DNA from: a virus
Length of the DNA: 64,000 nt
Virus record (IMG/VR): IMGVR_UViG_3300025769_014365
Coordinates: 32,196 to 96,195 of that record
Reading direction: 5' to 3' (one strand)
Made by a program: the position numbers and the translations under genes. Position 1 is the first letter of the stretch. Each line of letters starts with the position of its first letter. Below are positions 1-64,000 of the stretch, in pieces. Under the pieces are notes generated by a model. That model worked only from the letters and a program-made list of their open reading frames with translations, did no database searches and was not told the DNA's origin.

Positions 1-81
1 CCAGACGCAGTGGAGCAGAAGGCACCAGCCAAGAAAGCAACCAAGAAAGCGGATGCCAAGACGACAGCCGCCAAAGAATAG
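1..81 (+). CDS. 3' end of a gene truncated by the window edge (Lys/Ala-rich tail)
   Basis: Frame 1 reads PDAVEQKAPAKKATKKADAKTTAAKE, then TAG at 79-81; it overlaps the start of the next ORF. Confidence 0.6.
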   Translation, partial: PDAVEQKAPAKKATKKADAKTTAAKE

Positions 82-397
82 CACTTGGGTACAGTTGACG
101 AAGGATTTCGTCAAGGAATGGCCGGAGGTCCTGGAGGGACTACAGTTCCAGAACATGCCGGTCAAGTACCTAATGTACGTGAATATTATCCTCAAGAACA
201 ACATCACCATACACTACGACATAGCCAAGGAACTTCGAAAGAAGAAGCAGGCCACTATAGCAAAATTTCTCAAAGAGACCATAGAGACACACTACCAGAA
301 GATCAAGACGGTGGATCTCAAATTTGACATTCCCGCGTTGAAACGGGACATGGAGTCTAGGACTTCTCTGTTAATGGATAAGACTTTTCGAAAGTAG
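53..397 (+). CDS. hypothetical phage protein (114 aa)
   Basis: ORF with phage-like codon usage, convergent with the minus-strand cluster; no motif recognised. Confidence 0.65.
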   Translation: MPRRQPPKNSTWVQLTKDFVKEWPEVLEGLQFQNMPVKYLMYVNIILKNNITIHYDIAKELRKKKQATIAKFLKETIETHYQKIKTVDLKFDIPALKRDMESRTSLLMDKTFRK

Positions 398-1246
398 ATC
401 TAAATTTTTGGCCACTTCGATGGCATTGTCTACGTCTGATAAGGGTTTTCTTTTATCTCTTACACATTCGACAAATTCTATCAGCTCATTGCGTAGAGGA
501 TTTGATTCTATGATAAATTGTTCAATTGTCGGCTCATAATTCATTCTATCTTGGTTCCAGATGTTGGTTGTGAGTTTGACTGTTTTCTTTTCTTCGTCCC
601 AAAATATCATGCCCCTGGTGCCAATTATAGCAGTGGTGCGCACCTTTTCGGGATAATACCAACTGAGATTGAATTTCACAGGAATGTTATTACAAGTGAA
701 TTCGAACTCGTCCCTGTCATTCTGTACCTTTGCACTGAACTTATGCCCAATGTGTTTGACGTTTTTGAACTCATGCGTGCCCAACCAATAGTGTATGATG
801 CTGACATCATGTGGTGCCAGGCTGTGTAAGGTACTGATCTTGGTCTGGAACCGGCCCCAATTCAACCTGTTCATTTCAACATGTTGTATTTCACCTATCC
901 TTGGTAGCAGTTCTTTAATTTTTCTCACCCTGTCATTGTATAGGAATATGTGTCCCACCATCAATGTCTGTTGTTTTAAAAAACTTTTTATAACACAACA
1001 GTCAGTACACGTCAAAGCCAACGGTTTTTCAACATACAGGTTTTTATCTTTCTGCAGGAGAGATATCGTCTGACTGTAGTGATCCCAAGCGGGTGTGGCA
1101 AGTATGACATTTTCGAAACTTATGTCATTCAAATCCTTTCCGTCCTTGATATCTATTACCTCTATCTCGTCCACTCCAGGTATGGTTTCCAGTTCTGTTT
1201 TGAGTTTGGATCCCCAGTAGCCCGCTCCCACAAGACTAATTCGCAT
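371..1246 (-). CDS. Gfo/Idh/MocA family NAD-dependent oxidoreductase (WbpB/GnnA-like sugar dehydrogenase)
   Basis: N-terminal GAGYWG Rossmann motif, ATP..H, VEKPLA, MVGH and LAPHD motifs. Confidence 0.88.
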   Translation of the reverse strand: MRISLVGAGYWGSKLKTELETIPGVDEIEVIDIKDGKDLNDISFENVILATPAWDHYSQTISLLQKDKNLYVEKPLALTCTDCCVIKSFLKQQTLMVGHIFLYNDRVRKIKELLPRIGEIQHVEMNRLNWGRFQTKISTLHSLAPHDVSIIHYWLGTHEFKNVKHIGHKFSAKVQNDRDEFEFTCNNIPVKFNLSWYYPEKVRTTAIIGTRGMIFWDEEKKTVKLTTNIWNQDRMNYEPTIEQFIIESNPLRNELIEFVECVRDKRKPLSDVDNAIEVAKNLDLLSKSLIH

Positions 1247-2357
1247 AGAACTCCTTGATAGATTTCACTATGAAGTCTTGGTGATGTTCAGGAAGAGTGT
1301 GGTAACATGGCAGACTGACTATGTTCTCACAGATGCGTTCAGTCACGGGTAATTCTGTGCCGTCGGCAAACGCCTTGGTCTTGTGGGTGGGAAATTTGTA
1401 GTGTATGTTTGTCTGTATTCCTTTTTGTGCCAAAAAATCTTGTAAGTCGTCACGAGTTCCCTCGGGTGTCTCTATAACATAAACGTAGTAGGAGTGTTTT
1501 GACCATGGTGCTTCTTTGGGGCACTTGACCACTTCCTTCAATTGCTCAGTGTATTTGCGACAAATTAATCTCTTTTTGTCTAACCATTCATCTATCTTTT
1601 TCAGTTTGGCCTGAACGATCACCGCTTGTAGATTGTCTATCCTGGCATTGTATCCCACGGTGTCATACTCGAACTTTGTTTTCCTGCCATGGTCCCTATA
1701 CATGCGCACTTTGTCTATCAAATCCTTGTCACCAGTGACAGCACCCGCATCTCCCATGGCACCTAGGTTCTTTACAGGATTGAAACTGAAGCAAGTGAGG
1801 TCGACTAGGCTTCCAACTTTTTTGCCGTTGTATTCCGCGCCAAAGCTCTGTGCGGCGTCCTCTATCACTGCGAGATTCCACTGCTTTGCGAATTCCATTA
1901 TCTTGTCTATGTCCGGTGTTTGTCCATAAAGGTCTACGAAAAGTATGGCCTTGAGCCTGCTGGAGTATATGAGCTGATCTGTGTCTATGTGATAAAATTC
2001 ATTAACGTCGATGAACCTGGGTATCGCTCCTACATTCACAATTGATTCTGTGGTTGATACAAAAGTGTGTCCTACCGTGAGCACTTCGTCGCCTGGTCCG
2101 ATATCTAATGCTTTCAAGGCACAAGTTAGCGCGTTCGTTCCCGATCCAATACTGGCACAGTCCTCTGCCCCAGTGTATTCACTGATTGCTTTTTCGAACT
2201 TGTCCACAGTGGGTCCTGTTATGAAATCGGAACGTGTGATGATGTCCGCTATGGCGGCGTCTATGTCAGACTTGACCTCCTCATACTGAGGATACAAGTC
2301 AACGAACGGTATTTTCGTATTTTGATTCATAATGTTGTTTAAGCCATTCAAAGTCAT
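1236..2357 (-). CDS. DegT/DnrJ/EryC1/StrS PLP-dependent sugar aminotransferase (true start may lie near 2330)
   Basis: IPFVDL N-terminus, SGTNAL, EDAAQSFGA, SFNPVKNLGAMGDAG (PLP lysine), GYNARID. Confidence 0.93.
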   Translation of the reverse strand: MTLNGLNNIMNQNTKIPFVDLYPQYEEVKSDIDAAIADIITRSDFITGPTVDKFEKAISEYTGAEDCASIGSGTNALTCALKALDIGPGDEVLTVGHTFVSTTESIVNVGAIPRFIDVNEFYHIDTDQLIYSSRLKAILFVDLYGQTPDIDKIMEFAKQWNLAVIEDAAQSFGAEYNGKKVGSLVDLTCFSFNPVKNLGAMGDAGAVTGDKDLIDKVRMYRDHGRKTKFEYDTVGYNARIDNLQAVIVQAKLKKIDEWLDKKRLICRKYTEQLKEVVKCPKEAPWSKHSYYVYVIETPEGTRDDLQDFLAQKGIQTNIHYKFPTHKTKAFADGTELPVTERICENIVSLPCYHTLPEHHQDFIVKSIKEFYAN

Positions 2358-3618
2358 ATGATAGCATTAATTTTTCGTTATCGCGATGATATTTTTGGTA
2401 GTATTCGTGGGCGTCATTGGCTCCTCGGAGACACCATTCAGAGTTTTTTCCTTCGGCCACATTCAGCCATTTTTTCAGTCTGTAGTTTGTTTCTACTGTG
2501 GGTTTTGATTGTTTCAACTTGACAACTTCTCTAAACGCTGTCCTCCAAGCAAGCCAGGGAGTTTCGTTGAAGTGATTGATAGCGGATAGAATAGGCACAC
2601 GATCATGCGGTGCCGATAGCGTGAAGTCTAAACCTGGATTGGTTGTCTGCATGACTAATTCTTTATTGTACAAAAGCACTGCGCCATGTCCATATTCCAG
2701 TCCGTTCACTGGATTTTTACAGTTGAAAATGTAGTGACAAGGATTTTTTAGCCTATTTGGCTGGAAGTCAAATTTGAAACTGTCTAAAATTTCAAGTTTA
2801 GGAAACACGGCAAAAAAATAATCTGTTTCACTCATAGACGCCGCTGTCATGTAGGCTAGCGTTTGCCCTACAACATTTTTACACCATTTGGCTCTGGGAT
2901 ATTTTGATTTAAGAATTGAAAACCTCTGAGACGCACTGGGTTCATCGTAAGAAATGAATATTATGTCCATCTGTCTAGATTGGTAGTCAAGATCAAAGTG
3001 CACCATTCTGTCTATGTCATGAAATTGCTTGATGTCCTTGCCCCCAGGAACCAACATTACATCGTTGGTATGTCCCCAACAGTAAAGTTTTTCATCGTCC
3101 CAAAAACTGGGATAAAAGTTGGGCAATTCTAAATCTTTAAGATCTTTATTGACCATCCAATAGTAAAAAGCCGAAGCATCATTGTTGTATGCCTCCAATG
3201 GATTTCCTAGTTTGAAGTAAATCTTTCCTATAGGTCTCTGGAACAATGTGCTATGAGCATGGTAATTTATGTCTTTGTAATCCCTAAGAAATCTTATGTT
3301 GTGCATCTGCTTTTTGAATTCTTCCGTGGGTATCAACATCACGTTCCCTTCTTTGTTCAATCCCCCTGACTTATGCGTTGTATACCAAACATGTATTTGA
3401 CTCCTTTCATGTTTCTCTGGTATGAAATCTGTATCTATGTCTGTGATGTCTACGAAATTTGAAAAAAACCAAAAATGTTCAGTCTTTACATCATTCACCA
3501 CGGCTTTCAATACCTCAAGATAGTTTTCAACAAATGGTACCTGTCTCGTGTTAGCAAATGGAGATGGTATGTGTTTAGTGTTTTTAAATCTTACCTGTAT
3601 ACTGTCGAATCCAGTCAT
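2299..3618 (-). CDS. glycosyltransferase-like phage protein (C-terminal GT-A-like domain)
   Basis: C-terminal half (DIIFISYDEP...NPVNGLEYGHG...AWRTAFREVVKL) aligns by eye with the 15128-16051 protein; the DxD position is degenerate (FAVFPK). Confidence 0.6.
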   Translation of the reverse strand: MTGFDSIQVRFKNTKHIPSPFANTRQVPFVENYLEVLKAVVNDVKTEHFWFFSNFVDITDIDTDFIPEKHERSQIHVWYTTHKSGGLNKEGNVMLIPTEEFKKQMHNIRFLRDYKDINYHAHSTLFQRPIGKIYFKLGNPLEAYNNDASAFYYWMVNKDLKDLELPNFYPSFWDDEKLYCWGHTNDVMLVPGGKDIKQFHDIDRMVHFDLDYQSRQMDIIFISYDEPSASQRFSILKSKYPRAKWCKNVVGQTLAYMTAASMSETDYFFAVFPKLEILDSFKFDFQPNRLKNPCHYIFNCKNPVNGLEYGHGAVLLYNKELVMQTTNPGLDFTLSAPHDRVPILSAINHFNETPWLAWRTAFREVVKLKQSKPTVETNYRLKKWLNVAEGKNSEWCLRGANDAHEYYQKYHRDNEKLMLSYDFEWLKQHYESKYENTVR

Positions 3619-4543
3619 GATAACTTTCTAGTCCCTGCCTTAGAGAGAATTTGGGTTCGTAGCCTAAAAGGTCCTTGGCCCTGCTGATGTCCAGTGTGCC
3701 ACGCAACGGATACAACTTGTGCATGCCAATGTCTTCCAGTTCCGACTTGCTTCCGGTTATGTCTACGATGGTCTCTGCCAGCGTCCTGAGACTGTTAGCG
3801 TTGCCCGCCGTCATGTTGAAACTGGTATTGGCTACTTCTGAGGTCGCGGCCTTGATTATGCCATAAGCGGCGTCCTGCCTGTACGTGAAGTCCACTTTGT
3901 TGTCTCCATTGTGTAGTGTGATGGTCTTGTTGTTCATAGCCTTGTCAAAGAACTTGGACACCACCCTGTCTGGCAGGTCTCCTGGCCCGTACACCCCACT
4001 GGGCCTGACTATCACGTAGTTGAGTCCATCACGTTTCGCGAAAAGTTTTGTGAGCCTCTCTCCTGTGAGCTTGGCCTCACCGTATATGTTGGTGGGCTTT
4101 GTGGTCGAGTCTTCACGTGTTCCGTCTATGAAGTCCCCGTACACCATGCTACTGCTGATGTACACGAATTTCTTTGTGCCGAACTTGGAAGCGTGCCATA
4201 ATAAGTTTGTTGTCGTGTCAATGACCTTGGGTATGCCCAGTATGGGATCCTCATCCACTATCTTGGCACGTGGATACGTGGCCATGTGTATGACAATGTC
4301 TGGTTGCGCCTTGAAAGCCCTCAGGCACACATCGCGATCAAGCAGGTCACCGTTGATTATGGAAACGTTCTTGTGGTCCCAATTCCTGGTCCTCCAGGCT
4401 ATCAGTTTGTTCAACTCCACAGTTGATATTATTCCGTATGTGTCTTTGTTGTCTACACATGTTATAAGATGTCCATCCTGTGATAATTTTTCTATGACTT
4501 TGGTTCCTATGAATCCCAGTCCGCCTGTTATCAAAAATTTCAT
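3584..4543 (-). CDS. NAD-dependent nucleotide-sugar epimerase/dehydratase
   Basis: ITGGLGFIG, YISSSMVYG, YGEAK (YxxxK), VYGPG, DFTY. Confidence 0.93.
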   Translation of the reverse strand: MKFLITGGLGFIGTKVIEKLSQDGHLITCVDNKDTYGIISTVELNKLIAWRTRNWDHKNVSIINGDLLDRDVCLRAFKAQPDIVIHMATYPRAKIVDEDPILGIPKVIDTTTNLLWHASKFGTKKFVYISSSMVYGDFIDGTREDSTTKPTNIYGEAKLTGERLTKLFAKRDGLNYVIVRPSGVYGPGDLPDRVVSKFFDKAMNNKTITLHNGDNKVDFTYRQDAAYGIIKAATSEVANTSFNMTAGNANSLRTLAETIVDITGSKSELEDIGMHKLYPLRGTLDISRAKDLLGYEPKFSLRQGLESYHDWIRQYTGKI

Positions 4544-4692
4544 TAAAATTCCTTCTTTACACCAACGGTTGGGTTTTCAACACAACTGTCTGTGATTTCC
4601 TTCATTGTTCCTTTTTCTAAATTCACACTACAGGTTGCCGATGGTTTGATCCCGCAACCTACCACTAATACTAACACAATTAGATATCTCAT
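4543..4692 (-). CDS. small lipoprotein (49 aa; not in the ORF track)
   Basis: Hand translation MRYLIVLVLVVGCGIKPSATCSVNLEKGTMKEITDSCVENPTVGVKKEF; hydrophobic stretch plus lipobox Cys; overlaps both neighbours (ATGA and TAATG). Confidence 0.75.
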   Translation of the reverse strand: MRYLIVLVLVVGCGIKPSATCSVNLEKGTMKEITDSCVENPTVGVKKEF

Positions 4693-6161
4693 CCTAGTAC
4701 TTTAACTCCGTACTTGTTGGTAAATGCTCGACCGTCCTCCCTGTCATTGACTATCGGCTGTCCTTTTATGTTGAGACTGGTGTTGAGCAGTATGGGACAC
4801 CCGGTCTGTCGTTTCCATTCTGTGAGCAGTGCGTGGAACCCTGGATTGTCCGTCTTACGCACGGTTTGAACCCTGGAAGTGTGATCATGGTGTATTATAG
4901 CAGGAAACTCTTTACCATGCGTACACGCCGCTGTAAACTGCATATAAGGGGTGTTTTTGACGGCTTTAGGCAGGGTAAAATACTGGTGTACATCCTCTTC
5001 TAATATGGCTGGTGCGAATGGTCTGAATTGCTGTCTCTTCTTTATGGAATTAACCAGATCCTTGATGTCCTCACCCCTGGGGTCGGCCAGCAGTGATCTA
5101 TTACCAAGTGCTCGTGGACCAAACTCTGCCCTACCACTGGCCACACCCACCATCCGGTTTTCCTTAAGTTCTTTTATCAGACTGTCCACGGGATATTCAC
5201 CTTCTATGTTGTGTCCTAGGAACGGATGCTCCCAATTCAAGTGGGATTTCTGGTGTGCGGCTATACACCCTAGGCTTGACCCCGCATCACCGGGATTGGG
5301 TATGATCCATATGTTGTCAAACAGGCCCATGTTTGCCAATACTCTGTTTGCGGCACAGTTCAGTGCCACTCCTCCGGCATACACCAGATTACGTGATCCG
5401 TATCGGCTGGCCCTGGCCCATAAGTCTGCCAGGCATTCTTCCGTGACCTCCTGTATGCTGGCCGCTATGTCCATCACATCGGCCTCCGGGTGCCAGTCAT
5501 TCAATCCTCTGTGTAAATTTTTCTTCAAACTGAACGGTGATTGGTTCACGAAATCGTTGTATATGTCTTCCTTGTATTTTGGCTTGCCATATGCGGCCAT
5601 GCCCATTAGGATGTATTCCTCTTCCGCAGGTTTGAGTCCACAACGATGTGTGAACGCACTGTAGAGTATTCCTATGCTGTGCGGATACTTGATGGTCTCT
5701 TTCCTTTCGATCCATACCTTGTCTGCTGTGGATATAGACACGGTGTCCCACTCTCCTATGGCGTCCACGGTCAGTATCGTGGCCCCTTCGTCCCGGAACG
5801 GTGAAGTGAAGTAGCCCGCCGCCGCGTGTGAGTCATGGTGCTGGACGTACTCGTCTATCTTTATGCCGAAGTGATCCAAGTGCCACTGTGGCATCTCTGT
5901 GTAGCTCATGGCAAGTCCATACTGTCCCGCGTAGAACTGCCTGGTCTTTTTTACCAATGGCTTCTCGTAGTACACCACCTTGTCGAAAGGTCCAAAGGTA
6001 CGTGCCTCGTCCACGATCCTCTGGTTGAGGTAGTGATCGTTCTTGACCTTGCTGTATCTCTCTGCGTGTGCGGCCCACAGGATCTCTCCTATGCCGGAAC
6101 TGTAGTCAACTACCGCCATGGCGGCATCATGATTCATGCAGTTGATGCCTAGTATTTTCAA
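4689..6161 (-). CDS. carbamoyltransferase (NodU/CmcH/TobZ family); likely TTG start at 6161
   Basis: KILGI...HDAA, HHDSHAAAG, VDAIGE, YAGGVALNC, PGDAG, EFGPRALGNRS, FRPFAP, SRVQTV, LLNTSLN. Confidence 0.95.
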   Translation of the reverse strand: MKILGINCMNHDAAMAVVDYSSGIGEILWAAHAERYSKVKNDHYLNQRIVDEARTFGPFDKVVYYEKPLVKKTRQFYAGQYGLAMSYTEMPQWHLDHFGIKIDEYVQHHDSHAAAGYFTSPFRDEGATILTVDAIGEWDTVSISTADKVWIERKETIKYPHSIGILYSAFTHRCGLKPAEEEYILMGMAAYGKPKYKEDIYNDFVNQSPFSLKKNLHRGLNDWHPEADVMDIAASIQEVTEECLADLWARASRYGSRNLVYAGGVALNCAANRVLANMGLFDNIWIIPNPGDAGSSLGCIAAHQKSHLNWEHPFLGHNIEGEYPVDSLIKELKENRMVGVASGRAEFGPRALGNRSLLADPRGEDIKDLVNSIKKRQQFRPFAPAILEEDVHQYFTLPKAVKNTPYMQFTAACTHGKEFPAIIHHDHTSRVQTVRKTDNPGFHALLTEWKRQTGCPILLNTSLNIKGQPIVNDREDGRAFTNKYGVKVLG

Positions 6162-6481
6162 TGATTCCTCCTGCCGTCGAACACACAAAGGAAATGCAGT
6201 CCATCTGCTCCTGTTTCCACCCTATGGTGCACTCCGTCCTCGATTAGCACCACATCTCCGGCGTGTACATCATGCGGTTTATCATCGAGATATATTTTAC
6301 CAGATCCTTTCACAAAGTAATAGACTTCTTCCTGTCCTGCATGTTTGTGCCCCGAAGTACTTTTGTGGGGATTTAATTCTGTGGTGCTGACAACAAGATT
6401 CTTGAGGTGCGTGTTGTCCTTGACCACGTATCGTTCATCCTGTTTTACTATGTCACCTATGTTCTCTAGATTTATCTTCAT
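6158..6481 (-). CDS. cupin domain protein (likely start MKINL at 6481)
   Basis: GHKHAGQEEVYYFVKGSG and GDVVLIEDGVHHRV metal-binding cupin motifs. Confidence 0.85.
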   Translation of the reverse strand: MKINLENIGDIVKQDERYVVKDNTHLKNLVVSTTELNPHKSTSGHKHAGQEEVYYFVKGSGKIYLDDKPHDVHAGDVVLIEDGVHHRVETGADGLHFLCVFDGRRNH

Positions 6482-7041
6482 GCTATCTTCAATGCCTCTT
6501 TGGTCTTCTCCAGGTATTTCTCCCACTGCTCTAGCGTGATGTCGTACTCGAAGTTCTGTGTGTGTTCATTCTTCCTCAACAACTTGGCTCCGTTCTTGAT
6601 GTGGAACCGTTCCGCCATCTCTGTGAGTGGACTAAGGGTGATCAATCTTTCTATGTGATGTTCCCTCTTGAATTTCTTATATACTTCGTTCAATATATGT
6701 TTGCCGCCACCCTTCTTTCGTGCCCACACAGTGTAGGCTATGGCTATCCTGCCCACCAGGCCACCACGCAGTATGCTCTGGTTGTAGGCGTCATGCGACA
6801 TCAACGCCATCTCCTCCACGGATGCTGGCACGTCGTTGGTGAACGCTAGACATATGATCGCCGCAATTTCTCCCGCCTCGTCTCTTAACCCTAGTATTCT
6901 CTTGCCATCACTAATTCGGAAATCAACAGAAAGTTCTGGACGCACGGGATCCTCTGTGATGTCTATGTGTTCTAGATCCACAAGCTCAAATCGTGGATTG
7001 CGTGTGAACAGATCTTTTAACTTCTGTTTGATCTTTTCCAT
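6478..7041 (-). CDS. hypothetical protein, possible GNAT-like fold
   Basis: YTVWARKKGGGKHIL resembles the acetyl-CoA binding motif A; TLSP..A.RFH.KNGA. Confidence 0.5.
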   Translation of the reverse strand: MEKIKQKLKDLFTRNPRFELVDLEHIDITEDPVRPELSVDFRISDGKRILGLRDEAGEIAAIICLAFTNDVPASVEEMALMSHDAYNQSILRGGLVGRIAIAYTVWARKKGGGKHILNEVYKKFKREHHIERLITLSPLTEMAERFHIKNGAKLLRKNEHTQNFEYDITLEQWEKYLEKTKEALKIA

Positions 7042-7044
7042 GTG

Positions 7045-7149
7045 TTATTTGTATATGAAAGGATCCTTCTTCTTGAGTTCTTTCAATCTCTTCCTATACC
7101 GGATCTCTTCTCTGACCTTGTTCCACATCCTTTTAAACCATCTGATCAT
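7045..7149 (-). CDS. small basic peptide ending DPFIYK (34 aa; not in the ORF track)
   Basis: Hand translation MIRWFKRMWNKVREEIRYRKRLKELKKKDPFIYK; fills the gap exactly, with an ATGA overlap with the upstream gene. Confidence 0.75.
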   Translation of the reverse strand: MIRWFKRMWNKVREEIRYRKRLKELKKKDPFIYK

Positions 7150-7943
7150 CTTTGTCCTCCTGTTATTTTTTCAAAAGTTGGTAACATTAATTTTACAGCA
7201 TCTGAGTGTGCTTGGTCAAGCGGATGTGTTGTGGCACGTTCATAATCGTTTAACAGTGCCCATTGGTTGAATCCCATCATCCTGTCCCCAAAAGAGTACC
7301 ATTTGTCAAGATCTATCTCGGTATGAAGTGCGTTCATCAATCCATCCATCTCCTTGTGGTGTGTAAACTTGTTGTAGAAAAGTGTGTTGTCAGCCAACGT
7401 GAAAAAGAATGGTATTCTTTTCTTCTCCAATATATTCTGTAGCCACGTGATCGATTTCCAACTGAGGTAAATCTCATGATACTCGTTGGCCGCATATTTG
7501 TACAGGCTATCTGCGAAATCACGCACACCAGTTTTTAACATACTATCTGTCCTCTTCTCCCAGATCTCCTGTTGTATTTGTGACTTGGCCAATTTGTCCA
7601 TGGCTTCATCATGTCCTGCCCTAGTGTCCCATGGCGACACAGAAACCCATCTATCACGTCCCAACATCTTGTGTTCTGGCATCGCCCAGTCATACCTAGA
7701 TGGGAAACTCCACATCACAGCCACCGCACCTATGTCTTGTGTATCGTGCACGGCAGTGAAAACACGCCTGGCTATGGCCTGATTGCCCAATCCTCCAACA
7801 GCAGTGCACACGTACTCCATGCCTGCGTGTTCACACAAGCGATGTGCCCAAGTTTTGCGTGATGGTGTGTTGCCGTTCACATCGTCACTAAGCTCATTGC
7901 CAAACGTGAAACTGCAACCACCTGCTATAAATTTCTTATTCAT
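7146..7943 (-). CDS. SGNH-hydrolase-like protein
   Basis: GGCSFTFG (block I-like), GLGNQAI, C-terminal THP; paralogous to 13032-13778. Confidence 0.55.
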   Translation of the reverse strand: MNKKFIAGGCSFTFGNELSDDVNGNTPSRKTWAHRLCEHAGMEYVCTAVGGLGNQAIARRVFTAVHDTQDIGAVAVMWSFPSRYDWAMPEHKMLGRDRWVSVSPWDTRAGHDEAMDKLAKSQIQQEIWEKRTDSMLKTGVRDFADSLYKYAANEYHEIYLSWKSITWLQNILEKKRIPFFFTLADNTLFYNKFTHHKEMDGLMNALHTEIDLDKWYSFGDRMMGFNQWALLNDYERATTHPLDQAHSDAVKLMLPTFEKITGGQR

Positions 7944-9102
7944 ATATTCTTAAAACCTTATTTAAAAGGGGAAACATGTCTCCAAAATTTTCATTTCTGT
8001 ACCTATCTGTCTGCAGTATGCGTGCCTTCCTCTGTTCTCTGAGCTCGGGGGTGTCCCTGTCCGCCGCGTTCATGAAACGTATGCTGGGCTGGTAGTCAGT
8101 CAGCATGTGATATCTATCTGTAACAATCTCCTTGACCTGCCGCGGCAGTGTCTGTATGTTGAAAACGTCAGGATCAAAACAAGTGTTGACGTAAAAGAAT
8201 TTGGGCTGGTACTGTGCGACCCACAAAGCCATTTTGGCCCAGTTGAACACGTTGAATATCGATACTGTTGAACATATCTGGAAGTCCATGTTGTCTGTTT
8301 TCATTTCTTTGAATTTAACCAGATTTTGATTCACTTCCCTCCACTTGGCAGGATGTCTCTGGTACTCGAAAGGTGCCCCAACGTCGTCAATGCTGAACGC
8401 CACTTCCACGTGTTTGAAATAACTCCACAGGTCAAATATTTCCTGTGGTGGTAACTGCGTGCCGTTGGTGTTGTAGTGTATGTCTATTTTCTTGGCGTAT
8501 CCTTTCTCAACACAGTGCATCAAGATCTTGAAGTGATCTTTGATCATGAACGGTTCTCCTCCTGTGAACTCGAAATACTCCACGTGCTTGAGATCTTCCT
8601 GCAGGTCCTCGAAGAACTGTGGGTTACGCTTGGGCCATCCGCCCTCTTTTAAATTTTGCCTTGCTACGGGATTCTCACCGTAGTCCAATTCCTCCTGGGC
8701 CCATTTCGAAGAACTCCAAGATCCACATATCCTACACTTGAGGTTACACACGTTGCCCAACTTAAAGTCAATGAACTTCAGCGTTGGCTCGCTATCGGGT
8801 GTCCAGCCCGTCAGGCTCTTCTGCATCTTGTATATGCTGTTCTGTCTCTTGGACGTCTTGCCCGCGTCCTCCTCCTGCCAACAGCTCTGGCAACCTGCCG
8901 GGCGTTCTCCTTTACGGAACTGTTCGCGGAGATCGGTCATGTATGCCGTGTCCTGTATGGATTTGAGGCTCTGTTTATACACCTTCACGCCAGGCACACT
9001 GCCTTTGTACAGACAACACGGAGATGCGCCTCCATTAACATCCACTTCCAGGTGCGTCCATGGCAACGGGCACACGTTTGATTTTATATACTTGTCCACC
9101 AT
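7936..9102 (-). CDS. radical SAM protein with N-terminal twitch/SPASM-like domain
   Basis: CPLPWTH...PCC, CQSCW, CNLKCRIC (CxxxCxxC), GGEPF, YNTNGT. Confidence 0.9.
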   Translation of the reverse strand: MVDKYIKSNVCPLPWTHLEVDVNGGASPCCLYKGSVPGVKVYKQSLKSIQDTAYMTDLREQFRKGERPAGCQSCWQEEDAGKTSKRQNSIYKMQKSLTGWTPDSEPTLKFIDFKLGNVCNLKCRICGSWSSSKWAQEELDYGENPVARQNLKEGGWPKRNPQFFEDLQEDLKHVEYFEFTGGEPFMIKDHFKILMHCVEKGYAKKIDIHYNTNGTQLPPQEIFDLWSYFKHVEVAFSIDDVGAPFEYQRHPAKWREVNQNLVKFKEMKTDNMDFQICSTVSIFNVFNWAKMALWVAQYQPKFFYVNTCFDPDVFNIQTLPRQVKEIVTDRYHMLTDYQPSIRFMNAADRDTPELREQRKARILQTDRYRNENFGDMFPLLNKVLRIYE

Positions 9103-10448
9103 TCCAATGCTTTCTTGTTCTTGCGCAATATTTTCTTTATGTCTGTGCCACGTATGCGATCTAGCCTTTCGATCTCTGCCTTGCCGTCCTTTTGACCTTT
9201 CTTGTACACACCCTCGTCATAGACTAGTTCATTGTTCCTCTTCTGTCTCTGCATCTCATCCAACTGTGAGAAGAAATTGTTCAAATTCTTATTCTTGTAT
9301 TTGATCGTTTTCTCCCTCACGTCGTCTATGATCTCACTCATGATGTCGTACGGCATGAACAACGGTGCCATGGCATTGTCCTCTGAGAAGTTGAAGACCT
9401 GCTTGGTCAGGAGTTCTATATCCAGTTCATTGCTGAGCAAAACCATGTTTTCAAGATCAAACAATCCTGGCATGGTTATCGTGAGGTCCAACTGTATCCG
9501 CTGATGCTGGCCTTTTACATACTTCAAACCATACCTCATGTTTTCTAACCATTCCGAGTACTTCAATCCTGTCCTGATGTACTCTCCCACCTGCCCTGTA
9601 CCGTCAATGGACGCACAGATCTGGAATTGTGGATAGTGTTTCAGTATGTCATCAAACAAGTTTTTACCATAGAAGTTTATTCGGCTCATGTTGGAATTAT
9701 ATCTGGCCAGCACCCTGTCTGAGTATCCTAGTTCTTTGATCCGCTCCATTGCTGTCCAGTGTATTTTCCACATTAATGGCTCTCCTCCACACCAGTACAA
9801 CTCCGTGATCCTTTTTTGCTCAACCGCTGACGTGAACTCTTTGACCACTTGCTGATCATGAAATCTTTCTAATTTTTCTTTTATGTCTTTCCTACCCCAT
9901 ATCCTGTGGTTCTTGTAAACGTACTCTGGGTCGATTTGCACTCCCTCCACGCCCAGACCGTGCTTCTTGTTCTCGGCCTCCCACGTACTGCTCAACATGT
10001 CACCACACATCCTACAACTGAAGTTACAGAGATTAGAGAAACGATAATCAAAACTCTGCACCTTCATGCTCGTCGCACCAGTATCATCCGTAGTGTCAAA
10101 CGCTTCGTCCACTTTGTGCCTGTACAAGTGGTTGAAGTGTTGCCTGTACACTTGTTCGTTCAACAACTTGTCATTGCACACAGCACACTGAGGTATCTCC
10201 TCTCCTGCGAGCAACTTCTGTCTCACACTCCTCATGTATGGCGAGTTCCAATGCTCGTCGAGTGTTGATAGATTGAGGGTATCGTTGTGCCCCGAGGGAT
10301 CCATGGTGTCAATGTACTGTTTGAAGTTTGTCGATGATTCCCTAGAACTGCAACACAGTCTTCTTTCCATCTGCGGAGACAGGTATGTGTGGGTCCACGG
10401 CGCCATGCAGAAGGTCTTGTTGCCTTCTGAAGGTTTAATCCGTTTCAT
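9084..10448 (-). CDS. radical SAM protein with N-terminal twitch/SPASM-like domain
   Basis: CMAPWTH...LCC, CAVC, CNFSCRMC, GGEPL. Confidence 0.9.
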   Translation of the reverse strand: MKRIKPSEGNKTFCMAPWTHTYLSPQMERRLCCSSRESSTNFKQYIDTMDPSGHNDTLNLSTLDEHWNSPYMRSVRQKLLAGEEIPQCAVCNDKLLNEQVYRQHFNHLYRHKVDEAFDTTDDTGATSMKVQSFDYRFSNLCNFSCRMCGDMLSSTWEAENKKHGLGVEGVQIDPEYVYKNHRIWGRKDIKEKLERFHDQQVVKEFTSAVEQKRITELYWCGGEPLMWKIHWTAMERIKELGYSDRVLARYNSNMSRINFYGKNLFDDILKHYPQFQICASIDGTGQVGEYIRTGLKYSEWLENMRYGLKYVKGQHQRIQLDLTITMPGLFDLENMVLLSNELDIELLTKQVFNFSEDNAMAPLFMPYDIMSEIIDDVREKTIKYKNKNLNNFFSQLDEMQRQKRNNELVYDEGVYKKGQKDGKAEIERLDRIRGTDIKKILRKNKKALEWWTSI

Positions 10449-11718
10449 ACAATTCCTTCAATTCTGGAAAGGTATCCAGCATGTCCTCGTCTCGGATGTC
10501 ATCTAGCCTTTTCATCCAGCTCTTGAACTGATCTATGTGCTCATAGTTGTCCCTGCGCATCATGTAATCTATTCCTGACTGGAAACCCTTCGTGGCCCTT
10601 GTTAGTGGATCCAGGGGTGCCAGCCATTCCAAGTGCTTCTCTATCTTGGCCTTGATTTTCTCTTTGTATGACAGAGGGGCAAGGTCTATCCTCTGCCCAA
10701 AAGGAGACTGCAACAGATTGAAATTGAAATCCTGTGGTTTGAGCAGACCCATGTCCACCCAGTTCCTGTGGAAGTCAGTTATGTGCCAGGCATTGATAAG
10801 TCCCACAGTGGAACTGATGTAGAAGTCCACCTGCGGACACACTTCCAACATCCTTTTCCTGTTGGCCACCACGTCCTCCCATACTGTGCCTTTCCTCATG
10901 AGTTCTGCACGTTTTCCTTCCGCGTCTAGGCTCGCACCTATAGAGACCGTGTCAAACTTTTTCCACAATTCTAGCACGTCCATGTCCTTGAACTTTGTCT
11001 TGGTGAAATTGGTGTTGTATATCAGTCTCACGTGATACATCTTTCTCTTGTCCAGTTCTTTCAGTATCCTGTAGTGTTCCTCCATTATCAAAGGTTCACC
11101 ACCTGCGAAATAGAACTGTTCCACGTGATCGAACTGTGCCAACATCTGTTGCCATATGTCATCGGAATTTCTGCCAACACGCAATATCTTGGCATGTTTT
11201 GGAGGTTCACCCGCCAGTTTCTTATGGTCCTCGTACCAGTTTGAACTGAACCATGTGCCACAACTCCTGCAGGCCAGGTTACACAGGTTGCTGAATCGTA
11301 TGTCCCAATACTTGATAACGAAGTCTGCGCTTCCGTCCTCCTTGGTGTTGTCCACCATTCCTATGTTGTGTCCAAAATGCTTGTTGGAACTCATACGTAG
11401 ACTGAAGAATCCTGACTTCTCTTGATCATAACACTTAGTGCAGTTCTTACTCGGTTTGTTTGACAGCATGTTCTGTCTCAACTGCCTCATGTCTTTGCCA
11501 TTGAATACCGTCTCCATGGAATCTTCGTTGAGGTTGCCAACTGGGTATTCGTCTATGGCGAAACAACAGGGATAGGCCCGTCCATCGGGGAAGGCATGAA
11601 GATGCAACCATGGCATCATGCAGAACGTTTCACTGTCTATCAACAGCTCGCGCTGTCTGTCGGTCATGTCTTTTATTTTTAACTTCTCGGGCTCTTTGGC
11701 CCCATAATCATATGCCAC
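10435..11718 (-). CDS. radical SAM protein with N-terminal twitch/SPASM-like domain
   Basis: CMMPWLH...PCC, CTKC, CNLACRSC, GGEPL, YNTN. Confidence 0.9.
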   Translation of the reverse strand: MAYDYGAKEPEKLKIKDMTDRQRELLIDSETFCMMPWLHLHAFPDGRAYPCCFAIDEYPVGNLNEDSMETVFNGKDMRQLRQNMLSNKPSKNCTKCYDQEKSGFFSLRMSSNKHFGHNIGMVDNTKEDGSADFVIKYWDIRFSNLCNLACRSCGTWFSSNWYEDHKKLAGEPPKHAKILRVGRNSDDIWQQMLAQFDHVEQFYFAGGEPLIMEEHYRILKELDKRKMYHVRLIYNTNFTKTKFKDMDVLELWKKFDTVSIGASLDAEGKRAELMRKGTVWEDVVANRKRMLEVCPQVDFYISSTVGLINAWHITDFHRNWVDMGLLKPQDFNFNLLQSPFGQRIDLAPLSYKEKIKAKIEKHLEWLAPLDPLTRATKGFQSGIDYMMRRDNYEHIDQFKSWMKRLDDIRDEDMLDTFPELKELYETD

Positions 11719-13063
11719 GGTACCATTCTCCTATTATTGGGAAAGTCTTTTCAAAGTCTTTTCCTGATCGCTTGTCGTATTGGCTGTAGAACGCCTTGAA
11801 GTCTTTTTGTAACTTTTCCTGGGTGGCCGCACCCGCATGCGGTGTTTTGACAACATCCAAGTAATCTATCAGCCTCTGTGTTTGATTCACTTCCATGCCC
11901 TCCAGCCATTTCTCATGGGTATTTAAAAATTTTACCAAGTCCCCTTTAAATTTATTCCTCAGGTCGTCTGGTAAAACAAGCGGTGATTGAAAGCTCGGAA
12001 ATCTCAGTATGTTCAGTGTGTAGTTCAAACTCGGCCCATACACCTTGGCCGCATTTTTAAACCATACAATTTTCTCAAGGAATTCAGGTAATGTTTCCAA
12101 GCAAAGTGCGTTGATCGTTGCCATGTTGTGTATTTCAGAAGGAATTTTATCAACCATCATGTGTAGCAGATTGGAATGCCATGAACTGAAGTCAAGTCCG
12201 TCCCTGATGTATTCAGCCTGTGAGAAAGTCGCTTCACAACTGGTGTACAGATGGAAGTTTTTGAAATCTTTGAGTTTTGTTTTGAACCTATCGATTATGC
12301 TCTGCTTGGCACCCAAGTTGGAGTTTATCGCTATTCGCATGTTGGGATTCATTTTGTCGCCCTGTGTCTCTATCCAATCCAACAGTCTCCATAGGTTAGG
12401 TGACATCATGGGTTCTCCGCCAGTGATCCGTAATTCATCCAAACTCTTGTGTAGATCTGATTCCCACCATCGGTAGAACGCCTCCACGTAGGGATTGGTC
12501 TCGTCCTTCTTGTATGGTTCTGCGGAGTCGTGTGCGTGTGTGAAATGATCGCGCCCATCTGTGGCCAGCCCTGTGTATGGTCCTTGTCTCTTGATATTGT
12601 TTGCCCATGTGGAACTGAACGCGGGGTTACAGTATGTACAGGCAAAGTTACAGGTCCTGTCAAATGCTATCTCCAATGTTTTAAGATTCACGTTATCCTC
12701 ATAGGGTGATTCATAGGCCTTCTGTAGATCCTCGTTGGAGAAGATTTTTGATTTATATACCCTGTCACTGATGTTGTCCCTGGCTATGTCCTCGATCTTC
12801 CAGCAGTACTCACACCCTGCAGGTCTTTCGCCACACTGCATCTGTTTGCGTTCTGCTTTCTTTTGTTTTGTGTTGTGTATCGCACTCGGATTGGTCTTTA
12901 TCTCTTCCAGGTCTATCTTGTGTGGCAAAGGATGGTGACAACTGGTGGTCATGCCACTGCCAAGCCAGATGGTTGCGTTATACCACTTGGCTCCGCAAAA
13001 ACTCGCGCTCTTTGTGTCTAGTATTTTCTTTTTATACTCGAGATCTTCCATCTTTTCCTTCAA
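11708..13063 (-). CDS. radical SAM protein (second subtype, C.AKW...SCHHP N-terminus)
   Basis: CGAKWY...SCHHP, CEYCW, CNFACTYC, GGEPM. Confidence 0.9.
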   Translation of the reverse strand: MKEKMEDLEYKKKILDTKSASFCGAKWYNATIWLGSGMTTSCHHPLPHKIDLEEIKTNPSAIHNTKQKKAERKQMQCGERPAGCEYCWKIEDIARDNISDRVYKSKIFSNEDLQKAYESPYEDNVNLKTLEIAFDRTCNFACTYCNPAFSSTWANNIKRQGPYTGLATDGRDHFTHAHDSAEPYKKDETNPYVEAFYRWWESDLHKSLDELRITGGEPMMSPNLWRLLDWIETQGDKMNPNMRIAINSNLGAKQSIIDRFKTKLKDFKNFHLYTSCEATFSQAEYIRDGLDFSSWHSNLLHMMVDKIPSEIHNMATINALCLETLPEFLEKIVWFKNAAKVYGPSLNYTLNILRFPSFQSPLVLPDDLRNKFKGDLVKFLNTHEKWLEGMEVNQTQRLIDYLDVVKTPHAGAATQEKLQKDFKAFYSQYDKRSGKDFEKTFPIIGEWYRGI

Positions 13064-13778
13064 AATAATTTTTTAACTTGCTGTATTCGTCTTCCGGACA
13101 GACAATGTCACTCTCGAACATGATGTCCTTGACCCAATGGTAGTGTGCTATTGGCGGAGGGTGGGACTCATTCTTAATGTAATACTCCCTGTAATTATCC
13201 TCCGCAAACTCCGATAGCCCTTGCCTGTCTTTGTAGAAAGTGAATTTCGTCCAATCTATTTCATTGGTCAAGGCACGTTCACTTTCACTGTGAGGTTCGT
13301 CACGTAACACAAACTTGTTGAATATCATCATTGTGTAGGGTATTTTCTTTCTGTCAAGAAACAGTTGGGTCCTCAAAATCTGTTCCAACGTCCTATACTG
13401 TTGATGTTGCTCGTTAAGAAAATGCCTTTGATAGTACTCATGCTTTTCCGCAAGCCTGTGTCCTCCGAACCAGGTGCTCCATTTGTAATCGTCATCCCAC
13501 ACCCTGTAGGTTATTCTGCCATCTAAGTGATCGACGTCTTCATCCAAAGTTATAACTTCATATCTATCTACCCCTGACCACATGACGTACATGTGATCTA
13601 TGTTCTTGTATTTCATCGCACTGTTTATACAGGCACGAGCTATGGTCTCGTTGCCGGACGCGGATCTTCCGTGGTTCAGAATGTCTTTGCCACCGTTGAA
13701 CCATGGCACGAACTTGGGCCAACATGGCCATTTGTACCGCGTGAAACTGCAACCGTGCGCAATGGTCTTGTCAGGCAT
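13032..13778 (-). CDS. SGNH-hydrolase-like protein
   Basis: HGCSFT, SASGNETI, C-terminal ESHP; paralogous to 7146-7943. Confidence 0.55.
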   Translation of the reverse strand: MPDKTIAHGCSFTRYKWPCWPKFVPWFNGGKDILNHGRSASGNETIARACINSAMKYKNIDHMYVMWSGVDRYEVITLDEDVDHLDGRITYRVWDDDYKWSTWFGGHRLAEKHEYYQRHFLNEQHQQYRTLEQILRTQLFLDRKKIPYTMMIFNKFVLRDEPHSESERALTNEIDWTKFTFYKDRQGLSEFAEDNYREYYIKNESHPPPIAHYHWVKDIMFESDIVCPEDEYSKLKNYFEGKDGRSRV

Positions 13779-15141
13779 TCCTGCACTCCTCCCAGAACTC
13801 TTCCATTTCAGGGAAAATGTTCATGAAGTTCGTACTCCTCCTGCGATCGTGTTCGTTGAAGAAGGCATAGAAGTTCTTCTTTTGCTTGGTTCCTGTGTCC
13901 GCATTGTCTCGCCAGTATTTCAGATTACGTTGCATTTTCTGTATTTCAAAATCATTGAATCTACGGAATCTATTTTCATTGCCAGAATGCTTTCGCATGT
14001 ACTCGATGTTTTCCTCATGAATCATTTGATACGATTCCGGTAACAGTGTTATCTGTTGCCATGCTGGTTGCCTCAGCAAGGGTATGTCAAACCAGATCCG
14101 TTGGTAAGTTGTGCTGTATTTGCCTCGAAGTTCCAGTATCTTTTCTAAGAGTTTGTCAAGGCTGGTCACGCTGAGATTGTTGTATGTGCAGATGAATGTG
14201 ATCGAATTCCTACGTGGTATGCGATCAAGGAACTCCTCCACGTTGTCCATCATGTAGTTGAAGTCCAGCCCATTCCTTATGTACTCTGCTCTTTTGCCAA
14301 ACCCGTCAACACTGACAAACTGCATCATGTGTTCCACTTTGTCCTCCATGCAGATGTTCTTGGCCATGTTGAAATACTTTTGTTTGAGTTTTGGGTCAGC
14401 GGGACACATGTTGGACGTCACGTTCAAGTGCAGGTCATTCTTGGGATGGTCTATTATGTACTGTAATACCTTGTAGGTGTTGGGATCCATCATGGGCTCT
14501 CCCCCGGTCATACGGAAGTGTTTGAGATTCTTGTAAAGGGTGGGCCACCATCTCCAGAACGCTGTGACGTAGGGATTCTCTTCCCTGTTGGGTATTGGTC
14601 TGTTGCGTCCTTGGAAATGCTCTGGCATGTTGTGTGGTGGAGAAGTGGGGTATTCACCATAACGCTCTACTTCTTTGCCCCACGTGGTGGAAAACTGTGG
14701 TGAACAGTAACTGCATTTCAAGTTGCAGGCATGGTTGAAGTTGACTTCTACGTAACGTGGAGTCCATTTGTCATCCAGAGGGTTCTTGCGGATCTCGTCG
14801 AAATCCTGCATGGCCCATGGTTCGCCTGACCTGTAGTGCCTATCACTCATCTCCCCTGTCTTTTCTATGTTCCAGCAGTAGGAACAGCCTTCGGGCTGTT
14901 TGCCCTCCAACATCTCCTTCCTCTGTTGCAGTTTCTCCGCGGTGTTGTGCAGTCCCGCTGGATTGTAGTTGAGCTTGTTTGGATTGATGTTGTGCAGTGG
15001 TGGATGATAACAACTGTTCGTTAGTCCCGTGGGCAGGTGTAGTGACGTTTGGTTCCATTTGGCCAGACACATGGTTGGCGATATCGTGGCGAGTTTTTGC
15101 TTGGCCTTGTCAGCATCAGATTTGTAATCACTTGTACTCAC
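13771..15141 (-). CDS. radical SAM protein (second subtype)
   Basis: CLAKW...SCYHP, CSYCW, CNLKCSYC, GGEPM. Confidence 0.9.
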   Translation of the reverse strand: MSTSDYKSDADKAKQKLATISPTMCLAKWNQTSLHLPTGLTNSCYHPPLHNINPNKLNYNPAGLHNTAEKLQQRKEMLEGKQPEGCSYCWNIEKTGEMSDRHYRSGEPWAMQDFDEIRKNPLDDKWTPRYVEVNFNHACNLKCSYCSPQFSTTWGKEVERYGEYPTSPPHNMPEHFQGRNRPIPNREENPYVTAFWRWWPTLYKNLKHFRMTGGEPMMDPNTYKVLQYIIDHPKNDLHLNVTSNMCPADPKLKQKYFNMAKNICMEDKVEHMMQFVSVDGFGKRAEYIRNGLDFNYMMDNVEEFLDRIPRRNSITFICTYNNLSVTSLDKLLEKILELRGKYSTTYQRIWFDIPLLRQPAWQQITLLPESYQMIHEENIEYMRKHSGNENRFRRFNDFEIQKMQRNLKYWRDNADTGTKQKKNFYAFFNEHDRRRSTNFMNIFPEMEEFWEECRNA

Positions 15142-16051
15142 GGTCTTGTACTCCTCTGTTCCTGTGTTCGGGCATTGTGAATTTGAAGAAACGACTGTCT
15201 TCCGCTGTGAAATCCGCTATGGGCACGTCCAACCTCTGTTTGATGCTCTCGCCATACGCCTGGATCTCATCGTCTATGTTGTTGACATCTATTTTGCTCA
15301 AAAACACGTCTTTCATTCCATTGATGTCGCTGATGTCGTGTTGCTCATTGCTTCCTATCACTGTGTTGTAAAGTCCCATCCTGGCACCGAGGATTGCGTA
15401 TTTGCCGTTCTCTACGTCTGCCCCCACCGTCATCCAGGTGCTTAACACACGGAGGTTAGGAGGCCATATCGTTTTATTGAAACCGTTGGCCGGTATTGGT
15501 TTGCCCTTGTCAAGTCCCATCTTCACGCCCTCCCTGTATCCAGCGGTAAACGCCTGGTACTTTTCTGCATTTATCACTGTGGTCGAATAGCAGTTGTGTA
15601 GGTTTTCATGCGGCACTCCCCAACAGAAATCCAACTTGTTCTCTTCGGTGTCCGCGTTTTCGTGTGTCCTCATGGTCAGACAGGTCTGCTTGGGCCATCC
15701 TACTAATCCACCATTGCCGTACACCAACCCATTCACGTTGTTTTTAGCACGCCACCTATGTACCGCTTCCGGATTACTCTTGCTCCAATCCAACGTCTCG
15801 AGCAGGAATTTTTCGTCTATGACGTTGTCACCGTCCACCGAAATAAAGAAATCAGTCTCCGCCAGTTCCGCGGCGGCCTTGTGCGCAGAATCGAACCCCA
15901 CAACTCCGTCAACACGTTTGGCCCACGGCACCTTGTTTTTTAGATCTGCCCAATTCAGTTCCTTGTTGGGTTCTCTGAAACTTATGTACACGAAATCTAG
16001 ATCGCTGATCCTCACACGTTTGGACCTATCTGTGTTAAATGTGTTATTCAT
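15128..16051 (-). CDS. glycosyltransferase-like protein (GT-A fold)
   Basis: DFVYISFREP, GFDSAHKAAA, FISVDGD (DxD), NGLVYGNGG. Confidence 0.7.
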   Translation of the reverse strand: MNNTFNTDRSKRVRISDLDFVYISFREPNKELNWADLKNKVPWAKRVDGVVGFDSAHKAAAELAETDFFISVDGDNVIDEKFLLETLDWSKSNPEAVHRWRAKNNVNGLVYGNGGLVGWPKQTCLTMRTHENADTEENKLDFCWGVPHENLHNCYSTTVINAEKYQAFTAGYREGVKMGLDKGKPIPANGFNKTIWPPNLRVLSTWMTVGADVENGKYAILGARMGLYNTVIGSNEQHDISDINGMKDVFLSKIDVNNIDDEIQAYGESIKQRLDVPIADFTAEDSRFFKFTMPEHRNRGVQDREYK

Positions 16052-16062
16052 TTCTTTTCACC

Positions 16063-16386
16063 TTACTCGTACTCGAGTAACCATGCCTTCCCCCCATCCA
16101 CAATTCCTACGGGCCAATGTATGTCTCCATCCAAGAACACGTAACCTTTGTGTGGGCTCGATATCAACTCAGAATACTGTGTCTTTGCCTTGGGTACTTT
16201 TGGAGGTTTCACGATTACCTCTGTTTTTCCATCCGCGTAAGACAGTGTGTAGTGTTGGGTACCCCGTGACATTATCTCTAATTTCTTGTCCAGTGAGACT
16301 TCCACTTGTTTGCCTTCCACATCAACGAAATGCTTCTTGATCGGCCTGACCTTTAGATTGTCGAGTGCTTTAAAAATTTCTGACAT
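16063..16386 (-). CDS. hypothetical protein (likely start MSEIF at 16386)
   Basis: In-operon ORF overlapping the upstream stop; no motif recognised. Confidence 0.6.
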   Translation of the reverse strand: MSEIFKALDNLKVRPIKKHFVDVEGKQVEVSLDKKLEIMSRGTQHYTLSYADGKTEVIVKPPKVPKAKTQYSELISSPHKGYVFLDGDIHWPVGIVDGGKAWLLEYE

Positions 16387-17164
16387 TGATCTCCTTGTCA
16401 AAGTAGTGCCATGGCCTCGACACACGTTTCTCACCCAGGTAAACGGCGTCTCCTGTCCTGTTTGGGAATAAGAAGTTGTTTTGGTCCCTGACCCAGTTTA
16501 GATTGTTCACGCCCGGCTTATGGTGCAGGAACTTGAACCAATCATAATTTATGAGCTGTTGGTTCGTGGGGTCCAGTATCCTGTAGGCCAACGCGAACAC
16601 GACATCAGTGCTTGGGTAGGTGTCATGACAGTTTATCAACATGTGCTCCTTGACTTCGTTCCACTTGTATGTGATTTGTTCCGCCAGTTCAAAGAATCTC
16701 TTTGCCCTCTCCGATCTGCGGAAGTACATCAGACCGTTGTATATGTTGGGCAAATGATTCCTCTCGAACAGAGACCTGTAGGGCGTGTGCTTGATCACCC
16801 GATCCTTGTAGTCCCTGCAGTCAACACTGAACACAATGTCATGTTGCCACAGATGGTACCACCACCAGTCCGTGTTGGTCGTCCACAGCATGTCTGCCTC
16901 GAGTTTTATCGTGTGTTCGAACGGCGTCCACCAACAGGCCTTGTGCTCGTTCGCCCATTTGATATCATGGTCTTTGGCGTCATCTTCGTCCAGGACCTGC
17001 ACCACATCGACCGCTTCGTGTTCGAACTTGCTTTTCTCATCGGTGATTACACACACCTTGTTTTCACGATTCCATTTTTTTATGGACTTGGCCAATCTTA
17101 TAGATAATTCCACGTAATCGGTGGTATCGTTGTTCTGGGCGAACCACAGGAATCCTTTAGACAT
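16370..17164 (-). CDS. glycosyltransferase-like protein (GT-A/GT8-like)
   Basis: KGFLWFAQN...YVELSIRLAKSIK, TPFEHTIKLEADML (DxD-like), YNGLMYFR. Confidence 0.6.
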   Translation of the reverse strand: MSKGFLWFAQNNDTTDYVELSIRLAKSIKKWNRENKVCVITDEKSKFEHEAVDVVQVLDEDDAKDHDIKWANEHKACWWTPFEHTIKLEADMLWTTNTDWWWYHLWQHDIVFSVDCRDYKDRVIKHTPYRSLFERNHLPNIYNGLMYFRRSERAKRFFELAEQITYKWNEVKEHMLINCHDTYPSTDVVFALAYRILDPTNQQLINYDWFKFLHHKPGVNNLNWVRDQNNFLFPNRTGDAVYLGEKRVSRPWHYFDKEINVRNF

Positions 17165-17906
17165 TGGCTATCTCCTTGTTCAAGACGTGTACATCTTGGT
17201 TGACCGTGTGCATGATCTTGTCATCTCCCCGCCATGCCAGTCCGTTGGAACTGATAGACAACACCTCACAGTCAGGTGGAAGTGTGGGTAATCTCATCGG
17301 CAGAGTCTCGTATTCCATGAATCCATTTATCTGTTCCAACGCTATCGCAAAAGCGTAATCGTTGCGGAAATTCTTGCTGTAGATCCTGTAGATCTCATTG
17401 AAGTAAGGGTAATACTCCTTTACATACCTGACCATGTCGAATATCATTTTGGCTTTTTCAGTTTTCCGGAACACCAACACCGTGGCCCATACCATGTCTA
17501 TCATGCTCCAACGCCTGAGATCAAAACTATTACGTCCGGTCAGGTCATAGGCCTGCTTGGATACGAGGAAATCATACTTGGTGTCCATGAATTGCCTTAG
17601 GTTGTCAGTGAATGGAAGGTAGTCTATGTCCATCACCAATGTGGTGTCATACGGAGACAGGTCATATGACATGTGCCTGTCCACGTTGCGCCATTGTTTG
17701 CCGTTCTTGGTGTTGCCCGTCTCTGGCTTGATGAACCTGTAATCCACCTGATCTAATGATCCCAGATGCTTGTGCGTGTGTCGATCGGTGACCACCGTCA
17801 CGGGCAGTCTCAGATTGGACTTGACCAGTGCTACACAGCGTGTGAGTATCTTATGGTATTTGACATCTGACGTGTCAAAGCAGTAAAGTAGAACTCCCTT
17901 GGTCAT
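17157..17906 (-). CDS. glycosyltransferase-like protein, paralogue of the downstream gene
   Basis: KGVLLY, SPYDTTLVMDIDY (DxD), WATVLVFRK, FRNDYAF. Confidence 0.6.
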   Translation of the reverse strand: MTKGVLLYCFDTSDVKYHKILTRCVALVKSNLRLPVTVVTDRHTHKHLGSLDQVDYRFIKPETGNTKNGKQWRNVDRHMSYDLSPYDTTLVMDIDYLPFTDNLRQFMDTKYDFLVSKQAYDLTGRNSFDLRRWSMIDMVWATVLVFRKTEKAKMIFDMVRYVKEYYPYFNEIYRIYSKNFRNDYAFAIALEQINGFMEYETLPMRLPTLPPDCEVLSISSNGLAWRGDDKIMHTVNQDVHVLNKEIANV

Positions 17907-18241
17907 CAGTCATCTCTTTTCTCAAAACTCTCAGCCAACTGGTGATACGCACCCAGCGCCTCTTGGTTCCTGGCCACCAGTATGTCCAAGAATTCACTGG
18001 CATCCTTTATCTCCACAGGGTTCTGGTTGCTGTCCAACACGAAGAAGTTGTCGTGCCTGCTTTTGAGTGTGTTTACGAGATTGATTGTCTCAGCATCTGC
18101 CCGGAATATGTGTTCGTTGTACACAACCACCATGCGCGAGTGAGCCTTCTCCAGGGCGTTGCGCTTGGCCAGTGCCCGGTCATAGGATAGTCCGGACTGT
18201 CGTTTCAGTTCCTTCAGTCGCTCGAGTTCTTTGCTGTCCAT
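17906..18241 (-). CDS. hypothetical protein
   Basis: In-operon ORF with a 1-nt overlap. Confidence 0.65.
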   Translation of the reverse strand: MDSKELERLKELKRQSGLSYDRALAKRNALEKAHSRMVVVYNEHIFRADAETINLVNTLKSRHDNFFVLDSNQNPVEIKDASEFLDILVARNQEALGAYHQLAESFEKRDD

Positions 18242-18290
18242 AACACTATTTTACAGTAATTATGGTGCCAGAGCAACCTGAATAAAATTA

Positions 18291-19241
18291 TTATGATTGG
18301 GTGTTGCTTACTTCTGCGTTGGAACTGACCCTGATCGCTGAAGCCAATCCCTCGGTGTTGTTGGGGTATCCTTCAGTCAATGTCAGTGTCATGATCGGCG
18401 CCTCGTTGGGGTTGGCCGGCACACCGTCTGTGTTGCCTGCGGTGTAGGTGGTGTCCGCCGCTGGGTCTGAGGCTATCTGCTTGATGGTCATCGTGACAGC
18501 AGTTCCCACAGCCGCGTTCAGTTTGGCCTGTATCTCCAGTGTGTCTGAAGTGTAACCCGCGTTGTCAGAAGTCAGTTTCAGTATCGTGGTGTATGATGTT
18601 GTCAGGTCATGGAATCCGTTCGCCAATCCATTGGTGGTCAGTGTTTCGCCTGATCCCGATCTGGTCGAAGCATGTGCCTTGATGTCTATGTTGCCCACTG
18701 CTGTGCAGAGGTCATTGAACACAGTGTCCTTGAGGCCGTCGATCCCCGTGGTAGCCGATGGCGTGACCCTGATGTATCCGCCTGCGTTGAAGTAGTGTCT
18801 CATGGTGTCCGCAGATGCGAACGTCACTGATCTCTCAATGGTGGAAGTCGAGTTCCACGTGGCCGAGTTCGAACTGGCTCCCGCCGCCGCTGTCGATATC
18901 GCAGTGGCCGATGGTGATCCCGCCGCTACCGCGGCCGCCAGTGTGGCCAGGTCCGTCTCCAGTGCGGCCTTGATCGCAATGGTGTCACCCGCTGAAACCG
19001 ATGTAGAAGTGATGCTTGAATTTGTGTGATTGGCTATGTTGTCCAGACCAGTGAACAGGCTGTTCCACTGTGATGCCTGTACCGTGTTGCCCGCAGATAC
19101 CGTGGATATCGACGCTTGTCCAAGACCGTACTCTCCAGATCCTGTGCCCGCGAAATGGTTGTAACCGTACGGACTGACCGCACTGCCTACGAATGTGTTG
19201 TATTCATCATCTAATATTGTGTCACCTGCTTGATATGCCAT
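18291..19241 (-). CDS. virion structural protein (tail/fibre associated)
   Basis: Thr/Ser/Ala/Gly-rich, MAY.. start shared with neighbouring fibre genes, RHYFNAGG motif. Confidence 0.65.
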   Translation of the reverse strand: MAYQAGDTILDDEYNTFVGSAVSPYGYNHFAGTGSGEYGLGQASISTVSAGNTVQASQWNSLFTGLDNIANHTNSSITSTSVSAGDTIAIKAALETDLATLAAAVAAGSPSATAISTAAAGASSNSATWNSTSTIERSVTFASADTMRHYFNAGGYIRVTPSATTGIDGLKDTVFNDLCTAVGNIDIKAHASTRSGSGETLTTNGLANGFHDLTTSYTTILKLTSDNAGYTSDTLEIQAKLNAAVGTAVTMTIKQIASDPAADTTYTAGNTDGVPANPNEAPIMTLTLTEGYPNNTEGLASAIRVSSNAEVSNTQS

Positions 19242-19248
19242 GTTTTTT

Positions 19249-20454
19249 TTATTTCACTCCTATCACGCACTCTGTCAGTGCTGTTTCTTCGTTATATTTA
19301 TGCTTAATCAGTCTGCCCAGGGTGTTGAAAGCGGTACATTCGTCCAGATTGGCCACCCGGGCCTCACCATTTCCAGCGGATACTACGCGATCACCTGGAG
19401 CACCCGTGCCTTTCAATTTTACCATCACACGCCCTTTGAGTGCTATCATAGGGTGCGTACTATTGTCCCCAGCCTGTGCATTCATTAAAAAAGCCGGTGA
19501 TTCTGATACCACCCCAAAAACGGCATCGTCTAATTCTTTTTGGCACTTTGTGATCTCCGCGTGTCCGCCAAGGATGACCACTTCACCAACAGTCAACTCA
19601 CAGTCGGCTTCGTATCTCTCGGCGAGGTCGGCGTACTGGGCCTGTGATGCCGTGGTGGACAGCACGTTGGTGCTGGGATTGTAACTCAAGTTCGTGTCCG
19701 TTTCCAGTCCCTGTGTGCCTGTCTCTCCGTCAACGAAGGTCAAATACACGGTCTCGTTGGCTGTGTTGTTGGCGCTCACAGTGACGTTTGTGGCCAGTGA
19801 TGCGGTGCCTGTTAGATCTCCAATGACATCTCCTCTGAACCTGGCGGCCGCGACAGAGGTGGAGAGTTGTATGCCCTGTGCCACCGTGGCGAACCCTGCG
19901 CTTATCAGTGCGGCACCCTTGGTCTCCGTGGAACTGGGAGTGAAGGCCGCCGCCGACACCACCGCCACCACCGCGTCCGCAGTGACTAATTTCAGTATGG
20001 ATTGGTTTACTCCGGTGTTGTCCTCGACTGTCTCTGATATGACCTGTGTCACTCCAGACCCTGCCACTGTAGTGGGACCTATCAAGGTCCAGGTTGCTCC
20101 TGTGTACACGTACAATTGATTGTTTCCTGTGTCAAACCACATGTCTCCCAACACAGCGTTGGTCGGTGACGTGGATGAATTGGTTGTTGAACCCACCGGT
20201 TTCCATTTTGCCCCGGTGTAGACGTTTATCTGGTTGTTGGTCTTGTCATACCACAACTGTCCCTGTTGCTTGTTAGTGGGTGCTGTGGTGTTGTTGAAAT
20301 TCTCCAGGAGTTTGATCAGGTTTTCATTCAGTTTCTCACCGAATCCCGCGTATCCTTTTCCTATAAGTGTGAGGTCAGTTGTCGCTACGTCAATGGTTCC
20401 GTCCGCAAGTGTGACCAATAGTGTGCCAAATGTGTTGTTTAACTTGTATGCCAT
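19249..20454 (-). CDS. tail fibre-like protein with C-terminal intramolecular chaperone/autoproteolysis (peptidase G2-like) domain
   Basis: N-terminus LIGKGYAGFGE..NEN...LLENF, GQLWYD; C-terminus YADLAERYE...GVVS..PAFLMN...IAL.GRV. Confidence 0.7.
   Translation of the reverse strand: MAYKLNNTFGTLLVTLADGTIDVATTDLTLIGKGYAGFGEKLNENLIKLLENFNNTTAPTNKQQGQLWYDKTNNQINVYTGAKWKPVGSTTNSSTSPTNAVLGDMWFDTGNNQLYVYTGATWTLIGPTTVAGSGVTQVISETVEDNTGVNQSILKLVTADAVVAVVSAAAFTPSSTETKGAALISAGFATVAQGIQLSTSVAAARFRGDVIGDLTGTASLATNVTVSANNTANETVYLTFVDGETGTQGLETDTNLSYNPSTNVLSTTASQAQYADLAERYEADCELTVGEVVILGGHAEITKCQKELDDAVFGVVSESPAFLMNAQAGDNSTHPMIALKGRVMVKLKGTGAPGDRVVSAGNGEARVANLDECTAFNTLGRLIKHKYNEETALTECVIGVK
19661..19790. 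repeat. 130-bp segment duplicated at 25561-25690
   Basis: Ungapped hand alignment gives about 106/130 identical; encodes NVTVSANN..NETVYLTFVDG.TGTQG.ETDT.L.YNPSTNVL. Confidence 0.85.
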
Positions 20455-20642
20455 TAGTCGTTGTTAGAGGCGTTGTCCCTGACCTCTGTCAGGAAGCTAA
20501 CATCTCCCACTAACTTGATCAGTATTTCTGCTAACTCTGGGTTTAGCATCTGGTCGATCTTTGCCTCTTCCTCTGCCGTCCATGCTGATTCGTAGTTTGC
20601 GTTGATGTAGTCTGCCACTTCTTGTTTTGTTGGTGTCGCCAT
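20454..20642 (-). CDS. small acidic hypothetical protein (62 aa)
   Basis: Shine-Dalgarno AAGGAG upstream and a TAAATA motif at 20663-20668. Confidence 0.7.
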   Translation of the reverse strand: MATPTKQEVADYINANYESAWTAEEEAKIDQMLNPELAEILIKLVGDVSFLTEVRDNASNND

Positions 20643-20661
20643 TTAAATGTACTCCTTGTGC

Positions 20662-21126
20662 TTATTTATTATGCTTTTCGATCTGTTCGTCGTCGGAAAT
20701 CCAGGTCAAATCCTGGGAGTATGATCCATCCAGATCACGCAGGAACGTCTTCACATTGCTCTCTGTCAGTACCATTTGATGGTATTTCTGGTATCTCTTG
20801 TGGAGTGCCTGCTCTTTTGTCGCGGTGTACACCAACTTTAGTCCTTTATCCCGGGCGAACTGCATTATACTGTCTATGCATTTCTTCAGTGCCCTGTGCA
20901 CCACCCTCTGGTCTGCGTGTTTATCTGTGACTATCCATTCCATAAAACCAAACTGTGTGCCCTCTCCTATGTACAGTCCGCCAGCGCACACAGGTGTCCC
21001 TTCTTCTTCAACGATGATACCGTCAGGTGGCAGGCATTCCTTGGGCACGACACCAAACTCCCAGTCATTCCACCACTTGACCAGTGTGCTATAGTCCCTG
21101 TCCCTGTCCCAAAATCTAACTCGCAT
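20662..21126 (-). CDS. GNAT-family acetyltransferase-like protein
   Basis: GNAT-like order of elements: G.IVE...VCAGGLY...FMEWIVTD...A.DKGLK.VY. Confidence 0.6.
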   Translation of the reverse strand: MRVRFWDRDRDYSTLVKWWNDWEFGVVPKECLPPDGIIVEEEGTPVCAGGLYIGEGTQFGFMEWIVTDKHADQRVVHRALKKCIDSIMQFARDKGLKLVYTATKEQALHKRYQKYHQMVLTESNVKTFLRDLDGSYSQDLTWISDDEQIEKHNK

Positions 21127-21697
21127 TTTTCTGTATCACGATCCTGTTTATGTTGAATGTGGATTCGAAGCAGTAATTGACCGCTTGTGCCACTTCCTTG
21201 GTTGTCAGTTTTGGCAGTGTGGTCCATAAATCCTTGGTCATCTCTGTGTCAACCACGTCTGGACACACATCATACACCGACATTGGTCTGGGCAAAAGAT
21301 CCTCTTGCAACTCTGATATGTATCCTATCAGTTCTCTCTTGTCATCGCAGTACTGTTGATAATCTGCATCGTCAAAATCCTCGTCCCTTCCCTCTGGTGT
21401 GCCTGACGTGCTGGTTATCACAGCGACTTTTTTCCTGTGGTCGTGATATCTTCCATACATGCTCTTTAATAGATTTAGTTGATACCTGCCTGCGTGGGCA
21501 TTGATAACGATGAGGTCACAATCCCGTACGGTATCCACTATTTTCTCTTGGTCCACAGTGATGTCATATCCATTAGACCTGCTCATCCCGATCACTCGGT
21601 ATCCCTTGTCCTTGTATAATTCTGCTATGGCCCGTCCTATGCCGCGGGTGTGGCCTATGATTGCTATGCTATTTGTTTTTCCTTGACTCATACACAT
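21116..21697 (-). CDS. short-chain dehydrogenase/reductase (SDR)-like protein
   Basis: IIGHTRGIG, INAH, YCDDK (YxxxK), P.VVDTEM. Confidence 0.8.
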   Translation of the reverse strand: MCMSQGKTNSIAIIGHTRGIGRAIAELYKDKGYRVIGMSRSNGYDITVDQEKIVDTVRDCDLIVINAHAGRYQLNLLKSMYGRYHDHRKKVAVITSTSGTPEGRDEDFDDADYQQYCDDKRELIGYISELQEDLLPRPMSVYDVCPDVVDTEMTKDLWTTLPKLTTKEVAQAVNYCFESTFNINRIVIQKNAS

Positions 21698-22337
21698 TCA
21701 CTAGGTTCTCCAACCCCTCGAAACACTCCGAATAGTGCTGGTAATATTCCTCGAACCTTTCCTTAGTGTACTGCGATTCTTTCCAAAAGTCAATCAGAAG
21801 TGTGGTCCTTGGTTTAGGATTGTGGTTGAACCCGTTGTGTAATTGGAGTCCTGGTTGGAAAACGTATGCCTCACCGGTCTTCCAGGTCATAAGTTCCTGT
21901 TCCTTGGTGTCGAGATTCAACACCCACATGCCGCTCTGGTCGCCTCCTCCATCATCCAGGCACATCTGGTATCTCCATCCGCCCTCGTTGTCGGTGTGGT
22001 TGCCTATCTTGGTGTTGGCACCAACGGTCATTATGGCCACGTTGGTCTTGTATGGGAATTTCCTCAGTATTGAGTACAGCATTGGATAGTCATTAAACGA
22101 CTGTCCCTCGTGGTCGCCTGATTGTATGCCCAGTGCCCGCCATTCACCGTGAACGTAATCCCCTGACCTGTCATCGAAGTCCTCGGGCAGTCCCCTCACG
22201 CTATCAGAGAAGTCTTCCGGATCTAGGAATGTCTTGTTGGGCTGTGAGTCGAACTCGTGTTTGATGTCTTGCCAGTGTTTGTCAAGTTGTCGGAAGCATT
22301 CGCCCTGTTGGCCGTGGTAGAAACTGTTATCAAGCAT
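21669..22337 (-). CDS. Fe(II)/2-oxoglutarate hydroxylase, aspartyl/asparaginyl beta-hydroxylase-like
   Basis: W.DIK.EF N-terminus, I.NHTD (HxD), W..GE..VF...HNGFN...RTTL.IDF. Confidence 0.8.
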   Translation of the reverse strand: MLDNSFYHGQQGECFRQLDKHWQDIKHEFDSQPNKTFLDPEDFSDSVRGLPEDFDDRSGDYVHGEWRALGIQSGDHEGQSFNDYPMLYSILRKFPYKTNVAIMTVGANTKIGNHTDNEGGWRYQMCLDDGGGDQSGMWVLNLDTKEQELMTWKTGEAYVFQPGLQLHNGFNHNPKPRTTLLIDFWKESQYTKERFEEYYQHYSECFEGLENLVNVYESRKNK

Positions 22338-23754
22338 TCAGTATATTAACATTTTTACCATGAATCTGTCTATCATGATCTCGCCAATTGCTGAATATCC
22401 CCTCGCCGTGGTTGATAAGTTCTTCCTGTTCGCTCAATTCAAAGTAGTCTGTGAATTCTGTGCCATCTATCATAATTCTTCTGTGTTCTGAACCAAACAC
22501 ATAAACAATGTGTTCATCATCGCCTAGCGAAACTCCATGTGTGCTGTTCTCTACACGTGTCCATTTACCGTCTTCTTTGACCATGTGTGTGCCTGAAACT
22601 TTTATTCCTTTGTAGTCATACAGATTGTCTATGAGGAATTTACCTGTTGCGAATACGAATCCACCTACCGCCACCTCGTCTCGGATGTCTACTTGTTCAA
22701 CAGGTTTCAGTGATCCATCCGCCATGGTGATCATTGTGCCCGCTATGAAACAGCCGCCGCCACCTGATCCTGGTGTTCCTGAACTTGTACTTCCTGTGGC
22801 ATCGCCAAATCCGGCCGCCGTCTCTGTGAATGTTGACAGGGCGAATATTGCTTTCCATGTACCACCCACTTTTGTAAAGGCCGATGTTATCCTTTTCCAC
22901 GCACCACTCACTTTATAATACAACGCATTTGCGATCTTCCACTCGCCGCCCACTTTGACATATCCTCGTGCATTCGTGTTGAATATGACCACTGCTTTGC
23001 CGTCTGCACCTGACCCGCTTGGTTTCCCTCCCACTGCGACTCCTGAAGTGTAATACTGTGATCCCGTGCCGCCTGGTGTGACCCCTGATCCGTTACTTTC
23101 TGTACCACCGGCCGCTAGATTGGCTCCCGAGTACCCGCCGGTTCCGCCATTGTCTCCTGAACCACCGGATCCGCCTCGACCACCTTGGTATCCTCCACCG
23201 CCGGCTCCACCGCCCGCTCCGTCTCCGCTGTGATCGGCTCCGTTCTCCCCCAGTGTGGCTGGAGAATTCGCTGTTGCTAAATTCGTGTTTATACCTGCCG
23301 TGCCGTTTGATCCTGCACCTGCACCTGCGCCACCGGCTCCACCGCCCGCGATCGCTATACCGGTGCCTCCTATCAGTACCGCTGTGGCACCTCCGCCACC
23401 GCCACCTGACCCTGAGTATGGGCTTGGGCCCGCGTTACCGCCTCGTCCTCCTGAGTATCCTGTGATGCTCTTACCGTTTGCGCCACCTGGTGCGCCGCCA
23501 CCTGACGATCCACCAGCTCCGCCGCCACCCACGGCAATGTCCATTGTCTGTCCTATCTGCGCGGCTGAAATTGATATGGAAGTCGCAGTCACGTAGTGAC
23601 CCGCGGCACCTGTGCCACCTGGTCCGCCCGCATCTGATCCACCGCCGCCTCCGGCTCCTCCCCAGAGGTGCACGTCAATAGAGGTCGTTCCTGGTGGTAT
23701 CACCACCTGATTTAAAGTTCCTGTGTAATTGAACGTAAAGACGCTTGCCGCCAT
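22330..23754 (-). CDS. Gly-rich tail fibre/receptor-binding protein with C-terminal Hint domain
   Basis: V.LWGGAGGGG Gly-rich domain, KV.G.WK repeats, then GGGG-CFIAGTMITMADGSLKPVEQV (Hint block A) and VSGTH (block B-like). Confidence 0.8.
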   Translation of the reverse strand: MAASVFTFNYTGTLNQVVIPPGTTSIDVHLWGGAGGGGGSDAGGPGGTGAAGHYVTATSISISAAQIGQTMDIAVGGGGAGGSSGGGAPGGANGKSITGYSGGRGGNAGPSPYSGSGGGGGGATAVLIGGTGIAIAGGGAGGAGAGAGSNGTAGINTNLATANSPATLGENGADHSGDGAGGGAGGGGYQGGRGGSGGSGDNGGTGGYSGANLAAGGTESNGSGVTPGGTGSQYYTSGVAVGGKPSGSGADGKAVVIFNTNARGYVKVGGEWKIANALYYKVSGAWKRITSAFTKVGGTWKAIFALSTFTETAAGFGDATGSTSSGTPGSGGGGCFIAGTMITMADGSLKPVEQVDIRDEVAVGGFVFATGKFLIDNLYDYKGIKVSGTHMVKEDGKWTRVENSTHGVSLGDDEHIVYVFGSEHRRIMIDGTEFTDYFELSEQEELINHGEGIFSNWRDHDRQIHGKNVNILNA

Positions 23755-23758
23755 GGGA

Positions 23759-25150
23759 TTAGGCCTCCCTTACGAACCAGAAGTCCCCGTCATTGCCATC
23801 TCCGCTTGTTGGCAGAGAAGTAGAAACAGTCTTCTCCGAACCACCCCATTGGTCTCCAAAGGTGGCAACCTGTGCTATGGTCGGCACTGTTGATCTAGAA
23901 TCTGTTGTTGTGATAGCCGAACCTGGTGTTGCTACGGTCAATGAATCTAAAGTCAATCCACCTGTTGATGATGACTTCAGTGTAGTAGAGTGATTCGCCG
24001 CACCATCATCTGTGGTGTCCGCCAATCTTATAATCTGTGAGTAAGTGGCGTTCTCTCCGGCCTCCCAGTAGTTGCCTGTCACATTATATTTCAATCTTGC
24101 GTCGTCGGTGTCTGATGTTTCCACTATAATTCCTGAATCTGTTTCGGAATTGCCTGTGTTTAATTTAATGAAAGCGTCATTTACTATGTTGATTTCACTC
24201 GAACTGTTCTCAAACTCTCCTGTGATTGTCAAGTTACCTGTGACTGTTACATCACCTGTTAATCCTATCGCCCCTGTGGCGCCTGTGAAGGACAACGGAG
24301 TCTTAGTCACACCGCCATCATTGATCGTGAAACTTAAATCTTTATCCTGTGAAGTCTGTGCTATTGTGACATTGTTGCTTGTCACTGTGATCGATAACTC
24401 TTGTGCGTCTCCAACAACTAATCCTCCATCCGAATCTATTGTCAGTGACCCGGCAGTGGTGTCCGCGGCGTCCGCCCTAAGGAAGTTGCCTCCAGCAATA
24501 AGTGACGCTGATGAATTTGTGGTTGAACTGACGTCGACGAATGTGGCCTGTGTGTTGGTTCCTTCGAACACTGCTCCCAGTGTTGAATTGAGTGTGAGTC
24601 CTGCTTTTATCTCTGCGAATCCCGTCTGTGTGGCAGTTGGTGTGAACGTTTCCTTGGAAAGTATAGCCACCCTGGTGTTGCCCACGTACATGGAAGAAAC
24701 AACCTTGTTGCCTCCTGAGCTGGCCAGTGTCTCGATCTTCCATCCTGACAGTGTCTGACCTGATGTGTAGACCGGTCCCACCAATTGCCATGCCGTGCCC
24801 GTGTAGGCATAGACCTGGTCGTCGTCCGTGTCCAACCAAAGGTCTCCTGTTGACGGTGATGTTGGCTGTGCTGAACTGGCTTTCGCTCCACCTGTGGGTT
24901 TGAAACTGGTTCCGTCATAAACTTTTATCTGATTTGTCGTGGTGTCGAACCACAGTTCACCCCTAAGTGGTGCTGTGGGTGCCGATGTTGAAGCGGCGTT
25001 CTCTAATAGTTTGACTAGGTTCTCATTGAGACCCTCACCAAAACCCGAATATGATTTACCAAACAACTGCAACGAAGTGGTGTTGTCCACCGTTCCGTCT
25101 GTGATCGTTGTTACTACCGTTCCGTCTGTTTTGTTTATTGTGTACGCCAT
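23759..25150 (-). CDS. tail fibre-like protein
   Basis: Same N-terminal module as 19249 and 25161 (MAYTINKTDG...GKSYSGFGE.LNEN.GELWFD); C-terminal PTSGDGNDGDFWF. Confidence 0.7.
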   Translation of the reverse strand: MAYTINKTDGTVVTTITDGTVDNTTSLQLFGKSYSGFGEGLNENLVKLLENAASTSAPTAPLRGELWFDTTTNQIKVYDGTSFKPTGGAKASSAQPTSPSTGDLWLDTDDDQVYAYTGTAWQLVGPVYTSGQTLSGWKIETLASSGGNKVVSSMYVGNTRVAILSKETFTPTATQTGFAEIKAGLTLNSTLGAVFEGTNTQATFVDVSSTTNSSASLIAGGNFLRADAADTTAGSLTIDSDGGLVVGDAQELSITVTSNNVTIAQTSQDKDLSFTINDGGVTKTPLSFTGATGAIGLTGDVTVTGNLTITGEFENSSSEINIVNDAFIKLNTGNSETDSGIIVETSDTDDARLKYNVTGNYWEAGENATYSQIIRLADTTDDGAANHSTTLKSSSTGGLTLDSLTVATPGSAITTTDSRSTVPTIAQVATFGDQWGGSEKTVSTSLPTSGDGNDGDFWFVREA

Positions 25151-25160
25151 TTGTGTGTAT

Positions 25161-26339
25161 TTAGCACCTTCCCACCACTATATTAATTGTGCCTATTTCC
25201 TCGGAATCATAGTCCTCTAAGGCTTTTCCTATGACTTCTCCAACCTGTGGGTCGTGTGTCTTTTTTGCTACCCCATGGTGCGTTGGGTGTGACGACAACA
25301 TGTCACCCTTGTTGATGTGTCCCACTACCTTACATTTTACCTTGCCCATCAACGCTACAGGCAAGCCTGTCGCTCCTGCATTCATCAAGTAGGCTGGATT
25401 CTCACTGATAACTCCCGCGATCCTTGTGTCATTGCCTTCCTTGGAGATCGTAATTTCCTTATCGCCACCAAATATCACAACAGTTCCCACTTCATACTCG
25501 GCATCTGATTCGTAGATCTCAGCCAAGTCAGCGTACTGCGCCGAACTCGCTGTCGTGGTCAGCACGTTGGTACTGGGATTGTAGGTCAGTCCAGTGTCGG
25601 TCTCGATGCCCTGTGTGCCTGTGGCACCGTCAACGAACGTGAGGTACACGGTCTCGTTGGTGGAGTTGTTGGCGCTCACAGTGACGTTGGTTGCCTCTGT
25701 CGCCGTGTCCGCATTGCCTGTAACATCACCTATCAATGCTCCTTCCAACACGTTTGTCGATGAATTCAACGTGATGCCGGTGCGAATTGTTGTGAAACCT
25801 GATATGGTGCTCTTGGGTGTGAATGAGTTGTCTGAAATTATGGCTATGAGCGTGTCATCGTTGTACCATTTTGTTATGTTCCTAGAGACATCGCCCGAAT
25901 CTAAAATGGTCTCATAAACAAAACCATTTGTGGTACCTGTTGATGATGGCGGACCCACTAGTATCGAACTGCTTCCGTTATAGAAGTACAGTTGTCCTGT
26001 ATCTGAATCGATCCAAAGGTCTCCTTGATTTATGGCGCTGGGTTCGGTTGCCTGGTATGGTACGTTTCCGCCCGATGGGATGAAGTCAGCGCCTGTGTAA
26101 ACCTTGAGCCTGTTGTTGGCGCTGTCAAACCATAGTTGTCCTTTAATGGGTTTAGTGGGCGCCGTGCTGTTGGAAAAGTTTTCTAGAAGATGTAGGAAGT
26201 TCTCCGCTATGGATTCCCCGTAACCTGCGTACCCCTTTCCTATGAAACTGAGATCAGTCTGCGTGTTTATCACACCATCCTGTACCGTGTACTGGTTTGG
26301 TGATTCTGAATTGTTAGTCTTGTTTACCGTGTAGGGCAT
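25161..26339 (-). CDS. tail fibre-like protein with C-terminal intramolecular chaperone-like domain
   Basis: Shared N-terminal module; YADLAEIYESD...GVISENPAYLMN...VALMGKV...IGKAL. Confidence 0.7.
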   Translation of the reverse strand: MPYTVNKTNNSESPNQYTVQDGVINTQTDLSFIGKGYAGYGESIAENFLHLLENFSNSTAPTKPIKGQLWFDSANNRLKVYTGADFIPSGGNVPYQATEPSAINQGDLWIDSDTGQLYFYNGSSSILVGPPSSTGTTNGFVYETILDSGDVSRNITKWYNDDTLIAIISDNSFTPKSTISGFTTIRTGITLNSSTNVLEGALIGDVTGNADTATEATNVTVSANNSTNETVYLTFVDGATGTQGIETDTGLTYNPSTNVLTTTASSAQYADLAEIYESDAEYEVGTVVIFGGDKEITISKEGNDTRIAGVISENPAYLMNAGATGLPVALMGKVKCKVVGHINKGDMLSSHPTHHGVAKKTHDPQVGEVIGKALEDYDSEEIGTINIVVGRC

Positions 26340-27067
26340 TAGTATCCTGTGTTAGCACCTGAAGTCGTTCCGCTGACTGTGTTCGATGTTGACAGTGCAG
26401 TCGAGCTGGTCTCAGTAAATGTTGTTAAACTTTGAATCCTTAGAGTGTAATCAATCTGTATCAACCTGTTCAATGACTTCTGTACAGGATGGAATATCAC
26501 GTGTGTTAGTAATTTGTTCGTTGAACCATTTTCCGTTCCTTCCCAACTCTTGAGTCCTAATTCATCGAACACGTAATCGCCATTGAAATCCGTGGTGTTG
26601 TCAAATGCGGCCTGTCCGGTGGGCTCACCATAGTCCAGTGTACAGGTGCACACGATGTCAGTGTACTTGTTACCGGCGGTGTGTCTGATCTCCATCTTGT
26701 TCCTGGTCGTGTCCTTGTTGGTTGCTGAGTTGTCGTCTATCACTTTGTAGTACGTCTGATTGTATAGACTAGCATTGGTTCCTGTGGAATTTGGGGTAAG
26801 GTATGTAATGACACCCGTTGGGTCAACGCTGGTTCCGCCGTTGCCAAATGCCATCTCGTGGACGAAACCTGTTGTTTTGTTTGCTAAGCTGTTTGCCAGT
26901 GCCTGTGACATGTTCTCGTAGTGTATGGCGTTTCTTTTGTCAACTATGACCTCGCCCGTCTCTGGGTCGAAGATCTTGATGTGTCCTGTCATCATGACAC
27001 CCGTGTTGTCCTGTGGCTTCTTTTGTTCCTGCTTTTTAGATTCTTGTGATTTGTCTTGCTGTGTCAT
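26339..27067 (-). CDS. virion/baseplate-associated structural protein
   Basis: Lies between the baseplate and fibre genes; GHIKIFDP, FGNGG, FDELGL, HPVQKSLNR.IQIDY. Confidence 0.6.
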   Translation of the reverse strand: MTQQDKSQESKKQEQKKPQDNTGVMMTGHIKIFDPETGEVIVDKRNAIHYENMSQALANSLANKTTGFVHEMAFGNGGTSVDPTGVITYLTPNSTGTNASLYNQTYYKVIDDNSATNKDTTRNKMEIRHTAGNKYTDIVCTCTLDYGEPTGQAAFDNTTDFNGDYVFDELGLKSWEGTENGSTNKLLTHVIFHPVQKSLNRLIQIDYTLRIQSLTTFTETSSTALSTSNTVSGTTSGANTGY

Positions 27068-27076
27068 CTAGTGTAT

Positions 27077-30000
27077 TTATTCAGGTGCATTTGTGGGCTC
27101 ACTCGCTATGAATTGAGCTGGTTGAGTCGTAGAAGCCTGTAATCCCTTGCCGTCCGCTGGATTACCATCTGCGCCCGTGTACCAGACCTGTCCTTTCTTG
27201 TGTAATATCTTGATCTGCGTGCCCGAAGCGGGTGCGGCGCTCAACGTAACTGCCGTTGTGCTTCCGTCCACAGAGTAGTTTATGGTTGACCCATCCTCGC
27301 TGGTGAGCAACAATCGTTGGCCACCAATGAATATGTCTAACTCTCCAGCGTTGGATGGTGTTTGTGATAGTGCGAACGTCACAGTACTACCATCACCAGT
27401 GAAGGTGTTGGTGTACACTGTGTCCGCGTAAGGGACGGTTTGAGTACCAGACGCGTCTACCACTTCTGTGCCTGATCCGTGCTCCTTAATTCCTGTTCCT
27501 AAAGTTCCACGCCTTAGTTGTCCCAGCGTGTTGCCTGATTTAGTGAAGTATTCTATTCTTTCCTTGTCTATGAAGATAACGCCCGGCGTGTTGCTGGCTA
27601 TGTCTGGTGTTCCCAGCACTGAACCGTCTTCCACTGTAATGGTTTGTGTGCCTTCGATCATGTCGATGGTCAATTTAGTCGTCGCCGTCTTACTGATGCG
27701 TTTGTAGAAGGTCCTGTTCAGCATGTCCTTGAATATCCTGAATCCCGTGGCACCCACCGCTGACTCCAGTGCGAAGTACATCACGTCAATCCTGTCCGAC
27801 GCAGTTATAGTTTTTCCTGTAATTGTCAGTGTTGTGTCTGACACGGTGTAGTCGTACTGCTGTGTCAACTGTTCACCGTTCAGCCACACGTAGGTGTATG
27901 TGGCGTTGAGTGGGGCGAATCTCAAGGCGAACACACCTCCCGGTCTGCCCTCCAGCACCTCACGCCTCTGTTTCATTCCCAGTGCGTTGTTGAATGTTGT
28001 GACCGATATGACGTCTCCTGCGGTCAATGAGTATGGTGAAGTTATGGCACTTGGTTTCAAGATTATGTCCGTGCCCTCGTTGTAGTAGTGATTGTCCACC
28101 AGCGTTGATATGCAGATCACGTCAGTGGCCGTTGGCACGGCACCTGACACGAATTCAACGTTCTGGTTTCCAATGTCCACAGTGTAATCAGTGTTGAGAT
28201 CTTTCTTGGTTCCGTTGACGTATACTTCCACTTGTGCGGCAGATGTGATTGTCTTGGCAGGATCAACCGTTGACCCATCTCCCAGACCAGATGCCACACC
28301 GTAGGTGTATGTGCTACCATCGCCCAGGTAGTATGTGTTGTCTGGACCTCGCAACATCCTGCCGTTGACTTCCACCATTGTGAGACCAGAGAATGGTCCT
28401 ATCGCTCCCGGTGGGTATGTCAGCGTGTGCCTGTTTGTTGATCCATCATAGGTGATTGTGTCATTCCTGATCGAAGCATAACTCCTAGTGGAGGTGGTGG
28501 ATTTGTTGAAGCCTGCGATCTGTATGTACTCACCGGAGGCCGGTGCTGTAGTGAATGTCACAGTGATCGTGTTTGCCGTGGTTGTGGTGGTGTAGGCGGT
28601 TGTTGGCACTCCGTCTATGGTTATGTACATGTCGCTCGAAGTTGAGTCTAGATTGAACTCTCCCCTCGTAGATGTCGTGAACACAGCAGTTGACCCATCA
28701 CCTGTGAACGTGTCGAGAACCCTGTAGTTCTCACCGGATATCGCGAACACTTTAGTTGATATAACGGACAGCGCCGCGGGTGCCGTGGTGAACGTTATGG
28801 TCTTATTGGCAACATCAACAGTGTAGTCCGTGGTCAGTTTCTTTATAACACCGTCTACGGTTACCGTCACTGATCCCAGTGTGCCTGGGAAGTCTCCTAT
28901 GGCGTACTCAGTGGTGTTGCCGTCACCCCTGTAGTTCTTCTCTGTGATGAAAGGCACACCCGACTCAGGTGACGTGTAGACCTTTATGTCCAAGGTGTCG
29001 AACAGTTGTCCCGGCACCGTCTCCTCTGGTGCGTAACTGGTGTCTGGGTTGACGAAGTCGTCACCCTCCAAGATGATGTCGCTTGGCGCGTAGCCCAGCG
29101 CTGATCCAAACAGTCCGCCCTGTATGATGCTCTCCAGTGTCCTGTCGTCCGTTGGCGTGAGAACTCCGTCGTCATCGAAAGGTATGAATTCCACCAACGC
29201 GTTGGCGTCTGGGGTCTCGCTGATAGTGAATGCTGTGGTCGACCCGTCACCCCTTATTACGTCATCCAGTTTCCTCCTAGTGCTGTCGTCTGCCGTGATG
29301 TAGACCTGGTAAACGTCTGACGTGGACGGTGCTGTGTCAAAAGTGTATGTGGCTGTTGAGCCGTCCGCCCTGAAAGCCTTGACCCTTGAATCTCCGTAGT
29401 TGTCCCATGGGAAGTCGTACCATCCTGACCTGTCCCAACCCTGTTCCTGTGAGAACAGCAGTCCTGTTACCATAGTGCCACCATAATCGACACCGGTCAT
29501 GACCTGGTCCAGCTCGTTGCCTGGCATGCCAGAACCTGGTGTGTAGAAACCCTTGGTCCTGTCCGCCGCGGTCAAACCTGTCTCATCTCCGTATACCTTG
29601 TAGACATCTCCGATGTTGTCGTCGAAGTCGGTGGTCGATGTGAAAGCACTCGTGGCCTTGTATAATTCGTTGTTGTATCTGATCAAGTCGTTGTAGGCAT
29701 ATGCCGTTGATGCGGTCCAATCTTGTACCCTAGATGTGCTGGAAACCCTATCAAATTTAATGGTTGTGTCGAAATCTCTCACAAGGTCATTGTTGAGATT
29801 AGCATAGGCTTTGGCCGTGTCTGCGGGAGTTGATCCGTCTGTTCTCCCTCCGGTTATCACAACAGTCGGAGTTGTGGTGTAGTTTGCTCCAATTCCAGTA
29901 ACAGTAATTCTGGTCACAGCGCCGTTCTGGATAGTCGCTGTGGCAGTGGCCGCCGTAGTATTTGGTGTGATGTACATCTTGAATGCAGTTGATTTAGTGC

Positions 30001-33000
30001 CCTGTGCTTCGCTTACCGATGCCGTTGGTCCATAGAACGTTCCAGAGTATCCATCGAATGTGTAGGAATTGGTCGCACCAGATCCACCATTCTGCGAGTC
30101 ATATATCTCTGCCTGCTTCTCGCTGGTGAACAACGGGTAGTAGTATCCAAACCATCCACTGGTCGCACCCGATGAACTTGTGGCCTGTATCTGGAAAGGA
30201 CCAGTGGATCCCACAGTGCCTCCAAGTATCGTGACTGTTGGTGTGGTCTGATAACCAGACCCTCCGTGTGTGACAGTGATTGACTGCACATATTTCTTAT
30301 GGTAGTCGTACCACATCTGCCATGGCAACTGCGTGAGTTTGTCAGTGTCAGAGGAAACATTCAGTGATCTTATCTTACCTGTTGTGTCGTCATAAAACGC
30401 AGGATTATCAAAATCAGTGAACAGGCCATCCTGGGTGTCAGTGCCCGTGTATCCAAGTTTGTAGTCTCTGATCTTGCTGTGGAAAGGTTTGACCTCATTG
30501 ATGTATTCCTCTATCCACGTGTCTACTCCCGTGGTGTATGATTTTCTCTGATCAAGTGGTCTTACACTGTTTTTCGCACTTATGAAACTGGTCTTGAACA
30601 TCCAATCAACATAGGTCTGTTCTGACAACACACGTCTAAGTCCAGTGAAGAACAGTGTGTTGTACTCTACCGCTAAATCATTGATGAACAGATCGTCTCT
30701 GAGCGCTGTCAGGACTTTCCTGGTCTCAATTCTAGGTTCCTGGTCAAACCTGTTGTCGTCGAACGTATCCTCACCCGCGAAACCAGTTGCGTCCTGGCTA
30801 TAATCATACAGTTTGGTGCTCAATCTTATTGTGCCATTTTCTGTTCCGACCAACTCCCACCCCGATGCTGTCCTCATAAACAGTTTCCAACCACCGGTAT
30901 CCGCGCTGGTGACTTTGACATGTGATCCTATCGGCAATTCTAGTGACTCTAGCTCATACTGAAAAGTCACCTGCTTGTCTATCACGGTGTTCTCATCATG
31001 CACCATGTCACCGTCTGTTTTGTACCAATCAGTGTAATTCCAGTAGCTAGATGTGTTGTAGGTCTGTATCCTGGTCCTAGTGAACTCCGTACCGTCCCAT
31101 TGATATATCGACCAGAAGCCGTTGGCGGTCTCGTCTGACCTAACCAGGTAGTTGACGGTGCCTGAAAGGTCAGCGGTGTTGACATATGTCAGTTCGGCGT
31201 ATGTGTCCACTGACGCGTCCCATTCGCCACTGCCCACAGTTGGTTCTGGCTCTTTTGAATCTAGGTTTGTGAGATTTATCTGTCCAACCAGTTGGTTGCG
31301 TTTCAGCACCAGGTTGGCATAGTCTATGATCTCTTTAAGCGCTCCGAATCTATCAACGTACCAACTCTGCCTAGGCCTAATGTTGTTACCGTAACGCTGG
31401 TTGACGGGTAGTGTGATGTCAGGGACCAAGTCACCAGATTCGTTGGAACCTATGAGTGAGTCCCACCATCTTTGTTCTATCTGCGTGCCGGGCCTGTACT
31501 CTTTGTCCCCTTCTCTCGCCAGTTTCCAGACACTGTGCGCATCTCCATCGAAGTCGTTGGTCCTGATGTCAACGTTGAGCACTATGTCGTCGTTGCTAAG
31601 ATCATCGACGTTGTTGATCAATAATTTGTTGGTGTCCGTCACCGAATAGTATTTTTTGTCAAACCTCTCCGGGTTGGCTATCATGTTGGCGACCAAAGCG
31701 GTGGAATTTTTCCTACTTACAACACCGTTTACCGGCACCGTGGCTTTGTTCCTTACCCAGTAGTAGTAGAAGTTTACAAATCTATCTAGCCTAGAATTGT
31801 ACTTCTGCACCACTGTGTATGTCGAATCGTCGCCGTATGCGGCTGTGCCTGATATGCCTTCTGATGCACCTTGTGGTGTGCCGGACCTTGTGTTCCATTG
31901 GCTTGGCAGTAACGTAGATTCCGTCCATTCGTACACATCTATGCTCGATCCTGGGAAAGTTTTACCCCAATTGTTTGTCTTGTATTCCTGGCTGTCCTGC
32001 TCGTACCAGATCCACTTGACCGTGCTTAGGTCCCACCAAGTTTCTCCAACATGGTCATCAGTCCATGCTGTCTTGGAATTGGAAACAGGACCGAAGTTGT
32101 AAGTGGCCGGATCCCATGTGGTCTTGATGTTGATCTCTCTATCTGCCAAACCAAGTATCCTGCCCTTGATCGGATCGTAGAGATCATAGTAGTCTCGTAT
32201 CTGCTTGGTCTTTCTGTTGAAGTCAAACACCTTGCCCAGTTTGTCGACATCTACCAATGCTTCTTCGGTGACCAAATTCTTCCAGGCATATTCTCCCCTC
32301 ACTGTAAGGTCATACCAGGCCACAGTTCCATCATTGGACACACGTGTGCTTCCGTCTGCAGTGGTGTTGCCATCGTCGGCCGGAGCGCCAACGAACACTG
32401 CGTCATCTATCATGCACAGACCACGTGCAAAATCATCATTTGACGTGACACTGTCAAAGTTTAACCTGTCATCCACAACGAACCTAGTGTTGTACACAGT
32501 GGCCGTGTATGCCGCACCTGAATCTGTGTTTAGGTCCACTATAGTGGTGTCCTGTAAGTCAAATGTGGTTTCACCTGAATCAAATTTCATCTCCCTGGCG
32601 TTCGCAAACTTCTCAGCACCTATCACTATCCTCGTGCCGGACTGGTTTATGTCTAGTGTAGTTCCGAATTTCATGTTGTCTTGTGTGTCTGGTGCCGTTA
32701 TGGTCTGCTGTAATGTGTAGGTGTTTGTAGACCCGTCTGCGTTCCATTTGTAGTAGTATATCGCGCCGCCGTCTGTCTGTTCCGCTCCATCAACCCCAGG
32801 TGCACCTATGATCAACGTTGCACCGTCCTTGCTCATCGCAACGGATTCACCGAAAGCGGTGTTGATGCTTGATCCATCACTGTCTACGCCCGTGATTGTT
32901 TGAACCAGTGTGAATGAATTCTGTGTGCTTCCGTCATTGCTCTGTGATGTCCTAACGAATATCTCCACCTTACCAGCATTGCCTGGAGCCACTGAGCTGA

Positions 33001-36000
33001 CTGCGAGTATGTCGCCATTGTCGTTGGCGGCGATCCTGTGGCCGAACCTCTGTCCAGATCCCCCGTCGGGTGCTTCCAGTGTGTAATCTTGTGTCCAGGT
33101 GTCGTAAGTGGAACCGTCGAGTCCTACCCCCCATGTGTAAAGGTAAACACGTCCCGTGTCGTTGTCGTGTCCTGGCGCCGATACGAAAAGGTATTTCTGT
33201 GCCGTTTGCCTTGTGCTTAGTAATGTGGGCTCTGCAATCTTGTGGGCCCAACCAAAATTCTGTGATGCAAGGTCGACCGGTGAAGTCAGTGTGCTCAGTA
33301 TTCCGTATTTGAATGTGTCTGGATCCCAGACATAAATTTTGACCAACCCAGCATCTGAAAATCTTGTGCTTCCATCAGAGCCAAGTGCGTTTGTGTAAGG
33401 CGCTCCCGCCACAACGAAGTTCTCGTCTGTGCTGATGGACAATGACTCTCCCAACCTGCTGGTGTTGTCGTCGCCCTCCGTCATAGTGCCTATGGATTGT
33501 GAAGTGAACAGTGTGCCCGGGTCATGTGACTGTCTGAACAGGAAGTGTAGCTCTCCTTGGTTCTTGCCCGGGGCAGATATAACGAGCGTCCTGCCGTCGT
33601 TCCTCGCCACTATCCTGTGTCCAAACTCTTGGTCAGCGGTGGCCGTGTCAGGTGACAGAATGAGGCCATCTGTGTAGGGGTCCTGCTTCTCGTACACTCG
33701 CCACAGTCCTGTACTGTCCGCGTCCGCGAAAACCTTGTCTCCCTCTCGGCCTATTGCGTCGTCCTTGTCGGTGTAATCCGAGTAGCTCAGCCTATCATTG
33801 ACGTTGTCCATTGATGACAGCCTAACGGACACAAACTTGTAGATGTTGCCGTAACTGTCCGCAGTCGAACCGTCTTCCAGTGTGGGTATGAACGCCGTGT
33901 TGCCCGAGTAGTCTATTATGACCGTCTTGTGGTCTGGTGTGCTGGCGACCTGGTACACCGCGTTGAGTGTTGGTTCCTCGCTGTTGCTGATAGCGAAGAA
34001 GTCGGCCTCCGCCGTTGGTGAGGCTCCAGACAGACCGTGTGATCCGGTGAACGTTATCTCCAACTGTGATGCGTTGTTTATGGTGCGCAGTGTGGCTATC
34101 TTGAAGTCGGCCACCGTCAATCTGAACACGTCCCAGTCCCTGTTGGACTTGTTGGCCACCCAAATCAGATCATTGGCCGTAACTGCGTTGACGTCAAGGT
34201 TGAACAGGTCCGTGATATTGAATGCGGTGTGCTGTACCTGTCGCAGTTGTGGATATCCTGCGGTCTTGTAAACCTGTGCGGTGTCCCTATCCACGCCCGG
34301 TTTTGTGTAATCCAATCTACTGAACGTGGAGGCCGCTGTGTATTCCACTGGTCTATTGTACAGCTCATCTTTGGCTATGTACTCGGATCTAGCGTATTGG
34401 ACACTATCGTTGCTGGAGTCGTACAGCTCTATACTCTGTGGATCGGCGTTTATCTCGTCATCTCGTAATGTGATCTGAATGCTCTCCGTCGAGTCCGTGT
34501 TTCCGAACCTACCAGTCCTTATCATCCATTCCGGATACAGTTGCAGGTCAATATCAGAATTTTCGTACCTGGCCTTCAGTATCTTGTCAATGGCATTCTT
34601 AGTTCCCTTTTCCCGTATGTAGCCCTGATAGAACTTGTACTGTGACACGTCGTTCACGAATAGGTTCTCGAGGTAGTCCCTGCTCTGGTACCCTATCAAC
34701 CTCTGTGCCAACTGTTGCTGTGACTCATCGAAGTTGTTGGACTCTAGGTTATAGAAATCATTGAACTGGGCAATCTTGTAGTCGAAGTTGGGTATCAGTT
34801 GTGGTGCTGGTTTTTCTGCCTTGATCGTCCAGTTTGTTGCATCAAACACCGAACCCGAATTATGGTTCACCTTCGCCACGTAGAACTTGCCTTGGTGCTC
34901 AATCGAATCTCCCAACCTGTAGTCAGTGTGGGCCAACCAGTAAGTGACCTGTGCGGCGTCGAACACGAATCCCGGTGCGTAGTAGTCGCCGTTCCATCCC
35001 GCGGTCTTCCAACCCACCAACTTGAGTCTGGGTTGCCTGAAGCCAGTGAATGGATCATATATTATATCTGAGAACACAGTGGTGTTGTCAAACAACAGTA
35101 TGTGTTCTTTCTGCACTGTGTTTAGAGCTATGTTATACAGTCCCACATCCGCTGACTTGATCGCCAGCTCAAACGTCTTGCCTATGCGCTTGGTTGATAT
35201 CTCCCTGATGTCTATCTTCCTTCCGCCCGCATCCAACAGTGAGTAATCTCCCGCCAGGTTCCTCAATCTTCCAACTATGCTGTTGTCTGTGTCCAGTTCA
35301 AAACCATCCGCGGCCGGTGAAACTGTCACGGCAGATCCTGGTGTCCACTCCTGTGTTGTCCAGAACAGGAACTCCCTGACTGCATTGGCCCAGTTGAGCG
35401 TTTCTTTTAGTTCATTCGAGAACTTGTTGAACTTGAATCCTTGACCTTCTAACCAGTGACCATACCCGAATAGGAAGTCCGCAACGTCTTGTATAGTGTC
35501 AAAAACATATCCGTACGGTATGGTCTGCACTGTCTCTTGGTAGGCGTTGTATTGTGCCACCGTCTGTGATCCTGTAACGGACACTGCCTTGGATGTTGTG
35601 GTTTTAACTGGATAGTTGAACTTGAAATAAGGTTTGGTGGTCGAATACCCCAAGACCTTGTAACCACCCAGGAGCGTTGAACCATCCTGGCTGACGTCTG
35701 TGTTCTTCTCTATCAGCACTCCAGAGTACTGGAAGCTGTCCACTGGGTTAGAGGTCCTAAATAGTATCTTGTAGTTCTCATCAGGTATGAATTTGGATCC
35801 TGACGTCGATCCTGGAGATACCGAATCCGTCAACACCTTGATGTTGTCCTTATCGGTGAAGCCACCCAGTTTGTAGGCCAGTTGTACCGAAAGAGCCTTC
35901 ATCTTGTCATAGTAGAAAGTCTTTGGATCTTGGTTCTTGGATATCAAGTGATTGACCACGAAGGGTTGATAGCCAGCAGTCTGGTATCTGGTGGTTATAC

Positions 36001-39000
36001 CGGTGTTGTTGTCAGTTTCCGTCTCTAGGTGGTACTTGGCTGTGGACAGAGTCTTCCTAATACCCGTAAGTGTGTAAATCTGGTTGCCCGCTGTGTTTGT
36101 GGTCAGGCGTGATGGATCAAACAGATTGCTGAAGAATTTTGCGGGTTTGGTCAGAGCAACTGTCTTCATAACCGTGAATGGATACGCACTAGATCTCCTC
36201 CAGGCGGTCTCTGCTGGTGCTTGGTCTCCAAACTTCCAGGCCGCCTGTCTGCCCGGTATGTCAAAGTTATCGATCAGTCCTGCCGCTATGGGATCCAATA
36301 GGTTCCCCGACGCGTCCACGGGTAGATAACTCCTGATCTCTGGTTTACCGTATCTCCCTGGTTCCGTGGCTATCCTGTTCCATAAAACATCATTACCTGA
36401 CGTGTAGGGTGCAGTGCCGTATGTGGCTTCCCAATCTGAAGGTTTTTCTGAATGACCCAACATCTCCCATGGTCTCACATGTGGTGCGTCTGTGTCATAG
36501 AAATACTTGTATATTGCCCTCCAGTGTCCTGGTAGTCTCTCGCCGGTAAGCCTATCGGTGGAGTTTGCGTAGTTGTAAGTGAAGGGTGATCCCTCTGAGA
36601 AAGTTGTGTTGTTGATGTACTGAACGTTGTTCCTTCCTGCCCAAACATAGAAGTCCGGCGACATCACGCTTTCTATCTCGCCACGTGAGTAATCTGTGGC
36701 AGTGAAGGCACTTGGAAGCACATCGTGTAGGTCCACGTATGTGGCATCATATTCGGTTTTGAGATTGTTATAGATCCTCTTTTCCAGTTCCAATATGAGA
36801 TCATCTCGCTCGTCGCCGTATGCCTTTATTATTGAACCATCATGCTTCCTGATCACCGTGGTGTCGTTGAGGTATGTGTCGTCCGTGAACAACTCGGGCT
36901 TGAATTTTGGATACATTCCCATCTTGGTCGGGGTCACAGGCATGAAACTGCCCGTAGTGTCTCCGTAGTCTTTTATGACGATTTTGTCTCCTTCTGCGAG
37001 AGTGGTCAATATCGTGATACTGTCATCTGTGGTGCTGAACGTGTAGTCTGTGCCCACCAGCAACTGCTCGTCATTCAAGTACACGTAGACAGCACGGTTA
37101 CTCGGTGTGGTTATGTCATGCTGTGAGTCTATGGCGTATTCGGTCTGTGAAACACCCTGCACTGTGTATGATCTTGTTGAAACATTTTCTCCCCATCCTA
37201 CCATGTCCTCGTAGAAGAATGGGAAAGACGAGTTACGACCTTTTGTGATATTAGATATAATCTCATCAACCCTGTCTGCGGCCACACCTTCGTAGGCGGT
37301 GCCCATAGCGTGGGTAAGGAACGCGTTATACCATTTCTCGTACTCCTGGTTCACGTAATCCACGGAGGTGATGACATTGGTGTCTTGGTCTATGAGGCCA
37401 AACACAGCAGGAAGAAGTGGTCCCTCATGCTGGTGTATTGTACCTCCCTTCAACCTCGCATCGGGCTTATCCCTGAGGTTAGACACACCCGGTATTGCTC
37501 CTGTGATATCTTGGTTCTTGTCGAAAATGTCTCTGACGTGATCTAAAACCTGTCCCAGCGTGAAAGTTCCCAACTGTTGGTTGAGGCTGTTGGTGGCTAG
37601 GTTCTCCGGCACTTCGTATATGCCCTTTCCTGTCACTTTTGTGGCGGTGCTGTAGGTTGCCAACCTTAGTTGATCATTTACCGCGAGCTCATTGACGAAC
37701 CTCACGTACCTGTTGGTCGTGCCATCGACTAGTGTGTAGTCAGTGCCCTGCGTCATCCTGTTGCCGTTCACAGACACGGATACCTCTAGGTCAGTCAGCG
37801 CGGCGGAATTCTCGTAAACGTCTATGGGAAACAATCTCTTCTCCGTGTCGTCCACTATGCGGGTCCTTATCACCCTCTGTCGACTCTCGTTGGTCCTCTG
37901 TATCCATGCACTGCGTGAGTTGTGAGTCTGCCTGCCCGTGGTGTAGTGCAGGTGTCCCTCCGCCAGTTTCTTGGTCACGGTCCTTGAACCACTCTTGTAG
38001 GTGAACGTGCCTGAAGTGTGGTCTGACTCGAAAACTATGTCCCCCACGTTGTTGATGGTGTTGTACTTGACCCTTATGCCAAGCTCTGTGTCCACTGTTG
38101 CAGTGTCACTTGTGGCATATTTGAACACTGTGGCTCCCTGGAATGAGCTGTTAGGATACGTTGTCTCGTCATCAAAGGGGGTGTGGTCGTTGTCCCACAT
38201 TCCGAACAGAGGCTGTTGATTGACTCCGTTCTTCTGCTGTGCTTCGGTCCAGGCCTCCGCATTACCATCGTAAAAAAACGTCTTGCCCTGGTTTACTGTG
38301 CCAAACTCTATGAACACGCTTTCCTTGTCTGCTGGCGTGGCGTCGGTCGCCTGGGTGAGTGCTATCTTCTGTGTGGAGTCTCCCGCGGTCACGAAACTGA
38401 CGTCGTAGATCTTGTTGCGCACTATGGGGTCCGTGTCCACGGCGAATATCACCCGCATGCCGTCCGCCAGTGCTATTCCATCTATGATGTAGCCTCCAGC
38501 GTTGACCACCGTGCTGAAAGCATCTGTGGTGATGGTGTCATACAGCGTCACCGAACTCTTGGCCACTGTGCCGTGGTTGTAAAGTGCCAGTCCCGAATCA
38601 AATTCTATTATGGGCCTTTTCGCCCTAGCATCCTCGTCCAACACCGGGGTGAACCCACCTATCCTGGCGGTCTCGTCTATCACGCTCCTGTGGAACCATC
38701 TGTTGTATCTGGACCAGGCGTTTTGATCTTGGCTGTCACGCTTGATGGTTATGTAGTCCTTGACGTCTGGTGTGTAGTAGGCCAAGGCGTAAGGACGGGT
38801 GTCATAGGCCACTGAATCATACAGTATGGTGGTCTCTGTCGCGTAACTGGCGGGAGTGATCAGGTCCTGCACGTCAGTGAGTGTGATTGCGTCTCCCACT
38901 CCCTCCACGTAGTATTCCTTGCCCTGGTACGCTGTAGGCACCAGACTGCTTGTGAATTTTATCTTCATCCCATTCGAGAGATCTAAAGTCCTCAGACTGT

Positions 39001-39922
39001 AATTTTTTACTCCTATTATGTCATTTTCAACATCTATTGCTGTCGTGACGTCAGCGTCCTTGATCTGTAGTATTCCATACATGGCGTCATGGTTTCCACA
39101 CTGGTAGTACAGCGTGTCTGGCGCACCTGTGGTGGGCACAGTGAATGTGACCACGCCTTCGTCCGCGCCATTGTTAGTGACACCCGTTGAATAGATTGTT
39201 GAGGTTGATCCGTCCTCTGCCACCTTGCTCTTGTAGGGCTCCGTCATGATCCAGAATGGATGTCCCTTGGCGTTGACGTTGAATTTGTAGGTGTTGCCCC
39301 TGTACAGTGTCAGGATGGGATTGTTCTCGTTCTCTCTGTGTCTGAACTCATATGCAGATTGTCCCACGTTGGTCACTGTGTACTCCGCCACCGCGCTTGG
39401 CCCCACCGAGTCGATCTCGATAGATGATGGTCCTTCCGGTATCCAGTAGTACTCCCTGTAGTTGACCAACTTGTCATAATCGATGGCTGGATTCCAACTG
39501 TAAACCACTTCCTTGTTGAGACGATCGTGGTTGTCGATCTTCCCGCCCAGGTATTTGATCTGATTGATGTAATCATCATATGTGCCGGTGAATTTGACCT
39601 GGTCCTCTGGATTCACAGATGTGGTGTCCCTGTCGGTGTAGGTCACGGCAGGTTCCAACTGGTACGCGAAACGGTCCCTGTTGGTTGCGGGAATGTATCT
39701 GTCGTTGATTTCCCTGGTATAGGCGTCCTGCCTGCCTATGAAACCATCTAATCTCTCCAGTTCGCCCTTCTGAACTAGTGGGTCTAGTGTGCTGGCCAGA
39801 AATCGCTGGTTGGTGTCCGTCCTGTAGAATGCCGGAAGGTGCTGTACCGTCCTGCGATACTCGTTAGTGCCCTGTTGCACAACCTCGTTATTCGTTAATG
39901 CGTTTGTGGGATTGTCGGCCAT
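27077..39922 (-). CDS. giant virion structural protein (4281 aa; baseplate-wedge-associated, with beta-propeller and Ig-like repeats)
   Basis: Single open frame directly after the gp6-like gene; FG..(S/A)I...G..L.VGAP repeats; YINEVKPFH wedge-like motif; C-terminal GDGST.F repeats. Confidence 0.8.
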   Translation of the reverse strand: MADNPTNALTNNEVVQQGTNEYRRTVQHLPAFYRTDTNQRFLASTLDPLVQKGELERLDGFIGRQDAYTREINDRYIPATNRDRFAYQLEPAVTYTDRDTTSVNPEDQVKFTGTYDDYINQIKYLGGKIDNHDRLNKEVVYSWNPAIDYDKLVNYREYYWIPEGPSSIEIDSVGPSAVAEYTVTNVGQSAYEFRHRENENNPILTLYRGNTYKFNVNAKGHPFWIMTEPYKSKVAEDGSTSTIYSTGVTNNGADEGVVTFTVPTTGAPDTLYYQCGNHDAMYGILQIKDADVTTAIDVENDIIGVKNYSLRTLDLSNGMKIKFTSSLVPTAYQGKEYYVEGVGDAITLTDVQDLITPASYATETTILYDSVAYDTRPYALAYYTPDVKDYITIKRDSQDQNAWSRYNRWFHRSVIDETARIGGFTPVLDEDARAKRPIIEFDSGLALYNHGTVAKSSVTLYDTITTDAFSTVVNAGGYIIDGIALADGMRVIFAVDTDPIVRNKIYDVSFVTAGDSTQKIALTQATDATPADKESVFIEFGTVNQGKTFFYDGNAEAWTEAQQKNGVNQQPLFGMWDNDHTPFDDETTYPNSSFQGATVFKYATSDTATVDTELGIRVKYNTINNVGDIVFESDHTSGTFTYKSGSRTVTKKLAEGHLHYTTGRQTHNSRSAWIQRTNESRQRVIRTRIVDDTEKRLFPIDVYENSAALTDLEVSVSVNGNRMTQGTDYTLVDGTTNRYVRFVNELAVNDQLRLATYSTATKVTGKGIYEVPENLATNSLNQQLGTFTLGQVLDHVRDIFDKNQDITGAIPGVSNLRDKPDARLKGGTIHQHEGPLLPAVFGLIDQDTNVITSVDYVNQEYEKWYNAFLTHAMGTAYEGVAADRVDEIISNITKGRNSSFPFFYEDMVGWGENVSTRSYTVQGVSQTEYAIDSQHDITTPSNRAVYVYLNDEQLLVGTDYTFSTTDDSITILTTLAEGDKIVIKDYGDTTGSFMPVTPTKMGMYPKFKPELFTDDTYLNDTTVIRKHDGSIIKAYGDERDDLILELEKRIYNNLKTEYDATYVDLHDVLPSAFTATDYSRGEIESVMSPDFYVWAGRNNVQYINNTTFSEGSPFTYNYANSTDRLTGERLPGHWRAIYKYFYDTDAPHVRPWEMLGHSEKPSDWEATYGTAPYTSGNDVLWNRIATEPGRYGKPEIRSYLPVDASGNLLDPIAAGLIDNFDIPGRQAAWKFGDQAPAETAWRRSSAYPFTVMKTVALTKPAKFFSNLFDPSRLTTNTAGNQIYTLTGIRKTLSTAKYHLETETDNNTGITTRYQTAGYQPFVVNHLISKNQDPKTFYYDKMKALSVQLAYKLGGFTDKDNIKVLTDSVSPGSTSGSKFIPDENYKILFRTSNPVDSFQYSGVLIEKNTDVSQDGSTLLGGYKVLGYSTTKPYFKFNYPVKTTTSKAVSVTGSQTVAQYNAYQETVQTIPYGYVFDTIQDVADFLFGYGHWLEGQGFKFNKFSNELKETLNWANAVREFLFWTTQEWTPGSAVTVSPAADGFELDTDNSIVGRLRNLAGDYSLLDAGGRKIDIREISTKRIGKTFELAIKSADVGLYNIALNTVQKEHILLFDNTTVFSDIIYDPFTGFRQPRLKLVGWKTAGWNGDYYAPGFVFDAAQVTYWLAHTDYRLGDSIEHQGKFYVAKVNHNSGSVFDATNWTIKAEKPAPQLIPNFDYKIAQFNDFYNLESNNFDESQQQLAQRLIGYQSRDYLENLFVNDVSQYKFYQGYIREKGTKNAIDKILKARYENSDIDLQLYPEWMIRTGRFGNTDSTESIQITLRDDEINADPQSIELYDSSNDSVQYARSEYIAKDELYNRPVEYTAASTFSRLDYTKPGVDRDTAQVYKTAGYPQLRQVQHTAFNITDLFNLDVNAVTANDLIWVANKSNRDWDVFRLTVADFKIATLRTINNASQLEITFTGSHGLSGASPTAEADFFAISNSEEPTLNAVYQVASTPDHKTVIIDYSGNTAFIPTLEDGSTADSYGNIYKFVSVRLSSMDNVNDRLSYSDYTDKDDAIGREGDKVFADADSTGLWRVYEKQDPYTDGLILSPDTATADQEFGHRIVARNDGRTLVISAPGKNQGELHFLFRQSHDPGTLFTSQSIGTMTEGDDNTSRLGESLSISTDENFVVAGAPYTNALGSDGSTRFSDAGLVKIYVWDPDTFKYGILSTLTSPVDLASQNFGWAHKIAEPTLLSTRQTAQKYLFVSAPGHDNDTGRVYLYTWGVGLDGSTYDTWTQDYTLEAPDGGSGQRFGHRIAANDNGDILAVSSVAPGNAGKVEIFVRTSQSNDGSTQNSFTLVQTITGVDSDGSSINTAFGESVAMSKDGATLIIGAPGVDGAEQTDGGAIYYYKWNADGSTNTYTLQQTITAPDTQDNMKFGTTLDINQSGTRIVIGAEKFANAREMKFDSGETTFDLQDTTIVDLNTDSGAAYTATVYNTRFVVDDRLNFDSVTSNDDFARGLCMIDDAVFVGAPADDGNTTADGSTRVSNDGTVAWYDLTVRGEYAWKNLVTEEALVDVDKLGKVFDFNRKTKQIRDYYDLYDPIKGRILGLADREINIKTTWDPATYNFGPVSNSKTAWTDDHVGETWWDLSTVKWIWYEQDSQEYKTNNWGKTFPGSSIDVYEWTESTLLPSQWNTRSGTPQGASEGISGTAAYGDDSTYTVVQKYNSRLDRFVNFYYYWVRNKATVPVNGVVSRKNSTALVANMIANPERFDKKYYSVTDTNKLLINNVDDLSNDDIVLNVDIRTNDFDGDAHSVWKLAREGDKEYRPGTQIEQRWWDSLIGSNESGDLVPDITLPVNQRYGNNIRPRQSWYVDRFGALKEIIDYANLVLKRNQLVGQINLTNLDSKEPEPTVGSGEWDASVDTYAELTYVNTADLSGTVNYLVRSDETANGFWSIYQWDGTEFTRTRIQTYNTSSYWNYTDWYKTDGDMVHDENTVIDKQVTFQYELESLELPIGSHVKVTSADTGGWKLFMRTASGWELVGTENGTIRLSTKLYDYSQDATGFAGEDTFDDNRFDQEPRIETRKVLTALRDDLFINDLAVEYNTLFFTGLRRVLSEQTYVDWMFKTSFISAKNSVRPLDQRKSYTTGVDTWIEEYINEVKPFHSKIRDYKLGYTGTDTQDGLFTDFDNPAFYDDTTGKIRSLNVSSDTDKLTQLPWQMWYDYHKKYVQSITVTHGGSGYQTTPTVTILGGTVGSTGPFQIQATSSSGATSGWFGYYYPLFTSEKQAEIYDSQNGGSGATNSYTFDGYSGTFYGPTASVSEAQGTKSTAFKMYITPNTTAATATATIQNGAVTRITVTGIGANYTTTPTVVITGGRTDGSTPADTAKAYANLNNDLVRDFDTTIKFDRVSSTSRVQDWTASTAYAYNDLIRYNNELYKATSAFTSTTDFDDNIGDVYKVYGDETGLTAADRTKGFYTPGSGMPGNELDQVMTGVDYGGTMVTGLLFSQEQGWDRSGWYDFPWDNYGDSRVKAFRADGSTATYTFDTAPSTSDVYQVYITADDSTRRKLDDVIRGDGSTTAFTISETPDANALVEFIPFDDDGVLTPTDDRTLESIIQGGLFGSALGYAPSDIILEGDDFVNPDTSYAPEETVPGQLFDTLDIKVYTSPESGVPFITEKNYRGDGNTTEYAIGDFPGTLGSVTVTVDGVIKKLTTDYTVDVANKTITFTTAPAALSVISTKVFAISGENYRVLDTFTGDGSTAVFTTSTRGEFNLDSTSSDMYITIDGVPTTAYTTTTTANTITVTFTTAPASGEYIQIAGFNKSTTSTRSYASIRNDTITYDGSTNRHTLTYPPGAIGPFSGLTMVEVNGRMLRGPDNTYYLGDGSTYTYGVASGLGDGSTVDPAKTITSAAQVEVYVNGTKKDLNTDYTVDIGNQNVEFVSGAVPTATDVICISTLVDNHYYNEGTDIILKPSAITSPYSLTAGDVISVTTFNNALGMKQRREVLEGRPGGVFALRFAPLNATYTYVWLNGEQLTQQYDYTVSDTTLTITGKTITASDRIDVMYFALESAVGATGFRIFKDMLNRTFYKRISKTATTKLTIDMIEGTQTITVEDGSVLGTPDIASNTPGVIFIDKERIEYFTKSGNTLGQLRRGTLGTGIKEHGSGTEVVDASGTQTVPYADTVYTNTFTGDGSTVTFALSQTPSNAGELDIFIGGQRLLLTSEDGSTINYSVDGSTTAVTLSAAPASGTQIKILHKKGQVWYTGADGNPADGKGLQASTTQPAQFIASEPTNAPE

Positions 39923-42900
39923 TAGTAACCTGCCCCACTACTGCCGGTCGTTGAACCGGAACCTGTTGTAGTAGAGCCTGATACCGCTGATCCTGTGGTG
40001 GTGTTGGTAGTGGCAGTTGATGTGGATGTGACAACAGTGCCAGAGGCCGCCAATTGGTTGGCTCCCAGTGCACTAATGATTGTGACATCATCAACGGTGG
40101 CCCCACTGATGAAAATCTCGTCTGCCGCCGAGTCTATCTGGAACAAGGACCCAAAACCCTGTCCCGACTGGTTTGGAACTATGACTGCGGTCAGTAGGTC
40201 CGGTGCCAGCTGGTTGTGTATGTAGGCGGCAAGTTCCGTGAAGTAAAAAGTATCTCCGAAATCCCAGTTGTCCAATGCGAAGAATTCGTTTATGGCGGCT
40301 ATTACCCTGGTCTTGATAACAGAATCCGTGACATTGGTTTTAGGATTTTTGACTACCTTGAACGTGGCCTGCAGTTCCTCGTCGGCTTGTGTCCCGAACA
40401 ATATCTTGTATTTGACCGGATGGTATATTATCTGGTCAGAAAGTGATTTGAGTGGATTCAACACGCCTGAATAGTTTATCCTCAACTGGTCCTGTGTAGA
40501 AGTTGCTGGTTTCGTGCCACCATCCTGTAGCCATATCCTGAATAGGTTATCGTATGTCCTCTCCAGAAGATAAATGTCCACGATGTTGCTGACGCTTGGG
40601 TCTATACGAGTCTCCTGTCCTGCGAAATGCTTGTATTGGAAACTGATCGAGCTCCTGCCGCGCCTTGCTATGTAATCTGTTGTAGTGGAAAGAGTATTGG
40701 TTGTGGCGCTGTATACTTTTATCACATCCTCGTCTGAGGCGTAGAAGTAGAACAACTGTCCGTCCGTGTAGGTGGCAGTGTTTAGGTCGATGTCCGTTTC
40801 GTTCTCAGTGACCACGAAGTTTGTGGCGGCGTATGGTCTGAATCTCTCAATGTTGTCGTAGGAAGTGTACTTCTCAAAGAACACGAACTTGGTGCTCTCG
40901 GACAGCGTGGGTTCCACCACTATGTCAAATATGTCAGGGTTGTCGACCACTCCGTCATCGTCGTCATCATAGAATCCCACTTTGACCTTCCTGTTGTCCT
41001 GGAAGCCGTCCGCTTCTGTGACGGTGTCCACCACCTGCCAGGTTATGGGATAGCCTATGCTGTTGCCCGTTGACACGATGCTGTTTGTCTTCAAGATCTT
41101 CACTGTGTCCTTAACGCTACGTCCTGTCTGGTAGTCGTATATCCTCTCCTGCGCATCAAAGTGGAACTTGTTCTGAGATTCTGATTCAAAGATGTAATCC
41201 AGTCGCCTGTAGGTCACCGTGTAGGTGTTACCATCGTTCGTGAATTTGAACCACCAGCTGGCGTCAAGATTTGTGCCAGATGCGCTACCGGTGTTTGTCA
41301 GACTGAACACAGCACTGGTGCTTAGGTTGGTTGATGTTATCACCTTCCAGGTCTCTGTGTCCACGTCATATCTCAGACCAAACTCCTCGTAGGCCTCGAT
41401 CCTGTCGATGATGTCCGCTTCTAACGTTGCCGAGAATGAAGTTGTGAAATTGGGTATGACCGCATTGAGCACTGCGCCGTTTGGTATTATGTCGTTTAGA
41501 GTGATCGGCCCCTGTCCTGATTCTAAATTTCCCAGTCCGCCGTTGGCACCGTCCAGTACCACCGCGCCTATCTTGGCCCATGCCCTGTCTTCTGCGTTGT
41601 CAGTGCCTGCCGTGACCAGTGTTCCATTTAGGAATTTCCTGCTGTCTGGTGACGTGAATTTTATCAGCGCACCTGGCTTGGCGAATTTCAAATTTGATGT
41701 GGCGTAGTCACCCACGACCAAAGCACCACCCGAAGTAAAGTATCCGGTGTTGGTGTTGGTTGAAGTTGTGGTGGAATTCCACGTGGCGGTCAAAGTGCTC
41801 AGGTCCTTGGTACCGTACTTGAGATAGTAGAACTGCCTGGCGTATGCTTCTTTCAACTTGGCCTCAACGGAAGTGTCTATCGTGGTTTGGATCTCGCTCC
41901 TGTTGTTGAACGTGAATGTGAACTGCTGGGTGCTCTCCTCCCTGTACAGTATGCCGTCCTCTGCGAACACCGAAACGTTTGAGTACGCACCAGTGGGGTC
42001 TAAAATTTCTTTGGCCCTCGAAATACCCGACGCTGACCTGTTGACCGATCTCACTTTCACTATCTCCTGTGATGCACTCAAAGGTACCACTTGGTAGTCC
42101 TCCGCTGTGATCATCCTGTTCTGTGAGTAGTACACCTGTGCGGCCTTTTCCCTGATACTGTCGTTGGATTCAGTGGCCGCCGCGTTGTACACGCTGGCCT
42201 TGAGGCTCATCGCTATGGTCAGGGTCTGTTGTGCGCCGTTGGCGTCCGTGTATGGAACCGCGACCTGAATGTTCTGCATGTCAGACGGCTGTATGGCGTA
42301 CTTGGCATTGTCACTGATCCTGTGGTAGGTCCTGAAAGAACCCAGTGGTAGGTTAGAGAAATTTCCGTCACCGAACACTAGGTCCACGGCGTCGTTGTTC
42401 TTTGTGACCACGTTGTAGATGTTTCTCTCCGATTCCGCCAGTGAGTTGTAGATGGCGTTGTTGCCTGAGAGTGCGGGCACCTTGGCCCACTTTTCCGCTA
42501 TCTGGCCGAACTGGTCTAACTTATAAAGCCACACGTCTGAGTCGTTGATGTTGGATGCGGCTATGGATCTCACGTAGTTGGTCACCGCCGTGTCCACCGT
42601 GAAGTCCGCGTACTGCATCGTGCCCTGTTTGAACAGGAAGAAGAATCCAGTGTTGTTGCTACTGTCGCCCGCACCGTCTGACCTGTAGGTGTAGGTGAGC
42701 CCCGTGCCCGGTATGGGATCTGACTCGTAGATGGAATCTGAATTGTTTATGGTCGAAGGCACTATCTCGAATGTCCTGCTGATGCCACCCACTGACTTGA
42801 CATACTTGAACAGGGGTAGGTCCGTCTGATTGGAACTGAGCGTGTAGACCTCCGTGTCTATGCCGCCTATGGATCCCGACTCCCTGGGATTGCCGAACAG

Positions 42901-43404
42901 TTGTCCGGTCTGGTTCGCGGCGTTCAGTACGGCCGTGAACTGTTCTCTGTAGTTGGAGTTGGCGGAATCATTCCACACTATTGTCTGTGTGGCCAGGTTT
43001 GTTCCTGTGCTGTCTAATACGTCCTGTGTGGTTGATATTGAATCAATTTTAAGGAGTCCGGTTGCTGGTTTGTTTCTTTTGGCGTTGTAGTTGATCAACC
43101 TCGCCAACCTAAGGACTGAATTTCTCCTCTCCGCGGTCTCTAGGAAGTTCTCCCTGGCGTTTAGGTCCACCCTGAAACTTAATGCCTGTGCTATGTAGGC
43201 TATTAGGTCTATGAGGGCAACGTACTCCGAGCTCTCAACGAAGTCGTTGAAATCATCTGGATAGTTCTCCCTTAAATAGGCCACCATGGTCCTTCTCAGC
43301 GTCTCGAAGTCGTAGGATTTGAAATCTGCCTGTTGGAATGCCTGGTAGATCTTCCTCCAATCTTCCGCGACTAGTAATCTATTTTGTCTGTCTGTAGTGG
43401 CCAT
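39922..43404 (-). CDS. gp6: baseplate wedge subunit, T4 gp6-like
   Basis: DFETLR...YL...DFND..SS....LID, ENFLETA..RNSVLRLA.LINY, FGDG, ES.DSIR..A...Y.SQNRMITAEDY. Confidence 0.85.
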   Translation of the reverse strand: MATTDRQNRLLVAEDWRKIYQAFQQADFKSYDFETLRRTMVAYLRENYPDDFNDFVESSEYVALIDLIAYIAQALSFRVDLNARENFLETAERRNSVLRLARLINYNAKRNKPATGLLKIDSISTTQDVLDSTGTNLATQTIVWNDSANSNYREQFTAVLNAANQTGQLFGNPRESGSIGGIDTEVYTLSSNQTDLPLFKYVKSVGGISRTFEIVPSTINNSDSIYESDPIPGTGLTYTYRSDGAGDSSNNTGFFFLFKQGTMQYADFTVDTAVTNYVRSIAASNINDSDVWLYKLDQFGQIAEKWAKVPALSGNNAIYNSLAESERNIYNVVTKNNDAVDLVFGDGNFSNLPLGSFRTYHRISDNAKYAIQPSDMQNIQVAVPYTDANGAQQTLTIAMSLKASVYNAAATESNDSIREKAAQVYYSQNRMITAEDYQVVPLSASQEIVKVRSVNRSASGISRAKEILDPTGAYSNVSVFAEDGILYREESTQQFTFTFNNRSEIQTTIDTSVEAKLKEAYARQFYYLKYGTKDLSTLTATWNSTTTSTNTNTGYFTSGGALVVGDYATSNLKFAKPGALIKFTSPDSRKFLNGTLVTAGTDNAEDRAWAKIGAVVLDGANGGLGNLESGQGPITLNDIIPNGAVLNAVIPNFTTSFSATLEADIIDRIEAYEEFGLRYDVDTETWKVITSTNLSTSAVFSLTNTGSASGTNLDASWWFKFTNDGNTYTVTYRRLDYIFESESQNKFHFDAQERIYDYQTGRSVKDTVKILKTNSIVSTGNSIGYPITWQVVDTVTEADGFQDNRKVKVGFYDDDDDGVVDNPDIFDIVVEPTLSESTKFVFFEKYTSYDNIERFRPYAATNFVVTENETDIDLNTATYTDGQLFYFYASDEDVIKVYSATTNTLSTTTDYIARRGRSSISFQYKHFAGQETRIDPSVSNIVDIYLLERTYDNLFRIWLQDGGTKPATSTQDQLRINYSGVLNPLKSLSDQIIYHPVKYKILFGTQADEELQATFKVVKNPKTNVTDSVIKTRVIAAINEFFALDNWDFGDTFYFTELAAYIHNQLAPDLLTAVIVPNQSGQGFGSLFQIDSAADEIFISGATVDDVTIISALGANQLAASGTVVTSTSTATTNTTTGSAVSGSTTTGSGSTTGSSGAGY

Positions 43405-43446
43405 ACTGTTTGTACGGATATTTATGTGATAGATTATCTACGTATA

Positions 43447-43863
43447 TTAAGATAGACGAAGCAGTGAGTTCTCGTCGAAACTGAACCTCAGTTTCTCCGT
43501 GATGTTGAGTGGCACGTAGGTTATAGTGGCCTGTATGGCTATGCCCTTGTCCGCCTCTGTGACCGTGATGTCCTGCGTTGAGATCCTGGGATCCGCGTTG
43601 AGATTCTGCGTGATGTCCTCCACAATGGCATCCTTGAGTGCCTCCGTGAACGGCTCGAAAAGGGCATCGTATATTATGGTTCCGAACTCGGGATTCTCCA
43701 CCCGCTCGCCCTTGCGCACTGACAGCCTGTTGATCAGATCCTGTTTGGCCACCTCGAAGTCGTACAGTTTGAAGTTCTGACGGTCTGCGCGACTGCTGAA
43801 ACCCTTGAAGGTCACTGTCTTGTTGCTCAATCCGTTGTCTGATCCGTTGTCCCCGTATGCCAT
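43447..43863 (-). CDS. gp25: baseplate wedge subunit, T4 gp25-like
   Basis: KQDLIN....KGER..NPEFGT.I.D.LFEP...DPR. Confidence 0.9.
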   Translation of the reverse strand: MAYGDNGSDNGLSNKTVTFKGFSSRADRQNFKLYDFEVAKQDLINRLSVRKGERVENPEFGTIIYDALFEPFTEALKDAIVEDITQNLNADPRISTQDITVTEADKGIAIQATITYVPLNITEKLRFSFDENSLLRLS

Positions 43864-46445
43864 TAGTGTATCCTCCTGAACTCCACGTCGACCTTGCTGT
43901 AGTCAACCATGTAGTACCCCGTGTCGGTCATTGTGCTGGCCCATGGCACCTCCTGTGCCATAACACCCTGCCACGTGCCCGACGTGTGCTTGTATTTAAA
44001 CTCGTAGATGTTGATTCCCGATGGGGACTTACCAATCAATCTGATGTCTTCCTTCAATCTCACGTCACTGAATCCACTGAAGAAATTTCCTATGGCCTTG
44101 CCCACGGATGAGCCTGCTATTGATTTGAACACTGTGGACTGTCCTATCTTGATGCCCAGGTTGGTGAATGCGCCCACGGTTCCGCCACCCCTTACGATGT
44201 CCTGCGCACTGGCGCCACCCAGTCCCGCAAGGAAACCAGATGCGCGTCCTTTGAGTGCGGATATGGCAGTGGACTGTATAGATGATGTGACCTGTCCCGC
44301 CACCACGTTCTTGAACACGTTGGTAGTGGCCTTGAGGTCACCCGCCGATGCGATGTTGGCGATGTTGATGTTGCCCGTGATTCCAGATATGTCTATGCCA
44401 CCGATGTTTTTGACGGTGCCCTGTCCTCTGGCCAAATCTCTGGCGGACAGATTACCTGTTGATAGTTTGTTCAGTGCGCTCTTGGCCGTGTTGGCCAGTG
44501 ATTGACTGCCCACGTCTGTGGCAAATCCCTTGAAGTCACCTGAGAACAACTTGGTTTTGTTACCTAAGGCGAACAGTTCTCCAGCCTGGTTCACGAACAC
44601 GTTGTCCTTGAACAGTTCAGCCACGTCAGATCCTGTGACAGTGTCTATGACCTGGTCCGCCAGTTTCTTGGTCTGGTTGTTGAGCACATCCGACACGGAG
44701 TCAGACACTTCGAATCCCTTGAACTGGTTGCTGATGCTGGCCGCGGTGTCCCACTTGCCCCTGGCCCCGTTTAATATGTCATAGTCCTTGTCATAATTCT
44801 TGACAACTTCCGCCAGTATCTGTCTGGCCTTGACCGGGTCAGTGGATGTGCCCATCCCTTCCTTAAGTTCTCTCTCCATGTCTGCCTGTGCCTGTGCCTT
44901 TCTTGTGGGAGGATGCGGCGAAAGCCTGTTTCTCTGTTCCATGTACTCCACTGTGCCTGGGGTATTGGCCAGCCTATACCAGGCCTTCCTGTTGTCCGCA
45001 CCGCCTGTGGGCAGTGCGCCCTCCGAAGAAAATCCCCGGAACCGCGGCATTGGCTCGTGTGTAACGAACCTGTAAACTGTCGTGGAAGTCTGTGCGGTGA
45101 AAGGCCTCAGTGGCTCTATGCCCTTCTTGACCAACTCCACGTCGCCCTCCTGTCTCTCAGTCATACCCGCGGCGTCCGTGTCCAACCACTTAGGTCCCCA
45201 GGTGTCGCTGGCTCCTGTTGAGTTAAAGTGCACCTGTGCGCCCGCCAGGTGTATCTGTCCCGCCGCGCCGTGCAACTGCTGTCCGTCCGTGTATGAGGTC
45301 AATCCGTCCCTGGCGTAGTCCCTTATGCTTCCTTTCTGTGAGCTGTTGAACATGCCCTTCTCTGCCAGGTTCAACATGTAGGTGCCCGCCGACTTGACAA
45401 TCTCGTTGGTGGCGCTCATCCTGATCTGGCCCGAGGCGTGCATGTTGATGTTGGCGTCCGAGTGCAGGTTGAAGTCACCCTGCGTCCTCATGTTGATTCC
45501 GCCAATGCCGGAGTACACGTCTATCCTGCCCTCGCGGTCCATCTCTATCCAGGCGTTTCCCGATCCGTTGGCTATGTACACCACACCTTCCGTGTCGTGC
45601 ATCAGCAGTTGGTGTCCTGAAGCGGTCCTCAATCTGGTAAGTTGATTTGTGCCGTCCGCGGCACCGTCGTCCATCACGAACGTGTGACCTGACAGCCTGT
45701 CCACTATAGCCGTTGCCTCGGCGTCGTCTGTGCTGACCTTCTGTGGGGTTGAACCAGGATTCAACCTACCAGGGGTGCTCATGCCGAAAACTTGGCTGGG
45801 CGCTTCCCTTTGCGCTGAGGACGTGGTGTTTCCCCTGACATCATCCGCACTCAGACCTTGTCTGAGCAAGGTGTCCGCCAATGGGTGTATCGGCTTGTTT
45901 TTGTTTTTATAATTGATCTCGTCTACTCCGGAAAACCTGTTGACCTCACCCGCGGGGAGGTTGCTAGAACCATAATCCTCTGTGGGGTCTTGGTTAAGAT
46001 CGTCTTTGACTTTGTTTGAAGACGCTATGCCCGGTGTCATGTGGTTTGTCAGTGGTTCCTGAACACAACCTATCCAGAATGCCTGTTCCATCTTGCCCTC
46101 TGCCAGTATCACTAGTACCCTGGTCTCTAGGTCAGGTGGCACCGCCCAGAAGCCGTAAGAGAACTGTGAGTCCGTGTGCTTGGTCCCTGGCTTGACGTGC
46201 CTCAATCCCTTGTTGCCATAGAACGGTGACAGGTAGTCGCAGTCGATGAGACCATCGAACTCGGACTTGTACGTGCCCCTCAGTGACGGGATCAGCACCT
46301 TGAGCCTACCGGCGCGCAGTGGATCCTTGTTGCCCTTCACTATGCCCACGTAGGGTCCGGGGAATATGTTACCCCAGTCCTGATTGATCTTGGGTGACCT
46401 GGGTGTTGAAGCATCTCCTTTGAGGTAATCGTGCAGTCCCGCCAT
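43863..46445 (-). CDS. baseplate hub/spike protein (gp5/VgrG-like OB fold and beta-helix) with C-terminal peptidase S74-like chaperone
   Basis: G.V..NKDP..GRLKV.IP, GFW.VPP....VLV, GH.FVMDD, RT.SGHQ.L.HD; C-terminal SDVRLKEDI...IYEFKY...GVMAQEV. Confidence 0.75.
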   Translation of the reverse strand: MAGLHDYLKGDASTPRSPKINQDWGNIFPGPYVGIVKGNKDPLRAGRLKVLIPSLRGTYKSEFDGLIDCDYLSPFYGNKGLRHVKPGTKHTDSQFSYGFWAVPPDLETRVLVILAEGKMEQAFWIGCVQEPLTNHMTPGIASSNKVKDDLNQDPTEDYGSSNLPAGEVNRFSGVDEINYKNKNKPIHPLADTLLRQGLSADDVRGNTTSSAQREAPSQVFGMSTPGRLNPGSTPQKVSTDDAEATAIVDRLSGHTFVMDDGAADGTNQLTRLRTASGHQLLMHDTEGVVYIANGSGNAWIEMDREGRIDVYSGIGGINMRTQGDFNLHSDANINMHASGQIRMSATNEIVKSAGTYMLNLAEKGMFNSSQKGSIRDYARDGLTSYTDGQQLHGAAGQIHLAGAQVHFNSTGASDTWGPKWLDTDAAGMTERQEGDVELVKKGIEPLRPFTAQTSTTVYRFVTHEPMPRFRGFSSEGALPTGGADNRKAWYRLANTPGTVEYMEQRNRLSPHPPTRKAQAQADMERELKEGMGTSTDPVKARQILAEVVKNYDKDYDILNGARGKWDTAASISNQFKGFEVSDSVSDVLNNQTKKLADQVIDTVTGSDVAELFKDNVFVNQAGELFALGNKTKLFSGDFKGFATDVGSQSLANTAKSALNKLSTGNLSARDLARGQGTVKNIGGIDISGITGNINIANIASAGDLKATTNVFKNVVAGQVTSSIQSTAISALKGRASGFLAGLGGASAQDIVRGGGTVGAFTNLGIKIGQSTVFKSIAGSSVGKAIGNFFSGFSDVRLKEDIRLIGKSPSGINIYEFKYKHTSGTWQGVMAQEVPWASTMTDTGYYMVDYSKVDVEFRRIH

Positions 46446-48628
46446 TAGTTCCTTCCTATGTTAAATTTTGCTTTTAATAGTTTTATCTTGCCTTCGAGAT
46501 ATGATGAAAATTTTTCTTTGATCAACGACACCTCATTGACGTACTCCGCCTTGGGCACCAGTTTGTCAAACGTGTCCACGTGTGGGTTTGGCCTCACGAA
46601 AGTGGCGGCCTGCGGTGCGTAAGGCTTGTCGCCTTGGTTGTTGAATCTGACCAACTGTAGTTCCTGTATGAACTTACCGTCCTCGAACATGTTGTCCACC
46701 TGCACGACACGGTAAAGTCCGGAGAACGCTATCTGCTCGTCCTTGGCCAGCTCGTACACTCCGGTCTTGTCGTTGATGTCTGTTGGTGATCTGAAATTGA
46801 GTTTGATTATGGGATCACCGAATCCCATGTTGAAGTTGCCGTATATCTCGTTCCAAACATCACGGTTCCCCTGTGAGAACGCCAGTTTCTTGCGATTGCT
46901 CTCCAGCACGTTTCCACGCCTAGCGGTCGTTGGTATGAACTGAGACTGTCCCAGGTATGCGGGATCTCCCAGTATGCTCATCCTCACGAACACCATGTCC
47001 GCGGTTGGGTTGGATAAAGCGTCCAATCTTTGATCCAGTTCCGTGGCGTTGCCCTTGTTGATACCACTGGTCACTGATGTGGTTGTCCCCACTTCAGACT
47101 GGTGTATGAATGATGGATCCCTGAATGCGTCCTTGGTCGCGGGATCGTCCACTTCCACGTCAGGCTCATTCTCTCCCAGCGTCTTGGAGAACCTGTCCGA
47201 TGCACTCTTGCCCTGTATGTCCTTGAGTCGTGTCTGGAAGTAGGCCACCCTGTAGTTGATGTTGAGGTCCAGTATGTCCAGGTTGTCGCCGGTGAAGATG
47301 TAGTTGTAGGTCTTCTTGACGAACTGCTCGAAGTTGGTGCCTGTGCTGGATCCTGGATCGGCGAGAGCGTAGGCGTGTATCTTGTAGGGCACGATGTTGT
47401 ATATAATCTTCCTAGGGTGTTTGCCCCTGATCCTGTCGAATCTGGACGAGTCTGGTATCACGCTGGATTCTATGAAGAAATAGTTGAAGTACATGTCCTC
47501 GGGTTTGATGTTCTTGCCTGATTTCTTGATCTTGTTGTCGAACTCCTCCAGTGAGCGTTGCCTTTGGAACCGAGGAAGTGATTTCATCAGTTCCGTCATT
47601 ATGGTCAGCAGGCTGTCGTTCTGTTTGACCTGACCGGCCTTCTTGAGTATGGCGTTCTCCCTGGCGTCACTCTGTCCACCCACACCTATGTCACCCATGC
47701 CCAGTCCCTGTGCGGTGGCCTGCTCCTGAGCGAATTCTGGGTCAACGATGATCTCGTATGTGTCCGGTATCTCCACCAAGGACTGCTTGGATTCGTCCTC
47801 CGTCTGCCTGTTCATTATGGCGGCCAGGCTGTCCATGGTGTCCTGGATGCTGTTGCCCTGCTTGATCACACCCGAAGTCCTCAGGTATATGTGGTGGTTC
47901 ACAAAGCCGTGCTCGTTCATGGGCACTGCCTTGACCGAATAGGTGGTGCCACCCTTGTTGACGTCCAGTTCCATGTTGACCAGTTTTATCGGTATCTTCC
48001 TCTTCAGCATCTGTTGGTCCGCTTCCGGTATCGGCTTGCCGAACTCATCAAATCCCCTGAATTCCATTGTGAGCATGTAGGGTGCGCTGATGTGGTCCAG
48101 GTAGTTGCAGTTGGCGGCGGCGCCGCGTATCTTGTCCAGTAGGCTGATGCCCATAGGCTCCACTATGTCCATCTCTATGGTTGTGACTGATGTCAGCCTA
48201 CGCTGTGCGTTGAGGCTGGGCACGTTCAACATCCTTACCTTGGAGAAGTACAGGTCCCTGCCCCTGCGCAGGTTCTCCCGTGCGTCTCGCAAAGATTCGG
48301 TGGCCCTGTCTGACTTCAGTATCGCCTTGTTCTCCGCGGATAGGTTATCCGTGGGGTTGGGATTGCCTATGCCCGAGCTCCTGACGATGATGTCGTGCTC
48401 GGTGCCTTTCAGCAGTGTCTGTGGATCCTCCAGTTCCGCCTGCGTGAGCGCACTCAGTGTGAATATAACATTGTAACTGGCGTACTTGAACAGGGGGTTT
48501 GGCACGTTGTTGGGATAGTCCTCCACGCTGGGTTTCTTAGTCGTCTTCTTGCTGGCGAAGGTGTCGTCGTAGTCGTAGGCGGGACTGTAGGTCACGTGTG
48601 GATTGTTGCTATAGACTTTGTTGGCCAT
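46445..48628 (-). CDS. baseplate hub-like tail protein (gp27/GpD-like)
   Basis: Position between the gp53-like and spike genes; ILGDP.YL and FSGLY.V..V...F..GKF.Q.L motifs. Confidence 0.6.
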   Translation of the reverse strand: MANKVYSNNPHVTYSPAYDYDDTFASKKTTKKPSVEDYPNNVPNPLFKYASYNVIFTLSALTQAELEDPQTLLKGTEHDIIVRSSGIGNPNPTDNLSAENKAILKSDRATESLRDARENLRRGRDLYFSKVRMLNVPSLNAQRRLTSVTTIEMDIVEPMGISLLDKIRGAAANCNYLDHISAPYMLTMEFRGFDEFGKPIPEADQQMLKRKIPIKLVNMELDVNKGGTTYSVKAVPMNEHGFVNHHIYLRTSGVIKQGNSIQDTMDSLAAIMNRQTEDESKQSLVEIPDTYEIIVDPEFAQEQATAQGLGMGDIGVGGQSDARENAILKKAGQVKQNDSLLTIMTELMKSLPRFQRQRSLEEFDNKIKKSGKNIKPEDMYFNYFFIESSVIPDSSRFDRIRGKHPRKIIYNIVPYKIHAYALADPGSSTGTNFEQFVKKTYNYIFTGDNLDILDLNINYRVAYFQTRLKDIQGKSASDRFSKTLGENEPDVEVDDPATKDAFRDPSFIHQSEVGTTTSVTSGINKGNATELDQRLDALSNPTADMVFVRMSILGDPAYLGQSQFIPTTARRGNVLESNRKKLAFSQGNRDVWNEIYGNFNMGFGDPIIKLNFRSPTDINDKTGVYELAKDEQIAFSGLYRVVQVDNMFEDGKFIQELQLVRFNNQGDKPYAPQAATFVRPNPHVDTFDKLVPKAEYVNEVSLIKEKFSSYLEGKIKLLKAKFNIGRN

Positions 48629-48629
48629 G

Positions 48630-48929
48630 TTACAATCCTAGGTCTCTGAGCACGTTCTCCTTCTTGGGCAACTGGACAGTAACCCCTGGACGGAAATCGT
48701 ATATAGGATCCTCTATCTGATCTGGATTACGCTGTGCGAACACCCACCACAGCCTTGGCGTGCCGTAGAGGTCATAGGCCAACAGATCAGGCCTGTAGGC
48801 GTATGTTCGTTCTATTGTGTATGATTGGTCGTCGTCCTCAGCCGTGATGGTCCTGGGATTGAGCACGTCCAGGTACTCAGACTGCTCCTGTGTTTCAAAG
48901 TAAGGTGAGGTGTTGGAATATTTTGCCAT
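48630..48929 (-). CDS. gp53: baseplate wedge protein, gp53/LysM-like
   Basis: YRPDLLAYDLYG...LWWVFAQRNP. Confidence 0.8.
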   Translation of the reverse strand: MAKYSNTSPYFETQEQSEYLDVLNPRTITAEDDDQSYTIERTYAYRPDLLAYDLYGTPRLWWVFAQRNPDQIEDPIYDFRPGVTVQLPKKENVLRDLGL

Positions 48930-49774
48930 TAGATGAACCCTACCTCGTTGGTGCCCTTGCCGTTGAGTTCACCCCTGACGAATTTCTTCATTGAGAAGTT
49001 CTTCACAGATTCCCTGCTGTAGATCGGAGTAACCAGTACCGATATGTTGGACAGCGTGGGCGCCCAGGTCTGGTCTATGCTGTTGGGGTCAAAGTTGATC
49101 TGGTTCCTCACAGGACTTGGCCTGAACTTTCCGGTATCCTGGTACACAGAATCCTGTTTGGTTGATATGTAGTCGATGCCGGGTCGCAGTTCCACGTTGA
49201 AGGTGTTGATCACAACCGGAACCTTCTGGAACATGTGATCCCCGTAACCTGATAGGTGCAGTATTGGCGGAGGATTACCTTTTAATCCATTGAGCCCTTC
49301 GTCTGAGCCAAAGAACATCTTGGTCGCTGTCCTCAGGAAGTTTACCGTGGCCACCCAGTGCGCCGCGTCCTGTTGGTTCTGTACTGGGAACTCACCTATG
49401 ATGTTCATTGAGTCCACCTGCGAGGCACTGTAGGCCTGGTGTGGATAGTTGCTGTGCGTCATTGACATGGCGTCATAGTTGGCCGAATGCTGGATCACCA
49501 CAGCCGGAGTCAGTGGCCAGAATATACCTTCTGCATCCTTCAATGGTGCCAGTATCGGATTGTTGGTGAAGTCAAAGAACTGTCTCAGCGGCCCGTCCGG
49601 TACCTGTAGCCTCACGCGCCAATCACGCTTGTCGTTCCTGCCTGACCACTTGGCCCTGGCGTTGACTATTCTCGAATCTGTGGAGATTCCTGCACCGAGT
49701 AATCTTCCCAGGGTACGGTTGAATATGCCCTGTCCGACATCTTTTATCACGTTACCAATCGTGCGTTCAGCCAT
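48929..49774 (-). CDS. baseplate/tail-tube initiator protein (gp48/gp54-like)
   Basis: IFWPLTP, A.YD, FL...TKMFFG, PPPIL.L.GYG..F..VPVVI..F. Confidence 0.6.
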   Translation of the reverse strand: MAERTIGNVIKDVGQGIFNRTLGRLLGAGISTDSRIVNARAKWSGRNDKRDWRVRLQVPDGPLRQFFDFTNNPILAPLKDAEGIFWPLTPAVVIQHSANYDAMSMTHSNYPHQAYSASQVDSMNIIGEFPVQNQQDAAHWVATVNFLRTATKMFFGSDEGLNGLKGNPPPILHLSGYGDHMFQKVPVVINTFNVELRPGIDYISTKQDSVYQDTGKFRPSPVRNQINFDPNSIDQTWAPTLSNISVLVTPIYSRESVKNFSMKKFVRGELNGKGTNEVGFI

Positions 49775-49784
49775 GTGTTATAGG

Positions 49785-49813
49785 TTGCTTTCCATAGTAA
49801 AATTCTGTATACT
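49785..49813 (+). promoter_or_regulatory. sigma70-type promoter for the late sigma gene
   Basis: TTGCTT (49785-49790), 17-nt spacer, TATACT (49808-49813). Confidence 0.65.
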
Positions 49814-49820
49814 TAGACTA

Positions 49821-49828
49821 TATTTATA
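49821..49828 (-). promoter_or_regulatory. T4-type late promoter TATAAATA heading the baseplate operon
   Basis: Exact T4 late consensus on the minus strand, upstream of the 49774 start. Confidence 0.75.
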
Positions 49829-49925
49829 GGCACAATTTTAGGCGCACTTAATTACTCTAGCGGCACGATTCTAACAGACCTGTTTGTGGTCACTTTACAC
49901 TACATTATATAAAGCAAAGGAATTT

Positions 49926-50906
49926 ATGAAGAGAGTAAAATATCTTAACAACAGGGATCTGCTGGCACAGATACACGCCAGCAAGAACACCTACTGCTCG
50001 TACGTGACGCCAGAAGACTCACAGTACGACATCATTGTGCCCAATTTGAAAAAAATCAATGTGAGGAGCATAGCGGAGGCCAAGAAGAACAAGGCCAAGC
50101 GTCTCACACAGGAGGCCTGGGAACAGGCCAAGGTCGAGGGGAAGAAGAAGATCAAACTGGTGGACTACACCGTGTCTCCCAGGAAGATCGACAAGACGGA
50201 CCTGGTGTTCCGTGTGATGATGTTTGACCATGTGCCCATGGACGACACCCGTAAGAAGAATCCCAAGCAGACCGCGGACCACCACTCAAAGGTCAACTTC
50301 CCGCCGTTCCAGCATTACCGTCTAGACAAGAAGGGCAAACCGGTGTGCGTGGGTAAAAGTCACTGGGTCGGTGGAATGAGCAACGGCCACTTCTCAGCGG
50401 ATCATGGCAAGATGACCAACCAACTGGCACTCATGTACATGAAACTTTGCGAAAGATACGGTACCAGGGCAAACTGGAGAGGTTACACCTACAATGATGA
50501 GATGCAGTCTCAGGCCCTGATGCAACTGTCACAGATTGGTTTACAATTTGATGAATCAAAATCAGACAACCCGTTCGCCTACTACACCGCGGCGATCACG
50601 AACAGTTTCACAAGGATCCTGAACATCGAGAAGAAGAACCAGGCCATCAGGGACGACCTATTGGAGTTCAATGGCATGATGCCGAGCTTCACTAGACAGA
50701 ACGAGAACGAGACCACGGGTCCTTCATACAAGAAGAAGATGAAGACCGCACACGGTGAGGCCAAGATAGTGAACAAGACCGGTATAGCCAAACTCAACAA
50801 GAAATTCAAGAAGACGGGCAAGATAGACGCGGCGGATTTCGAAGAGGTCAACTACAAGAAAGTGGACATGACAAATCACAAACCCATAGTAAAGAAGAAA
50901 TGGTAG
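49926..50906 (+). CDS. gp55: late-transcription sigma factor, T4 gp55-like (start MKRVKY at 49926)
   Basis: YLNN.DLL N-terminus, NWRGYTYNDEM, QFD..KS.NPFAYYT...NSF.R....EKK; precedes gp47/gp46 as in T4; AAGGA RBS. Confidence 0.85.
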   Translation: MKRVKYLNNRDLLAQIHASKNTYCSYVTPEDSQYDIIVPNLKKINVRSIAEAKKNKAKRLTQEAWEQAKVEGKKKIKLVDYTVSPRKIDKTDLVFRVMMFDHVPMDDTRKKNPKQTADHHSKVNFPPFQHYRLDKKGKPVCVGKSHWVGGMSNGHFSADHGKMTNQLALMYMKLCERYGTRANWRGYTYNDEMQSQALMQLSQIGLQFDESKSDNPFAYYTAAITNSFTRILNIEKKNQAIRDDLLEFNGMMPSFTRQNENETTGPSYKKKMKTAHGEAKIVNKTGIAKLNKKFKKTGKIDAADFEEVNYKKVDMTNHKPIVKKKW

Positions 50907-50909
50907 ACA

Positions 50910-51935
50910 ATGGCATTCTTTAACAAGGTAGCCTGTTTCACGGACATACACTTCGGACTCAAGGGCAATTCAAGGATACACAACGACGACTGCGAATCTT
51001 TCGTGATATGGTTCATAGAGCAGGCGAAATTGCATGGTTGTGAGACCTGCATATTCCTGGGAGACTGGCACCACCACAGGTCCGCCACCAACGTCAGCAC
51101 GATGAACTACACGGTATCAAACATAGAACGGTTAGGAAAGGCATTTGAAAAGGTCTACGTGATAATGGGCAACCATGACCTGTACTACAGGGACAAGCGA
51201 GAGATCAATTCAATGGAGTACATTAGGAACATACCCAACATACACATCGTTAACGAATGGTTGATGGAGGAGGATGTCGCGATCATACCATGGGTCGTGG
51301 AAGATGAGTGGAAACGGATCGAGAAGATGACACAGAAATATGTTTTCGGCCACTTCGAACTGCCCTACTTCAAGATGAACGCCATGGTGGAAATGCCAGA
51401 CACAGGTACTGTCAAGGCAGAACACTTCGCAGGTTGCGGTAAGGTGTTCTCCGGACACTTCCACAAGCGACAGTACATGAAGAACATCACATACATGGGC
51501 AACGCCTTCCCACACAACTACGCGGACGCTGGCGACGACGAACGTGGCATGATGGTGTTGGAATACGACAAAGAACCAAAATTCATCAACTGGCCAGACA
51601 TGCCCCGATACAGGACCATAAAAATCAGCGACCTTTTGGCGGATCCGGACAAACATCTGTTGCCCAAGATGTACGTGAGGGTCACACTGGACATAAAGAT
51701 CTCATACGAGGAGGCCAACTTCATCAGGGAGACCTTCATAGACAAATACCAATTACGAGAACTACAGTTGATACCAGAGCAGATAGATGCCGCACAGCAA
51801 CCACAAGTGGAGATACAGAAGTTTGACAGTGTGGACCAGATCGTGATCAAACAACTACAGGGAGTGGATTCAGAGGTGTATGACAAGAACATACTCACTG
51901 CGATCTACAATGATCTAGATGTCGAGAATCAGTAA
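50910..51935 (+). CDS. gp47: recombination endonuclease subunit (SbcD/Mre11-like), T4 gp47
   Basis: TDIHFG, FLGDW, GNHD, FGHFE, SGHFH phosphoesterase motifs. Confidence 0.93.
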   Translation: MAFFNKVACFTDIHFGLKGNSRIHNDDCESFVIWFIEQAKLHGCETCIFLGDWHHHRSATNVSTMNYTVSNIERLGKAFEKVYVIMGNHDLYYRDKREINSMEYIRNIPNIHIVNEWLMEEDVAIIPWVVEDEWKRIEKMTQKYVFGHFELPYFKMNAMVEMPDTGTVKAEHFAGCGKVFSGHFHKRQYMKNITYMGNAFPHNYADAGDDERGMMVLEYDKEPKFINWPDMPRYRTIKISDLLADPDKHLLPKMYVRVTLDIKISYEEANFIRETFIDKYQLRELQLIPEQIDAAQQPQVEIQKFDSVDQIVIKQLQGVDSEVYDKNILTAIYNDLDVENQ

Positions 51936-52152
51936 ACGTAAATTGATCAAGGCGTTGAAAGGCGACCTAGAGGTGCCAGTGAACAGGAAAACACTGTTGG
52001 ATCACCTGGCGAAACCCGTCACCCAGGAGAAGTGGCTGAGAGGATACAGGGAATGGGTCGAACAACAAACACTTTCAACTCCTCTAGAAGTGTATGAGGC
52101 AATAGAAAACATAGGCAAAAAGAAACGTAGAAGAAAAAATGTTAACGATTAA
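51919..52152 (+). CDS. small basic hypothetical protein
   Basis: Bridges gp47 and gp46 with overlaps on both sides. Confidence 0.6.
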   Translation: MSRISKRKLIKALKGDLEVPVNRKTLLDHLAKPVTQEKWLRGYREWVEQQTLSTPLEVYEAIENIGKKKRRRKNVND

Positions 52153-53914
52153 AGAAATAACGGTCAAGAACTTCATGAGCGTGGGCAACCAGGCACAGGC
52201 CATCGATTTCTCCAACAAGAGTTTGGTATTGGTGATAGGTGAGAACATGGACCTGGGCGGTGATGATGCTGGCGCCAGGAACGGTACTGGTAAAACAACC
52301 ATAATCAACGCATTAAGTTATGTGTTCTACGGTGAGGCACTCACGAACATCAGGAGGGACAACCTTGTGAACAAGACCAACGAGAAGGGCATGCTGGTTT
52401 CGGTCAAGTTCATCAAGAACGGTGTCACCTACACTATAGAGCGTGGACGTAAACCACAGATATTCAGATTCTACGCCAACGACATAGAACAGAAGGCGGA
52501 CAGCAACGAAGCACAAGGCGAGAACAGGGAGACCCAAGTAGAGATCAACAAATTATTGGGCATGACACACGCCATGTTCAAGAACATAGTGGCTCTGAAC
52601 ACCTACACGCAACCTTTCCTGAGCACCAAGCAGGCTGAACAGAGGGAGATCATAGAACAGTTGCTCGGTATCACTTTACTATCACAGAAAGCGGACCTAC
52701 TGCGTGAGAAACAGAAGGCAACGAAACAGTTGCTGACGGAAGAGAAGATGAGATTAGATGCCAAGGTAGCGTCCAACGAGAAGATACAAGAGTCCATAGA
52801 GAGCCTCAAGATCAGATCCGCCGCATGGAGCAAACAGAAGGCACAGGACATCGAAAGTTTCCGAGAGGCAATCGCGGAACTGGAGAAGGTGGACAGCGAG
52901 ATCGAGATCGAGAAACACAAGAAACTGCAGAAACACAACGAGGCACAGACAGCGTTGCGCAATCTAATGAAGGAGAAGGCCTACCACGAGGACTCTTTGA
53001 CCAAGGCTGAGAGCACAGTGGAGAAGACCGAGAAGGACCTGGAATTCGCGGAAGCGGCCAAGTGTCCCACTTGCGAGCAGGCGTTACACGACGACAAGCA
53101 CGAACACCTAGTTGGCAAACTGAAAACCAATCTAACAGAGAACCGTGAATACGCAGACAAACTAGGAAGTGATCTTGCCCAAATACAACAGGCGATAGAT
53201 GACATAGGAGACCTAGGACAGGTGCCAGACACCTACTATGACACCATAGACGAGGCCTACAACCACAAGGGATCACTGCAGGATCTCAAACGACAGTTGG
53301 AACACACGGAGAAGAAAGAGGACACCTACGCAGAGCAGATCGCGGAATTAGAAAGTAAGGCCATACAGCAAGTGGACTATGAGAAAGCCAACGAATTGGA
53401 AGACCTGCACAGGCACCAGGACTTCCTGTACAAGTTATTGACCGCCAAGGACTCGTTCATCAGGACCAGGATCATAGAACAGAACTTGACATACCTGAAC
53501 CAGAGACTGGCGTTCTTCTTGGGCAAGGTCAAACTGCCACACACTGTGACATTCCAAGCGGACCTGAGTGTGCGCATCGAGGAACTGGGCAGGGAGTTGG
53601 ATTTTGACAACCTGAGCAGGGGTGAACGTAACAGGCTGATACTAAGCATGAGCTGGGCGTTCAGAGACGTGTGGGAAAGTCTTTATCAACAGATCAACCT
53701 GTTGTTCATAGACGAGCTGGTGGATGCTGGCATGGACATATCCGGTGTTGAGAGTTCAATGGCAGTGCTGAAGGACATGGCGAGGACGCAACAAAAGAAC
53801 ATATTCCTGATTTCACACAAGGACGAGTTGGTAAGCAGGGTGAACTCCGTACTGAAAGTGGTAAAAGAAAACGGTTTTACCAACTATGCCAATGATGTCG
53901 ACATAATAGTGTAG
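52139..53914 (+). CDS. gp46: recombination ATPase subunit (SbcC/Rad50-like), T4 gp46
   Basis: KNFMSVGN, Walker A NGTGKTT, coiled coil with CPTC zinc hook, LSRGE signature, LLFIDE, ISH. Confidence 0.95.
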   Translation: MLTIKEITVKNFMSVGNQAQAIDFSNKSLVLVIGENMDLGGDDAGARNGTGKTTIINALSYVFYGEALTNIRRDNLVNKTNEKGMLVSVKFIKNGVTYTIERGRKPQIFRFYANDIEQKADSNEAQGENRETQVEINKLLGMTHAMFKNIVALNTYTQPFLSTKQAEQREIIEQLLGITLLSQKADLLREKQKATKQLLTEEKMRLDAKVASNEKIQESIESLKIRSAAWSKQKAQDIESFREAIAELEKVDSEIEIEKHKKLQKHNEAQTALRNLMKEKAYHEDSLTKAESTVEKTEKDLEFAEAAKCPTCEQALHDDKHEHLVGKLKTNLTENREYADKLGSDLAQIQQAIDDIGDLGQVPDTYYDTIDEAYNHKGSLQDLKRQLEHTEKKEDTYAEQIAELESKAIQQVDYEKANELEDLHRHQDFLYKLLTAKDSFIRTRIIEQNLTYLNQRLAFFLGKVKLPHTVTFQADLSVRIEELGRELDFDNLSRGERNRLILSMSWAFRDVWESLYQQINLLFIDELVDAGMDISGVESSMAVLKDMARTQQKNIFLISHKDELVSRVNSVLKVVKENGFTNYANDVDIIV

Positions 53915-53922
53915 ATTTCCTA

Positions 53923-53952
53923 TTGACAGAACCACTTCTTACGTGCTTTAAT
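53923..53952 (+). promoter_or_regulatory. sigma70-type promoter for the histone-like gene
   Basis: TTGACA (53923-53928), 18-nt spacer, extended -10 TG-C-TTTAAT (53944-53952). Confidence 0.6.
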
Positions 53953-54005
53953 TACACTGACGTTAATTAATGTTATCGTACGACAACAAAGGAAGGACGT
54001 AAATT

Positions 54006-54200
54006 ATGTCAAATGAAACACATGAATCAATCATGACCGAGATACAGACTTACTCAGAAGAGAATGGTAAGTTCGTAGACAAGGGTGTGAAAGCATCTGC
54101 GACAAGGGCCAGGAAGGCACTTGCGAACTTGGCTAAATTGATCAAAGCAAGAAGAAAAGAGATTCAAGAAATCAAGAACGCGGCAAAAGAGTCAGCGTAA
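54006..54200 (+). CDS. histone H1-like protein (Hc1-family-like, 64 aa)
   Basis: KGVKASATRARKAL..L.KL.K..RKE matches the Hc1 N-terminal pattern; strong RBS AAAGGAAGG. Confidence 0.75.
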   Translation: MSNETHESIMTEIQTYSEENGKFVDKGVKASATRARKALANLAKLIKARRKEIQEIKNAAKESA

Positions 54201-54225
54201 CCGATAATTGGATTTTGCAAAACCC

Positions 54226-54257
54226 AAACCCCCGGCTGGTGACAGTTGGGGGTTTTT
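54226..54257 (+). terminator. intrinsic terminator, probably bidirectional
   Basis: AAACCCCCGGCTG-GTGA-CAGTTGGGGGTTT stem followed by a T run, between convergent genes. Confidence 0.85.
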
Positions 54258-55274
54258 CTATAGTAAGTCAAAAAGTTCAGGTAAAAAATTTTCTTTTTGA
54301 AGTCCGGTAAATTTGTCTTGTGCTTGTAAATTTTGTTTTGCGGCTAATATAGATTTTTCTGTTCCGATCCACTCAATTTTCCTATTTTTGAAAAAACCCG
54401 GGTTTAACTTTTCAACAGTTTTCCCCACACGCTCGGGCAAATTTTGGTAATTGAATTCGTCTTCGTGGACAAAATTGAGTTCTATCTTCGTGGGCAATAG
54501 TTTGAACAGCTCTATCATTATTCTATCTATATACAAAATATTCAAATTACTCACAGTGAAATATATAGACAACCTATCCCTGCCAAAATTATCTATGTAC
54601 CTGAGAACATTGTCTCGGACCTGATTCCATTTAGCGGGTTGCCTAATGTATTCAAATATCTTACCGTACCCGTCAAGGGAAAAACAGATATTAAATTTAT
54701 CAAAACTTCTCAACAACTCTATTTGTTTGCTATTGAGCGTCACTGTTCCGTTAGTCTGGAGAGAAAAACTGGTTGATTTTTTTAAGTTAGAAAGAACTTT
54801 CCATAAAGAAAAAGATTTTAAGGTTTCGCCCCCAATGAATTCTATGTGTTCTAGATTTTTTATCTGGCTAATATGAGAGGGATCTGTTTCCAATACCAAC
54901 CCATGTTCCGTGATAATTTTTTCTTTTGGATACATGCTGGAGGCTTTTTTCCACCATGCTGTGCTGGAATCGGGATGACACATCACACAGTAAAGGTTAC
55001 ATAAATTGCCCGTAGGAATCACTACGATTTTTACATTCCTTTTTGACAATCCTAGATACCGTTCATAGAGTCTGTTTGAAACTAACCTTTTACTAATTCC
55101 TCCCTCATCTTCCGTCTTATAACAACGTCTGCAGAATTGACTTCTTATTCCTTTATTATGATCAGATAAAAGTTCAGGAAGTGATTGCTTTTCGTAATTT
55201 TTTCCCAACATACAGCATGGGTTATTGGTTTGATAATCGTGGGCAATGAATGGTCTCACACACTTATTTGACAT
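54258..55274 (-). CDS. radical SAM protein with short N-terminal twitch-like domain (AT-rich)
   Basis: CVRPF...PCC, CRRC, CNLYCVMC, GGET, QTNGT, FSLDG...EYIR.PAKW. Confidence 0.85.
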   Translation of the reverse strand: MSNKCVRPFIAHDYQTNNPCCMLGKNYEKQSLPELLSDHNKGIRSQFCRRCYKTEDEGGISKRLVSNRLYERYLGLSKRNVKIVVIPTGNLCNLYCVMCHPDSSTAWWKKASSMYPKEKIITEHGLVLETDPSHISQIKNLEHIEFIGGETLKSFSLWKVLSNLKKSTSFSLQTNGTVTLNSKQIELLRSFDKFNICFSLDGYGKIFEYIRQPAKWNQVRDNVLRYIDNFGRDRLSIYFTVSNLNILYIDRIMIELFKLLPTKIELNFVHEDEFNYQNLPERVGKTVEKLNPGFFKNRKIEWIGTEKSILAAKQNLQAQDKFTGLQKENFLPELFDLL

Positions 55275-55674
55275 TCTTTAGAATTCCTTTGCCGTGCACA
55301 CGAACACGGATGTGTCCGTTGTAGTAGTCATTACTCTCCAGAACTTTACGAGCGAACTGCTCTCGGGCTTCAACGTATGAAAGTTCGGCTTTGGAATGAC
55401 AATAAAACAAAATCTCCCTCTTAAATTTTTCCCGGCCTAGTTTAAAAACGTCGGCTGTGAGTTCATCACTGCTACCGTAATAATCCTGCCAGTCGGAATC
55501 CACCTTATATCTACGCTTGTTCTTCCTGCCTTTCAGTGGCGGACGGGATCTTTTGAATCTTGCTAGTTTTTTTCCTATGTACATCCTACCGTTTGTGGTG
55601 TTTGTTATGAGGTACACAAACCCCACAACTTCTTCCGGAATATCAGTAATTTCTTTTCCTCGATACGTCCACAT
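55264..55674 (-). CDS. stand-alone GIY-YIG endonuclease
   Basis: GFVYLITN..NGRMYIGKK, YYGSS, F.REIL, E..Q...YN. Confidence 0.88.
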   Translation of the reverse strand: MWTYRGKEITDIPEEVVGFVYLITNTTNGRMYIGKKLARFKRSRPPLKGRKNKRRYKVDSDWQDYYGSSDELTADVFKLGREKFKREILFYCHSKAELSYVEAREQFARKVLESNDYYNGHIRVRVHGKGILKNVK

Positions 55675-55686
55675 TTGAAAGATTTC

Positions 55687-56823
55687 CTATAGGTTCATCC
55701 GCTTGTACACTGTACTTAATAGAGTATCGCCGCCACATATCAAATCAAATATGGTCTGTGTGTGTGAATAGTATTTGTTCTTACGTTTATTCCAAAATGT
55801 TTGGTAATTGTGCTGTGCGGTTTGTGCCAACTTGTCCCGAGCGGTCTCGGAATCGTGTATGTGATCGAGGAACGCTGTCAGGCATGATAATTTTTCCTTT
55901 GTATCTGACTCAGAGTGCCACTGTTCGTAGAAACCATTGTCATACAGAAGATATCCGTAGTCCAGCAAACGATCATGCTGTGGTCTGTGTCCCAAATGCA
56001 CTATAGGTATACCAAGCGCTATGGGTCGGAAGGTCTTTTCTGTGAAGTGCCAATCACCGGTGACTCGTGTTTCCAACACCAACTCGCAGAACGCCTGTTC
56101 GTAGATTTTGAAATTTGGCAAACCATTGCCAAATGCTCTCAGAGCGTTGATGTATTGTCCGGTACCATGCTGTCTCTCTAGGTCTTGGATCAGTTTTTGT
56201 TTACCAACATCCAGCGACTCGCTCGTGTTTGTGCCCACGGAGGTGGCAAATTGGTGCCATATCTTTGAACCACGAAGTTGATCGCCTATTGCTTTCCTGA
56301 AAGGATCTTTGAACACCGTCTGTATCATGAAGGTCTTTGTAGGTTGTCGACTTTTGTGTAACTCCTGTGCCAAAAGCAGGTTAAAGTAATGACTTATCAG
56401 CTGTTCCCAGGCGTCTATGTTGTGCACCTTGATGTTCCTATATGTTCTTTCGAAATAGCCATTGACAATTATAGTTACAGGACAGGACATGGCCAAGTTA
56501 TCCAGTTTATTCATTATCGATGTGGGTATGTGCCATGGATGGTTGCTGTACACTATTAACGCACGAACGCGGCCTTGCTCCATAAGGTCAATGACCTTGA
56601 TGTGCGGACTATCTGATCGTTTCTCATCAACAAAACTTTCGTCCACAAAGAGCCTATCTATCGTTTGATGTTGACAAATCTGTGACAGTTGAGTCAAATC
56701 GATTTCTTGGAGATTTACTCCGCCCGATTCTCGGAAAAATTCCGCCACCCAGCTGGGCAAGTCCAGTCCATGATTCAAAAGATTGTTCTCTACCATCAGT
56801 TCTTTCCGCAATACATGTCGCAA
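55687..56823 (-). CDS. hypothetical protein, possibly glycosyltransferase-related (start uncertain)
   Basis: C-terminal ELVLET...FTEKTFRPIALGIP...G...L..YG...HN motif of a common aquatic-phage family. Confidence 0.5.
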   Translation of the reverse strand: MRHVLRKELMVENNLLNHGLDLPSWVAEFFRESGGVNLQEIDLTQLSQICQHQTIDRLFVDESFVDEKRSDSPHIKVIDLMEQGRVRALIVYSNHPWHIPTSIMNKLDNLAMSCPVTIIVNGYFERTYRNIKVHNIDAWEQLISHYFNLLLAQELHKSRQPTKTFMIQTVFKDPFRKAIGDQLRGSKIWHQFATSVGTNTSESLDVGKQKLIQDLERQHGTGQYINALRAFGNGLPNFKIYEQAFCELVLETRVTGDWHFTEKTFRPIALGIPIVHLGHRPQHDRLLDYGYLLYDNGFYEQWHSESDTKEKLSCLTAFLDHIHDSETARDKLAQTAQHNYQTFWNKRKNKYYSHTQTIFDLICGGDTLLSTVYKRMNL

Positions 56824-57193
56824 CGATATAGTCTTCCTTCCTTAATTTCCAAATCCAGAGACATTATTTCATTCACAGACAGCATGACTGGTATTTAAAG
56901 CCAAAAAGATTGACCCAGAAAGAAAACTCGTATAAACAAGTGCGATAGGCAAACCACAACTTCTCAAAAAAATCTCATAGGCAAACATAGCATCGCAACC
57001 AGTGAGCAAGGAAATGCGGCTTAACAGCGACAGGTGAATCCTTTGATGCAAACGGCAAAAAATGATGGGGCTCTTAGAAAAAGATAATCCCTAGGTCTGT
57101 CATGGATTATTATACAAAGACATGGCGGGCTCGCGTTGTAATGAATGAGCTAACGGGTACAGCACAACCGCCCGACTACGGTAGCGATGTATA

Positions 57194-57270
57194 GTGACTG
57201 CGAACTCACCACAGGGTTCAAGTCGGTTCGGCTAGAAATAGCCGAATTGTGACTGCTCATCTACCACAGG
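57194..57270 (+). repeat. bipartite direct repeat GTGACTGC-N6-ACCACAGG x2 (57194-57215, 57249-57270)
   Basis: 16/16 identity in the two 8-mers; 6-nt spacers GAACTC and TCATCT; 55-bp period. Confidence 0.9.
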
Positions 57271-57271
57271 C

Positions 57272-57295
57272 GACGCATAAATGCGTCACTTTTTT
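57272..57295 (+). terminator. intrinsic terminator-like hairpin
   Basis: GACGCA-TAAA-TGCGTC followed by AC and TTTTTT. Confidence 0.6.
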
Positions 57296-57385
57296 CCACA
57301 ACTGCGTAAGTTAAAAAAAGAAACGAGCGCTAGCGAAGTTTCAGATGGCGTAAGCCGTCTCTGACAGGCCATTAAGTACACTACA

Positions 57386-58156
57386 ATGGAACTACTCTGG
57401 GATCACACTCTGGGCAAACAGGAACACACGGACGTGGTGCTGTGCCGACCCATGGCCAAGGTGGACTCTGACGAGGAACACGAGGCCCTGGATCGCGGTT
57501 GGCTGGCGCTGGACCACCCTGTGATGAATCAGGAGGTGTGGTACCAGTCACGTAGCACACGCATAGACCTGGACCGCTACAAGCCCAGATACACCAAACA
57601 CCAGTGGGACGGCCGTGACATCGGCACCAAGATAATAGACGCCAGCGAGATGGTGAGGCTGTTGGGACTGCCACACATATACGAACAGTACATGAAGCGC
57701 AAGGGCTTCTCGCAGGACTACACACCGTTCGCCCACTACCACGACAGGGACCAGTTCATGATATTCTACGTGGGCACCGCGGACAACATAATAGGATTCA
57801 CCAAGCAGAAGAGGTACAAGTACGAGATGGACCACTACAGCACCATCGACACCTACGACAGCCGGGACCTGGCGGGACTGGAGTCGGTGATACACGCCAA
57901 CACCGTGGCAATATCAGACATCACGCTGGACATGGAGATCGAGTGGGCCTCCATGAACGATGTGGGTTACTTCTACATGGGTTCGGGCTATGAGCGGAGT
58001 AGCCTGTACAAGGCCAACTTCAAGGGCTTCGAGTGGTGGACGGGCACGGAGTGGAGCCGGGACAAGAAGCAGTATCGCAGGCTGTGTGAGCGTGACTCTA
58101 GGATCGATCGGTTTTCGGATCTCGGAAACCTTTCACTGATTCCAGATAAGACCTAG
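57386..58156 (+). CDS. aminoacyl-tRNA:protein transferase-like protein (ATE1/Bpt family-like)
   Basis: N-terminal AL.RGW...WYQSRSTRI; C-terminal EIEWA......YFYMG.GY..S..YKA.F.G.E.W resembles the ATE_C YLG...YK..F.P.E motif. Confidence 0.65.
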   Translation: MELLWDHTLGKQEHTDVVLCRPMAKVDSDEEHEALDRGWLALDHPVMNQEVWYQSRSTRIDLDRYKPRYTKHQWDGRDIGTKIIDASEMVRLLGLPHIYEQYMKRKGFSQDYTPFAHYHDRDQFMIFYVGTADNIIGFTKQKRYKYEMDHYSTIDTYDSRDLAGLESVIHANTVAISDITLDMEIEWASMNDVGYFYMGSGYERSSLYKANFKGFEWWTGTEWSRDKKQYRRLCERDSRIDRFSDLGNLSLIPDKT

Positions 58157-58631
58157 ACCAATTTTTATAATAGGGACCTTTCTCTAACATCTCAGAATAT
58201 CTGTTCAGTTTAGACAATCTCTGTGCGAGGAACAGTGTGTAATGGCCGTTGTTCAGTTTGACGTCTTTCACACGTTCATCTATCTCAGGGTGGTCCTCCA
58301 GTATCACTATGTCCCTGCGCATGTAGTATCCGTTGAGGTCATGGGCCAACCGTTCGGTCTCGGCCGCCGTGAAGTGGTCCGGTTCCGCTATCATGACCAG
58401 CACGTCCTTCTCATCGAAGTCGAAGTCCGCGATGTGTTGCGACAGCGTGGGGTAGTCAGCAACTCCGTCCAGTTCCAGGAACTCCACCCTGCCATCTATG
58501 ATGGCCTTCCGCGCGAACGGGCAAGGCGGTAGGTCACCGAAAACGGGATTTGGTCGTGTGACGAAATCACTGATCCAGTGCTTGATCGTCTGGGTGGGTG
58601 TCTGTTTGTTGTTCTTCGGTTGAGTCATCAT
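58098..58631 (-). CDS. DUF1415-like hypothetical protein
   Basis: W..DFV......LPPCPFARKA and DHP motifs. Confidence 0.55.
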   Translation of the reverse strand: MMTQPKNNKQTPTQTIKHWISDFVTRPNPVFGDLPPCPFARKAIIDGRVEFLELDGVADYPTLSQHIADFDFDEKDVLVMIAEPDHFTAAETERLAHDLNGYYMRRDIVILEDHPEIDERVKDVKLNNGHYTLFLAQRLSKLNRYSEMLEKGPYYKNWSRSYLESVKGFRDPKTDRS

Positions 58632-58893
58632 TTATGTCCTTGATCCGCTGTAGCGCCTCCTGTAGCAACTTCTCCTTGGTGTCCAGTTTGGCCTCCAGGT
58701 TCGCTATGGTCTTGTTGAGTTCACCTATCTTGTGTCCGCAACTTTGAACATCGTCGTTGCTGTGTTCCAACTTGATCATCAACTGCTTGATTCGGCTCTC
58801 CTTGCCCTTGGCGTTCGCCAAGGCGTCATCCCTGTCCTTCGAGATGTCCTGGATTGTGGCCTTGAGTTCTTTGACTAGATCGTTAGTCGACAT
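58567..58893 (-). CDS. coiled-coil hypothetical protein
   Basis: Heptad-patterned Leu/Lys/Glu-rich sequence. Confidence 0.65.
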   Translation of the reverse strand: MSTNDLVKELKATIQDISKDRDDALANAKGKESRIKQLMIKLEHSNDDVQSCGHKIGELNKTIANLEAKLDTKEKLLQEALQRIKDINDDSTEEQQTDTHPDDQALDQ

Positions 58894-58944
58894 AATGTTC
58901 TGTAATTATCTGGTTTTTTGCGCACCATAATAGTATACTATATT

Positions 58945-59157
58945 CTAGAAGAAAGGCTGACCGGTTTTTTTTGTGGTTTCCATATTTTCCTTTACCAATT
59001 GTGATACCACGCCGCGTTCATCTGGTGAGAGGTTGAGTGCCTCTTGCCAGGTTATACCGCCACGCATGAACCAACACACCTTCATTGTTTCCAGTTTGAG
59101 ATTTTTGACCTGGTTATCGAAATCCTTAAGGTAACTCACTATGTCAGAGTCCCCCAT
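58945..59157 (-). CDS. baseplate hub assembly protein, T4 gp51-like (probably also the -1 frameshift extension of the upstream gene)
   Basis: WFMRGGITWQEALNLSPDER resembles gp51/tail-chaperone C-domain patterns; follows the gp26-like gene. Confidence 0.65.
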   Translation of the reverse strand: MGDSDIVSYLKDFDNQVKNLKLETMKVCWFMRGGITWQEALNLSPDERGVVSQLVKENMETTKKTGQPFF

Positions 59158-59168
59158 TGACAGTAGTT

Positions 59169-60038
59169 TTACCCGAAAAAATTTGAGTTATCGTATGTCA
59201 CCGGTACTTCGAAAGAAGCAGGTGCACCCTTTTTTATTTGATCCTCTGTTGATTTAATCTTCAACGGAGGTATCTGTGCCTGTAACCTTAGGTTAGAGAG
59301 TTTATCTTGTATCTCTTTTATGGTCTTGGTGTCTGCCTTGTTGCAGAATTCAATTATTTGTGCCCGGTCAACTACTGTGTTGCCCTCGGGTGTTGTTATA
59401 GACTTGATTGAATCCACCAACAGTGAGAAGTTTACCATGTTCAATGTTTCGAAACTTTTGGCGAAAGCGGTCTGCTTCTGCTCTTCTGTCATCGCACTGC
59501 TGTCTATGGTGCCGTACATCTTCTGTTGTTCGAACCTCGCGATCTGGATCTTTGTTAGCGTTCTGTAGTCAAGAGGTCGTATCTCTATCTTGAATCCTTT
59601 TGACGTGGTGGTCTCGTCCTCTATCTTGGCCTTGCCTAGGTCCTCTAGTAGTGCTGGCAAGTTGAGTGAATGGGATTGCTCCTCGTTAGTGCCCGGCACA
59701 CGGAAACTGATGTCCATTGTCTCGCCATAGGTCGCTATCCTGATAGCCAACAGCACCGCATCGGTGTCGTAGTTGACCATCTTCCATGGATCTAAAAGGT
59801 TTGGCACACAGCTCTTGATGACATCCACAGTGGCCTGACCGTTGATCATGGCGTCAGGTGTCTTGAATGCCAACTCGTCTTTTACAGTCATGGGCAGTAT
59901 GGGTATGTCACCGGTCTCGGTGGGCGTGAACACATCCTTGGGATAATATCTGCCACCACTGGGTAACTTGATGTATATGGCCGGTTGCCTGTAGTATTTC
60001 TGTAATGGGTTAGAATTTTCCATATTTTTTGTATCCAT
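59169..60038 (-). CDS. gp26: baseplate hub assembly chaperone, T4 gp26-like
   Basis: IKLPSGG.YY, PMTVKDE....TPD, D.DAVL.AIRIATYGE, ends NFFG. Confidence 0.75.
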   Translation of the reverse strand: MDTKNMENSNPLQKYYRQPAIYIKLPSGGRYYPKDVFTPTETGDIPILPMTVKDELAFKTPDAMINGQATVDVIKSCVPNLLDPWKMVNYDTDAVLLAIRIATYGETMDISFRVPGTNEEQSHSLNLPALLEDLGKAKIEDETTTSKGFKIEIRPLDYRTLTKIQIARFEQQKMYGTIDSSAMTEEQKQTAFAKSFETLNMVNFSLLVDSIKSITTPEGNTVVDRAQIIEFCNKADTKTIKEIQDKLSNLRLQAQIPPLKIKSTEDQIKKGAPASFEVPVTYDNSNFFG

Positions 60039-60076
60039 AAATATACACTAAAAGCGTATAGGCGTCAATATTTATA
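60037..60076. promoter_or_regulatory. pair of face-to-face late promoters for the divergent tape measure and gp26-like genes
   Basis: ATAAATA on + at 60037-60043 and TATAAATA on - at 60069-60076. Confidence 0.65.
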
Positions 60077-60106
60077 TGCGTATAAAAAAGCGAGAAATAA
60101 AACCGT

Positions 60107-62086
60107 ATGGACAGAGAATTAGAACAGTTGCTTAAAGAACTAACCAGTGAACTAAAAGGGTTGGTCAGGGTACTAGGCAGTACCAACAAAAAAGTCATAG
60201 AAGGCACACGAACCCAGAAGGCCGAGAACGAGGCCAAAAAGAGATCCATACAGATATACCAGAAATATAAAGAAGCACTAATCGGACAAGGTAAAATCAC
60301 TGATGCTTTAAGCATGGAGTTTGATGACCTTATTAAAGACACTAAAAAATTAGGAAGATCGTTCAGTAGCCTGCCGTCACCAATGGGATTAGTGGTAAAA
60401 GGACTGACCTTCTTGAAAGACGCTGTCATCGGCACAGGGGTGGCCATGGCCAAGACTGCGCTGGCACTGTCGGACACGACAGCAACGATTCAGAGTCTAG
60501 AAGACCTGGTTGACCAAGGATTTGGCGAACTACCATACGCAGGCAAACTGCTGAAAGAATTCTCACGTGAAATAGATTCAAACGTTGAATCGTTTTCACA
60601 ACTGGCCAAATCAGGGGCATCGTTTGGATCTTCCATAGTTATGTTGCGTAAGGCTCAGGCCGATTCGATGATGCCGCTGGGTAAATTCACAGACCTTGTC
60701 GCGAAAAATTCAGGCACACTTGCCAGACTGTTTGGAACTGTTGACCGAGGTGTGCCTCAGATAGCGGGACTGATGAACAATCTAGGAATACTGACCAAGA
60801 ACGAGTTTGCCAAGTTCGGTCTTACACTAGACGATACATCCGAATACCTCGGAACATTCCTCGAACTACAGAGGGCGAGGGGAAATGTGGAACAGATGAC
60901 TCAGAGTCAACTGCTACAAGGCACGAAGGAATACACAAAAAATCTCGTGACACTGTCCAAGTTGACCGGAGAGAGCGTCGACACGTTGAACGAGCAGAAC
61001 ATGGCCATGGCCGCAGATGGTGTGTTCCAATCACAGTTAGCCAAAATGAATGCCGACGATGCTCAGACACTGTCCCTTGGAATAAGTCAACTGCCCGGAC
61101 CATTAAAACAACTGGCAAAAGAATTTGTGGGTCTCGGAGCACCAATAAGTGAGACCAGCAGAGAACTTGAGGCCATGTCGGCCGGTGCTTTTGGTGACGC
61201 AATCAAAGTGTTCCAGAACACCGGGGACCTTGTGGCATTCCAGAACTCGATCAAGTCAATATCCGCCAGCGTGATGCAGAACGCAGAAGCGTTTGGTGAT
61301 GCCGCACTTGTCGGTGGAGGATTCGGTGAGGCCTTGAATGCAGTAGCGGCCGCGATAGGAAATGTTGTGGACCCAGAGATAGTAGAACGTGAGAAAGCGG
61401 CCAGGGGCGACAATATTGTCGAGCTAGTTGCACTGCGTACTGAAACAGATCGTTTGAAATCTGCTTTCGAGACCACAAGATTTGAATTGCTTAGAGCATT
61501 CATATATGACGAAAATTCATTGATCGATGTCGGCGAAGGATTGGGCAACCAATTTGAGAAACTGACCACCATAATGAAGGAACGTCTCACACCTGCTATA
61601 CAAGGGTTTGGCAAGGCGATAAAAGGTGAAGAAGTTAAAGAACCAACAAAATTCAAAGATTCGGCGGCCAGCTTTTTTAGTTCTCCGGACGGTGGGTCCA
61701 TCATAAGCGATTTTGCGGCGTCGGAAATGCCCATGGAATTATTCAACACAGGATCGAAGGGATTCAGGAACTTTGGTGACGGAACACCTGCCATGCTACA
61801 TGGCGTGGAAGCGGTTGTGCCCAAGAACGACATAGGACAGTTAGCCAACCTACTAGCGGATGCGGGAATAATCACAAACAACAACACCACAGCGGGTGAC
61901 ACAATCACCAATAACACTACGGCCATGGACATGACGACATTGAATTCAAACACAAAAGAACTGATAGATTTGAACAAAAAGGTAGCACAACACTTAAATA
62001 CGCTTGTAACGATAGGTGCCATGACAGAAAAGAATACCAAAAACTTCAATAATAAACTTGCGAACATGGGCGGAAGTCTAGTATAA
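60107..62086 (+). CDS. tape-measure-like tail protein (659 aa)
   Basis: Long Ala/Leu/Gly-rich helical protein, L..LSKLTG.S motif, C-terminal G.F..FG.GT.AMLHG.EAVVP; adjacent to the hub chaperones. Confidence 0.7.
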   Translation: MDRELEQLLKELTSELKGLVRVLGSTNKKVIEGTRTQKAENEAKKRSIQIYQKYKEALIGQGKITDALSMEFDDLIKDTKKLGRSFSSLPSPMGLVVKGLTFLKDAVIGTGVAMAKTALALSDTTATIQSLEDLVDQGFGELPYAGKLLKEFSREIDSNVESFSQLAKSGASFGSSIVMLRKAQADSMMPLGKFTDLVAKNSGTLARLFGTVDRGVPQIAGLMNNLGILTKNEFAKFGLTLDDTSEYLGTFLELQRARGNVEQMTQSQLLQGTKEYTKNLVTLSKLTGESVDTLNEQNMAMAADGVFQSQLAKMNADDAQTLSLGISQLPGPLKQLAKEFVGLGAPISETSRELEAMSAGAFGDAIKVFQNTGDLVAFQNSIKSISASVMQNAEAFGDAALVGGGFGEALNAVAAAIGNVVDPEIVEREKAARGDNIVELVALRTETDRLKSAFETTRFELLRAFIYDENSLIDVGEGLGNQFEKLTTIMKERLTPAIQGFGKAIKGEEVKEPTKFKDSAASFFSSPDGGSIISDFAASEMPMELFNTGSKGFRNFGDGTPAMLHGVEAVVPKNDIGQLANLLADAGIITNNNTTAGDTITNNTTAMDMTTLNSNTKELIDLNKKVAQHLNTLVTIGAMTEKNTKNFNNKLANMGGSLV

Positions 62087-62092
62087 TAAAGT

Positions 62093-63826
62093 ATGGCTTG
62101 GAAAAAATACTTCAAAGACGCTAACCTGTCTCCCATATCAGGTGAGAAGGTGCCCAACTTCGCCAAGAGGAACTACAGTTCTTACCTGCCGGACGTGTAC
62201 ACGGGACACCCCAACAGGATACAGAGATACTTCCAGTATGACCAGATGGATTCTGACTCCGAGATCAACGCGGCGTTAGACATACTCGCGGAATTCTCCA
62301 CACAGACCAACACCGAGAACGAGACACCGTTCGACATAGTGTTCAAGGACGAGACCACGGAACATGAAGTCAAGTTGTTGAAGAAGGCACTACAGCAGTG
62401 GACCAAGTCAAACAAGTTCAACAAGAGGATATTCAGGATATTCAGGAACGCACTGAAGTACGGTGACTGCTTCTTCGTGAGGGATCCAGAGACCATGAAA
62501 TGGTTGTACGTGGACAACGCCAAGGTGGACAGGATCGTGGTCAACGAATCAGAGGGCAAGAAGCCAGAACAGTACGTGATCCGAGACATCAACCCCAACC
62601 TACAGAGATTGAGTGCGACACAGATCACACCAAACCAGACCTATGGTGGCGCAGGAACCACAGGTGGTGGTACCGCGGCATACGGATCAAGTTACGCCAA
62701 TGCGGGTGCCACGGCAAACATGAGTGGTTTCGCCGGAGGACAGGGCGGAAGGTTCTACAAGACCATGAACGCCTACAACATCAACGCGGAACACGTGATA
62801 CACATGAGCATGTCTGATGGACTAGACAACCTGTTCCCGTTTGGACAATCAGTGCTGGAACAAGTTTTCAAAGTTTACAAACAAAAAGAACTATTGGAAG
62901 ATGCCATAATCATCTACAGGGTTCAGAGGGCACCGGAGAGACGAGTGTTCTACATCGACGTGGGCAACATGCCAACACACTTGGCGATGCAGTTCGTTGA
63001 GAGGGTCAAAAACGAGATCAACCAGAGAAGGATTCCGTCAACAGCAGGTGGTACGAACTTCATAGACGCCACATACAACCCAATGAGCATCAACGAGGAT
63101 TACTTCTTCCCTCAGACTGCGGAAGGTAGGGGATCTAAGGTGGACACGCTACCGGGAGGTACCAACCTGGGTGAGATAGATGACCTGAGATACTTCACAA
63201 ACAAACTGTTCAGAGGATTAAGGATACCAAGTTCTTACCTACCAACAGGTGCTGAAGATGGACAGCAACAGTACAACGACGGCAGGGTTGGAACCGCCTA
63301 CATACAGGAATTGAGATTCAACAAGTATTGTGCCAGACTACAATCAATGTTGGCCGGAACGTTCGACGAGGAATTCAAACTTTGGATCAAAAGCAAAGGC
63401 TACAACATCGACAACGGAATGTTTGAACTCAAACTGAATCCACCACAGAACTTCGCACAGTACAGACAGACCGAGATGGACCAAGCACGTGTGAACACGT
63501 TCACAGCAATTGCCGATCTGCCTTACATGAGTAAGAGATTCGCACTGAAGAGATATCTTGGACTATCCGAAGAAGAAATGGCGAGGAATGCCGAGCTTTG
63601 GGCAGAGGAAAACAACGTGCCACAGAAAAAACAGACCAAGTCCAATCAATTACGTAGCGCAGGAGTCACACAGTCTGGCATAACGGGAGACCTAGACCAG
63701 TTCGAGGAACCAACAGCGGAACCAGAATCACCAGAACCGGGCTCACCACAACCGGGACAGCCGGGACAGACGCCAGGAGGCGGTGGTACCACACCGGGTG
63801 GGACAGGTGGCGGAGGCCAGGTCTAA
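62093..63826 (+). CDS. gp20: portal vertex protein, T4 gp20-like
   Basis: Y..MD.DSEINAALD, LEDA.IIYRV.RAPERRVFYIDVGNMP, EDYFFP...GRG..V.TLPGG.NLGEIDD..YF..KL..GLRIP.S. Confidence 0.95.
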   Translation: MAWKKYFKDANLSPISGEKVPNFAKRNYSSYLPDVYTGHPNRIQRYFQYDQMDSDSEINAALDILAEFSTQTNTENETPFDIVFKDETTEHEVKLLKKALQQWTKSNKFNKRIFRIFRNALKYGDCFFVRDPETMKWLYVDNAKVDRIVVNESEGKKPEQYVIRDINPNLQRLSATQITPNQTYGGAGTTGGGTAAYGSSYANAGATANMSGFAGGQGGRFYKTMNAYNINAEHVIHMSMSDGLDNLFPFGQSVLEQVFKVYKQKELLEDAIIIYRVQRAPERRVFYIDVGNMPTHLAMQFVERVKNEINQRRIPSTAGGTNFIDATYNPMSINEDYFFPQTAEGRGSKVDTLPGGTNLGEIDDLRYFTNKLFRGLRIPSSYLPTGAEDGQQQYNDGRVGTAYIQELRFNKYCARLQSMLAGTFDEEFKLWIKSKGYNIDNGMFELKLNPPQNFAQYRQTEMDQARVNTFTAIADLPYMSKRFALKRYLGLSEEEMARNAELWAEENNVPQKKQTKSNQLRSAGVTQSGITGDLDQFEEPTAEPESPEPGSPQPGQPGQTPGGGGTTPGGTGGGGQV

Positions 63827-63843
63827 AGGATTAAATACGCACG

Positions 63844-64000
63844 ATGAAACTATTTGAATTCTTCACATACACAGCAGACGGTTTTGAACAGGACAAGACC
63901 TATGAGCCAGAGAACGACATCTCCATATTGGACTCAGAGGACACCAGGAAGACCAGACTAACACTCAAACAGATCAACTCTATGAGGTTGGCGTCAGAGG
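63844..64000 (+). CDS. 5' part of a hypothetical protein after the portal (truncated by the window edge)
   Basis: MKLFEFFTY...DTRKTRLTLKQIN is open to the edge; TAAATA 6 nt upstream. Confidence 0.7.
   Translation, partial: MKLFEFFTYTADGFEQDKTYEPENDISILDSEDTRKTRLTLKQINSMRLASE

What the first reader, a model, noticed from the sequence alone, without database searches (positions are those of the whole stretch)
56935..57365. Candidate novel structured ncRNA (~350-430 nt) between a GIY-YIG locus and an aminoacyl-transferase gene
Seen: this is the largest ORF-free gap in a window where genes mostly abut or overlap, and it is full of stems. (a) TTCGGCTA-GAAA-TAGCCGAA (57227-57246), extendable by GG/TT and AGTC/GACT. 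(b) AGATGGC-GTAA-GCCGTCT (57343-57360). (c) GTCTGTCATG (57095-57104) pairs with CATGGCGGGC (57121-57130), 10 bp with three G-U. (d) CGGG...CCCG around GGT-ACAGCACA-ACC (57154-57174). (e) GACGCA-TAAA-TGCGTC plus T6. The GNRA loops and G-U pairs are valid only on the + strand, which points to selection on RNA structure. TTGACC and TATAAAC lie upstream (~56910-56937), and ATAGGCAAAC occurs twice near the 5' end. Inference: an unannotated phage RNA (ribozyme, guide or scaffold for the nearby catalytic-domain-only GIY-YIG, or tRNA mimic for the adjacent transferase), or a transcript-primed replication origin like the T4 R-loop origins. I cannot match it to a known RNA family by eye.
Basis: partly seen in the sequence, partly recalled or inferred. 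Interest (0 to 1): 0.85.

Follow-up and report, generated by a model that had tools for sequence, protein, structure and literature searches.

The report
Twin-box structured RNA of marine phages
The gene-free gap holds a real gene for a knotted, roughly 420-base non-coding RNA that is in no RNA catalogue, is common in uncultured marine giant T4-like phages, and shows the same short variable "word" twice, as if it holds two copies of a partner that is still unknown.

Summary
Window 56944-57362 (+ strand) encodes a structured RNA of about 420 nt. It has its own sigma-70-like promoter.

- **Spread:** an exact 19-mer from it occurs in more than 120 IMG/VR contigs.
- **Structure:** across 86 distinct copies (57-97% identical), 89 proposed pairs are 94.9% canonical. 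56 pairs show changes on both sides, against about 35% pairing when the partners are slid.
- **Pseudoknot:** a 6-bp pseudoknot covaries at all six pairs.
- **Strand:** G-U makes up 10.6% of paired cells and A-C 1.2%, which fixes the + strand.
- **No known match:** Rfam 15, ARAGORN, 50,697 phage records and the paper library give no match. A covariance model finds nothing in the four nearest cultured phages.
- **Twin boxes (unexplained):** two bipartite single-stranded boxes carry a hexamer that is identical in both copies in all 86 sequences. It has seven variants and changed at least 10 times. I found no complementary partner.
- **Context:** 19 loci lack the downstream aminoacyl-tRNA-transferase-fold gene, and in 4 that gene is divergent. 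The RNA is therefore an independent gene, not just a leader.

Function is unknown. My best guess is a trans-acting bivalent scaffold. This scan had already found the same family on other genomes ("Twin-box/Twin-word RNA").

The parts
56910..56937 (+). Sigma-70-like promoter: TTGACC (56910-15), 15-17 nt spacer, TATAAAC (56931-37). The predicted RNA start is near 56943-46.
   Evidence: Read from the sequence. 69 of 86 family members carry TTGnnn-N15-18-TAnnnn at the same place, mostly TTGACC with TATAAA or TATATA. The strict scan missed it because of the spacer length. The start site is inferred, not mapped.
56945..56986 (+). 5' leader with two copies of AUAGGCAAAC (56945-54, 56977-86) separated by a variable A-rich stretch.
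   Evidence: AGGC is kept in both copies across the family. The tails covary in some lineages but not all (read by eye). Role unknown.
56990..57049 (+). Domain 1a. H1 is 56990-94/57045-49. It encloses H2 (57008-12/57039-43) and the H3 hairpin (57015-21/57026-36), which contains the invariant GCGACAGGUGAAUCC segment.
   Evidence: H1 has 4 of 5 pairs with changes on both sides. H2/H3 has 7 of 12 and is 92.5% paired. G57016-U57035 changes to A-C in 15 sequences.
57066..57093 (+). H4 hairpin: 57066-70/57089-93 with an inner 57074-76/57085-87.
   Evidence: 98-100% paired. 57068:57091 is GC 45 / AU 35. 57075:57086 is UA 44 / GC 42.
57094..57131 (+). H5: an 11-bp helix 57094-104/57121-131 plus 57107-08/57117-18. 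Its loop supplies one strand of the pseudoknot.
   Evidence: 11 of 13 pairs have changes on both sides and 97.8% are paired. Up to 6 pair types occur per position.
57111..57193 (+). Pseudoknot: loop-5 bases UAUACA (57111-16) pair with UGUAUA (57188-93).
   Evidence: Found by mutual information. One search shows all 6 pairs with changes on both sides and 99.4% paired, for example UAUAC/GUAUA becoming UGUGU/ACACA, CAAUC/GAUUG or UGUAAG/CUUACA.
57133..57276 (+). Tentative closing helix of domain 2: GCGU 57133-36 with ACGC 57273-76. It excludes hairpin e, which uses the same ACGC.
   Evidence: 94.7% paired but with no change on both sides. ACGC is kept in members that lack hairpin e. This is inference.
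57149..57185 (+). Three-way junction. The stem is 57149-50/57184-85. H6 is 57154-58/57170-74 with the conserved loop ACAGCACAACC. A mini-hairpin 57175-76/57181-82 has a UACG tetraloop.
   Evidence: H6 is 100% paired (CG 57 / UA 28). The mini-hairpin is 98.8% paired, and its loop swaps between UACG, GAAA, GAGA and GCAA. U57151:A57183 is not supported (38 of 86).
57195..57213 (+). Twin unit A: box 1 UGACUGC (57195-201), spacer GAACUC, word ACCACA (57208-13). The word lies in the loop of hairpin A (57202-05/57216-19).
   Evidence: The word is identical to the unit-B word in 86 of 86 sequences. The hairpin A stem is only 77.7% paired.
57224..57249 (+). H7: an 11-bp hairpin with a GAAA tetraloop, between the twin units.
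   Evidence: 98.7% paired, with 4 pairs changed on both sides. GUUC 57226-29 can also pair with GAAU 57143-46 (100% pairable in 86 of 86). That points to an alternative helix or a triple.
57250..57268 (+). Twin unit B: box 1 UGACUGC (57250-56), spacer UCAUCU, word ACCACA (57263-68).
   Evidence: There are seven word variants (ACCACA, GCCACA, AGCACA, AGUACA, ACUACA, ACAUAA.., ACGUGA..), always the same in both units. At least 10 changes occur on a tree built without these columns.
57272..57297 (+). Hairpin e (57272-77/57282-87) followed by UUUUUU. It looks like an intrinsic terminator and is optional in the family.
   Evidence: flags it as terminator-like. One search shows it present in about 62-66 of 86 members, with 90% pairing. 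One search shows it absent in L051, L058, L106, L119, L146, L186 and others.
57300..57362 (+). 3' domain. It has a small hairpin AACU-GCGUA-AGUU (57300-12), H8 (57320-24/57338-42 with an inner GC-GUAA-GC), and H9 (57343-49/57354-60, GUAA loop). In about half of the members H9 is followed by a U-rich tail.
   Evidence: H8 has 5 of 5 and H9 6 of 7 pairs changed on both sides. The 3' domain is kept in loci without a downstream gene. The 3' end is not mapped.
57386..58156 (+). Frequent neighbour: a 256-aa protein with the fold of aminoacyl-tRNA-dependent transferases (ATE1, MprF, FemX).
   Evidence: No Pfam, PHROG or PDB sequence match. The AlphaFold model has pLDDT 84. The top Foldseek hits are ATE1, L-PGS/MprF and FemX. 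Its position relative to the RNA: downstream on the same strand in 46 loci, divergent upstream in 4, absent in 19.
55264..55674 (-). Frequent neighbour: a 136-aa GIY-YIG protein with only the catalytic domain (SegE-type). In this window a 378-aa ORF separates it from the RNA.
   Evidence: Pfam PF19835, E = 1.6e-36. It is divergent and directly upstream of the RNA in 69 loci and within 2.5 kb in 8 more, out of 91 determinable loci. Homologues also occur in cultured phages that lack the RNA.

Best explanation
**Shown.** Window ~56944-57362 (+) is a gene for a compactly folded non-coding RNA of about 420 nt.
- It has at least 13 helices, one 6-bp pseudoknot, a three-way junction, and GNRA and UNCG tetraloops.
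- It is conserved in a large clade of uncultured marine jumbo T4-like phages.
- It belongs to no described RNA family.

**Inferred.**
- Host RNA polymerase transcribes it early from its own sigma-70-like promoter.
- Transcription ends either at the optional internal terminator-like hairpin (about 57297) or after H9 (about 57362).
- It acts in trans as a scaffold.
- The folded core presents two copies of one bipartite single-stranded element: UGACUGC, 6-7 nt, then ACCACA.
- These two copies hold two copies, or a dimer, of an outside partner. The partner is most likely a nucleic acid recognised by base pairing, because the hexamer changes often and always in both copies at once.
- The aminoacyl-tRNA-transferase-fold protein usually encoded beside the RNA is a candidate co-worker, but it is not obligatory.
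For: **A real structured RNA**
- 86 distinct copies, 57-97% identical to the window, were aligned by MAFFT with no structural input. 89 pairs are 94.9% canonical.
- 56 pairs have changes on both sides (852 cells, against 204 in shuffles; 0 of 500 shuffles reach the observed value).
- The covariation score is 0.374, against at most 0.081 for slid partners.
- The pseudoknot covaries at 6 of 6 pairs.
- Tetraloops swap between UACG and GNRA.
- G-U is 10.6% of paired cells and A-C 1.2%. The fold z-score is -2.99 on the + strand and -0.80 on the - strand.

**An independent gene**
- The promoter is conserved.
- In 19 loci no transferase-like gene lies on either flank, and sampled loci have opposite-strand genes on both sides.
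- A 196-kb record with the RNA has no such gene.
- In 4 loci the transferase-like gene is divergent, so the RNA cannot be its leader there.
- The genome record holds a single copy.

**Twin boxes**
- The hexamer is identical in both copies in 86 of 86 sequences, with 7 variants and at least 10 changes on the tree.
- The spacers inside the two units differ and are each conserved, which argues against gene conversion of the whole unit.
- No complementary sequence exists inside the RNA.

**New family**
- No Rfam hit at gathering score, and only a chance snoRNA hit at E of about 10.
- No tRNA or tmRNA, no phage record, no paper.
Against: - No transcript data could be examined here, so expression and both ends are inferred.
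- No partner was found. Complementary words are not enriched in up to 15 kb of flanks.
- The three candidate sites with complementary words do not covary with the word.
- The records examined carry no tRNA genes.
- In this window the RNA runs straight into the 256-aa gene. A terminator-like hairpin shares ACGC with the tentative closing helix, which would also fit a cis-acting switch.
- Identical twin boxes could instead serve the RNA's own folding or oligomerisation, or be protein sites on the DNA.
- All members come from related phages, so conserved neighbours may reflect shared ancestry rather than function.
Confidence: 0.55

Rival explanations
1. It is a cis-acting leader, like a riboswitch or T-box, for the downstream transferase-like gene. 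A bound ligand or RNA would stabilise the closing helix 57133-36/57273-76. That would withhold ACGC from the terminator hairpin 57272-87 and let transcription read through H8/H9 into the 256-aa gene.
For: - The RNA lies on the same strand, with about 21-38 nt between H9 and the start codon, in 46 loci.
- The terminator-like hairpin with a U run shares ACGC with the tentative closing helix.
- The size and the conserved unpaired core resemble large leaders.
- The regulated gene would have an aminoacyl-tRNA-related fold, as T-box-regulated genes do.
Against: - 19 loci have no such gene on either flank, yet keep the full RNA including H8/H9.
- In 4 loci the gene is divergent.
- A quarter of members lack the terminator hairpin.
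- The closing helix has no compensatory change.
- No T-box or riboswitch model matches.
Confidence: 0.15
2. It is an RNA-only architectural particle, like ROOL, GOLLD or OLE. The RNA would self-assemble into a dimer or cage, and the twin boxes, the many GNRA loops and the GAAU/GUUC alternative pairing would be intermolecular contacts.
For: - It is large, ornate and phage-borne, and carries four GNRA loops.
- The alternative pairing of GUUC 57226-29 with two identical GAAU strands is possible in 86 of 86 sequences.
- Cryo-EM has shown that such phage-associated RNAs form homo-oligomers (10.1101/2024.12.08.627333, listed; I read only the abstract).
Against: - There is no sequence or model similarity to ROOL, GOLLD, OLE or raiA.
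- The twin words are neither self-complementary in most variants nor complementary to anything in the RNA, so kissing contacts cannot explain them.
- The double change in the GAAU twin is a single evolutionary event.
Confidence: 0.1
3. It is a ribozyme. Each twin unit (box 1, spacer, word) would be a pair of substrate-binding arms for a trans RNA target.
For: - The highly conserved unpaired nucleotides (ACAGCACAACC, GCGACAGGUGAAUCC, CUCGCGUUG) sit in a knotted core.
- A bipartite arm-spacer-arm layout is typical of small trans-cleaving ribozymes (my own knowledge).
Against: - No ribozyme family matches.
- No target was found.
- There is no evidence of processing.
Confidence: 0.07
4. It is a DNA-level element: a replication origin, or iteron-like protein-binding sites. 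The two 20-bp direct repeats, 55 bp apart, would be bound by a phage protein, and the transcript would be incidental or would act as a primer.
For: - Direct repeats about five helical turns apart that covary as identical sequences are what iterons do (my own knowledge).
Against: - A DNA site does not explain 56 pairs with compensatory changes, a covarying pseudoknot, tetraloop swaps or the ninefold excess of G-U over A-C.
- Only 13 of about 20 bases in each repeat are shared.
Confidence: 0.04

Closest known systems
ROOL (RF03087) and GOLLD (RF01998) RNAs
   Same: They are large (over 400 nt), intricately folded non-coding RNAs of unknown function. They are often carried by phages or prophages, were found by comparative genomics, and are rich in pseudoknots and tetraloops.
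   Different: There is no match to either covariance model, even at E <= 10. The host phages differ: marine jumbo T4-like rather than Firmicutes or rumen/lake phages. There is no tRNA cluster nearby. The twin covarying boxes have no described counterpart in those RNAs (this last point is from my own knowledge, not checked here).
T-box leader RNAs (RF00230)
   Same: They are long structured RNAs upstream of genes tied to aminoacyl-tRNA. They read a nucleic-acid partner through short single-stranded sequences that vary with the partner, and they have a terminator that competes with another helix.
   Different: There is no model match, no T-box sequence and no Stem I features. There are two identical recognition words instead of a specifier plus a UGGN bulge. 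The RNA also occurs without any downstream gene.
Bivalent or programmable guide RNAs (IS110 bridge RNA; DRT2 ncRNA with its repeated ACA motifs; telomerase RNA template repeats)
   Same: They have two short single-stranded segments in one folded RNA whose sequences must stay matched to each other. That produces 'identical' covariation rather than complementary covariation.
   Different: No IS110 recombinase or reverse transcriptase lies in the record. The 55-nt unit between the words has stop codons in every frame on both strands (my reading). The neighbours are a GIY-YIG domain protein and a transferase-fold protein. The resemblance is one of logic only and comes from my own knowledge.
'Twin-box / Twin-word structured RNA of marine phages'
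   Same: It is the same family. Those findings share 18-43 of 85 short words with this window. They describe the same size, knot, twin covarying words, neighbours and lack of a catalogue match.
   Different: This is another genome. Here a 378-aa ORF separates the RNA from the GIY-YIG gene.

Membership tests
Any Rfam 15 family (4227 models) | Score at or above the family's gathering threshold with its covariance model | tested here: not met
   The whole window scanned at gathering thresholds gave 0 hits. Scanning 56600-57600 at E <= 10 gave only a chance snR75 hit of 12.4 bits on the - strand.
ROOL / GOLLD / OLE / raiA large RNAs | Match to the family model (conserved core sequence and structure) | tested here: not met
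   No hit, even at E <= 10.
ROOL / GOLLD | Homo-oligomeric RNA-only assembly | not testable with these tools
   This needs biophysics or cryo-EM.
T-box riboswitch | Stem I with a specifier loop, a conserved T-box antiterminator sequence, and a downstream regulated gene | tested here: not met
   There is no RF00230 match. 19 loci have no downstream gene and in 4 loci the gene is divergent.
tRNA / tmRNA / tRNA-like element | Cloverleaf or tRNA-like domain detectable by ARAGORN or RF00005 | tested here: not met
   ARAGORN finds 0 genes in the window and in the 96-kb record. RF00005 has no match in G000.
   Not among the hits at E <= 10.
Type III antitoxin RNA (ToxI-like) | Tandem, near-identical full-length repeats, next to a toxin endoribonuclease gene | tested here: not met
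   Only 13 of 55 nt are shared between the two units. The neighbours are a GIY-YIG protein and a transferase-fold protein.
Structured non-coding RNA (generic) | Compensatory base changes that keep helices, on one strand | tested here: met
   56 of 89 pairs have changes on both sides. 94.9% are paired, against about 35% for slid controls. G-U is 10.6% of paired cells and A-C 1.2%.
Independent RNA gene (as opposed to a UTR) | Own promoter and terminator, and occurrence without a co-oriented downstream gene | tested here: inconclusive
   The promoter motif is conserved and stand-alone loci exist.

The most novel reading that the evidence does not exclude
The twin boxes are programmable guides. 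The RNA would be a natural bivalent guide that base-pairs with two copies of one nucleic-acid target. The targets could be two tRNAs or two RNA or DNA ends. The RNA would hand them to a phage enzyme encoded beside it: either the aminoacyl-tRNA-transferase-fold protein or the GIY-YIG nuclease that lacks a DNA-binding domain. That would be an RNA-guided enzyme system of a kind not yet described.
Probability: 0.1. Interest if true: 0.95.

Novelty: categorically new. Interest (0 to 1): 0.8.

Why it matters
Large, highly structured bacterial and phage RNAs are rare. Almost every class found so far has turned out to be a ribozyme, a riboswitch, or most recently an RNA-only nanostructure.

- This RNA is abundant in marine viral metagenomes, with more than 120 contigs carrying an exact 19-mer.
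- It has enough sequence diversity for a near-complete secondary-structure model.
- It carries an unusual evolutionary signature: two single-stranded hexamers that changed at least ten times and always together. That signature points to a specific, testable interaction.
- It is also genetically linked to a phage protein with an aminoacyl-tRNA-transferase fold that no cultured phage encodes.

Working out the partner could reveal a new way in which giant phages manipulate host RNA or protein metabolism, or a new programmable RNA tool.

Tried and rejected
1. **Known RNA families:** Rfam at gathering score and at E <= 10, ARAGORN, and RF00005 all found nothing.
2. **Similar DNA in 50,697 phage records:** none. 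The 256-aa protein also has no homologue there.
3. **Nearest cultured phages:** covariance model R1 of domain 2 was run against PA5oct, Phosso, Atu_ph07 and Melnitz-3. It gave only chance hits (E about 0.2) while scoring 173.7 bits on the window.
4. **Bacterial genomes:** the 19-mer was scanned in 185,579 species. It found 4 real copies on short MAG contigs, probably mis-binned phage DNA, and 3 chance 20-mers in coding DNA.
5. **Partner in the transferase mRNA:** 57537-50 (UGUGGUACCAGUCA) complements both boxes in this window. It lies in a conserved peptide motif and does not follow the word in other phages. I take it as coincidence.
6. **Partner elsewhere in the flanks:** anti-words are not enriched. 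Two orthologous sites that looked promising do not covary with the word.
7. **Rolling-circle template, as in DRT2:** the record has no reverse transcriptase, and the 55-nt unit has stops in all frames.
8. **Helix AUGAGC/GCUCAU (57144-50/57255-61) from RNAalifold:** it is broken in several lineages with no compensation. C57150 pairs with G57184 instead.
47% paired.
10. **Small ORFs in the gap:** the 30-aa + strand ORF's ATG is not conserved. The region has indels that are not multiples of three.
12. **Fremin et al. 2023 (PMC10690425):** they catalogued 29-151-nt motifs from IMG/VR, and pieces of this RNA could be among them. Their supplementary files are not held, so I could not check.
13. **Literal sequence strings in 8.4 million papers and preprints:** none.
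Full report
**Where it lies.** The window is part of a 96-kb IMG/VR viral record, estimated at about 27% of a genome. It carries T4-type genes: gp46-like SbcC, a gp51 baseplate hub, and a 4281-aa virion ORF. By gp46, the nearest cultured relatives are the jumbo phages PA5oct, Phosso and Atu_ph07, at 43-48% amino-acid identity. The finding sits in a 562-nt gap (56824-57385). On its left is a minus-strand 378-aa ORF and on its right a plus-strand 256-aa ORF. This is the largest gap between ORFs of at least 90 aa in the window.

The + strand folds better than shuffles (z = -2.99). The - strand does not (z = -0.80). A terminator-like hairpin with a U run lies at 57272-57297 on the + strand.

**Relatives.**
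- The 256-aa protein recovered 15 viral loci. In 9 of them the upstream DNA is 81-96% identical to the gap, which in several cases is better conserved than the protein.
- Two conserved motifs were then used as exact patterns.
- In all, 155 fetched loci carry the element at 67-100% identity. 92 distinct copies had enough flank to extract whole.
- It is single-copy in its own record.
- No cultured phage record has similar DNA.
- The 19-mer also occurs on four short MAG contigs with full copies, probably mis-binned phage DNA. It occurs three times by chance in bacterial coding DNA.

**Structure.** RNAalifold and a mutual-information scan on a structure-blind MAFFT alignment gave a consistent model. 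I curated it and tested it with the pair-counting tool on a fresh MAFFT alignment of 86 distinct copies, 57-97% identical to the window.

| Measure (89 pairs, 16 helices) | Observed | Controls |
|---|---|---|
| Cells with a standard pair | 94.9% | 83.7% in shuffles; 31-38% with partners slid 1-3 columns |
| Pairs changed on both sides | 56 | 39.7 in shuffles |
| Cells changed on both sides | 852 | 204 in shuffles; 0 of 500 shuffles reach the observed value |
| Covariation score | 0.374 | at most 0.081 with slid partners |

- The best helices are H5 (57094-104/57121-131), H2, H4, H6, H7, H8 and H9.
- Mutual information also revealed a pseudoknot that no folding program proposed. Loop-5 bases 57111-16 pair with 57188-93. 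All six pairs covary and 99.4% are paired.
- It also revealed a two-pair hairpin whose tetraloop swaps between UACG and GNRA.
- G-U pairs make up 10.6% of paired cells and A-C only 1.2%. The structure therefore exists on the + strand RNA.
- Weak or unsupported: the closing helix 57133-36/57273-76 (invariant, no compensatory change), the stem of hairpin A (77.7% paired), and U57151:A57183.

**Gene or leader?**
- A sigma-70-like promoter, TTGACC-N15-TATAAA at 56910-56936, is conserved in position. 69 of 86 members have a TTGnnn-N15-18-TAnnnn match.
- The RNA is followed on the same strand by the 256-aa gene in 46 distinct loci.
- In 19 loci with at least 1.1 kb on both sides there is no such gene. 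Sampled cases have opposite-strand genes on both flanks: a coiled-coil protein or the baseplate hub downstream, and GIY-YIG upstream. All of them keep the whole RNA including H8/H9.
- A 196-kb record (about 55% of a genome) with the RNA has no homologue of the protein at all.
- In a divergent clade (L020, L023, L083, L110) the protein gene is next to the RNA but divergently transcribed.
- The RNA is therefore a gene in its own right. Its link to the protein survives a rearrangement, which hints at a functional tie, but the link is not obligatory.
- The internal hairpin e is present in about three quarters of members. It shares ACGC with the tentative closing helix. A short and a long isoform, or a switch, are therefore possible in this window. 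This is inference.

**The neighbours.**
- The 256-aa protein has no Pfam, PHROG or PDB sequence match, and no homologue in cultured phages.
- An AlphaFold model (pLDDT 84) matches ATE1, MprF/L-PGS and FemX. All of these are aminoacyl-tRNA-dependent transferases with tandem GNAT folds.
- The GIY-YIG protein (PF19835, catalytic domain only) lies divergently next to the RNA in 69 of 91 determinable loci and within 2.5 kb in 8 more.
- Its family is also widespread in cyanophages and in the OM43 phage Melnitz-3, where no large gap or RNA lies beside it. Shared ancestry may explain the adjacency.

**The odd part: the twin boxes.**
- Two direct repeats, 55 nt apart, flank H7. Each has box 1 (UGACUGC), a 6-7-nt spacer and a hexamer word (ACCACA).
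- The word is identical in the two copies in all 86 sequences. It occurs as seven variants: ACCACA 49, GCCACA 15, AGCACA 9, AGUACA 5, ACAUAA 5, ACGUGA 2 and ACUACA 1. L020 adds ACAUGAUG.
- On a tree built without these columns the word changed at least 10 times. Box 1 mostly follows the same rule.
- The spacers differ between the copies (GAACUC against UCAUCU) and are each conserved. Gene conversion of the whole unit is therefore unlikely.
- Nothing in the RNA is complementary to the boxes.
- I looked for a partner in the flanks. Anti-words are not enriched.
- A striking site in the 256-aa gene of this window, 57537-50, complements both boxes. But it lies in a conserved peptide motif and does not track the word.
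- Two further orthologous sites also fail to track the word.
- The records examined have no tRNA genes and no reverse transcriptase.
- A third twin exists. GAAU at 57143-46 and GAAU at 57244-47 can each pair with GUUC at 57226-29 (100% pairable). This suggests an alternative helix or a base triple. Its only double change is one evolutionary event, so the evidence is thin.

**What it most likely is.**
- Shown: a new, widespread, knotted structured RNA encoded on the + strand.
- Inferred: it is transcribed early from its own promoter and acts in trans. Its conserved core displays two copies of a bipartite recognition element for an outside partner. That partner is probably a nucleic acid, since the word changes often and by single bases.
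- The transferase-fold protein is a candidate co-worker.
- Rivals, with my odds, are a cis-acting switch (0.15), an RNA-only assembly (0.10), a ribozyme (0.07) and a DNA-level site (0.04).

**Comparison with what is known.**
- It works like, at most, the large 'ornate' phage RNAs ROOL and GOLLD in size and setting, and like bivalent guide RNAs in logic.
- It is a member of none. All 4227 Rfam models fail.
- A covariance model of domain 2 scores 173.7 bits on the window but finds nothing in Melnitz-3, PA5oct, Phosso or Atu_ph07.
- The paper library holds no paper with its sequence strings.
- Fremin et al. 2023 (PMC10690425) catalogued 29-151-nt motifs from IMG/VR that might include fragments of it. 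I could not check this.
- Earlier follow-ups in this scan found the same family on at least six other genomes and reached the same reading. I re-derived the structure, the twin boxes and the lack of a catalogue match independently.

**Verdict.** The finding is real and of high interest. The function is open. The decisive steps are mapping transcript ends, structural and biophysical work on the transcript, and a genome-wide search for a covarying partner in complete genomes of this phage clade and their hosts.

Noticed in passing
window 57386-58156 (+): The 256-aa protein has no family by sequence, but its AlphaFold model (pLDDT 84) matches ATE1, MprF/L-PGS and FemX, the aminoacyl-tRNA-dependent transferases. 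It has hundreds of marine metagenome homologues and none in cultured phages.
   Followed up: partly
window 55264-55674 (-): This is a 136-aa SegE-type GIY-YIG protein with no DNA-binding domain. Its homologues in many cyanophage records are annotated 'NAD synthetase', which looks like a propagated misannotation. The best cultured match is Methylophilales phage Melnitz-3 (60% identity).
   Followed up: partly
window 55687-56823 (-): This 378-aa ORF (TTG start) has no Pfam or PHROG match. It is inserted between the GIY-YIG gene and the RNA in this lineage only (L002/L017 at 94% identity; distant 44-49% homologues in L117, L146 and L173).
   Followed up: no
window 57537-57550 (+): UGUGGUACCAGUCA inside the 256-aa gene is complementary to both twin boxes with a 2-nt gap. 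It encodes the conserved VWYQS motif and does not covary with the word in other phages, so I take it as coincidence.
   Followed up: yes
window 57371-57385 (+): TTAAGTA (TTAAATA in some relatives) is conserved just before the ATG of the 256-aa gene. It resembles a T4-type late promoter and would give a nearly leaderless mRNA.
   Followed up: no
L192:7323-7709: This is a natural variant in which the 3' domain (H8/H9) is deleted and the RNA runs directly into the transferase-like gene.
   Followed up: no
window 57304-57310, 57327-57334, 57348-57355 (+): The motif GCGUAAG (a GUAA tetraloop closed by C-G) recurs three times in the 3' domain. Some relatives carry a fourth copy.
   Followed up: no
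L020:4095-4480 (+), L020:3323-4048 (-): A divergent clade of the same RNA has the word ACAUGAUG in both units. Here the transferase-like gene (27% identical) is transcribed divergently from the RNA rather than downstream of it.
   Followed up: partly
window 54258-55274 (-): This is a 338-aa radical-SAM-like protein (a weak Pfam hit below the cut-off; PHROG radical SAM family) immediately downstream of the GIY-YIG gene.
   Followed up: no
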